A DNA stretch of 38,790 nt, from the IMG/VR virus record IMGVR_UViG_3300042348_001285, one strand, 5' to 3'. Source of the DNA: a virus (lineage: Duplodnaviria > Heunggongvirae > Uroviricota > Caudoviricetes). Numbering within the stretch: position 1 is the first letter of the stretch; each line of letters opens with the position of its first letter. The notes beneath the pieces are model-generated. The model saw only the letters and a program-made list of their open reading frames with translations. It had not been told where the DNA came from and did no database searches. A program made the translations under genes and the position numbers. Positions 1 to 38,790 of the stretch are shown here, piece by piece.

Positions 1-513
1 GTGGGATGCCCTACAGATACTGCCTGCTATGTCATCAGCTTCATAACCAAGACGCCAAAACCACGGAAAATACATTTGGCAGTAATTCCTACCTTCATTG
101 TAGACAAACCAGAATGCATCTGATTTCTCACTCCGAGTCCCCTTATAGTGAGTGGCAAGTTCTTTGACATCGACTCCCCCAGCTGCCGCATAATCGACCC
201 ATGCTTGTTGGACTACTTCGGATTCTTTCATGAAATCATCCCTCCAGTAGTTATTTGTTTCTGGATTGCGATAATCTGCAGCAAACACAATACGGTAAGG
301 GTGTCTCTTCATGAACTGTGGACCGCGATTTACGAAAAGTGCCCAAGCTCCACGAACTAGCTTCTTTTCGACTTCTTTGCTGAAGGATCCTTCAATTTTT
401 GATTCATACCAACCCAAAACAGCAAAGCACATGACGTTGAAGTCAATGACCAAAAGGGGGCTAGGGGAAGTCTTTAAGACGATAGTTTTTTCGAGTTTGG
501 GCCTGTCCGTCAT
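1..513 (-). CDS. 5'-3' exonuclease / T4 RNase H-like flap endonuclease (runs off the window edge; not in the ORF track)
   Basis: Manual translation from ATG at 513 gives MTDRPKLEKT...LLVIDFN...VFAADY...NYWRDD...HYKGTR...GYEADDIAGS, the FEN/T4 RNase H motif set. The frame is open to position 1, and the ATG overlaps the stop of 510..737. Confidence 0.85.
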   Translation of the reverse strand, partial: MTDRPKLEKTIVLKTSPSPLLVIDFNVMCFAVLGWYESKIEGSFSKEVEKKLVRGAWALFVNRGPQFMKRHPYRIVFAADYRNPETNNYWRDDFMKESEVVQQAWVDYAAAGGVDVKELATHYKGTRSEKSDAFWFVYNEGRNYCQMYFPWFWRLGYEADDIAGSICRASH

Positions 514-737
514 CTTGGCATGGGGAGATCAATGTAGTATGTTGGAAGTCCGACTTCCTGCTCTTGGAATCTAGAGTCTGGGAGGCTTAGCCATTCCCCG
601 GACCTGAATTCCCACACATCACAATCCACCATTGAGAAAGTTCCGTCATTGGCAGGGAAAGCTACAAGGTAATCTTTGTCCGTTGTGGGATAATCTTCGG
701 CGATTTTCCAAAATCCTTTTACGATCTGATTGTTCAT
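510..737 (-). CDS. Small hypothetical phage protein (DUF551-like pattern)
   Basis: 75 aa with a W..P...YLV...W...LP pattern; coupled by ATGA overlaps on both sides. Confidence 0.6.
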   Translation of the reverse strand: MNNQIVKGFWKIAEDYPTTDKDYLVAFPANDGTFSMVDCDVWEFRSGEWLSLPDSRFQEQEVGLPTYYIDLPMPR

Positions 738-814
738 TGATTTGAGAGTTGATTTTGAAGCGTAGTTACTATGGACTTGAGGTCTTCAATTTCCTTGTGC
801 AGGATGGAGATCTC
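734..814 (-). pseudogene. Detached 3' end of thyX (26 codons), separated by the IS607 insertion
   Basis: Reads EISILHKEIEDLKSIVTTLQNQLSNQ*, has no start codon, and its stop overlaps the next ATG. It joins thyX ...DKVLKQ in frame if 815..2561 is removed. Confidence 0.7.
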
Positions 815-832
815 CGATAGAATTTTGCTAAC

Positions 833-2443
833 CTAAGTTAACAATGCACAGGTATTAATACCTGAGGGGCTATCTCCCAAAGTCTCAAGAATTCTTGAGA
901 CGCTTTTTACCCAGATATTCCGGGCACCATTTATGTCTCTATTGACACAATGGCTATCATCTTGTATAATTTTAGAACCCCCTAAAGAATAGTTGATTCT
1001 TCCGGTCCAAGACAAAGTTTTTGATGTGTAGGCTTCATTTACAATTAACAGTAATTTATTAAACTCTTCACATTTATTCTTCAAAAAACATTTAAATCTA
1101 TAATGTGACCAAGTTAATAAAGAACGTGCGGTTTTTGAATTTAGTTTTCTCTTACCTCTTTTAACCATTTGGCTAACGTCAAATGATGGTAAAAAGATAA
1201 TGTCAAAATGTTCAACTAGAAATTTGGAAATTTTATGATGCATTTCATCAACGAGATTTTTAATCTTGTTTCTCATTCTTTTAATCGCTTTTCCGATCCT
1301 TTGTTTTTGCTTTGAAGTTGATTTTGATTTTTTTGAAATCAGGTTATCCAAATGATGGCAAAGTCTCGTAATTCTTCCAATGTCCCCATTTCCCAAAAGT
1401 CCAGAAAATTCTGGATTATAAAAAGTTTGGAAAGTTCGGATTCCTGGATCCAAAGCAACAACTCTAGTTTGGTTCTCGCTAAGAGTCGTTGCTTGCTCAT
1501 AAGGAATAATAAGATAATAATTGCCATTGTCTAATGACAATCTTGAATCCATAATTTTTTGAGGCAATTCCTCACTTATTTTCAATTCACCTAAAATAGT
1601 ATGATAAACTCCTTTTTCCTTTATCGCGGATTTTGGAATGTAAATCGTTTGCTTACCATCCTTCCTACTCCTATAACTAACTTTGTGCCATTTGTCTTTT
1701 GTTATTCCTTTATTTTTTCTCTTACACATAGAGAACGCTTTGCAGCAGTCTCTAATCGCAACAGATTTTATTTGATAGGGAACATCGGACGACCATTCTG
1801 GGAGTAATTTTAGTAATGGAGTTTTTATAGTTTTCCAATTTGTATTTTGTCCACTTTCATTTAAAAATTTAACTGTTTCATTAAAAGCAAATCTAGAAGC
1901 CCCAAACCAATTATTAAGAATTGATTTTTGGGTCTGGGTTGGGTAAATCCTTATCTTCTTTGATTTGATTTTTATACTTTCGCATCCCGTGAATTCTACA
2001 AGAGAAGACGTGGATGATTGAAAGAATGTCGGATACGAGTTCACTTTCGGGGCTACTTGCAATTTGGTTGAGAACCACGAGTTCTCCACCGTTTTTAACG
2101 ATGAGATACTCAACGAGTTCAAATCCGAATCTACAAAGTCTGTCACGCTCGGCAACCACAAGTTTGATTGAATTTCCTTGCAATAATCGTTCCAGAATGG
2201 TACGCAAACCTTTTCGTTTAAAATTGAGTCCAGAGCCAACATCAGAGATGATCTCCGCTCCTGGGTACTTGGAGATGAGATAATTTTTCTGATTGTTGAG
2301 GTCGTCTTTTTGTCTAACACTAGAAACTCTACAGTAAAGAATTGTTTGCAAACTATTTTGTTTTTGTTGTATAAAGGACTCAATGTTGAATCTTCTCTGT
2401 CCAGAAGGGGTTTTAATTGTATCAATAATACCTTCGTCGGCAT
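833..2443 (-). CDS. tnpB: IS607 TnpB RNA-guided nuclease with Fanzor-type RuvC arrangement; start uncertain
   Basis: HTH region SKKIRIYPTQTQKSILNNWFGASRFAFN; RuvC-I VALDPGIRTF; NEAYTSKT; RuvC-III RDINGARNI. Confidence 0.9.
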   Translation of the reverse strand: MPTKVLLIQLKPLLDREDSTLSPLYNKNKIVCKQFFTVEFLVLDKKTTSTIRKIISSPSTQERRSSLMLALDSILNEKVCVPFWNDYCKEIQSNLWLPSVTDFVDSDLNSLSISSLKTVENSWFSTKLQVAPKVNSYPTFFQSSTSSLVEFTGCESIKIKSKKIRIYPTQTQKSILNNWFGASRFAFNETVKFLNESGQNTNWKTIKTPLLKLLPEWSSDVPYQIKSVAIRDCCKAFSMCKRKNKGITKDKWHKVSYRSRKDGKQTIYIPKSAIKEKGVYHTILGELKISEELPQKIMDSRLSLDNGNYYLIIPYEQATTLSENQTRVVALDPGIRTFQTFYNPEFSGLLGNGDIGRITRLCHHLDNLISKKSKSTSKQKQRIGKAIKRMRNKIKNLVDEMHHKISKFLVEHFDIIFLPSFDVSQMVKRGKRKLNSKTARSLLTWSHYRFKCFLKNKCEEFNKLLLIVNEAYTSKTLSWTGRINYSLGGSKIIQDDSHCVNRDINGARNIWVKSVSRILETLGDSPSGINTCALLT

Positions 2444-2507
2444 ATTTTCTAAGAGTATTTGGGTGTAAGCCCAGTTGTTTACGAGCCTCCTTTAATGTTA
2501 CATACAT
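1914..2507 (-). CDS. tnpA: IS607 transposase (MerR-like HTH + serine recombinase)
   Basis: N-terminal HTH (LGLHPNTLRKYAD...TPSGQRRF), catalytic YCRVSS, SDVGSGLNFKRKGL and DRLCRFGFEL. Confidence 0.95.
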   Translation of the reverse strand: MYVTLKEARKQLGLHPNTLRKYADEGIIDTIKTPSGQRRFNIESFIQQKQNSLQTILYCRVSSVRQKDDLNNQKNYLISKYPGAEIISDVGSGLNFKRKGLRTILERLLQGNSIKLVVAERDRLCRFGFELVEYLIVKNGGELVVLNQIASSPESELVSDILSIIHVFSCRIHGMRKYKNQIKEDKDLPNPDPKINS

Positions 2508-2558
2508 ATTTATTTAGTGGTATTTGTTATTTGACATTAGTATTTAGTAGCGATTCTA

Positions 2559-3317
2559 CTACTGTTTAAGAACCTTATCCTTGTAGAGAAGGGTGCCTGT
2601 TTGAGCGTCAAACAACGAATCGTAAATCGTGGGGAATTGAGTCGCAAATACCGAACGTACAGCTCTTGCAAGTTCTACGTGTTCCCACTGAGCTACCCCC
2701 TGATCGTCCCTTACGTTGATGTAATGGATGAAAGAACGAACGTTACCGGTGATGTAAAGACGGGTATATACACCTTCAGGGAGAACAAAACGTGCTAGTT
2801 CTTTGGCGATACCGCGCCCAAGGAGGTTATTATAGGAAGAAATCGCAGCTTTGTAAGCAAACTCAAACTCAGCCCACATGAAGTCAGTTAGACTATTATC
2901 TTCGGCGACAAAACTATTTTGCCGGTTCTTGGTATCCTGAACTCTCGCTTCTTCGGGCATGTAGAATAGGTCCTTGTAGGTAGGGAGACCATTGGTGTAG
3001 TTCCCCATGAAACCTTGATCTTCATACCTCCCAGAAAATTGCTGAAAGCAAAAAGACCGGTGCCTTAGTGCCTGAATTGAGATAGCCAGAGGGGTGATGA
3101 CTTCGACTGACATTGTCGCATTTTCAAACACACTCCAATGTCCATGTTTAGCGCAATGCTTTAGTAGACCCGAGATTTTAGGGTTGCTTTGATCTTTGCT
3201 TGTCACCCTCGCAATGTATGCAATGTGCTCCTCAGCATTGGGGGTAACGGTAACGAGACGGGACTTGCTAGACCCCTCAATAAACCAGGGATTGTTATTT
3301 TCCATTAGTAAATTCAA
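2559..3317 (-). CDS. thyX: Flavin-dependent thymidylate synthase
   Basis: GHWSVFE, RHRSFCFQQFSGRY (ThyX motif), KELARFVLP, GNVRSFIHYINVR and AQWEH. Confidence 0.95.
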   Translation of the reverse strand: MNLLMENNNPWFIEGSSKSRLVTVTPNAEEHIAYIARVTSKDQSNPKISGLLKHCAKHGHWSVFENATMSVEVITPLAISIQALRHRSFCFQQFSGRYEDQGFMGNYTNGLPTYKDLFYMPEEARVQDTKNRQNSFVAEDNSLTDFMWAEFEFAYKAAISSYNNLLGRGIAKELARFVLPEGVYTRLYITGNVRSFIHYINVRDDQGVAQWEHVELARAVRSVFATQFPTIYDSLFDAQTGTLLYKDKVLKQ

Positions 3318-3934
3318 AAATTCAAATCAATTTCATCTGCGCTGGCTTTAGCCGGATCGTACAAACCAGACATTAATTCCAGTACTTTTAAGGTGGAAAG
3401 ACAGTCGGACATGGCATCGTGCGCCGGAAGTGCTGAGAGATTTGGCAACCTTTGCCACTTAAATCCATCCTTCTTATCGCTCCACTCACCACTCCACTCC
3501 GAGTATCTATCCATGGCACAGGATACTCCTGAAGTCTTAGGGGGTTCGAGATTGTACTTCTTGTACAGGTGCCATAAAAGCTTCAAGTCAAAATCCGCGT
3601 TATAGGCAATAAGGTGCTTGCCATCGAGGATAAACGACAGCATTTTGGCGATTTGCGGAAAAATCGGGGCATCCATAACCATTTCATTGGTGATTCCGTG
3701 GATGTCGATTAGCTCTTGTGATAGTGGCTTACTCGGCTTCACAAGCATAGAAAAGGTTGGGCGACCCTGCATGTTGACGACAGAGATTTGCACGACTTCG
3801 GTATCTGGATCCTTGCTAAGGGTGCCGGTAGTTTCAACGTCAAGGATTAGGGATTTTCTGTCCCCTAGGCGTTCTTTAGCCCAATTTTCGGAGTTCTTCT
3901 TAAACTCTGCTAGTTTTTCTTCTGATGGTTTCAT
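3314..3934 (-). CDS. DEDDh 3'-5' exonuclease (DnaQ-like)
   Basis: ExoI LDVETTG, IHGIT, ExoII YNADFD, ExoIII HDAMSD. Confidence 0.9.
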   Translation of the reverse strand: MKPSEEKLAEFKKNSENWAKERLGDRKSLILDVETTGTLSKDPDTEVVQISVVNMQGRPTFSMLVKPSKPLSQELIDIHGITNEMVMDAPIFPQIAKMLSFILDGKHLIAYNADFDLKLLWHLYKKYNLEPPKTSGVSCAMDRYSEWSGEWSDKKDGFKWQRLPNLSALPAHDAMSDCLSTLKVLELMSGLYDPAKASADEIDLNF

Positions 3935-3979
3935 TTTTGAGGTTTACTCATTGCTATTGTAGCAAGTTGCCATGAAAAG

Positions 3980-4159
3980 TCAATGCTCTTCCTCGTACTC
4001 CCTGCCGATTCGCTCTCTCCATTCTAAAACCTTGGTGAAAACATTGATCAAGTCCGTAGAGAAACCTCTTACGTGCTCTATTTCCTCGGGACCATCCCAT
4101 AAGTCAAACTCATAGTATTCTTTGCCGTTGGAGAAGCCGTTTTTAATTTCAATTTTCAT
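3980..4159 (-). CDS. Hypothetical protein (59 aa; start revised to ATG 4159)
   Basis: MKIEIKNGFSNGKEYYEFDLW...; overlaps the end of the upstream gene. Confidence 0.55.
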   Translation of the reverse strand: MKIEIKNGFSNGKEYYEFDLWDGPEEIEHVRGFSTDLINVFTKVLEWRERIGREYEEEH

Positions 4160-4508
4160 GATTAACTTTTGGTAGAATTCCGTAATCAGTTGACCCAAAT
4201 AATCCCCTATCAATTGATTTACCCCCCATCCTTCTGTAAGAGTAGACCAGTCCGGTGAATCTTATTCGTTCGTTTTGGCTGGGTAACTTACCTATTTGCT
4301 GTAATTGCTTTTTAAGTATCCACATGTGGTCAATAGCTATAGATTCCCCAAATGGCACTGGGGTGACAATGAGGTTTACAAGTAAGACGGAATCAAGGTC
4401 TTTCCTCTTCTCATGAGATTTGAATTCTTTCACCCTACCGGAGCATTCTACGGTGGTCCCATTTAAGAACTCAAGGTCGGTTCTTTGTCGGATTACGGAG
4501 TTTGACAT
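4149..4508 (-). CDS. Hypothetical protein, possibly OB-fold (start revised to ATG 4508)
   Basis: MSNSVIRQ...; beta-rich pattern with DHMW and RIRFTGLVYSYRR; a sigma70-like promoter lies just upstream. Confidence 0.55.
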   Translation of the reverse strand: MSNSVIRQRTDLEFLNGTTVECSGRVKEFKSHEKRKDLDSVLLVNLIVTPVPFGESIAIDHMWILKKQLQQIGKLPSQNERIRFTGLVYSYRRMGGKSIDRGLFGSTDYGILPKVNHEN

Positions 4509-4527
4509 AGTACCACTCACTAAAGTA

Positions 4528-4556
4528 ATTATAGCACATACGACTAAGGGGGTAAA
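4528..4556 (-). promoter_or_regulatory. sigma70-like promoter TTTACC-N17-TATAAT driving the leftward DNA-metabolism genes
   Basis: Minus-strand -35 at 4556-4551 and perfect -10 at 4533-4528 with a 17-nt spacer, in a divergent intergenic gap. Confidence 0.55.
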
Positions 4557-4581
4557 AGTATTGTTAGCAAACCAAGAAACC

Positions 4582-5334
4582 ATGACGATAGGTAAAACCA
4601 CTTTTGGCCTCAATAAAGGTGAGTATTCCGATAAAATAACCAGGATCATTGATAACCATAGGACCAATAGCCGCTTGATTGGGGTTCCGAAAGATTTTGT
4701 TCTCCGTTCATGCCGACTGACGGAACAGTGGATGAAGCTATCGAATGAGAACGATGTAGAAGTTTACATCCGTAGCATCGACATTGCTGGCGGAAGAAAA
4801 ATCAAAATGATTTCCCTAGAAAGAGGGACAACCAAACAGCCGGTTGGCAAACTAAAGCTGATAGACATGTTGTACCCGCCTAAAAAAATCGGAACCGCCC
4901 CATCTCCGGAGGAAAAACATTATAATGCCGTTCGAGCATCAATGAGGCTAGCGGTCAATGATCAGTTAAAGGGGTTTAGATCGTCTATTTCACTACCAAT
5001 TACCTGCATGATAACTGGAAAGACCATTAGGAATGGGGTCAAGACAGACGTTGATCATGTTTTGTTGAGTTTCTCTGAAATTGCAGACTCTTTCATGGCT
5101 TTTAAAGGTTTGGTTTATGCTGATGTGCCCCTAGTGGGCCCTCCCACGGCTAAAAAGTTTAAAGACCAGCAACTATGGAAAGATTGGCAAGAGTTTCATA
5201 GAGGTGCTGCCAAATACGCATTGGTCTTAGCTAGTGCTAACCGAAGCAAAGGATGTGGGAATTACACGACTCCCGGACACTTATACGGTTCCTTCTCAAA
5301 GCAGGGGCCAGAAGATCTAGCTCTAGACTTTTGA
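4582..5334 (+). CDS. HNH-like / DCL (DUF3223)-like protein; the only convincing plus-strand gene (start revised to ATG 4582)
   Basis: TCMITG...DVDH...W..WQEFH...ANRSK resembles a beta-beta-alpha-metal nuclease motif; a GGGTAAAA motif lies ~26 nt upstream. Confidence 0.55.
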   Translation: MTIGKTTFGLNKGEYSDKITRIIDNHRTNSRLIGVPKDFVLRSCRLTEQWMKLSNENDVEVYIRSIDIAGGRKIKMISLERGTTKQPVGKLKLIDMLYPPKKIGTAPSPEEKHYNAVRASMRLAVNDQLKGFRSSISLPITCMITGKTIRNGVKTDVDHVLLSFSEIADSFMAFKGLVYADVPLVGPPTAKKFKDQQLWKDWQEFHRGAAKYALVLASANRSKGCGNYTTPGHLYGSFSKQGPEDLALDF

Positions 5335-5423
5335 TTTCGATCACCCAATCCTGGGATTAGGAAGGGTCACATCTACGGAGGGGTCGCATGACGGTATAAC
5401 CCAATCTCGCTGAGTTAAAGCGA

Positions 5424-6017
5424 TTAATCAGCGGGAATCAAGCTAAGAAGCATATCAACAAATTCCCCTGGAAGATGCATCACCCTGGCTTCAGCAGCGA
5501 AACTGCGAAGGATAGCCGGGTCGGGCTCTACTGAGTTAAACACTGAGGATAAAGCAGCGTAGAAGGGGCGAGAATCCCCACCGCGAATAACCTCATTCAA
5601 TTCAATTTGGAGTCCCAAGGCATTTACTGGGTCAGAAACAAGGGCTTGTGTAATGACACCCTTAAACTCGGGGGAACTTTGTGACAGCAACTTAAACGCC
5701 ACCCAGTCAGGTTGAGGGGCCGGGTTGTTAATAATGTCCCACTCGGAGATTTCCTGTTCGGTTGCATCACGGATAGTCCAAGTCTGCTCCCATTTGCCGT
5801 CCAAATTTTGCACGGGTTCAGATTCACTGATTCGCTGAGTGCGAGGCTCGGTTAGGAGGGGGGGTTCGGTTGAGGCCACGAAGAAACAGTGGAATGGCTC
5901 CAAGTCCCCTTCCGTCGGGTTTATAGGGAAGGAAATGTTCGGGTTATCCGCCCGCAGCTGGGTGGGACTATAGGGGTATACTAAGTCCGAGTTGGGCCTT
6001 AAAAGAATTAAATTCAT
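5424..6017 (-). CDS. Tail-fibre-associated (assembly-type) protein
   Basis: YPYS..QLRADNPNISFP...GKWEQTWTI pattern typical of genes next to phage fibre genes. Confidence 0.55.
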   Translation of the reverse strand: MNLILLRPNSDLVYPYSPTQLRADNPNISFPINPTEGDLEPFHCFFVASTEPPLLTEPRTQRISESEPVQNLDGKWEQTWTIRDATEQEISEWDIINNPAPQPDWVAFKLLSQSSPEFKGVITQALVSDPVNALGLQIELNEVIRGGDSRPFYAALSSVFNSVEPDPAILRSFAAEARVMHLPGEFVDMLLSLIPAD

Positions 6018-6080
6018 TTGAAAGTTAGTTGTTGTGTTTGTTTAGTTGGGTTGTTCCGAAATCTCATTGGGCCAAATGGT

Positions 6081-7007
6081 CTATAGTGCCGAAATGGGGT
6101 AGCGAATGATAACGATGCCGGAGCCTCCACTTAGGGTGTCGGAGAAGCCACCCCCTCCACCTCCTCCACCCGTGTTAGCCGTTCCGGAAAAGTTACCGGG
6201 CTGAGAGCGGTTGTTAAATCCACCGTTGCCACCGCCTGCCGTTCCAGTGCCGGGACCACCGCCTGTACCAAATATGTCACTTCCTCCCCCCCCTCCGCCC
6301 CTGGCGGTTGGTGTTCCATTGATTGAGCTGGTAACTCCCGCACCACCGTTACCCCCTCTAGCATTACTCCCAGTACCGGTTACGCCCCCACCAACACCAC
6401 CCGCACCACCACCACCACCACCCGCACCCGACGTGTTGCCAACGCCTCCACCCGTGCCCGCGCCTCCGGCATAGCCCTGACCAGTTGTGCCTGCACCGTT
6501 TATGGCTAGCGCACTTGCACCGCCTCCACCACTGCCGCCAGATGACGCTACAACGGCTTGTCCACCGTCTCTAAAGGAACCACCACCACCACCACCAAGA
6601 GAAACTATTCCAGCAAATGATGAAGAAGATCCTTGATTCCCCCTGCGGTCAAAGGGGTCATCTTGAGAGTTTAAGCCGCCAAGACCAACGGTCACTGTGT
6701 AAAGTTGTGGCGTTAGGATTAGTGGCGGTTCAGCGGGTGCCCCACCCCCGGACAATTCACCAGCCACTGAACAGCGATAGCCCCCTCCGCCACCCGCACC
6801 AGCGGTAGCAATGCTCCTCCCCCCCGCACCTCCGCCACCTATAATAAGGTACTCGCATGTAATGGGGGACCCCCCTACTCTAAGTATACCGGTAGAAAGA
6901 AAAGTATGCACCCTATAAGTTACCCCTCCGACATTTATCACAGTTATGATACCCCCGGTTACCCCTGCCCCCCCGTTAGCAGCTAATAAAGCTCTTCTGC
7001 TATTCAT
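6081..7007 (-). CDS. Glycine-rich virion/tail-associated protein (start revised to ATG 7007)
   Basis: YRVHTF..TG...EYLIIGGGGAGG...GGSGIVIIRY, the common phage Gly-rich domain. Confidence 0.75.
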   Translation of the reverse strand: MNSRRALLAANGGAGVTGGIITVINVGGVTYRVHTFLSTGILRVGGSPITCEYLIIGGGGAGGRSIATAGAGGGGGYRCSVAGELSGGGAPAEPPLILTPQLYTVTVGLGGLNSQDDPFDRRGNQGSSSSFAGIVSLGGGGGGSFRDGGQAVVASSGGSGGGGASALAINGAGTTGQGYAGGAGTGGGVGNTSGAGGGGGGAGGVGGGVTGTGSNARGGNGGAGVTSSINGTPTARGGGGGGSDIFGTGGGPGTGTAGGGNGGFNNRSQPGNFSGTANTGGGGGGGGFSDTLSGGSGIVIIRYPISAL

Positions 7008-7008
7008 A

Positions 7009-10000
7009 TTATGTATTCCTCCCCAGTAAGAAAGCAACATCGATAACCGTTGTTCCACCAACTACCGTGATGATGATTGTTTCGGTTTCCCCTACCGTTG
7101 GTGAAATCGCCGAGCCTCCGTCCCATCTCACCGTGAAGCCAGTGTTACCGGGAAACCAATTTATGACCCCGGATGTATATGCAAAAGAGAGTACAGCTCT
7201 CCAGACTGCCCCTGTGGGAATACTCGCTAAGTTGGAAAGGTTTACTATCGAAGCACCTGCAATAGCCGCACTAGTTACAAACTCATTTCCCAGAGTTGCG
7301 TTTACAGTGTAGGTCCCGGCGGATGCCGTAACTGTTGTTCTAGTTGAGTATTGGGTGCCGTAGGTCACGCCGGAGATTGAACCCCCTGTAAAAGTGACGC
7401 TTGCAGAACCCAGAGTAACCCCCGAGATTGCCCCACCAGTGATGGCTACGTTGGTAGCAGCCTGCGCTGCCATGGTTCCTGCGTCCAAGATTGTGCTAAG
7501 TGTCTGAGTACCGGTATGGTTAGCGCGACTCAAAAGGAAGGCATCAGTCTGATTCGCAGTTGCGCCATCTGCAACACCGTTAAGCTTAAACTTATCAGCT
7601 GCACTCATGGTCCCGCGAGCGGAAGTTGTCGCTGCTGCGATAGACAAAGTCCTCACATAACTCCAAATTCCTGCCCCGTTTGCACTGGCATTGCCGGTAA
7701 CACTTAAAGGCCCACCGACTTCAACGGCCACGTTGGTAACATAACGACTACCGGTGTACTCCTTGACAGCGAACTGAGTTGGTACGGTATTTCCATCAGC
7801 AACCCCCGTACTTGCGATTAAGCTTGTATTATTGCTAACCTCACGAAGCTGCTCGCCGACTGTGCTAATACCACCGTTTCTGCTGAATGGGCCTATGAAA
7901 TTCAAACCAGACAGGTTAAACTGATCTGTATTAATTGTAACAGCACCAGTGGTACCGTCTACATTAAAACTGCTTCCGACTGAAAAATTCCCAAGTTCGT
8001 CGGTGTTGCTGCTGAACACTCTGCCATTGTTCGTTTCAACTATATGGTTGGCAGGGACTGGTACCCCTCCATTATATGGCAAGGCGTCATAGTTTGTGCC
8101 GGAGCCGACATATTCGAAAGTGTGGCTGGGGGCGCTAACTTGGCTCCGGTTACGGAAGTCAATAACTTGGTTAGGGTCAATCGTATTTTTCAGGCCTCCG
8201 TTGGTCCCGGAATAGAAGTTAATCCGATAACCAGCTTGAGTAGGTGCGTTAAATGGGACCGGATTTCCGTTAATGTCAATCGGAACACTTCCTGTAATCA
8301 CGTAGGCCGAAGTTGGGCAAATAAAGTTTAGACCCTCAACTGTAACGGTTCCAGAAGACGCCCCAGGCAAAGGGGTTACTGTTGTGATCGTTACGAGTCC
8401 AGTATTTTTAATGTAGGTACAATCTGCAACACCGTAGTTGGTCGATCCTATGACGGCAGTACCACCTGAAACATATTCGTGTTCTGGACCCGAAGGAGAT
8501 GCCGCAGCTTGATAAGTGAAGGTACTGGCGCCGACCTTTGTATAGGAAAACGCTGTAGCACCACCACTTGGGAAAGAAAGTTGAGGGAATAGTAAAATAC
8601 CAGAACTAGGGCGGCTAGAGGAGTTACAAGTGAAGAATAGATTCTGCATCGTCACTTGTGCGCCCAAGGTGGGGGCATAACCTGCAGCTGTCAAGACCGT
8701 AGAGCCAGTTAGGTTGTTATAGGTACAACTTGTGACGGGATAAGTGTTGGCGCCGATGGTAACAGTTCCGCCACCGGTATACTCGTGTTTGATGGAGCTG
8801 GTGTCTAAGGTTACCGTAAAGCTAGACCCTGCGGATGTGCCCCCTCTGGCCGTAATCGTAACGGCATTTCCAGGACTCCCTGCGCTTCCTGCGGTCGGGT
8901 ATTTGAGTTGTCTACCTAATCTATTAGCACCCAGGTCTATTACATCAATTTCAGTATCACCTTGGCGAATAACTGTGTAAGTTCCTGTGGCAGTTCCGGA
9001 AATGTTAACTGGAGATCCACCTTGAGTCAAGGAGACTTTGAAATCCACCGTTGTGAAGCCACTGGAAATCACAAAGTATTTCGTCCCTGTTACTATATTG
9101 TCTGGGAACGTGCCTTCCGAACAGTTGAAGACAACTTGGTCGTCTATTGAGAGCCCATGCCCCAAAGGGTCAATGCAAGTTATCAGATCGGTAGAAACAT
9201 TAAATGTAACACCTTTTTCAATTCTTGACGCACCAAATGCGGACACTCGTGCTTTAGCAGTATATAGGGAGGATGGAGAGTAACCATCTGCCATTAATCC
9301 GTATGTACCAAAGTCACTAGTACCACCACCGGAAAGGTTAACTTGACCCCCGCTTTCAGTGCGGACATGGTAGTTACAGAAAGTCCCGAAGAACGAAACT
9401 AGCTGCGCGTAACCATCATTTTTGACAAGGCAACCCGGACCACCGAGGTTAACCTGCGTGAAGCTGTCCACCACCATTGAACGAATGGGGCTATTTTTAG
9501 CACAGGCTGCACCATCAACAATGATTCCACCACCTGTATCCCCAGTTGACTGGGATCCTGCGTTACCGTTGTCGTCTTCTGCAGTTAGAGAGGTGCAGTT
9601 TTGGATGTAGGGGGACTTGAAAATATAAGCCCCAGGGCCGACAGCTCCCAATGCAGTGTTATCAGCGGTTTCGTTAAAGCTGACAGACCAGGCCTGCTTC
9701 CCAGTGGAACTATCTGCCTGGTGCCCAGCAAATTCCAGACCCCAACACCAGAATCCACTATCTACTTTGAAGATGTCATTATATTCTTGACCTGCGGCAG
9801 GTTGTATTCGAGCGTTACGAAGACCCTTGCCCAGAATACCAACGTCACGCTTCCAACGAATAGGGAGGCTTGGCTCAGTATAAAGACCAGGGCCAACTTC
9901 TACTAGGTCACCAGGTTGGGCTACTACTGCTGCTGCGCCAAGCGTGAGTAAAGGTTCGCCTGGGGAAGTTCCATCGTTGCTATCGCTAGCGTAAATACTC

Positions 10001-10617
10001 TTGGAAACATAAACCCTGTTACTGTCCCTGAACTTCAGAAGTTGTTGTTGTAGGGTGGCAATGTTTGCGTTTGCAGTAGTTAAACCTGAACTTACAGTCC
10101 CTATGTTGGTGCTTAAGAGACTGATTGCCTTCGGTGTGGCTGCCAATGTCTCAGAAACATCTGACAAAGATGACGAAAGCTGGACTTGCCCCTTTTGGGA
10201 AATGGATGCGTTCAGGTTGAATCTTTGGGAATTTCCGGCAGAATCTGTGAAGATAAGGAAAGGGTTACTAGCCGTATTGGTAAGAGCCAGGTCCCCCAAA
10301 TCCCCGGTACCGCCTCCACCACCTTGGATAGCAATCCAAGCAGACCCGCTCCAAATTTTGAGTTCTTCATTAGCAGTATCATACCACATTTCCCCGATGC
10401 AGTTTCCTGCAAATAGTGGTGGCAAGACCCCGGAATTAGGGGGTACAGGGCCAATGTGACAAGGCCCAACTTTCCGAAGGTTACCGGCTGTGTCAGAGAA
10501 ATATAAACCTGGCTCAGCAGGATTAATGTTCGCAGCCAGTTGCCCCGGTAAAAGAGTTGCAGGGTTGGGGCGCTTCTTTGCCTCTAGACTCCTTAGGATT
10601 TGGATTGTTTGGGGCAT
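7009..10617 (-). CDS. Long tail fibre / structural protein (1202 aa)
   Basis: Fibre repeat ASISQKGQVQLSS...LAATPKA; beta-helix-like SPYIQNCT...RSMVVDSFTQ; LLSRANHTGTQ; internal HEY.GGT repeats. Confidence 0.8.
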   Translation of the reverse strand: MPQTIQILRSLEAKKRPNPATLLPGQLAANINPAEPGLYFSDTAGNLRKVGPCHIGPVPPNSGVLPPLFAGNCIGEMWYDTANEELKIWSGSAWIAIQGGGGGTGDLGDLALTNTASNPFLIFTDSAGNSQRFNLNASISQKGQVQLSSSLSDVSETLAATPKAISLLSTNIGTVSSGLTTANANIATLQQQLLKFRDSNRVYVSKSIYASDSNDGTSPGEPLLTLGAAAVVAQPGDLVEVGPGLYTEPSLPIRWKRDVGILGKGLRNARIQPAAGQEYNDIFKVDSGFWCWGLEFAGHQADSSTGKQAWSVSFNETADNTALGAVGPGAYIFKSPYIQNCTSLTAEDDNGNAGSQSTGDTGGGIIVDGAACAKNSPIRSMVVDSFTQVNLGGPGCLVKNDGYAQLVSFFGTFCNYHVRTESGGQVNLSGGGTSDFGTYGLMADGYSPSSLYTAKARVSAFGASRIEKGVTFNVSTDLITCIDPLGHGLSIDDQVVFNCSEGTFPDNIVTGTKYFVISSGFTTVDFKVSLTQGGSPVNISGTATGTYTVIRQGDTEIDVIDLGANRLGRQLKYPTAGSAGSPGNAVTITARGGTSAGSSFTVTLDTSSIKHEYTGGGTVTIGANTYPVTSCTYNNLTGSTVLTAAGYAPTLGAQVTMQNLFFTCNSSSRPSSGILLFPQLSFPSGGATAFSYTKVGASTFTYQAAASPSGPEHEYVSGGTAVIGSTNYGVADCTYIKNTGLVTITTVTPLPGASSGTVTVEGLNFICPTSAYVITGSVPIDINGNPVPFNAPTQAGYRINFYSGTNGGLKNTIDPNQVIDFRNRSQVSAPSHTFEYVGSGTNYDALPYNGGVPVPANHIVETNNGRVFSSNTDELGNFSVGSSFNVDGTTGAVTINTDQFNLSGLNFIGPFSRNGGISTVGEQLREVSNNTSLIASTGVADGNTVPTQFAVKEYTGSRYVTNVAVEVGGPLSVTGNASANGAGIWSYVRTLSIAAATTSARGTMSAADKFKLNGVADGATANQTDAFLLSRANHTGTQTLSTILDAGTMAAQAATNVAITGGAISGVTLGSASVTFTGGSISGVTYGTQYSTRTTVTASAGTYTVNATLGNEFVTSAAIAGASIVNLSNLASIPTGAVWRAVLSFAYTSGVINWFPGNTGFTVRWDGGSAISPTVGETETIIITVVGGTTVIDVAFLLGRNT

Positions 10618-10680
10618 GGTGACTTAGGGTTCGTTTTTAGTCCTTATTATGAGTTATACCCGACATGTCTTAATGGGAGG

Positions 10681-11358
10681 TCACCAGGTTTGAAAGCTTT
10701 CGCTTTGGCAGTAGGTCCGCAGACTTTCTACACTATTTTGCGAAGCGGCGGTTGTGAGCTTCTCACTAGCAGCAGCTCTCACGGCTGCTCTCCAGGTAAC
10801 CCACTCTCCAGGGATTGCCTTGCCAGTTTCAGACTGACGCACTATGTACCAGTCGGACGGTTGCAACAGCGCATAGGCTTTATCGTTGACTAGGCTAGTG
10901 ACATAATTTTGGGCGCCAGCCAGGTCCAAATCAATAGGGAAGGACGACCATACAAACTCAGTGCCGTCCCAATAGAGGGATGTATTCGGTGAAGGTTGAT
11001 CAGGGGGGGCCACCTCTGTTGAATTAGCAGGCTGGGGCCAGCCCTTGGCCGTGACAACAATCGGGGATCCAACCGGTGTGGCGGTGCTATAGAAAGTTCT
11101 AGGGTTCTTTGCACAGTGAATGATATTTTCCGCATCTAAGATTTGAGGTTCCCAGGGGTCAACATTGGTAATTTGCTCTTGGGGCCTAGTAGCACCAGTC
11201 TCCGGGTTTGTTTTAAACTCCACCGTCCCCTTGCCCAATTCTGTGTTAAACTGAACGGCATGAATTTCAAGATCCACGGAAGCCATGTCAACCCCGAAGG
11301 CTGCATCTCCGCCAAGAACTACCACTTGGTCGATGGGGACTATTGTAATCTGTGACAT
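10681..11358 (-). CDS. Tail fibre assembly chaperone-like protein
   Basis: C-terminal LLQPSDWYIVR...W..WRAAVR motif; located between fibre genes. Confidence 0.65.
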   Translation of the reverse strand: MSQITIVPIDQVVVLGGDAAFGVDMASVDLEIHAVQFNTELGKGTVEFKTNPETGATRPQEQITNVDPWEPQILDAENIIHCAKNPRTFYSTATPVGSPIVVTAKGWPQPANSTEVAPPDQPSPNTSLYWDGTEFVWSSFPIDLDLAGAQNYVTSLVNDKAYALLQPSDWYIVRQSETGKAIPGEWVTWRAAVRAAASEKLTTAASQNSVESLRTYCQSESFQTW

Positions 11359-11381
11359 TTTGTTATGTGTGTGAAAGAATT

Positions 11382-11702
11382 TTACCCGGGTAAGATTTCC
11401 CTCAGTTCAACTGGTTGAATGGCATCTCTATTTGCAAGTCCTTGGGAAGCTTGCAACAGGATCGTGTTCATTAGGTCTGACCTCTCTATAGCCTCATTCC
11501 TAAAGATTTGAATTGACGCCGAAGTTTGCCTTTGCTGGTTGGAGTTTTCAATAAGTAAAAGGGGAAGCAGGTTTACAGCACATTGCCATTCTGCTACTTC
11601 TTGACCTGTGTTTGGATTTACCCCTCTTACTTGACAAAACCAGGAGCATTTATGCTCAATACAATCTTTTTTGATGAGTGGACAATAGTTTTTGTTTTTC
11701 AT
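11382..11702 (-). CDS. Cys-rich phage protein of tail-fibre clusters
   Basis: CPLIKKDCIEHKCSWF...GVNPNTG...W.CA...LLIENS. Confidence 0.6.
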   Translation of the reverse strand: MKNKNYCPLIKKDCIEHKCSWFCQVRGVNPNTGQEVAEWQCAVNLLPLLLIENSNQQRQTSASIQIFRNEAIERSDLMNTILLQASQGLANRDAIQPVELREILPG

Positions 11703-11730
11703 GGTTGAAGTAGTAGTGTGTTAAATAGTG

Positions 11731-14700
11731 TCAGGACCTTGTTGCGACGATAAAATTGACGTATTTTACATTGAAGTTCAGTCCAGCCATTGCGTATGTG
11801 GGGTTGGTGAAACCGTGCGCATGGGCTCCGCTTGAACCAGCATCACCGGTACTAGTAATAGTTGATTCTACTGCCCTGCCAGCTCCCACGACACAAGTTT
11901 GGCCAGAAGTGGCAGAATTATACGTGTGACTGTGAGTTGCTAGTTCGTTAACGGACAATGTGTGCTGACTCACAGTGCCGCTGGTTTGTACTCCAATACT
12001 AGAACTCCTTGAGTTGGTAAACACGGTTGTGAACGGTTGATCACCGTTGGAACCCCCCGCTGCGGGGAATATTGCTCCTGAAGAGTTTAATATCCGGATT
12101 GCGGCATTATCGAAAGCAATATCTGTTACAATGACCCACCCCGGCGGTGGCGAAGCGTTGTTGAAACTCATGCGAGTACCAGTAGGGAATCCGATCACGC
12201 CTAATGCAGAAGCGTAAGCTAAGGTTGCGGGAGAAATAGCTACATCCGTAGCAGCACCAGCGGCAGTTTCGACATTGGTTGCATAACGAGTGATTCCAGT
12301 TTGTGTCTGGCTTGCGGCGCGGTAGTTTGTATACCATTCCGGGGAGAAAATCGGGGCTCCCGAAATGTTACACCCTGAAGTAAATTCGACACTTGTGGTA
12401 ACGTTTAGGTTATCCACGGTTAATGCAGGGTAGTATGTTGGAATATCTACTCCCGCGAAAGGGTTTCCAATATCAGTAATACTGATTGTCGCCCCGGTAC
12501 TCAAGTCGGTTAAACCTGCTGCAGTTACAAAGTAACCCTCCTGGTTGAAGCCAGTCGCATAAACTCGACCACCGAGTTCGTTAGTGAAGTAATAGGTGAA
12601 CTGATTTTGTGGGGACAAGTCCCCTTGGTAACGGGGGAGAGCTTTCGTATAGTTGAGGAAGCCCGCCCATTCCCAAGCATGGCCGAACATGCGTAAAACC
12701 GATGGTCGCCTGAACTCAATGGACCAATTTGATAGTAAGTTCGCCGCTCCATTGGGTATGTAACCCTTCATGTCCACGTTAGAAGCCGGATTTAACTCCC
12801 TGTCAGCAGTTGCTACAGGCAGCAAAATGCTAGTTACTTGGGGCGCAGTGAAACCGATACCAATCAGGAATTGATAAACACCCCTATAGTCGGTTGCTGT
12901 GGTGTACTGGCCAATGATTTCTGGGTCAGTAGACCAGCAAGTGGTTAGATTATAGCCACAGTTTGTGGTAGGTTGATTGCCATCGGTATCATTATCGAAA
13001 TAAATTACAGGTGCTACGTTGACGAAAAAGTCATAAGCATTGAAATCTGAGCCCATGTGAACGTAGGACTGGCTCCACTTTTCAGTATCAAAAGTAGTAT
13101 CTGAGTTCTTAACTACGCAGGTGAAGTGCTTATTCTCGCGCCTAACTGTTTCACCTGGCCTGTAGTAATTGCCAGCGGCCCAAACATTGGAAGGATTGGC
13201 TCTTTCTAATATGACCTGAGCTTTCCTGGTAACAGGGTCTGTTCCAATCGGTATAGGTCCAGACTTGTTCACAATTACCATGTCTGACTCAGGGAGCGAG
13301 TCTACGATACCACCACCAGAACCCAAGGTTGTTTGAATTACATAGTCTCTTAAAGGGGTGCGAGTGTTGTTATCAGTGTTGGTTACATTAATGCTGTACC
13401 GCCTTTGAGTCAAAGAGCGGTTGTCTACAAGGCGGCGAATGTATACCTTACTGCCCACTAAACTAGGCGCACCACCGACTCCTGGCGAATTTCCACTCTG
13501 GTTCCCCATTGGAACGGTAATTTGAATGTTCGCGGGGTTTGAGGAACTCCAAGCTGCTGATGATAGGGGGGCCCTCCAATCTGGTCCGCTAGGGTTTTCA
13601 ATCCACAGATAGCTGCCGTCTGCGAAAGTGTAATTTTTAGACGCAAGAATTTGAGGAGCACCGGGATACACATCGGAGTCTATTAAGGGTTGGGTTAGAG
13701 TTATAGTGATAGCATTATCAGCTACACCCGAATTTACCACGCCCAGGGAGATATTATTTACGACGGTAGTTTGATCCGTCATGTTTGTTGCTAGGTTTAT
13801 TGTAGCAACGCTCCAGTTTGTATCCTGAGGAAATGCCTCAGACTTGTATCCTTCAGCTAAAGCAGCACACCCACCAAATGAAGAGTTAGAATTCGTGATA
13901 GAAATTTCACCGCCAGACTTCACCCAGTGGTGAATACCCTGTCCAATAGCAAATACAGAAACTTCCTGAATGAATGCCTCATTGACGGCCCTAATGTGGA
14001 AACTTCTTTTCGCGGGGTCCATCCTAACATTATTTGGATCTAACGCGATATAAGAGTCATAGTTGGCGATGGTATTGGTCCATGTTTTTGGACCTGAATT
14101 ATATTTTTGCCAGCATGTCAAGTCCCTCTGTAAACTAACGCCAGTAAACTGGGCTACAACCATGGACTTAAATCCGGTTACATCGTTGCCGTCTGCGTTA
14201 ATTCCGCAAAGGCCATAATTTGAACGCACAGAACAGTTGAAGATGTACGGGGAAGATCCGATAATGCCGTCTGTATCCTGCTCGGGGATACCAGGTGGCT
14301 GGGGGGCTACAATCTCAGTCTCACCGGGGTTAACAGGGACGTTGGAATTGGTTTGGGCAAAAATAATTTTTACTTTTTCATAGTAATCATCCAGGTCTGC
14401 CTCAGAAACAAACGAAAAACAGTCTAGGAGGTGATGACTATCGGAAAGACCTTCTTTGTCCTTGAAAGTGAAGTTAAAGAAGAACCCCCCACCCGTGATC
14501 CTTAGAATAGAGCCACGGTCAGTGTCGATATTACCTGTTTTTAGGGGAACATATAGGGGCCTAATGATGGTCTTCCTTAGATCTTCACCAATGACGGATA
14601 CACCCCTGGGCAAAATTATACCTGGATAATCCACGCTATTCATGGCCCTTAATTGGGCGGCGGACGGCACGGTACCGTTTACCCAGGCCGAAACGGACTC

Positions 14701-15441
14701 GCTACCAGTGGCATTATCAATCAATGCAACCCCGGCAGTACACTTAATTACAAAGCGATCGAATGACTGGTCATCTTGGCCTAAACCATTCTGAATTCTG
14801 GCCACTTCTAGTGCGGCTCTTTGCAGGGTTTTAAAGGGTTTTTGAGCAGTGTAGCCAGCCTGCGTCATTTGGTTGGTGATGACTGGTACTACTGTATTAT
14901 CGTAGATCCCGGTTACATAAATGTCGCTACCAATTTGGGAGTTAACATATAGAGTATAAGTTCCCGTGAGAAGGGCCCCGTTAAGGTCAGCAGGGCCGTA
15001 TGAGGTTTGGACCCATGAGCCACCAAAATTTATAAAAAGATTGCCGCTGTCACTGTTCCAATATAAACCACCTTCTGGAGCTTCTTCTAATTCTGTTCCA
15101 ATATCTGGGTTAGTAGTGGAAATGGGTAATGCTGCCTTGAGGTTAGAGGCGTTGGTACCATCCTCCACTAGACCAAAACCGGGAATTCTGCCCCATGTTA
15201 GGCTATTACCTGCTCTGAGGATAAGCTGGCCATTTGTTAATACGGATTCTGGCCAGGCATAAGAGTTGAATGCTGCAGCGTTGTTTGTCCTTACTACCCC
15301 TGAAGATGTATTAGCTTTAAAATTTATTGTGCCATCAGTTAAAATCTCAACGCCCGTACCGGCTTTAACACCCCGGACCTGGTCCGCAAGGACATCGCCC
15401 TGGTTTGCATCTCCAGCTATGTATTGGGCTCTAGTTAACAT
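11731..15441 (-). CDS. Tail fibre / beta-helix structural protein (1236 aa)
   Basis: KPFKTLQRAALE, LPRGVSVIGEDLRK, SPYIFNCSVRS; C-terminal collar/tip (FPTGTRMSF...PPPGW...HTLSVNELATHSH...HAH). Confidence 0.8.
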   Translation of the reverse strand: MLTRAQYIAGDANQGDVLADQVRGVKAGTGVEILTDGTINFKANTSSGVVRTNNAAAFNSYAWPESVLTNGQLILRAGNSLTWGRIPGFGLVEDGTNASNLKAALPISTTNPDIGTELEEAPEGGLYWNSDSGNLFINFGGSWVQTSYGPADLNGALLTGTYTLYVNSQIGSDIYVTGIYDNTVVPVITNQMTQAGYTAQKPFKTLQRAALEVARIQNGLGQDDQSFDRFVIKCTAGVALIDNATGSESVSAWVNGTVPSAAQLRAMNSVDYPGIILPRGVSVIGEDLRKTIIRPLYVPLKTGNIDTDRGSILRITGGGFFFNFTFKDKEGLSDSHHLLDCFSFVSEADLDDYYEKVKIIFAQTNSNVPVNPGETEIVAPQPPGIPEQDTDGIIGSSPYIFNCSVRSNYGLCGINADGNDVTGFKSMVVAQFTGVSLQRDLTCWQKYNSGPKTWTNTIANYDSYIALDPNNVRMDPAKRSFHIRAVNEAFIQEVSVFAIGQGIHHWVKSGGEISITNSNSSFGGCAALAEGYKSEAFPQDTNWSVATINLATNMTDQTTVVNNISLGVVNSGVADNAITITLTQPLIDSDVYPGAPQILASKNYTFADGSYLWIENPSGPDWRAPLSSAAWSSSNPANIQITVPMGNQSGNSPGVGGAPSLVGSKVYIRRLVDNRSLTQRRYSINVTNTDNNTRTPLRDYVIQTTLGSGGGIVDSLPESDMVIVNKSGPIPIGTDPVTRKAQVILERANPSNVWAAGNYYRPGETVRRENKHFTCVVKNSDTTFDTEKWSQSYVHMGSDFNAYDFFVNVAPVIYFDNDTDGNQPTTNCGYNLTTCWSTDPEIIGQYTTATDYRGVYQFLIGIGFTAPQVTSILLPVATADRELNPASNVDMKGYIPNGAANLLSNWSIEFRRPSVLRMFGHAWEWAGFLNYTKALPRYQGDLSPQNQFTYYFTNELGGRVYATGFNQEGYFVTAAGLTDLSTGATISITDIGNPFAGVDIPTYYPALTVDNLNVTTSVEFTSGCNISGAPIFSPEWYTNYRAASQTQTGITRYATNVETAAGAATDVAISPATLAYASALGVIGFPTGTRMSFNNASPPPGWVIVTDIAFDNAAIRILNSSGAIFPAAGGSNGDQPFTTVFTNSRSSSIGVQTSGTVSQHTLSVNELATHSHTYNSATSGQTCVVGAGRAVESTITSTGDAGSSGAHAHGFTNPTYAMAGLNFNVKYVNFIVATRS

Positions 15442-15485
15442 CGGATTCCTTCACCTAGTATGGGTATTTTACCCGCACCTTGTGC

Positions 15486-18400
15486 TTATTGTATAATATC
15501 GGCACTATCAGCAAGTTCCAAGACAATGCTAGGCCCCCACTTCAAGAATGATGATGCACCGTACTTTCCAGATGGGCAAGTTATAAATTCGGCATTGGTT
15601 ATAACCCGGATATTCACCGTAGCACCCTCTGCAGGCCCCTCAGTGAAAATTATCCTCGACCCTTCCACCCTGTACGAATAGTCGCCCGCAGACGCACCCT
15701 GGAAGTAAGGAATCTGCATAGAACCCCCCAGATTAACTAAAATATTCTGAGAACTAACTGAAGCAGCGTTAACTGGTCTTGGGAGAGTTTCTGCTACATC
15801 GAAGTACCCATAAGTCAAATCAAATTCGGTTTTCACACCATTAAACTGGCTGGAGATGGAATTTAAAGAATATACTTGAACAGGAAAAACCGACTGAATG
15901 GCCCAGAAAGAAGAGGTACAAACAGTTCTAACATCAAACACGGTGCCAACTGCAAGGGCTTCGGAAAAAGTGATTTCCAACTCAGAGCCAGAGAGCCTAG
16001 TTAGGGTGTAAGAGTAAGGATCTAATGGACCGGGGGTTGTTATGGGCAACTGTCCAGTACCACCTAAGAATACAAAAGTATTATTGGCGTTAATGTCGAA
16101 CGGTGCCAAGTTAATTGCAGGATCTTTTGATACCAAAGTAAACGAGAACCGGATGCCATTAATACTCTGGCCTTCCTTGATCTTTAGGGGCACCATTTGC
16201 AAAGTCCTATTATCATCATCAGATGTGACGATTCTAATATCACTCACTGCCCCTTGCAAAGGAGCTTCATTGAAGATTATTTGATTGCCATTGACTGTGT
16301 AGTCCTTACCGGGCACCTGAGTGACGGCCCCTAGAATTGCAAAAATGGAGTTAGCTGAAATCTGAGTTGGAGGTATGGGGACCCCACCTTTAGTCAAGGT
16401 GAAGATAGTCGTGATACCGTTGAATAGGGGCGAAATAGAATCCGTTGAATATGCAGTAACCTGCCCAGGAAACTCTACAAATGGTTGCTGTTCGTAAATT
16501 TGTTGATTGGTCAGGTTTGCGAATGGGTTGATTTGCTCGAAGAAGTTGGCTGTAAGGGCTTGTCTTTGGGGGCCAAAAATGATGATTTCACCCTTATCGT
16601 TGACACCAGTAATTGTTAGCCTACCGCTCCACAAAGTAGTTGCTTGGAAGTCCGCCGCTAATTTTCTAGAGATATCATTTGTTTGGAATTTAGGTAAGCC
16701 ACGGGAATAGTTATAGTATCCTGCAAATGCCCATGTATGAGTATTAGCGATGACTATGGACGGTTGATTGAATTCTACAGGCCATCTACTAGTAGTTAGA
16801 GCATAGCCACCGGTTTCAGGGGTCAATGGTAAAGCACCGATGGGCAAGAGTCTCTCTCCCCAATATTTAGGTTGAAGGTAAGTAAGTAGAGACTCCGGAG
16901 AATATCCCATAATCTGGAAGAACCTCAGTATTGCTCTCTTAGTGTTGGACCAATTAGGGTCATATAACCCCGGTTCAGGAATGGGATTAGTTCCACAAAC
17001 CTTAACGGAAGTTTGAATAGGCCAAGAATTCGGTATAGTACCGGAATTGAAATAGAAACCATTACCGGAGTTAAGTCTGATAGCCCTAACTATGGAGCCT
17101 GAGATACCAATTATTCGGACAAATTCATGGTTGGTGTCATTTCCGATTCTGACGATAGAAACAGTTTGCCTAGGGTTCTGTAGAACACTGGCAGATAGAA
17201 CAGAGAACTCAACTACTTCTGGCCTATATCGTTGTGTGGGGGCCGGTAATAGTTGAGTTTGTACAACTTCTGGGGAACTAACCAGAAAAGTCTCCGGTCC
17301 GGTAACTAAATCCTTGAGACAAATACCAAGGGATTCGGAACCATCATCATCGTCGTACTGATTATTAACCGGGTAGGTGGTGTAAGGGTTGGTAGAACCC
17401 CGGAAGTAGGTAGAATTTGGATAAACCGATAAATATTCATCTGCAGCATAGGACCCCTGGAAAGTCTGGCTGACTAAGTCCTGTCTTTCTAAGGTACTAG
17501 TATCGACGAATGGGGAATTGGTAGAAGTTGGGGATAGTTTTTCTGGTCCTGATGAGGGCTGGAAGTTACTAGCCTCCCCATAATAAACTGAGGTCCAGTA
17601 ATTATTTTCCGCAGCATACCAGTTTCTATTGGCGTATGTAGTGTAGGTTCCCGAAGGGTTATCGAAAGTCAGGTAACTATTACTGCCGGAGTCATAATTC
17701 TGCACCCACGGCCTATCGTAATCGGATGCCGTTATGGTAACATAGTACTCTATGTCTTGATTCCCATCCCCAATCAAATAGTTAAACTGAGGTGAAGATC
17801 CCAAAATTCCCGTCTCCACTGCATCCACGGTGAACACACGGCCCCATCCCCCTAGTATCCCTGGGTCAAATTGAACATTGGGCCTTAAACTCGATGACCC
17901 GAGAATCTGACTACTTTGGTTGAGACGTAAAACATCGCCTATTTGAGGAGAAATAGCATTCGATGACGTATTACTTAATACTACGCTATAAGACTTTTCA
18001 ATATCACTACGGGGGTCATGGAAACGCCTGATGTATGGCACCCCTAGGACAGGGATCAAATTGGTGTCAGTCGGTATAGTGCTGTCAGAAGACCTAATTC
18101 TCAACTGAGCAAATCTAGCCGGGTCATCCTGACCAGTGTTGATTGTGGGGCCACCATCTGTGGCTAGGAAGCCCCGGTATGTGCATTCTTCCGTCTCTAC
18201 CCAAATTGCACTCCCTGGCTTTAGGGAATAAGGTAGTAGATACCTGGGATCAAAATCTGCACTTAATTCAACTAATTGGATTTCAGTATTAGTCGGATCA
18301 ATGTAAGAGCTTACTATTCTGGACCCCAGGGAAAGAATCTTTTTGTTTTCCGACTTTTCAACTTGACCGATAGTTAAAGTCAAAGGTCTCTGGATGCCTT

Positions 18401-20309
18401 CAAAGACAAATCCTTGAGTATTATTCTGTGCTCCACTTATTGTATTTATTCCTAGAAAACCTTCGGCTTTGAAAGCTATGGACCCGAAGTTACTTGTGCT
18501 GTTAGTTAGGCTGGTGATTCCCCCATTTAGTGACCATACCCCAATTGCTGGACCGATGGTGTACACAGATTGTAGTTGAGCATAGGCTCCGTTCCTCACT
18601 CTGAACCCAAAATGTCTAAAATCATTATCTATATCTACTATGCCTAAACTAAGATTATCAACGGTTTTCAGGTTCTGATAGTAATAACGTATGTTATTGA
18701 TGGGTACTGAATTTAATTCTTGGAGCTGGTCTTCAACGGTTATATCAACTATAGATGCGGGCCTTTGGGATAAAGGCTTGGATAGATATGTATACTCGGT
18801 CAATGACCACCATTTTTGTTCAGACCCTAGAGTGGTATAAACCTCATATGCCGTTGGGTCATTTTGTAGGCTGACAGATGTACAAGAGTTGGCAATGATG
18901 GACTTAAACCCAAGGACATTGGACCCGTCAAAATCAGTAAAACACATCCCATAATCAGACTTTAGATTTACCTGATTGACATAGGATGATGAATTTTTTG
19001 TAGTATTTGAATTAATATTGTTCGGGAATGCCGTATCGGTGGGGCCCACGATGACAAAATCACCTGAATTAACCAGTAAATCACCGTCAGTTACTCTGCC
19101 CCCAAAGAATTCTGGGAATGCTCTTTGAACCTTAGTATAATACTCGGCTAAGTCATTTTTAGATGCCTCTTCAACTACTCTTAGTCTGTGGGCTGATTTC
19201 AAAGTAAGGGAACAGCTGAAACTCACAGTCCTGGAATTGACATTAAGTGGAATTGATGTAAACGCAACGCTAGGTGCTCCACTAAATGGTAATTGCTTTT
19301 CTTCAGATAACTGGAAAGTGTATGTTGTTATGGGAATGGCATAGTATTCACCAGCAGAAAAGGATCCGGTGCTTTGGTCTATGCCAGTCGAGTACTGGGT
19401 GTCAACTAAATCATTCAACTCTAATCCATGGGGCCTCCTAGTTCTGAATAGTGCGTAGGTATTCTGATTGGTAACTTCGACTACTTCGTTGTAGTTTACT
19501 TTATCGTTAATGGAAAAGTTGGAAAGGGACGAGTTGCCTGACAGTTTAAAAATAGAAGTTATAGGTTGATTAACTCCTGCTAATGCGGTAGGGAAAGTGT
19601 GGTTACGGTATGATGGCACATATGAAGGACATACTACGCATTTTTTCAAATCCAAACCAACGATAGAAATACCAGATGGCACTATAATGGACCCACTCTC
19701 AGTGTTAAATTTGCTTAAATCAGAGCTGGAAATATTTTCTGTTCCATAATTTGATAAGTCAAGAGAGAAGTCCGACAAGCTCTGCCCAGGGCCATTATTA
19801 GCGGTGAATCTTGACGACGCCAAAAAGATTGTGTACCTATTAGATTCACTCTTCTGGGATAAACCAGCCAGTACGTTGCTGATATAAATTTTCGATAGCT
19901 CCAGGATAGCCCTTGACAATGTCTGGTAGGGCAATGCTTGTCCATCATTGGCAATGGCATCCGAGGAGAACTGAAATTCCGGGGCTACAAATACTACGTT
20001 ACCATTGCCCCCAAGAAAAGGCGCTGCGATTGACCTCCATGACCTTACAGCATCGCCTACATTCAAAGTACCGTCAACGGTATTCAACCAGGTTTCACCC
20101 CTCTCCGGGGTGCTTGTAGGGGCATCTGGTAGAACTGCCGTAGGGCCAACTTTAATTACTCTTCCATCTGTTGTTCCAAAGAATAATCCCGGTTCTTGGC
20201 TATTGGTGTTTAAACCGATTTCGCCGGGTTGCAGTTGGTTGGTAGGACGCTTACCCAGGAGACTGGATTTTGCGAAAATGATTTTGTTTGCTGATTGTTC
20301 TCTGGTCAT
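15486..20309 (-). CDS. Large tail/baseplate structural protein (1607 aa), paralogous core with 11731..15441
   Basis: Shared beta-helix core; three C-terminal repeats of the form SIS..FNG....F.L...G..Q.P...Y...G..IIF.E.P. Confidence 0.75.
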   Translation of the reverse strand: MTREQSANKIIFAKSSLLGKRPTNQLQPGEIGLNTNSQEPGLFFGTTDGRVIKVGPTAVLPDAPTSTPERGETWLNTVDGTLNVGDAVRSWRSIAAPFLGGNGNVVFVAPEFQFSSDAIANDGQALPYQTLSRAILELSKIYISNVLAGLSQKSESNRYTIFLASSRFTANNGPGQSLSDFSLDLSNYGTENISSSDLSKFNTESGSIIVPSGISIVGLDLKKCVVCPSYVPSYRNHTFPTALAGVNQPITSIFKLSGNSSLSNFSINDKVNYNEVVEVTNQNTYALFRTRRPHGLELNDLVDTQYSTGIDQSTGSFSAGEYYAIPITTYTFQLSEEKQLPFSGAPSVAFTSIPLNVNSRTVSFSCSLTLKSAHRLRVVEEASKNDLAEYYTKVQRAFPEFFGGRVTDGDLLVNSGDFVIVGPTDTAFPNNINSNTTKNSSSYVNQVNLKSDYGMCFTDFDGSNVLGFKSIIANSCTSVSLQNDPTAYEVYTTLGSEQKWWSLTEYTYLSKPLSQRPASIVDITVEDQLQELNSVPINNIRYYYQNLKTVDNLSLGIVDIDNDFRHFGFRVRNGAYAQLQSVYTIGPAIGVWSLNGGITSLTNSTSNFGSIAFKAEGFLGINTISGAQNNTQGFVFEGIQRPLTLTIGQVEKSENKKILSLGSRIVSSYIDPTNTEIQLVELSADFDPRYLLPYSLKPGSAIWVETEECTYRGFLATDGGPTINTGQDDPARFAQLRIRSSDSTIPTDTNLIPVLGVPYIRRFHDPRSDIEKSYSVVLSNTSSNAISPQIGDVLRLNQSSQILGSSSLRPNVQFDPGILGGWGRVFTVDAVETGILGSSPQFNYLIGDGNQDIEYYVTITASDYDRPWVQNYDSGSNSYLTFDNPSGTYTTYANRNWYAAENNYWTSVYYGEASNFQPSSGPEKLSPTSTNSPFVDTSTLERQDLVSQTFQGSYAADEYLSVYPNSTYFRGSTNPYTTYPVNNQYDDDDGSESLGICLKDLVTGPETFLVSSPEVVQTQLLPAPTQRYRPEVVEFSVLSASVLQNPRQTVSIVRIGNDTNHEFVRIIGISGSIVRAIRLNSGNGFYFNSGTIPNSWPIQTSVKVCGTNPIPEPGLYDPNWSNTKRAILRFFQIMGYSPESLLTYLQPKYWGERLLPIGALPLTPETGGYALTTSRWPVEFNQPSIVIANTHTWAFAGYYNYSRGLPKFQTNDISRKLAADFQATTLWSGRLTITGVNDKGEIIIFGPQRQALTANFFEQINPFANLTNQQIYEQQPFVEFPGQVTAYSTDSISPLFNGITTIFTLTKGGVPIPPTQISANSIFAILGAVTQVPGKDYTVNGNQIIFNEAPLQGAVSDIRIVTSDDDNRTLQMVPLKIKEGQSINGIRFSFTLVSKDPAINLAPFDINANNTFVFLGGTGQLPITTPGPLDPYSYTLTRLSGSELEITFSEALAVGTVFDVRTVCTSSFWAIQSVFPVQVYSLNSISSQFNGVKTEFDLTYGYFDVAETLPRPVNAASVSSQNILVNLGGSMQIPYFQGASAGDYSYRVEGSRIIFTEGPAEGATVNIRVITNAEFITCPSGKYGASSFLKWGPSIVLELADSADIIQ

Positions 20310-20358
20310 TGCTAAAGAGCTTTCTATTTGAGCGCAAAGGCGCCCCTATTCTTACCCT

Positions 20359-21492
20359 TTAATCCTTAGAATAGTCTTTGACTCCGTCATACAAAATGTC
20401 GATAACTTTGGCAGCGTCATTGTTTGATAGCTTGGCCCATGGGCCTTTCTCGTAGGACGGCAACGGTTGTCTGACTTGGGTTATAATCATCCGGGTAATT
20501 TCGTTGTCGGAGATGCCATGGCTTCTGAGCGCATCGTAAACCCTGGGTAGATTGTCCCTCATTTTTAGTAAATTCTGGGGAGCATCTCCTTTGATTGACC
20601 CTTTATGTACCCCCAATTGGGGGTCAAATTTTGAATTGTAGTCTCCAGAAGTCATAGAATTAATTTTACTAGGGTCGAAAGTTGAACCCTTTGGTAAAAA
20701 ACCTCTGTTGGTAAAAACCCCTAATGCCTCGGATAACGCTGCTTTGACATTTCGTTGTGATAATCCCATGTCAACAAACCTGGACTTACCGTTTTTATCA
20801 ATCAGAACATTACCACTATGTGCATCGTTGTGAGCTATCCCGAGCCTATGGACCTGTGATCTCAAGAACCAGTAAGCATCTCCAATAGAGGTCTTTCCAA
20901 CTCTGTCCGAAGACTTACTGAAATTACCATAATCTTTACCCGGGACCCGGCTCATAACTATGCGTCCATTTGTAATATAAACACCGTGCTCTACTATAGG
21001 TTTGCCTTTGGCTATTTCACCATACACCAGTTTGGGGCCCAAACCGGCTTTACCCAAGATTTGAGTTATTTCAGCTTCCGTTGTACTCACTTGGCCACGC
21101 TTAACAGCATAGCCCGGGTTACCTTTTACCAGGAGCACAGTACCAAATGCACCTTCCCCTAATTTGGTCCCCTTATCTATGGACCCCGACCAGTCAAATT
21201 GATCCTTAGTACCATTAATGACCCTGCCTACCTTGAAACTAGAGTCAAAATCAGAAGCATCTCTAACCCACTGTGTATTACTGGTGACTGCTTTATCCTG
21301 ATTTTTAAGTGGCTTTTGATTTACATTAAATACAGATTTTATGTTAGGCTCAGCATCTGGTCCCACCTTCTTTAAAAAAGTAGACAGACTTTCGGACATC
21401 TCGTCACCTAGCTCTAACTCGCAAATATCAGTTTTTGTTATGCAAGAGTACCTACATGACTTCCCAATTGAGCATCTCTTTTTCCTAAGCAC
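20359..21492 (-). CDS. Protein kinase-fold protein with N-terminal four-Cys leader (GTG start)
   Basis: Gly loop LGEGAFGTV, YAVK, alphaC Glu (EAEI), catalytic loop HNDAHSGN, FVDMG; leader KKRCSIGKSCRYSCITKTDIC. Confidence 0.85.
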   Translation of the reverse strand: MLRKKRCSIGKSCRYSCITKTDICELELGDEMSESLSTFLKKVGPDAEPNIKSVFNVNQKPLKNQDKAVTSNTQWVRDASDFDSSFKVGRVINGTKDQFDWSGSIDKGTKLGEGAFGTVLLVKGNPGYAVKRGQVSTTEAEITQILGKAGLGPKLVYGEIAKGKPIVEHGVYITNGRIVMSRVPGKDYGNFSKSSDRVGKTSIGDAYWFLRSQVHRLGIAHNDAHSGNVLIDKNGKSRFVDMGLSQRNVKAALSEALGVFTNRGFLPKGSTFDPSKINSMTSGDYNSKFDPQLGVHKGSIKGDAPQNLLKMRDNLPRVYDALRSHGISDNEITRMIITQVRQPLPSYEKGPWAKLSNNDAAKVIDILYDGVKDYSKD

Positions 21493-21496
21493 GGAG

Positions 21497-21931
21497 TCAA
21501 CCCCCGTTTAGTAAAGTCTCTAGTCTAGCGATTCGGTTTGATACTGTGTCTATCTTTTCGGAATATGACAATTCTTCACCCGTGGCGATTCGGTGATCAT
21601 CGGTTTTCTTTCTGGCTAGGTCCAAGGTAGCCATCTTGGCATCAATGTCTTCGCGCTTCTTGACTAGTTCCTTAACTTGCTTCATTTGTTCTTGCAAGGA
21701 TTGAAACGCACCCCGCTGACGGGAGATTTTCATTTTCTCATTTAGGGACTCTATTTGGCTGGTTAAATCCGTATGCTTTTTCCCAAGGTCTCCATACTCG
21801 CTATAACTAGGTCGAAGGCCCAGGACTACTGTAGGCTCCATTACAGTACCTTTGGCATAATCTGTGGGCTTATGGGAATAAGCTTGGATCGCCTTATCGT
21901 ATGCTTCTTTTGAGATTTTATCTTTTCTCAT
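21497..21931 (-). CDS. Coiled-coil hypothetical protein
   Basis: 144 aa with heptad-rich helices and two SYSE motifs. Confidence 0.6.
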   Translation of the reverse strand: MRKDKISKEAYDKAIQAYSHKPTDYAKGTVMEPTVVLGLRPSYSEYGDLGKKHTDLTSQIESLNEKMKISRQRGAFQSLQEQMKQVKELVKKREDIDAKMATLDLARKKTDDHRIATGEELSYSEKIDTVSNRIARLETLLNGG

Positions 21932-21955
21932 TTTAAGAGTCCATTATGTTTTCTT

Positions 21956-21961
21956 TTACCC
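21956..21961 (-). promoter_or_regulatory. Representative copy of the recurrent GGGTAA/GGGTATAA upstream motif (candidate late promoter)
   Basis: Found ~20-45 nt upstream of 12 gene starts, always on the coding strand; positions are listed in the findings. Confidence 0.65.
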
Positions 21962-21969
21962 TAACCAAT

Positions 21970-22728
21970 TCAACGTATAGTCGAGTCTAAAGTCTCAGTA
22001 CTGGTTTTGAGGGGGTTCTCTAAATTAATATCTTTTTTATATTTTAAAGATGTGGGGAGATTGTGAATTCCGATTAAGTGCTTATTGACTATTTTGGCAC
22101 TCCCCGTGAAGTCGCACTCAGGGCACACCCATTTTTGGCGATTTGTTTCGGACATTCTTTTAGAATGCTCTTCAGGGGGTATGCCACAAACACCCACTTT
22201 TCTTTCCTTAGTTGTTTGTCCCCCTCTTTTACCCCCCTTTTTACCAGCCTCCCTCTTTTGGTCTTTTGTCATTGAAGCCAACCCCTTACCTTCTCTCCAA
22301 GTACGGCGAGCTATTTCTGCTCTTTCTTCGGGGGTAATTAAACCTAGACCCAAGGGGTAAGATGCCTTACCAGCTTTCCTAGCATACTCAACCCGGTTTT
22401 CGTATAACCATCCCCCCGGGGACATAGCTATAGTGCCATAAATATACCCTAAATTTACTATGTGCCCAGTCTCTTTATTAATATTTCCACTTCTAATTCC
22501 ATTCAACACACAAATTGCTTTTACAATTTCTTCTTTGTTATAATAACCAGCTAAACCTTTCCAGGCTATCTTGTCTTCCATTTTTCCATGTAATCTCCAA
22601 TTTGCATAATGCCACATAGCGTGATTAGCGGTATCCATGTCACATTCTGTGACATTGACTAGGATAACATTCCCCTCAATATACTCCCCGCCCATGTGTC
22701 CAGGCAATATTCTATGCTTATGTTTCAT
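21970..22728 (-). CDS. Free-standing HNH homing endonuclease with C-terminal C2H2-like finger
   Basis: HKHRILPGHMGG...GNV...HAMWH...W...EDKIAWKGL; basic Gly-Lys repeats; CPECD...H...IH. Confidence 0.75.
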   Translation of the reverse strand: MKHKHRILPGHMGGEYIEGNVILVNVTECDMDTANHAMWHYANWRLHGKMEDKIAWKGLAGYYNKEEIVKAICVLNGIRSGNINKETGHIVNLGYIYGTIAMSPGGWLYENRVEYARKAGKASYPLGLGLITPEERAEIARRTWREGKGLASMTKDQKREAGKKGGKRGGQTTKERKVGVCGIPPEEHSKRMSETNRQKWVCPECDFTGSAKIVNKHLIGIHNLPTSLKYKKDINLENPLKTSTETLDSTIR

Positions 22729-22757
22729 TTAGTTTGGGCACAACCTTAATTATACCC

Positions 22758-23117
22758 TTACCACTTAACATCTTCAACCCATTTCCAAACATTGGACCAA
22801 TACGCAGCAGAAGATTTCCCCTTTGCAATATTTTTGGCATGTCTATCCTTAAAGGATTCCCTACGCTTTCGATACGCATCTGATTCTTCTTCTTTTTTAG
22901 GGGACCCCTTTACCCCCTGTTGACCAAAACGAATTAACTTTTCTTTATCATCGTAGCAGGCTTTGACAATGTGGGATTTTGAAGGATGATCGGGGGTTGC
23001 TCGGGGTTTATTACAAGCCATTTTAGACTTGTCATAAGTCTCCCCAAACTGCTCAGCAAACATGTTATAGAATGCCTCTAGGGCTTCATCGCTGAAATTT
23101 GCACTACCGTAAAGCAT
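22758..23117 (-). CDS. Small basic viral protein with acidic N-terminal leader
   Basis: Leader NFSDEALEAF followed by KSHIVKAC...KLIRFGQQG...RRESF..RH...SAAYWS..KW, a domain I recall from cyanophage and giant-virus proteins. Confidence 0.65.
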   Translation of the reverse strand: MLYGSANFSDEALEAFYNMFAEQFGETYDKSKMACNKPRATPDHPSKSHIVKACYDDKEKLIRFGQQGVKGSPKKEEESDAYRKRRESFKDRHAKNIAKGKSSAAYWSNVWKWVEDVKW

Positions 23118-23533
23118 TACTCTTTCTCTCCATGTTTCAAATAGTCTGCAATTGCTGTTAAACTGTGGGAAGCTTCTGAAATTTTTGATGCAATCCAGGG
23201 GTCTGAGTTGCTATTGGGGGTGATCATTCCTAAGGAAGTGACGATATTATCCTGCATTGATTTTAACTGAGTGATTAACATACCACCATTAGGTTCGAAA
23301 TCAGCGTTTCCTTCCCCCATGATAAAAGTCGATGGTTTTGTAGCGGGTTCTTTTTTCATGCCAGGGGCAATAGCCATCTTATCCATTGGGGTAAGATCGG
23401 GCTTTTGACCCCCTGATGCTTCACCAGATCTAGTCGCCCTGGAACCTTTAGCACCCTTGGCAGCATTCTCCACAAAATTCAAATCAAAGCCCAAACCTTG
23501 GAGACGTTTCCAATCGTACTCAGAAATAGTCAT
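23117..23533 (-). CDS. Hypothetical putative head-associated protein
   Basis: Leader YDWKRLQGLGFDLNFVE; C-terminal GM...QL...PW..SKI..A...L..IADYL domain. Confidence 0.6.
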   Translation of the reverse strand: MTISEYDWKRLQGLGFDLNFVENAAKGAKGSRATRSGEASGGQKPDLTPMDKMAIAPGMKKEPATKPSTFIMGEGNADFEPNGGMLITQLKSMQDNIVTSLGMITPNSNSDPWIASKISEASHSLTAIADYLKHGEKE

Positions 23534-23624
23534 TTTATCTCAGGAAGTAATTAATGTTACCCTGTGAGCGACAAGGATGTAATGCCAGGGGGGCTCAATT
23601 AACATAAAAAATACCGTGGGTCAC

Positions 23625-24344
23625 CTAGCGAGGCCACCATTTAAATAATTTCCGGAGCGGTGATGGCTGAATGAACCGTGTCCTCATGATTTCGGAAATT
23701 TCCAGGTACAGGTTTTCTAAGGTATCCTTATTGCTTTTTATTGTTAAATCAAATTTATTCCTTTCTTCAGTACCATACTGAACTGACAAGATTCCAATTG
23801 GCAAATTACCTACCTTAACCATCCTATTATAGAAACAGTCAATCCCATTCCTAGACAGATAGTCCTTACAAGCTTGAGGCAACTCCTCACTAAATTTCAC
23901 AGTCAACCAATCATTTTCTTTAAGCATGGCTTCAATTTCCCTTATGAAACTGCCTATTTGAATATCCTTTACCGGGGATGCCATAGCAGAACTATCTTTA
24001 GCTGTATAGGTATTGGTGGTGGACATTTTTTGGAGGTGGTACCCCGTAAAATCAACCTGCCCATTATGGAAGGAGCACAAAATAACCCTAGAAGCATTAG
24101 TTATGATGCCAATTTGAGCCAAACAAGTGTTGATTTCCTTTTCTTTCTCGATGTGATTTAGAAAGACATCTAGTTTATTTATAGTTCGGGGGGCAATCAC
24201 CTTGGTAACAAGGGCCCAAAGGGCAAACCCAAGGACCAACACGGAATCGCCGGTAAAAGTGAAATTGACTGGGGCTTGGGGAGCAGGTTGCGGAGCAGGT
24301 TGCGGAGCAGGGGCTCCTTGTTTGATATTGGTTAGAGTGGTCAT
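23625..24344 (-). CDS. Single-TM + GAF-like domain protein, possible T4 T-type holin (start revised to ATG 24344)
   Basis: PAPQ repeats, TM segment SVLVLGFALWALV, then ASRVILCSFHNG...PIGILSVQY GAF-like pattern. Confidence 0.5.
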   Translation of the reverse strand: MTTLTNIKQGAPAPQPAPQPAPQAPVNFTFTGDSVLVLGFALWALVTKVIAPRTINKLDVFLNHIEKEKEINTCLAQIGIITNASRVILCSFHNGQVDFTGYHLQKMSTTNTYTAKDSSAMASPVKDIQIGSFIREIEAMLKENDWLTVKFSEELPQACKDYLSRNGIDCFYNRMVKVGNLPIGILSVQYGTEERNKFDLTIKSNKDTLENLYLEISEIMRTRFIQPSPLRKLFKWWPR

Positions 24345-24357
24345 AGAATTTGGTAAA

Positions 24358-24858
24358 TTATTTGGTTTTAGAGTGCTTTTTCCAAAGGTCGTTATCAGCC
24401 TGGCGAGCCTTACCAACTCCTGTAATAAATGAATTCACTCTGGCTAATGCCCATTGCTGCGGGGAAACTCCGGGCCGGTGACCGGAACGCCATGCTGCGA
24501 TCCCTCTACTGTATACTTCTCCTAGGATACTAGCAGAAATTCCGGACTTCTCAGATTTTGCTTTTAGTGCCTTGCTAGACCCCTCTGAATACTTATCATC
24601 GAAGGCTTTAGTTGCGGGGGATTGAGGGATTTTTTCGTTTCTTTTCCTGAACTTATCGTCAGATTCCCAATCTTTGTATAGGTCTTTGGGTGATACTCCA
24701 GGGTCTTTAGCCTTTTGCATCGTTTCTTTAGCTTCTTCCTTGGCGATGGTTTGTTCCTTGGGGGTCAATCCTTTTTTATACCTAGCAGGTAGGGCCCTCT
24801 CTACAAACTGCAAATCAAAGCCAAGACCCTGTAGGCGGTTCCAGTCGTATTCCATCAA
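24358..24858 (-). CDS. DUF5824-like viral protein with N-terminal leader
   Basis: Leader YDWNRLQGLGFDLQFVE; C-terminal KSGIS...VYSRG.AAW.SGHRPG...QQWA.ARVNSF (family name from recall). Confidence 0.65.
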   Translation of the reverse strand: MMEYDWNRLQGLGFDLQFVERALPARYKKGLTPKEQTIAKEEAKETMQKAKDPGVSPKDLYKDWESDDKFRKRNEKIPQSPATKAFDDKYSEGSSKALKAKSEKSGISASILGEVYSRGIAAWRSGHRPGVSPQQWALARVNSFITGVGKARQADNDLWKKHSKTK

Positions 24859-25571
24859 TTGCCATCCGGTAAACCACTACCACCATTTTCAAGCCTTTGC
24901 CTGACAGTTTCCGGTAAACCAGATTCCCATTTGTTTTTGATTGCGATGCGGATGATGGCAGCCATAACCTTACGTGGATCAGCGGTGCGACCTACGGATG
25001 ACCATGCAGCAGCGACATCTTGGGGGCTAGCGATTGGGAAAGACATTCCGGGGCCTGCGAATTCCCCCTTTGTTTTTCCTGCCTTTAGTTTTTCCCTGGA
25101 CTCAGCATCCCATTCTTTGAATTTTGCTGAATTGCTTGGCTTCGCGTTACATGAGTTACATTTACAATTACCCGACTGGCAAGACTTACATCCCCCTTCT
25201 TTGAACGGTTGGGGAATTGACATCAGTTCGGTATCGTCTGCAAAGTTATATTCTTTTCTTTTAAGTTCTTTGAAAGAATCCATTCTAGCTTTGCGGCGAC
25301 CCATGATTTCTTTCATGGCATCTGCCCCATCCGCGTGGCTATCATAGTCCCTATTGACTAGGCTGGCCCTCCGTTCTCTGATGGCCTTATTGCCCTTTAG
25401 AATAGCCTCCTTGTGCATCGACAAGCCACCTTCAGGAGTGGGGGACCATTTACGGCCGATTTTATTCCTTTTCATCAACTGATCAGTAGAAATGGCATTA
25501 CTGGCATTTAACTGTCCCCCGACACCCGGCAAGAGTACAGAGGAGAAATCCATGTGTTCTCCGTAAGGCAT
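24855..25571 (-). CDS. Hypothetical putative head-associated protein with Cys cluster
   Basis: CKSCQSGNCKCNSC, then FAGPGMSFPIAS.QDV.AAW...GR (DUF6582-like, from recall). Confidence 0.6.
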   Translation of the reverse strand: MPYGEHMDFSSVLLPGVGGQLNASNAISTDQLMKRNKIGRKWSPTPEGGLSMHKEAILKGNKAIRERRASLVNRDYDSHADGADAMKEIMGRRKARMDSFKELKRKEYNFADDTELMSIPQPFKEGGCKSCQSGNCKCNSCNAKPSNSAKFKEWDAESREKLKAGKTKGEFAGPGMSFPIASPQDVAAAWSSVGRTADPRKVMAAIIRIAIKNKWESGLPETVRQRLENGGSGLPDGN

Positions 25572-25596
25572 AAGAGTAGTTAGAAACTTATTTCTT

Positions 25597-25917
25597 TTAC
25601 CCTTTGTCTTCGGTGTTTGTATCTGAGTTGTTATCTAAACTATTGTCCTTATTGTTTGACTTACCGGAACTCCCCTTGGCAGCCATCCCCAAAGCAGCAG
25701 CGGGTACTAGCAACGCTAAGAAGACATTGGCTGCGGATTTGGCAGTTTCGGAGAAACTATCGGATATTTTTAAGCAAAAAGCTGAGTAGGAATCATTTGG
25801 TGATTTCCTTAGGTTATTGCGACACGATATGTTTTCATACCCTATCATGGCAATTTGTGCTACAAAAATAGCCACCAAAGCTTTAACTAAAAATGCCCTC
25901 TCGTTGAATTCTTTCAT
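25597..25917 (-). CDS. Two-TM membrane protein
   Basis: Hydrophobic segments AFLVKALVAIFVAQIAMIG and VFLALLVPAAALGMAA flank a loop with two Cys. Confidence 0.6.
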   Translation of the reverse strand: MKEFNERAFLVKALVAIFVAQIAMIGYENISCRNNLRKSPNDSYSAFCLKISDSFSETAKSAANVFLALLVPAAALGMAAKGSSGKSNNKDNSLDNNSDTNTEDKG

Positions 25918-25967
25918 TGCCCTACAGCGAATCTACTTAGATTTACCCTTTGCTGACTGGTTAATTC

Positions 25968-26147
25968 TTAAAGGTAACGCATCCCCTCAATTACTTCGGG
26001 CGATACTTTACCTGAATTCTTTAATTCTTGGGCTGCCTTAAGGAGAGTTTGGGCCTTTTCTAAATCAGCAGGGTCTCTGCGGGCGACTTTATAAGCCCCC
26101 ATTAATTTTTGGTATTTTTTATCGGATTCAGACATTTTGCTTGCCAT
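25968..26147 (-). CDS. 59-aa helical protein coupled to the kinase (candidate immunity/partner; below the ORF-track cutoff)
   Basis: MASKMSESDKKYQKLMGAYKVARRDPADLEKAQTLLKAAQELKNSGKVSPEVIEGMRYL*; its ATG overlaps the kinase stop (TGATG). Confidence 0.7.
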   Translation of the reverse strand: MASKMSESDKKYQKLMGAYKVARRDPADLEKAQTLLKAAQELKNSGKVSPEVIEGMRYL

Positions 26148-27346
26148 CAGACCCCATCATATAGAAGGTCAATGTATTTCTTAGCCTGTTTGTCAGTGAT
26201 TTTTGACCAGGATGAGTTGGTATTGAAATACTCATCTTTTTGCCTAATGTTGGTATTTTGAAATTCTCTAACGTCAGAATCTGACAAACCATCAGCTTTC
26301 ATGGCTTCTACTACTGTTCTGATATTTGAACTAATTAAATTGAATATTTTTCCTTTTCCCTGGGAATACAACTGTCTCTCAGCTTGAAAGTCTGCCCCCG
26401 TCCTACCAGCACCACCTAAAGCCTCTGCAAGAGCTGCTTTACGGGAAACCTGGGCTAGCCCTAAGTCAACGAATCTTGCCACACCCTTATTGTCAATCAT
26501 GATATTACCGGCGTGAGTATCATTATGGGCTACACCCAACCTGTGAATTTTAGCCCTAGCTGTCCAGTAAGCGTCCCTTGTTGTTATACCGTTGACAACA
26601 TCGGGTGACTTATAAAGTGGAGTTCCTTGCACTACCCCCATCGCGATTCTGCCTGTGGCCACCCTATATCTCCCACCCCCGAATTCCCCGTGCTGGGCCG
26701 CAATAAATTTAGGCCCTATGCCTGCTTTGCCGACAATCTTGAGGGCTTCTGCTTCATGGAGACCTATTTCCCCAGCCTTAATACCTACATTCCTACCTAA
26801 CGCACCGTTCGGAACTTTGAAGAACGCCCCAAACATGCCAGCACCCATTTGAACTGCATTAGGGTTACCTACGGCGTTCCAATCAATGGATTTAGCTGCT
26901 TTACTACCGTCAACGTCCCTAAGTTTGAAACCAGGGGCGTCTATTACGTCGTAGACTTCTTTGGCTTTTGCGGGGAGGTTAACTGCGGGGGCCTTAGCCG
27001 TGGGTTTTGCTACTTGGACTTCGGCTGCGGGCTTTGCCATGGGGGCCTTAGCCGCCGGAACCTTCGCTACCGGTTTTGCTACTTGGACTTCTGCTGCGAG
27101 GGCCTTCACTACCGGTAACTTACGTTGGGCCAATATCTGATTAGCAACCTTAGTAATCACGGGGTTTAAAGCCCAAGGAATATCAACCATGCAAACATGG
27201 TAACCCGGGATGCAAGAAGCTCCGCAAGATTTACCCATCTTGCACTTTTTTTTCTTTAATTTGGGCAAATCAGGGCCACCTAGCCTAGCTATTTGGCCCC
27301 TCTTAGCGGCATTAATTTGAGCTTCTGTTCTTCCTAGGACTGCCAT
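26147..27346 (-). CDS. Protein kinase-fold protein with four-Cys leader and Ala/Lys/Pro linker
   Basis: MGAGMFG, VGIK, EAEA, HNDTHAGN, FVDLG; leader KKKCKMGKSCGASCIPGYHVC; repeated AAEVQVAKP linker. Confidence 0.85.
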   Translation of the reverse strand: MAVLGRTEAQINAAKRGQIARLGGPDLPKLKKKKCKMGKSCGASCIPGYHVCMVDIPWALNPVITKVANQILAQRKLPVVKALAAEVQVAKPVAKVPAAKAPMAKPAAEVQVAKPTAKAPAVNLPAKAKEVYDVIDAPGFKLRDVDGSKAAKSIDWNAVGNPNAVQMGAGMFGAFFKVPNGALGRNVGIKAGEIGLHEAEALKIVGKAGIGPKFIAAQHGEFGGGRYRVATGRIAMGVVQGTPLYKSPDVVNGITTRDAYWTARAKIHRLGVAHNDTHAGNIMIDNKGVARFVDLGLAQVSRKAALAEALGGAGRTGADFQAERQLYSQGKGKIFNLISSNIRTVVEAMKADGLSDSDVREFQNTNIRQKDEYFNTNSSWSKITDKQAKKYIDLLYDGV

Positions 27347-27382
27347 TGAAATTGGGGTATTTATGCTTTAAATTTACCCAAT

Positions 27383-27997
27383 TTATTCCTTGTCGTTGTA
27401 TTCCCCATCTTCATCATCATCATCGTCCTCATCTTCATCGCCACCTTCGCTAAGGATCTCATCGATTAGGGTATCAATTTCATCCTCATTTAGTTCTTCT
27501 TCCTCGACTTCGGACTCCTCATAAGGGTCTTCTTCGTATTGAGTTTCGTTGTCGTTGCTGTTGTCGTTGTCGTCAGAGTCACTTTCTGCGTCATCGTCAG
27601 AATCGCTCTCATCCGAACCCCAAATCTCTTCAGAAAGGCGTTTAAATTCTTCATCGGTTAGGAATGTTGAGTTTTCATCTGAATCTTTAATATCTTCGGC
27701 ATCTTCGGCATCTTCGGCATCGTCATCAACTTCACCGACACCATCGTCTGGGTCAGCGGGGAAATAATCGTCTGGATTAAATGGCTGGTTGGGTTTAAAG
27801 TCACGGGACATACCATCATTGGCTTTCCAGAGCCCGGTATGCTGAATCCAGGGGGATGTATTATGGACTACGTTAGTTGGCAACCCATTAATGGGGTCAA
27901 TTTCGTGATCTTCAGGGTTTGACAATTGAGCTGCATAAGCTGCGCGGAAAGCTTCAATAGCATCCTGTTCAAAATCGCCGTTGATTCTATTCGTCAT
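27383..27997 (-). CDS. Highly acidic D/E-rich protein
   Basis: C-terminal half dominated by D/E; a 9-bp repeat x3 at 27692-27718 encodes (DAE)3; leader GDFEQDAIEAF. Confidence 0.7.
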   Translation of the reverse strand: MTNRINGDFEQDAIEAFRAAYAAQLSNPEDHEIDPINGLPTNVVHNTSPWIQHTGLWKANDGMSRDFKPNQPFNPDDYFPADPDDGVGEVDDDAEDAEDAEDIKDSDENSTFLTDEEFKRLSEEIWGSDESDSDDDAESDSDDNDNSNDNETQYEEDPYEESEVEEEELNEDEIDTLIDEILSEGGDEDEDDDDDEDGEYNDKE

Positions 27998-28167
27998 TTG
28001 TTTAAGGGGTCGGTATTGGAAAGTTTAAGTGTTGGGGGGGGTGTTTGGGGTGTTGGGCCCTGGTCCATTCAGCTTTCAGTTTTTAGGCCTGTTTCAGCAA
28101 ATGTTGAAAGTGTGCCCCGGGACCTACTTAGACCAATGATTATTACCCATTGTGCTGGCGGTAGGGG

Positions 28168-28509
28168 TCACCACTTTTCAATTTTACCAGAAATATCTTG
28201 CAATAGTTTGCTATTGCCTTGAAGTTCCTCTTCATATTGTCTTATGGTGGCCTTGACTTCGGCCTTCAATTTACCCTCTTTAATGAGACGTTCCTTTCTC
28301 TCATCGTCAGTTTCTTCCTTTTCAGCGTGATTTCCGTCGGCACCGTCAGCATCATCAATAACCACGGGGTGAATCTCATGAGTTAACCTATCAAGGAGTT
28401 TATCCATAGAGTCTTTCAAGCCTTTCCTACATACGGAATCGGCAGAAATTTCCATGGGGCCGCAAGGAATCCTGTATAAGTCTCTAATTTTAGCCTCAGT
28501 TTTGTCCAT
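28168..28509 (-). CDS. Hypothetical protein
   Basis: 113 aa ORF tightly packed in the operon. Confidence 0.6.
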   Translation of the reverse strand: MDKTEAKIRDLYRIPCGPMEISADSVCRKGLKDSMDKLLDRLTHEIHPVVIDDADGADGNHAEKEETDDERKERLIKEGKLKAEVKATIRQYEEELQGNSKLLQDISGKIEKW

Positions 28510-28510
28510 G

Positions 28511-28846
28511 TCAAGCCCCTTCTCTAGGTTTTAAAATCCATTCATTTTCGTAATCCGTGTAATGGATACCTTTTCTTTTTTCTAATCTTCTGGCAGGGTC
28601 TTTCTTGTTGGCTTCCCTCATACCGTTTACCATGGTGTCCCGCATGGCCCTAAGTTTTTCCTTTGGCACTTCACAATGCGGGCTGTCCCTATAGCTTCTG
28701 TACCATTTACAAACTTCTGAGGGATCATCAGATTGTAACATCATGTTCCAGATTCCCATTTCTTGGCTACCGGTTAGCGTACCCACTGGTAATTTACCTT
28801 CTAGGTCTTCACGGGAGGGCCTATTAAATCTTGTGTCTCTTCTCAT
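28511..28846 (-). CDS. Hypothetical protein
   Basis: 111 aa ORF; its start overlaps the upstream stop. Confidence 0.6.
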   Translation of the reverse strand: MRRDTRFNRPSREDLEGKLPVGTLTGSQEMGIWNMMLQSDDPSEVCKWYRSYRDSPHCEVPKEKLRAMRDTMVNGMREANKKDPARRLEKRKGIHYTDYENEWILKPREGA

Positions 28847-29025
28847 TGGGTAGCTACCAATAGGGCTTCCATTAGTTCATTTTTGATAAACTCAGATGAC
28901 TCCATATCCCCTCTTTTTCTCTCTAAATCAGACAAGGCAGACAAGGCTTTTGCATATTTATCGAAGTTTTCTTTATCGGAAGGTGCCTTACGAATTAAGA
29001 CCTGGGCTTTTTCGATGCTATCCAT
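28843..29025 (-). CDS. 60-aa helical protein downstream of the metallopeptidase (candidate immunity/partner)
   Basis: Starts 3 nt after the peptidase stop; MDSIEKAQVLIRKA... Confidence 0.6.
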   Translation of the reverse strand: MDSIEKAQVLIRKAPSDKENFDKYAKALSALSDLERKRGDMESSEFIKNELMEALLVATQ

Positions 29026-29028
29026 AGT

Positions 29029-29911
29029 TTATCTCAGTAAGTTCCCTTCCCTTAGAACAGACTCCACCAGTTCATATTCTGCTGGAAAAAGTTTTTTCAT
29101 TTTGGGTCCAGCGAATATGTAACTTGAAAATAGCTCAGCATAGTGCTCTAGTTGATTTGTTTTACTGTATGTGCTAACTCTTTTGAAGCTATCGGGAATT
29201 CCAACTTCTTTCGCTTTGAAGTGAGCGTGGTGCCCTAGTTCGTGAACTAATGTCACCAGTGTATTATTGCTGGCTGACCCTGGAGCTTTACCCATAGTGT
29301 GTGGCAGTTCTTTACCTTGGGCGGCACTGGATAAATGCTTTTCGGCAGTGGCCTTGATTTTCTTTACTTGTGGGGTAAACCCCTGAGCTGACCGAATAAC
29401 TGTGACCCCCTCTTTATACGCTAACCCGCCCCAAGTCTTATTGTAGATTTTCTGCGAGATGGTGAAATCTGGGTTTTTGAAGTACCCTGAAAATGCGCTT
29501 CTGAAGGCTTCTTTGTTGCCTGCAATGTCCTTCCAGTCCATGAATAGGGTCTTAGTCTTATTGAAAATCCTCTGGAGAACTTCTACTCTGCGAGGGGCGT
29601 CTGGGTCCAGGTTTTTTAAATCCCGGATGGCGCCCATGATGGAGTTCCTGTTAAAGTCTATCTTTAGGTCAGGGTGAGCTTTTACTTCGCCACTTCTCAT
29701 TAGCTTGATGAATTTCCCAAGGGAATCTGCAATATATGGGCTTAATTCAACTCTGCAAACTAAACCCCGTTGAATGCAAGTTGAGCGACAAGATTTCCCT
29801 AAAGAACATCTTTTCTTCCCGGACCCCCCCCCATCTCTGGGGTGCGCCTAGGTGCTGAATAGTTCCAGCAATTGCAAAATCAAATTCTTTAGGGTTATCT
29901 ATTTCGATCAT
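29029..29911 (-). CDS. Zincin metallopeptidase (anthrax-lethal-factor-like pattern) with four-Cys leader, frameshifted at a G9 tract
   Basis: HELGHHAH plus VSTYSKTNQLEHYAELF. The same frame upstream of 29700 reads SGKKRCSLGKSCRSTCIQRGLVC with no start codon; ATG 29911 joins this frame if the G run (29824-29832) is G8. Confidence 0.75.
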
Positions 29912-30735
29912 TAATCCTCATAGGCACTTAAAATGTCGGCAATAATGCCGTTCCGGACGATATCAGATTTACTGAATTGTACTCTACCTACTCCCGATAT
30001 ATTAGCTAAACGGCGATAACTATCTAGTAGGCCGCTATCATGCCTGAAAACTTCCAAGTCAATTTGCTTGGTGTCACCTGTAATTACTACTTTGGAGTTT
30101 TCCCCCACTCTACTAATTACAGTTTTCACATTTTCTGGCATAGAATTTTGAGCTTCATCGAAAATGATTAGACTTTCATTAAATGAGCGTCCTCTCACAT
30201 CTTCAAGCATCATGGGCTCTATGATTTTCTTTGAGAGTAAGTACTCCGCTGCCCCTAAGGACCGAGTCATAACCGCGAGGTTATCATAAACGGGGCCAAC
30301 AAGTGGGGCCATTTTTTCATCTAAAGTTCCGGGTAATGCCCCTCTTCCCCTTTGGTGAGCACAACCGACATCACTCCTTAGGTAGTAAATCTTATCGAGT
30401 TTACCTTCTTTGATTGCTTCAAGCCCCCACCATAGCGCCACTAGGGTTTTTCCAACTCCCGATGGACCAACGGCAATTGTAACTACGTTGGAGTTTAAGG
30501 ACTTCCAGAGATCTTCCTGACTATCTGTTTTAGGGTAGAAAGGTAAAATATCCATGCCCCTGTTATAGGAGCGTTCAACCATTTGGGCGGACTCTGCGCG
30601 GCGCGATTTGCGCTTGTCTTTTGATCTCAACATTTGGTAAAGAGGGTTAATGACAACTGTGGATAACGTGTATGCTTCGTTGCTAATTTGGATTACATGA
30701 TCCTCACCCCCTTCGAAACTAATAGGCAGAGTCAT
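29911..30735 (-). CDS. phoH: PhoH-family ATPase
   Basis: GPSGVGKT, LPGTLDEKM.P, RGRSF, IFDEAQN, GDTKQID, DIVRN. Confidence 0.95.
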   Translation of the reverse strand: MTLPISFEGGEDHVIQISNEAYTLSTVVINPLYQMLRSKDKRKSRRAESAQMVERSYNRGMDILPFYPKTDSQEDLWKSLNSNVVTIAVGPSGVGKTLVALWWGLEAIKEGKLDKIYYLRSDVGCAHQRGRGALPGTLDEKMAPLVGPVYDNLAVMTRSLGAAEYLLSKKIIEPMMLEDVRGRSFNESLIIFDEAQNSMPENVKTVISRVGENSKVVITGDTKQIDLEVFRHDSGLLDSYRRLANISGVGRVQFSKSDIVRNGIIADILSAYED

Positions 30736-30853
30736 TTGTGAAAGGGAACTCTACGACCTTATTTTACCCTGCCCCTGGCAAAAAGCCCCCGTTAGATGGC
30801 TAATGCATCAGAGAGACCACCATTTATCGTGGTTGAGCAACCACTCTATGTAC

Positions 30854-31057
30854 TCATTCATGGACCCTTTCGACGAATAAGTCGAATCCATTAGCGCCAC
30901 CACACCATCGGGAGTAGGAGTCTTTCGGGATTGTGTATTGAGGTCTTTTTTTCGCTTGATCAAGGTACTTATCCGAGGCAAGGTCTGTAATGAGGCAACG
31001 GGTGCCGTGAAGCTCCTGCATGATAGCAGGGTTTTTGTCAGTTGGTGAAATAGCCAT
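30854..31057 (-). CDS. Hypothetical protein (67 aa; start revised to ATG 31057)
   Basis: Fills the gap between the terminase paralogue and phoH. Confidence 0.55.
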   Translation of the reverse strand: MAISPTDKNPAIMQELHGTRCLITDLASDKYLDQAKKRPQYTIPKDSYSRWCGGANGFDLFVERVHE

Positions 31058-31116
31058 TTTGATACTGTTGGTGAACAACAGCAACTTTTTATGCGGTTGC
31101 GAATCGCAATTTGTCG

Positions 31117-32523
31117 TCAGGTGACGATGGGTAGTAGTTGACTGTAGCTAACTAAGATTGCACATAGGGTGTCGGATAATGAAATCTGGAAGTTATCACA
31201 GCCATCCAACGCACTGAGAGTATCTGAACTAGAGAATTTTACTTTTCCTGAGCTTAACATTTGAGTGAAGGCATTTAATTTGGTTTGTTGCAACTTGCTA
31301 CCTACGCAAACGTTTAACCCTAAATCCTGTAGGTATACGGCCCAAGCCGCACTTCCCGAAGCGGACTCAAGTACAATTTCTTCCGCTCCGTATGCCTTAA
31401 CTGCTAGGCTTAGGATTACTCCGACAGTTTTCAAGTCCCAATTGCCTTCGTAAGTGTCAAGGACATACATGTGGTCTCTTTCTTTTGTAACCCCCGCGAT
31501 GCAAATACCTGTTTTATCAATGCTGTAGGCACTGAAAGCAGGATCAACAGAAATGATAACTCCATCTAATGGGGGGATTTCTGGTGTCGGTGAGCACCCT
31601 TTATACAGCCAAGAGAACTTTTCATCGCCGATATTCCTTCTAATATGGTTCAGATTTTCGGGGGACCAGTAGGAATTGATTCTACTCAAGGTTTCCCCTA
31701 CATTCCTACCAAGAATGTCAGCCTCTGCCTCTTCTTTACTTCCGATAATTGCTGACAGATTAATGTGGACGGCTCCTTTCGGGTTTGATACGGGGTCAAA
31801 AACACCGAATTTATCTAAGAAGTAGCCGAAAATGTCTTCATCACCCCATCTTGACCCAAGAACAACAATGGCACTGTTTTGGTGGCGCCGGGTCATAATT
31901 TCCTCTTCCATCCAGTCTTTATTTACTGTTATATTTGAGGACTTGTGATATTCATCGATCAACCAAACTCCAGGCACTTCAGAGTAGGGATTGCAGTTCC
32001 CGTAACCAGACCCCCATACAGGGCCCCCAGGAGCAGACGGCACGACATGGTGAGGATCCAGGTCAATTTTAGAAAAAATTTCCTCAAAAAGTGGATTATT
32101 AACCTCTTGCTTCACCCTATTTGCCGCCACCTTTGCAAGACTTTGGTTGTAAGAAGTTACGAAATGGTTAGTATCAGGGTCTTTACCCAGGAGCCATGAC
32201 AGAAAGAGAGAGCCCAATGTTGACTTCCCTGTGCGAGGGGGCATTGATACTAAGAGAATCGGATATCTACCTTCGGCAATGTCTTCAAAGTGAGACCCCA
32301 AGACTTCATAAGTTTCCCAATTTAGCAAGGAGTCTGTGCCTTCCGTGGCGCGAGACAAATAGTAAGGAAAACTATTTTTGGCGAATTCTTTAATGGACCG
32401 CAAAACTTCTTCCTCGGTGGCCCCATTCATTTCAAGTTCAAGAAGTCCCCTCTTATACGCTCTCCAGCTTGAATGTTCCGATAGCTGGGAAGCGTGTGTT
32501 ATTTTTGGGTGTTTTGGTGTCAT
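31117..32523 (-). CDS. Terminase large-subunit paralogue (shorter, degenerate nuclease C-terminus)
   Basis: Walker A MPPRTGKS, Walker B WLIDEY, coupling motif GSRW, nuclease ISVDPAF...VLES; lacks the HDD..DA motif. Confidence 0.8.
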   Translation of the reverse strand: MTPKHPKITHASQLSEHSSWRAYKRGLLELEMNGATEEEVLRSIKEFAKNSFPYYLSRATEGTDSLLNWETYEVLGSHFEDIAEGRYPILLVSMPPRTGKSTLGSLFLSWLLGKDPDTNHFVTSYNQSLAKVAANRVKQEVNNPLFEEIFSKIDLDPHHVVPSAPGGPVWGSGYGNCNPYSEVPGVWLIDEYHKSSNITVNKDWMEEEIMTRRHQNSAIVVLGSRWGDEDIFGYFLDKFGVFDPVSNPKGAVHINLSAIIGSKEEAEADILGRNVGETLSRINSYWSPENLNHIRRNIGDEKFSWLYKGCSPTPEIPPLDGVIISVDPAFSAYSIDKTGICIAGVTKERDHMYVLDTYEGNWDLKTVGVILSLAVKAYGAEEIVLESASGSAAWAVYLQDLGLNVCVGSKLQQTKLNAFTQMLSSGKVKFSSSDTLSALDGCDNFQISLSDTLCAILVSYSQLLPIVT

Positions 32524-32596
32524 TTTAGTTAAGATTTTGTTGGCTTGTGTTGGCTTGTGTTGATTTTTGGTTTGCTCTAGGACTTCTTACCTGGGG

Positions 32597-34327
32597 TCAG
32601 AGCGATAACCCATAACCAGTGTCATCCCTATTGAGGCGGGGTCTGGAAAAAGACTCTGGACCGATAAAACCAGAACCAGAATCTAAATTATTGTAAAGTC
32701 CAGCCGAAGGTAAATTCCTCCCTACTCTACCAGTAGGTAAATTCGAATCACCTAAGAATGGCCTTCTGTTTCCTCCGCTCCACCTCCTCGCTTGTATTAT
32801 AGCGTCTTGTACCCCACGGTCAACGGTGTCTAGCTTCATCGCATAGTACGTCAGGGACCACACAAACGCATCCACCGAGTCATCGTGCTTAACGAAGGGG
32901 AATCCTGTTAGCTCCTTAATAAAACTATCTACCCATAACCCCTCAACGAGTTTAACCCTGTCATTCTCTAAAAGTGGGCAAACAGCTTCGAGTCTAACCG
33001 TTTTTGACCTAAGGGGTCTCATTTCTTCTACAGGTATTTTTGTTTCCCGTCTCAACATTTGTATCAAGGACTGGCCGGATGCTGCCTTTTCGATACAGAT
33101 TACTTTTGGTTTGTAGAAGGAATGTAGTTGCTTAATAGATGCAATCAAATCAGGGAAACCCCATCTCCCTTTAACGATTTCCCTAATGTAAACAGTTCGG
33201 GGGTCCCTAGTTGAAATGCCAGCCACACAGACCGCAGTTTCGTCTGCACCTTCTTTTTCAGAAAACGCACAGTCTACACCTAGCCATACTACATCTAGTG
33301 GTGGGCATTTTTCTTCTTCTACCCTAACTATCCACCCAGCCTTTACAATTTGACCTTCTGCTGCAGTTGGAGTTCCTTGATAAAGGGCCGCAAATTTGGA
33401 ACTGCCCATAGTTTTCTTTTGGGCCTCCAGCATATCAATCGAGAATGCCGGGTTATCAGGCCAATGGGACTCACCGATTTGCCTACCTAAGGGGTCATCG
33501 ACGGGGTCTTCACACAGGCCCGCAATATTCACCCATCTCCAACCTTCTGGGTTTTCTTCCTCATCATAGCTACCGTCCGATTCTAAAACCTGGCCATGCA
33601 AATCATTGGCATGAAACCTGGTCGCAATAATTAGACGGCAATAATTGTTAGTTTTACGTGTCGATGCCTCTTCTTGCCACCACGTTTGGAGGCTCTCAAA
33701 AGCCCTGGCAGAAGCTGAGCTTTTCAGTGGGTCGTCGATTACCATGGCCCCCACACCTGGGCTAATAATGTTTACAGACCCTGCCGTATGGCCAGTCAAC
33801 ACACCACCGACAGAAGTAGGCAGGATGTATCCGCCACTAAGCATCTCAAATTTAGAGTCCCTAGCAAAACCTTTCCAATCAGGGAAGATTTTCTTAAAGA
33901 CAGGTGTCTTCAACATGCCGATAACTTCCTTATGGAACTTATTGGACAGTGATAAGCCATAAGAGGCAATAACGTGTTGAGTTTCTTGATCTCTCCCTAG
34001 TAACCAAGCCACAAACATTGATGCCAGCATTGATTTACCGGACCGGGGGGGACAGGATACGATCAAGTTATGGTAGCGTTTATTTGCTAGATCCTCAAAA
34101 CCACTGGCAATAATTTCATGGAAATCCGCGACCTTTAACGCACCACCCTTCATCAAGTCTGCAAAAGCCAGGAAACAATACCTAGAAGACTCAAACATGT
34201 AGTTCTGAATGACAGAGTTTGGTGCTTCTAAGACATTAAGATGATGTAAACCCCTAATGTAATGGCGCCATGAGCTGTGTTCATCTAGTTGACTAGCGTG
34301 GTTTATTATCGGTCGTGGGAGTGTCAT
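32597..34327 (-). CDS. terL: Terminase large subunit
   Basis: CPPRSGKS, MVIDDP, ATRFH..DL, LYQG.P, LGVDCAF, IEKAASG, FP..KHDDSVDA. Confidence 0.93.
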   Translation of the reverse strand: MTLPRPIINHASQLDEHSSWRHYIRGLHHLNVLEAPNSVIQNYMFESSRYCFLAFADLMKGGALKVADFHEIIASGFEDLANKRYHNLIVSCPPRSGKSMLASMFVAWLLGRDQETQHVIASYGLSLSNKFHKEVIGMLKTPVFKKIFPDWKGFARDSKFEMLSGGYILPTSVGGVLTGHTAGSVNIISPGVGAMVIDDPLKSSASARAFESLQTWWQEEASTRKTNNYCRLIIATRFHANDLHGQVLESDGSYDEEENPEGWRWVNIAGLCEDPVDDPLGRQIGESHWPDNPAFSIDMLEAQKKTMGSSKFAALYQGTPTAAEGQIVKAGWIVRVEEEKCPPLDVVWLGVDCAFSEKEGADETAVCVAGISTRDPRTVYIREIVKGRWGFPDLIASIKQLHSFYKPKVICIEKAASGQSLIQMLRRETKIPVEEMRPLRSKTVRLEAVCPLLENDRVKLVEGLWVDSFIKELTGFPFVKHDDSVDAFVWSLTYYAMKLDTVDRGVQDAIIQARRWSGGNRRPFLGDSNLPTGRVGRNLPSAGLYNNLDSGSGFIGPESFSRPRLNRDDTGYGLSL

Positions 34328-34605
34328 ACTTGGGGTTTAAACTTCTTAATGAGTTCAGCCGCAGTACCTATGTACTCCTTAGTGAGTTCCTTCTCAGACT
34401 TACTTTCACCTTCTGTCAAAGCAGCCGTATCGGAAATGAAATCCCTATGGGCTTTAACGGAGGAGTTAAAAATTTTCACTAAATCGTCAGTACTACACTC
34501 CTCCAAAGAAGCCTGGATAATAGTCAAGGAGTCCTCAGCTACTTGTAAAGTCCTGAGAGCTAGCTTTTCCTTTTGGCGTAGAATTTTTTCATTTTGATTC
34601 ATCAT
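34324..34605 (-). CDS. Small helical protein, candidate terminase small subunit
   Basis: Immediately upstream of terL with an ATGA overlap; the call is positional only. Confidence 0.4.
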   Translation of the reverse strand: MMNQNEKILRQKEKLALRTLQVAEDSLTIIQASLEECSTDDLVKIFNSSVKAHRDFISDTAALTEGESKSEKELTKEYIGTAAELIKKFKPQV

Positions 34606-34754
34606 CTGAATCTCCTATTACAACTTGAGCAACCCTGTGGTTTAGGGGTAGATTTGTAAGAGTGCAATCTTCTTAGCAGGGTTTCAGCTAGTTTGTTATC
34701 GCCGGATTTAACTGCCGTATGGTACTGAGCCCATAGGGATCTTGGAGTTTCCAT
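34602..34754 (-). CDS. 50-aa hypothetical protein with C-terminal CxxC (below the ORF-track cutoff)
   Basis: METPRSLWAQYHTAVKSGDNKLAETLLRRLHSYKSTPKPQGCSSCNRRFR*; its stop overlaps the next ATG. Confidence 0.6.
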   Translation of the reverse strand: METPRSLWAQYHTAVKSGDNKLAETLLRRLHSYKSTPKPQGCSSCNRRFR

Positions 34755-34857
34755 TTAACAATTAGCAAAGTTGACAAGGTGTAGAGTTTCCTGCCTGCGA
34801 ATCAGATTGGGAGTTGCCACTTGGATCCCATTTTTACGAGGGCAATCATGGCAATCT

Positions 34858-36090
34858 TCAACACAGGGCCGTAGGTTCTGGCCCACCCTGGCAAACCCCA
34901 CACCCAAGTTTCCACAGGGAATTCATGGAAGCAAGTTCAAATGTACCTTCTAGTAACCAACCTTTCCCTTGAGGGGATTGACCCACGAAGTAAAATCTTC
35001 CCTTAGGCGCTTGAATGAATATATCTGGTTTTACCCCAATTAATGAACCTCCCGCCAGGGTTTGGGTTTTTGCCTCTGGGTTTAGGGGGTCTGAGTAGAA
35101 AATTTGAAAAGCCCCCTTAACAACTGCAAATTCACCGGTATTCATTCCTTGGAAGAAAATGGCTTCTTTGACAGAATCGGATGCAATGCCGCTATTGCCA
35201 TCAGTTGCCCCTTCCAGTGTATTCCTCCATAATTCAACGGCGTATCTAGCCAGTTTTTTCCCAGAATCTACATAGAAAACTTCCCTCAGTGGCTGCTTAG
35301 TTTGAGCGTCCCAAACAGTAACCACTAGGCGACCATCTTCGGTATAGCTATTGTTACTTAGCAAGTAAATAGGTTGCCCCAGGGGGTCTTCTATGTATAC
35401 TTCGCTAGGATCGCAAATAAAGACCCAGTCTCCACTTTGGGTTACCTCATTACTCCATCTGATGCCGGACTGGTTGGAAAACTCATATTCTGACGGATTA
35501 GCACCAGGGTACCATGGAACATAAATACTGCCGGAAGCCTCGTCTACTACTCCGCCTAGTGGCAATGTGGTAGCTACATTAAGTCCTGGGAATAACTGCC
35601 TGCAATCTCCCCTTTGGACGCAAGGATCTAATGCGACGTATGGGTAGACTTCCTGGACTGTTACTGTATATAGTTGGGTGTATGTGTATTGAGATTGATT
35701 GGTTACCCCTGTAAATTGGGTCGATGCACAGTGGAACGGCTCAGTAACTTGCACGAAAGAACCCGACGGCACCCCACCTGAAATTGTAATCTCTGAACCC
35801 ATTAACAACTGGGTGGCAAAATCATGGCCAGAACTGGTTAGGTAATTTTGGCAGGAGAAATTCAATTCAAATTGCATCCTCTTATCGTAAATAAGGGGAA
35901 TTTTATTTGTCACATTAGACGATGCCCCCACAAATCTAACCACAATGTTATTAGTCTGATTAACCACACCCTCGTTATCCATGGCATCTGCCAGCCGTAG
36001 GACATTGACATTAAGTGGGATTAAGGGGGATGCTATTAGGGAGTCGCATAAGTACTGCTCTATGCGGGTTATAGTAGAAAGTTCAGCCAT
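34858..36090 (-). CDS. Putative neck/tail-completion protein (Mu gp37-like N-terminus) with C-terminal extension
   Basis: Follows the gp36-like gene; the N-terminal ~145 aa have a tail-terminator-like alpha/beta pattern. Confidence 0.45.
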   Translation of the reverse strand: MAELSTITRIEQYLCDSLIASPLIPLNVNVLRLADAMDNEGVVNQTNNIVVRFVGASSNVTNKIPLIYDKRMQFELNFSCQNYLTSSGHDFATQLLMGSEITISGGVPSGSFVQVTEPFHCASTQFTGVTNQSQYTYTQLYTVTVQEVYPYVALDPCVQRGDCRQLFPGLNVATTLPLGGVVDEASGSIYVPWYPGANPSEYEFSNQSGIRWSNEVTQSGDWVFICDPSEVYIEDPLGQPIYLLSNNSYTEDGRLVVTVWDAQTKQPLREVFYVDSGKKLARYAVELWRNTLEGATDGNSGIASDSVKEAIFFQGMNTGEFAVVKGAFQIFYSDPLNPEAKTQTLAGGSLIGVKPDIFIQAPKGRFYFVGQSPQGKGWLLEGTFELASMNSLWKLGCGVCQGGPEPTALC

Positions 36091-36098
36091 TGTTTACC

Positions 36099-37178
36099 TC
36101 ATGGGAATATTGTATTTGACCCGCCGATATCGTAACCACCCGCATCATTAGGTTGTATGACTTGTGGGGTGCCCCCTAGGTCTTCATAATTACTATCTGT
36201 TATCCAGTTGGAGTTAGTATTATTTTGCCCCGTGGCGCCATAACCCAATCGGTAATCTGGGGCCTGGTCCCCTGCAGTGTCTGTATTCCAACCGCCGAAA
36301 CCCTTCCCGGATACGCCATTATACCTTTGTGGAATACGCCATGTCCGCATTATGCCGCGTTTAGTATCAATAGCAGAGTCCCCGTGTCCTGCCCGAATAG
36401 CAGTCATTTGCCGTTCGGCATCTAGTTGCTTAAGGGCCTCTACATAATCACTTTTGATGTCATCTCTTTTACGGACTGTATCAAGGTAGTATCTAGCAAT
36501 AATTAATGCGGTCCTTCTGCGACTACTGGTAATTAGTACCTTGCCAGCCTTCCCAGACTGCTCAATGTAAGAGTCAATTAGAGAATTAGCGTCTTCGATT
36601 GCCATCCTAAGTTTGACTATGTTGACACTAGTTGCAGAAGCATCATCGATATTTGTCAGTTGAACGGCTTCCTTAAGGCCGAAGGCTGTGATGAAATCAT
36701 CCGGGGATGCGCTACGTGGGTCTGAGCGATTGGGTGTTAAAACTCCTGAGCGATCCTGATAAGGGAACCCATAACCGCCGATGGTCTGCCCCAAGTTAGA
36801 CCCCTTATGGGTGCCGTCGGTCTTTTCGTCAGGGGCTAACGTATTTTTAACCGCAAACCTATAAAAGGCCCTGACGGCATTCCTCTTTTTGATTACATCA
36901 TTTGAACCCGGTGGTATGGGCCCCCTGAGGCATACATTTAGGTCTAGTGGTGGCTCATACGAAACAAAGACTTCATCCCAAGGGGACAATGCAGAATCTA
37001 ACCCCAGTGAAATCATCGTATCTGAGGAATACACTATGGTGTTCACCCCGTATTGACCGAAGCATACTGTGAAGCTGGAGACGGGGACCGGTATGGTGAT
37101 GTCTAATGGCCCATCAAAGAATAGGACGACATTATTTGGGGTCGTTAAAGTGGATTCCTTTAATTTGGGTATTGCCAT
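36099..37178 (-). CDS. Head-tail connector (Mu gp36/DUF1320-like) with N-terminal Ig-like domain
   Basis: FG.KE.VQLT...AIEDANSLIDSYI...IARYYL...Y..ALKQL; N-terminal VLFFD.PL...SSFTV...VSYEPP (SwmB-like). Confidence 0.7.
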   Translation of the reverse strand: MAIPKLKESTLTTPNNVVLFFDGPLDITIPVPVSSFTVCFGQYGVNTIVYSSDTMISLGLDSALSPWDEVFVSYEPPLDLNVCLRGPIPPGSNDVIKKRNAVRAFYRFAVKNTLAPDEKTDGTHKGSNLGQTIGGYGFPYQDRSGVLTPNRSDPRSASPDDFITAFGLKEAVQLTNIDDASATSVNIVKLRMAIEDANSLIDSYIEQSGKAGKVLITSSRRRTALIIARYYLDTVRKRDDIKSDYVEALKQLDAERQMTAIRAGHGDSAIDTKRGIMRTWRIPQRYNGVSGKGFGGWNTDTAGDQAPDYRLGYGATGQNNTNSNWITDSNYEDLGGTPQVIQPNDAGGYDIGGSNTIFP

Positions 37179-37180
37179 GA

Positions 37181-37594
37181 TTATCTATGGATTAAGAAAT
37201 CGTCAGGTTCATTGGTTACGGGGAAGAAATTCTCTGATACCCAAAATGGATAGGCATCTCTATTGACTCTGACTAGGAAGCCTTTCCCCTCCGGGTACAA
37301 GCAATTGACCAATACCTGGGCAGCAAGTCTCAGGGGCCATTCATCTCTCCAGTTAATCTCCCAATGCTCTACTGTAATAAGATTACCCACAAGAGTGTAA
37401 TCGATTCTGGACACAATATAGCCGCCCCCGAAATCAGGTGCAGGGTAGTCAAAAGTTTGCTGCAATGACTCATAGGGTTCTCCGTCATATTTACCGAGGA
37501 TATATCTTCCTTGTTCTGAGCCATTTTCATAGTATAGAAAATCTTGAAAGGCAAATAGGTCTTGACGATAAATTGAAGGTCGGCGGATAGCCAT
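37181..37594 (-). CDS. Hypothetical protein (weak GNAT-like pattern)
   Basis: 137 aa; AYPFWVSENF resembles a GNAT C-terminal motif, but there is no clear acetyl-CoA motif A. Confidence 0.55.
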   Translation of the reverse strand: MAIRRPSIYRQDLFAFQDFLYYENGSEQGRYILGKYDGEPYESLQQTFDYPAPDFGGGYIVSRIDYTLVGNLITVEHWEINWRDEWPLRLAAQVLVNCLYPEGKGFLVRVNRDAYPFWVSENFFPVTNEPDDFLIHR

Positions 37595-37596
37595 TG

Positions 37597-37998
37597 TTAA
37601 ATCGCAGCGAGTACTGTGAATGTGCCATTCTGGGTTACAATTCTAGTCGGCCTAAACTCTATACCAGCGACAATCAGGCGGTCGGTATTTGTAATGTCAT
37701 TTACCCTAAGGGTTTTTTCGCAGTTTACGGGTTGTTCGCAATTTACTGCCTTAAGAAAGTTAGTTTGGACCCCGACGCTGAACAAGTCCTTACTAAGCAA
37801 GCTATCACCTACAGAAAATGATACATCGGCAAATATGCTTCGAGACGCATAGATTGAATCATAAACCGACAGATTATTAACTACACCAAGGGACTGATAA
37901 AAAACTGGAGCCAACGGGTTTGTGGCACTTTGGCCGAACCCTTGATAGATTGGGAACCCTGGGTCATAATCAGCGTTGTAGTTACTTTCGAATGCCAT
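37597..37998 (-). CDS. Hypothetical structural-region protein
   Basis: 133 aa, coupled to the upstream gene by a TAATG overlap. Confidence 0.6.
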   Translation of the reverse strand: MAFESNYNADYDPGFPIYQGFGQSATNPLAPVFYQSLGVVNNLSVYDSIYASRSIFADVSFSVGDSLLSKDLFSVGVQTNFLKAVNCEQPVNCEKTLRVNDITNTDRLIVAGIEFRPTRIVTQNGTFTVLAAI

Positions 37999-38789
37999 TA
38001 TTTAAAGGGATTTAGTGCGGAAGTCAAGGATGAGTAAACAGTGTTTATAGTACCTTGGGGATTTTGTAGCGTTTTTAGTATAAAATTAGTTTGAGGGGAA
38101 TACGATTGTAGGGCCGCCAATGCAGTTGACTGAATAAATGTCGTGGGATCTGATATGATGTTCCTTGCAGCCTCAGTGATAGAAAGGGCTTTTTGTGCTG
38201 TTTTTAAAGCGGTCTCCGCAAAGTTAATGCCAGGTATTGCCGGCAGGGTCGCTGGAATTTGTGGGGTCCATGCGGTAGTAAAAGAGCCTTTAATTTGGCC
38301 TTCTATGTACCCAGCATCCTTCCTCACAAAATCCATCGCAGCACCCATGTCTAGGAGCTTAGGGTCTTCGAAAGGGAATGGTTGTTTATCGCTCATCGGT
38401 GGGGGATTCCAATTAGCATCGACCCCAAATGGGTTACCAGTGGGCGCAGTCCCAAAAGCTGAGTATCTTTTGCACTGGCCATTGGATGTTGGAAAAGTAC
38501 AATCACTTACCGTCCCGGCTTGAATGGGGTTTTGCCTATTTCCGGAAGAGTCTGGTGGCTGAATAGAGTCATTAGCCCCTGCGTGCCCATGCTGCAAGTC
38601 ACAATGTCGTACCCAGATGTACTCGCCGTTTCTTTTCAGACAGACGCATACCCAGTCAGAACTCATGGGGCCATCTTCTTCTATGACAGAGCAACCACGG
38701 TTTTCCTTGCAAGGTGGGGGTAGACCCCCTGAGGGGTAAACTGGGAGGCGAGTCATGGAAGAGTTGTTAGGAATTGTCAACCCCCCTGC
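37998..38789 (-). CDS. 5'-truncated structural protein (possibly a baseplate spike C-terminal region)
   Basis: Frame is open to the window edge; HCDLQHGH contains an HxH motif. Function is speculative. Confidence 0.5.
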   Translation of the reverse strand, partial: AGGLTIPNNSSMTRLPVYPSGGLPPPCKENRGCSVIEEDGPMSSDWVCVCLKRNGEYIWVRHCDLQHGHAGANDSIQPPDSSGNRQNPIQAGTVSDCTFPTSNGQCKRYSAFGTAPTGNPFGVDANWNPPPMSDKQPFPFEDPKLLDMGAAMDFVRKDAGYIEGQIKGSFTTAWTPQIPATLPAIPGINFAETALKTAQKALSITEAARNIISDPTTFIQSTALAALQSYSPQTNFILKTLQNPQGTINTVYSSLTSALNPFK

Positions 38790-38790
38790 C

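Follow-up and report, generated by a model that had tools for sequence, protein, structure and literature searches.

The three genes described here, all carried on the minus strand of a 38,790-nt Caudoviricetes sequence (IMG/VR record IMGVR_UViG_3300042348_001285; the whole stretch analysed is referred to as the window), are members of a large and uncatalogued family of effector proteins in phages. We estimate a probability of about 0.5 that they are effectors whose leader serves as a trafficking module bringing enzymes into the virion and the host, each protein being read as a constant N-terminal leader joined through a disordered linker to an enzyme domain that can be exchanged.

A four-cysteine leader on two kinases and a HExxH protein

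The leader motif KK[RK]C-x2-GKSC-x3-CI-x5-C is present in exactly three window genes, and the three peptides from which a sequence-only reading had claimed a common N-terminal module were all found on the minus strand. A degenerate DNA pattern for C-x2-GKSC-x3-C matched the window at 21442-21474, 27212-27244 and 29776-29808 only, as compared with 0.00 matches in shuffled sequence, while a leader HMM searched against the six-frame translation of the window returned the same three ORFs (E values of 3e-23, 2.6e-16 and 1.2e-13) and no further significant match. Three copies stand against zero expected by chance. By DNA pattern and HMM together, the four-Cys core was placed at 21421..21474 in kinase A (aa 7-24), 27191..27244 in kinase B (aa 35-52) and 29755..29808 in the HExxH protein, in each case on the minus strand.

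The leader spans approximately 45-75 aa. It may open with a basic helix (RT-x2-QI-x2-AKR); a Gly hinge follows, then a basic patch of KRKR type and a four-Cys knuckle (C-x2-GK[SP]C-x3-CI-x5-C) predicted to form a beta-hairpin, and a LV[DE]LP motif with an amphipathic helix comes last. The four Cys are invariant in 116 sequences, and the patch before and within the knuckle is strongly basic. The predicted hairpin has a pLDDT of 82-87 and the leader fold as a whole a moderate one of 74. No match to the leader model was obtained in PDB (Foldseek E>1; VIA Z<=2.7), and the module has no match in Pfam, PHROGs, NCBIfam or PDB, in agreement with the earlier statement that it is not a described system. 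The knuckle would probably bind Zn in the cytoplasm; the same Cys core is also present in secreted bacterial proteins, and there disulfides are as likely.

Leader-kinase A (377 aa, GTG start; ORF at 20359..21492, minus strand) consists of the leader (aa 1-42), a disordered linker (43-73) and a protein-kinase-like domain (74-377) with the catalytic motifs GEGAFG (21142-21159), HNDAHSGN (20809-20832) and VDMG (20764-20775). Its AlphaFold model (pLDDT 80.6) shows the kinase fold with confidence but the leader with low confidence, residues 30-42 being helical and 43-73 disordered, so modelled that the leader is flexibly tethered with no docking on the kinase domain. A tail-fibre gene directly follows kinase A. 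Leader-kinase B (399 aa; 26147..27346, minus strand) carries a full leader of approximately 75 aa with pre-helix, basic patch, Cys core and post-helix in this order (modelled as helix 8-22, hairpin 39-46 and helix 58-75), a Lys/Pro/Ala-rich linker and a kinase domain with HNDTHAGN (26504-26527) and VDLG (26459-26470). The AlphaFold models of both leaders support the helix and variable linker that had been proposed to follow the Cys core. Pfam matches of kinase A to Pkinase, ABC1 and APH all fell below the cut-offs, a Pkinase score of 27.7 bits comparing with a cut-off of 31.7. G114, K131, E139, H221, D223, N228 and D241 are invariant in 53 homologues, and Foldseek matched the fold of kinase A to protein kinases at a probability of 1.0; the Gly-rich loop, the Lys and Glu, HxD-x4-N, DxG and the fold place these domains in the protein kinase-like superfamily, as the sequence-only reading had held. 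Kinase B and the HExxH gene each have an ORF of 59-60 aa immediately behind them.

The third leader lies in a frame of 272 codons from stop to stop (29029..29847, minus strand) without an in-frame start, no ATG, GTG or TTG being found upstream of the motif. HELGH (29230-29244) and a downstream E-x2-AE are both conserved across the HExxH family, no Pfam or PHROG family was matched, and the conserved HExxH and downstream Glu suggest a putative zincin-like metallopeptidase; the motif of the peptidase domain proposed earlier is present, the enzyme class being putative. A G9 homopolymer (29824..29832, minus strand) splits this frame from that of the ATG at 29911, which opens another frame that stops at 29747. 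With nine Gs the leader-HExxH frame is in register neither with this ATG, for which G8 would be needed, nor with an internal ATG at 29833-29831, for which G7 or G10 would be needed. Near-identical relatives with G8 encode a 293-aa protein from the ATG corresponding to 29911, and those with G7 a 267-aa protein beginning M-GGSGKKRC; the gene is therefore real, though broken by the G9 run in this assembly. The 54-codon ORF at 29747..29911 (minus strand), whose ATG overlaps the phoH stop, corresponds to the N-terminal pre-leader of the 293-aa protein in the G8 relatives. The leader attributed to a gene starting at 29911 is accordingly present, but out of frame with that ATG. The G9 run may be an assembly error or a true length polymorphism.

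Breadth of the family and exchange of its C-termini

A leader profile searched against 1.84 billion protein cluster representatives (1.84e9) matched 780 clusters at E<=1e-3 and 174 at E<=1e-10, and the first motif lay no more than 60 residues from the N-terminus in 133 of the 150 best matches. A pattern scan of IMG/VR yielded 98 stretches, with leader proteins falling into at least 19 C-terminal clusters (BLASTP). The fused domains include Pkinase, ABC1, APH, ADPrib_exo_Tox, ART, HNH, Zeta_toxin, PGDYG, alpha/beta-hydrolase or lipase, LRAT, GNAT, DnaJ, NlpC/P60 and HExxH, kinase being the commonest cargo, and many C-termini are domains without known family. Judged from their sequences, the attached domains are of toxin or host-modifier type, many of them unrelated. 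The polymorphic family proposed by the sequence-only reading, with a constant N-terminus and swappable enzymatic C-termini, is thus upheld by the profile search and Pfam scans, and the wider C-terminal diversity on which that proposal was staked is clearly present.

Leaders almost the same as that of kinase B head a 443-aa non-kinase and proteins of 91-150 aa, and in close relatives near-identical leaders carry unrelated C-termini, a pattern which indicates that recombination placed them there. Leader genes are multicopy within genomes; eight consecutive ones stand in tandem in a 14.5-kb stretch (L230), with no small gene on their strand between them. One 99-aa gene lies on the opposite strand of this array. 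In giant proteins every enzyme module is preceded by a leader of its own, and leaders are often followed by hydrophobic helices. The leader occurs across unlike phage types (myovirus, siphovirus and Mu-like), which speaks against its being tailored to the inside of any single capsid.

The window phage, a cyanophage, is a distant relative of Synechococcus phage S-CBWM1, which has been cultured and has four leader genes, gp035, gp036, gp084 and gp091, with synteny as in the window, the shared order being TerL, PhoH, a leader gene, a leader kinase and a giant baseplate or fibre protein. Five leader copies occur in the nearest record (G001). The position between terminase and tail genes had been taken to fit head loading, an argument weakened by S-CBWM1 gp035/036 and the leader genes of contig L228, which lie outside the structural block and adjoin psbA, sHSP and RNR. 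No integrase or other lysogeny gene was seen among the window ORFs scanned.

Proposed virion association and comparison with similar systems

An indirect link to phage particles comes from Aphanizomenon phage vB_AphaS-CL131 (CL131), in which the leader HMM matched ORF048 (E 5.7e-20; four significant copies and a degenerate fifth), ORF047 (3e-5) and ORF044 (2e-3). All three proteins are listed in the LC-MS/MS proteome of CsCl-purified CL131 virions, ORF048 with 54.6% coverage and 175 PSMs (PMC6293099, SI Table 5). ORF048 is also homologous to the top match of the window-derived profile, P0002 (31% identity, E 2e-71). ORF044-048 carry the same knuckle, K-C-x2-GK[QP]CG-x2-CI-x5-C, N-terminally or before each lipase-like module, but they form a separate subfamily in a siphovirus virion, and the motif was not mentioned by the authors (PMC6293099). 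The CL131 and PaV-LD proteins are diverged, R-x-DA preceding the knuckle and a hydrophobic helix following it, and the CL131-window link is drawn through a motif of about 30-45 aa. In addition, a Mu-type portal is fused to two leader modules in P0015. The earlier claim that the leader loads effectors into virions thus finds indirect support in the CL131 proteome and the portal-leader fusion. Together with the place of the leader at the head of hundreds of effector-like phage proteins, the CL131 relatives in virions suggest that the leader is most likely a tag for particle-borne enzymes.

We propose that the leader would carry enzymes into the virion, in the head or tail lumen, through a binding partner for which portal, scaffold or DNA are candidates, and that the enzymes, once they had reached the cell together with the DNA, would act on the envelope or on host proteins ahead of phage gene expression. 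Such delivery would be analogous to that of T4 Alt and internal proteins, MuF fusions and polyvalent proteins. T4 IPI-III and Alt are packed in the head and injected with DNA, and are encoded at hypervariable loci; the T4 capsid-targeting leader is approximately 10 aa long, lacks cysteines and is removed by the prohead protease. Both leaders are short, conserved and N-terminal on otherwise unrelated proteins, including an ADP-ribosyltransferase, but they share no sequence similarity, and the one described here has 45-75 aa with a four-Cys knuckle.

MuF toxins likewise combine a constant N-terminal module with variable toxin C-termini (nuclease, ART; metallopeptidase 20%) (Jamet et al. 2017, PMC5576092). 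The likeness extends to a phage-encoded constant module, virion-associated in MuF, and to P0015, where the leader modules follow a Mu-type portal, the normal place of MuF. However, the leader is one tenth of the size of MuF, its cargo is dominated by kinases, its tandem arrays lack interleaved small ORFs, and the known leader phages are lytic cyanophages rather than temperate. Pfam scans detected no MuF (Phage_Mu_F) domain, whether in the three window proteins, in 10 diverse leader proteins or in 117 representatives, and of the MuF-toxin architecture invoked earlier the constant N-terminus with swappable C-termini stands, as an analogy only.

[quoted passage not shown] 2017, PMC5512222), and share with the leader family a repertoire of ART, kinase, GNAT, zincin peptidase and hydrolases; P0002, P0122 and CL131 ORF048 are multi-enzyme giants adjoining virion genes. 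At least two effector domains, a polyvalent feature, are carried by the relatives P0002, P0011, P0021 and P0122, whereas each window protein has a single enzyme domain. The Cys leader is absent from the domains described by Iyer et al., and the word 'cysteine' does not appear in the main text (PMC5512222).

Alternative roles of the leader

Several observations count against a pure packaging tag. In secreted SNase and SH3b proteins of bacteria the Cys core stands right behind the signal peptide, and it also forms a 9-Cys C-terminal domain of small secreted proteins, which argues that it is a generic small module and not a packaging signal as such; leaders are repeated within giant proteins, where one per polypeptide would suffice; and a number of leader genes have psbA, sHSP and RNR as neighbours and are found outside structural modules. 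These observations also bear on an explanation that we consider rather unlikely, namely that the leader is an intracellular targeting or regulatory Zn knuckle on enzymes made during infection and not packaged, directing them to DNA or the nucleoid, membrane or thylakoid, or a host protein, or else controlling their activity. The basic patch would suit nucleic acid or an anionic surface, the bacterial SNase and SH3b fusions and the hydrophobic helices that often follow the repeated leaders of giant proteins are consistent with it, and so are the genes in non-structural regions and the spread over unrelated virion types. Against it stand the physical presence of CL131 leader proteins in virions, the portal-leader fusion and the position after TerL and PhoH and before baseplate genes, conserved with S-CBWM1. 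The two explanations are not exclusive: if the knuckle bound DNA, this binding could in itself bring about co-packaging.

A classical polymorphic toxin-immunity system appears improbable. Zeta toxin, ART, HNH and HExxH peptidase domains are present, and the 59-60 aa ORFs directly 3' of kinase B and the HExxH gene recall the small ORF downstream of about 89% of MuF toxin genes (PMC5576092), but the eight-gene array has no small same-strand ORF between its genes, the tail-fibre gene comes immediately after kinase A, no MuF domain and, among the window ORFs scanned, no integrase or lysogeny gene was found, and the commonest cargo is a kinase and not a nuclease. Just as improbable, although compatible with delivery, is a leader that marks processing boundaries, where polyproteins and pre-proteins would be cut into active modules by a protease of the phage, either that of the prohead or the HExxH peptidase, which has a leader of its own: leaders stand at every module boundary of giant proteins, LV[DE]LP, and R-x-DA in the CL131/PaV-LD type, are conserved beside the knuckle and zincin peptidases have been proposed to process polyvalent proteins (Iyer et al., PMC5512222), but most members are single-enzyme proteins that need no cutting, and the candidate P1 site may be either D or E.

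Returning to particle-borne delivery, the observations might tentatively be joined in a broader reading, in which the leader would serve tailed phages in general as a hitherto unrecognised means of loading cargo, alongside MuF and the T4 targeting sequence. The basic Zn knuckle would tether enzymes to the DNA during its packaging or to the portal, recombination at the leader would reshuffle the cargo, the G-run would switch the HExxH cargo on, off, or between long and short forms, and dozens of interchangeable effectors (kinases, ARTs, lipases, peptidases) would be injected with the genome. Since S-CBWM1 is cultured, the delivery idea is directly testable. If true, it would represent a third widespread delivery route for ready-made enzymes, beside MuF fusions and the T4 targeting sequence, and would provide a compact tag with which phage particles might be loaded with foreign proteins. 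The 780 clusters would then offer a sequence handle with which metagenomes could be searched for early effectors and anti-defence proteins of phages, most leader-attached domains being without known family, and phage-delivered kinases and ADP-ribosyltransferases would bear on the takeover of photosynthetic hosts by cyanophages.

The leader and the genes it heads

All long ORFs from ~38.8 kb down to 5.4 kb of the window lie on the minus strand, and along transcription they lead from a head-tail adaptor through two terminase-large-subunit paralogues and PhoH to a series of small to medium-sized genes (29.9 to 20.4 kb) and three giant proteins that are tail-fibre or baseplate-like. The sequence-only reading had proposed that three genes begin with the same N-terminal Cys module (the leader), and this is borne out by the ORFs of kinase A (20359-21492) and kinase B (26147-27346) and the leader-HExxH reading frame (29029-29847), all on the minus strand, by a degenerate DNA pattern for C-x2-GKSC-x3-C with 3 matches in the window against 0.00 expected from shuffles, and by a leader HMM of 116 sequences, which recovered just these ORFs (E 3e-23, 2.6e-16 and 1.2e-13) and no fourth leader ORF in the window. 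Directly downstream of kinase B and the HExxH gene lie minus-strand ORFs of 59 and 60 aa (25968-26147 and 28843-29025), helical-looking and without a family; the eight-gene leader array of contig L230 described below has no counterpart to them. Two further minus-strand genes (23117-23533 and 24358-24858) have another N-terminal module in common, EYDW-x-RLQGLGFDL-x-FVE, on unrelated bodies, one of them with a DUF5824 match (E 6e-20); the Cys leader is thus not the sole leader reused in this gene block.

The same reading had placed the HExxH gene at 29911. The leader-HExxH frame is present, without a start codon of its own, but the ATG at 29911, which overlaps the phoH stop, is out of frame with it: it opens a separate frame ending at 29747, and a G9 run at 29824-29832 sits between the two. 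In related contigs the DNA around this run is almost identical and the run length varies; relatives with G8 have a single 293-aa ORF from the ATG at 29911, and in those with G7 an ATG just before the run starts a 267-aa protein beginning M-GGSGKKRC. The G9 of the window fits neither arrangement; possible causes are an error in the assembly and a true polymorphism in run length. The HExxH domain itself has only three close homologues in a word-indexed search.

Scanning IMG/VR with an exact DNA pattern turned up 98 stretches, against ~2-4 expected by chance as estimated from the information content of the pattern; 78 distinct leader proteins came from these. When 1.84 billion representative proteins were searched with a profile built on 50 leaders, 780 matched at E<=1e-3, 174 of them at E<=1e-10; of the best 150 matches, 133 have the first motif no further in than residue 60, and 13 proteins held multiple leader copies. 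The consensus, which we call tripartite, starts with a basic helix (RT-x2-QI-x2-AK[RK]), followed by a Gly hinge and a KRKR patch, continues with the invariant core C-x2-GK-x-C-x3-CI-x5-C, and ends in LV[DE]LP[W] and an amphipathic helix. A T4-type L-x-E cleavage site after the fourth Cys was considered and rejected as unsupported, D being commoner than E there. Scans of Pfam, PHROGs and NCBIfam returned no family covering the leader, its profile met only a chance match among PDB sequences (E 0.45), the main text of Iyer et al. 2017 (PMC5512222) makes no mention of a cysteine domain, and database names of leader proteins are all 'hypothetical protein' or taken from the kinase part. We regard it as close to certain that the leader is conserved and uncatalogued and that the family of effectors behind it is polymorphic.

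The view that the C-termini are swappable is upheld by the diversity of the attached domains, by a tandem array and by leader swaps in close relatives. The domains behind the leader are widely diverse, with at least 19 C-terminal clusters (BLASTP) among the IMG/VR proteins; this runs counter to the restriction to a few domain types that the sequence-only reading had named as a refutation. About a quarter of 117 representatives belong to kinase-like families, 6 carry ADP-ribosyltransferase exoenzyme domains and 1 an HNH domain, and the majority had no family match in a Pfam scan; the IMG/VR loci add one Zeta-toxin and one PGDYG domain. In giant leader proteins a leader, a hydrophobic helix and a lipase-like hydrolase recur together as a repeating unit, and others contain LRAT (NlpC/P60), DnaJ or GNAT domains. 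One protein, P0015 (L107:102-3284), is a single 1060-aa ORF with a Mu-type portal domain at aa 4-296 and, after it, two modules that each begin with a leader; the last of these appears GNAT-like judging by sequence motifs, the Pfam scan having given the portal domain alone. Contig L230 holds eight consecutive leader genes whose leaders are ~53% identical and whose bodies are unrelated, with no small genes between them on their strand and one 99-aa gene on the opposite strand. In close relatives, leaders nearly identical to that of kinase B (first ~62 aa) head a 443-aa non-kinase body as well as short bodies of 91-150 aa.

Relatives in cyanophages and their virions

Among 50,697 phage records the best match of the window terminase, at 29% identity, is the cultured Synechococcus phage S-CBWM1, which has in common with the window the order adaptor, TerL, PhoH, leader gene gp091, leader kinase gp084 and giant baseplate protein. 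The two window TerL paralogues are adjacent (31117-32523 and 32597-34327, minus strand); the 576-aa copy is a strong TerL match in PHROGs, and the 468-aa copy is the one related at that identity to the S-CBWM1 TerL. S-CBWM1 has four leader genes, of which gp035 and gp036, annotated as putative Ser/Thr kinases, adjoin psbA and sHSP genes; the nearest record (G001), a 130-kb IMG/VR contig, has five. A leader tblastn against the same 50,697 records found S-CBWM1 only; it missed the Aphanizomenon phage vB_AphaS-CL131 (CL131) and the cyanophage PaV-LD, both recovered by a local HMM search.

In CL131 the leader HMM matched ORF048 strongly (E 5.7e-20), together with ORF047 (E 3e-5) and ORF044 (E 2e-3). 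ORF048 (1811 aa) combines the leader with lipase-like modules; it carries five copies of K-C-K-V-GK[QP]CGD-x-CIPK-x4-C, four of them significant and the fifth degenerate, and is 31% identical (E 2e-71) to P0002, the top match of the window-derived profile. ORF044-048 are among the 23 proteins detected by LC-MS/MS in CsCl-purified CL131 virions, ORF048 with 54.6% coverage and 175 PSMs (PMC6293099, SI Table 5); the main text of that paper discusses neither these ORFs nor the motif. The proteome lends real but indirect backing to virion packaging, CL131 being a siphovirus with a diverged leader subfamily. The CL131 portal protein, ORF012 (L235:3800-7981), is abundant among the virion proteins and, at 1393 aa, about double the normal length; the HMM found no Cys leader in it. 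In PaV-LD the matches were weak and fell on six head-block proteins with a variant knuckle. These are ORF061R, 065R, 078R, 080R, 081R and 085R (L233/L234), the knuckle reads C-x6-7-CG-x2-CI-x5-C after [FY]-R-x-DA, and the record names two of the six as minor head or virion structural proteins.

Structure and wider occurrence of the Cys core

An AlphaFold model of kinase A (53 sequences) gave a confident kinase domain, with residues 1-29 and 43-73 below pLDDT 50; the leader is thus a tethered element outside the enzyme fold. Folding the leader needed the deeper alignment of 116 leader sequences, with which that of kinase B reached pLDDT 74, with helices at 8-22 and 58-75 and, within the Cys core, a hairpin at 39-46 (pLDDT 82-87). 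No structural match to this model was found by Foldseek against PDB (best E 1.8) or by VIA-align over ~48,000 chains (best Z 2.7), which is no proof of a new fold. Zn binding by the leader is plausible.

Scanning 185,579 prokaryotic genomes for the exact pattern gave at least 120 loci, and most of those listed are not phage effectors and form two groups: small secreted proteins ending in a 9-Cys domain, CC-x2-C-x2-GK[AP]CG-x2-CI-x5-C-x5-C-x-C, and secreted SNase or SH3b proteins with the four-Cys core directly after the signal peptide. The 9-Cys family (loci L108-L227, e.g. L117:6122-6310 and L148:2392-2580; fuller pattern CC-x2-C-x2-GK[AP]CG-[DN]-[ST]-CI-x5-C-[HR]-x3-GCAC-[DN]-G) has no Pfam or NCBIfam entry and is widespread among the matches listed, mainly in Alphaproteobacteria, Gammaproteobacteria, Gemmatimonadota and Chloroflexota; the protein P0017 has nine or ten tandem copies of the domain. 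The second group (L227:5129-6196, L195:1717-2436 and L144:1763-3409) includes staphylococcal-nuclease homologues and proteins of Ca. Thiodiazotropha that combine the core with an SH3b_T domain. Its presence in secreted bacterial proteins indicates that the four-Cys core is a generic small module, functional also outside the cytoplasm; the phage-specific feature is the core joined to the basic patch and flanking helices, N-terminal on cytoplasmic enzymes.

Putative role of the leader

We put at about 0.5 the probability that the leader serves virion loading and delivery. Virion loading is favoured by the CL131 proteome, the Mu-type portal-leader fusion, an effector repertoire in common with Alt, MuF toxins and polyvalent proteins, and the conserved location next to packaging and baseplate genes. 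It is weakened by the leader genes that lie outside structural blocks, by the repetition of the leader within single polypeptides and by how generic the Cys core is. A neighbour-gene census around the IMG/VR leader genes, which gave TerL, PhoH and tail fibre, consisted mostly of phages closely related to the window and adds no independent evidence. The main rival, in which the leader is an intracellular targeting or regulatory knuckle, seems to us less likely. Since small ORFs are missing between the leader genes of the tandem arrays, we consider a classical toxin-immunity system unlikely.

The leader system would work like the T4 capsid-targeting-sequence proteins and the MuF fusions but is a member of neither, since Pfam scans of the three window proteins, 10 diverse leader proteins and 117 representatives show no MuF domain and the leader does not resemble that of T4. 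Its giant relatives give it an overlap with polyvalent proteins. We class the leader proteins as phage effectors that combine a constant, putative trafficking module with swappable enzymes.
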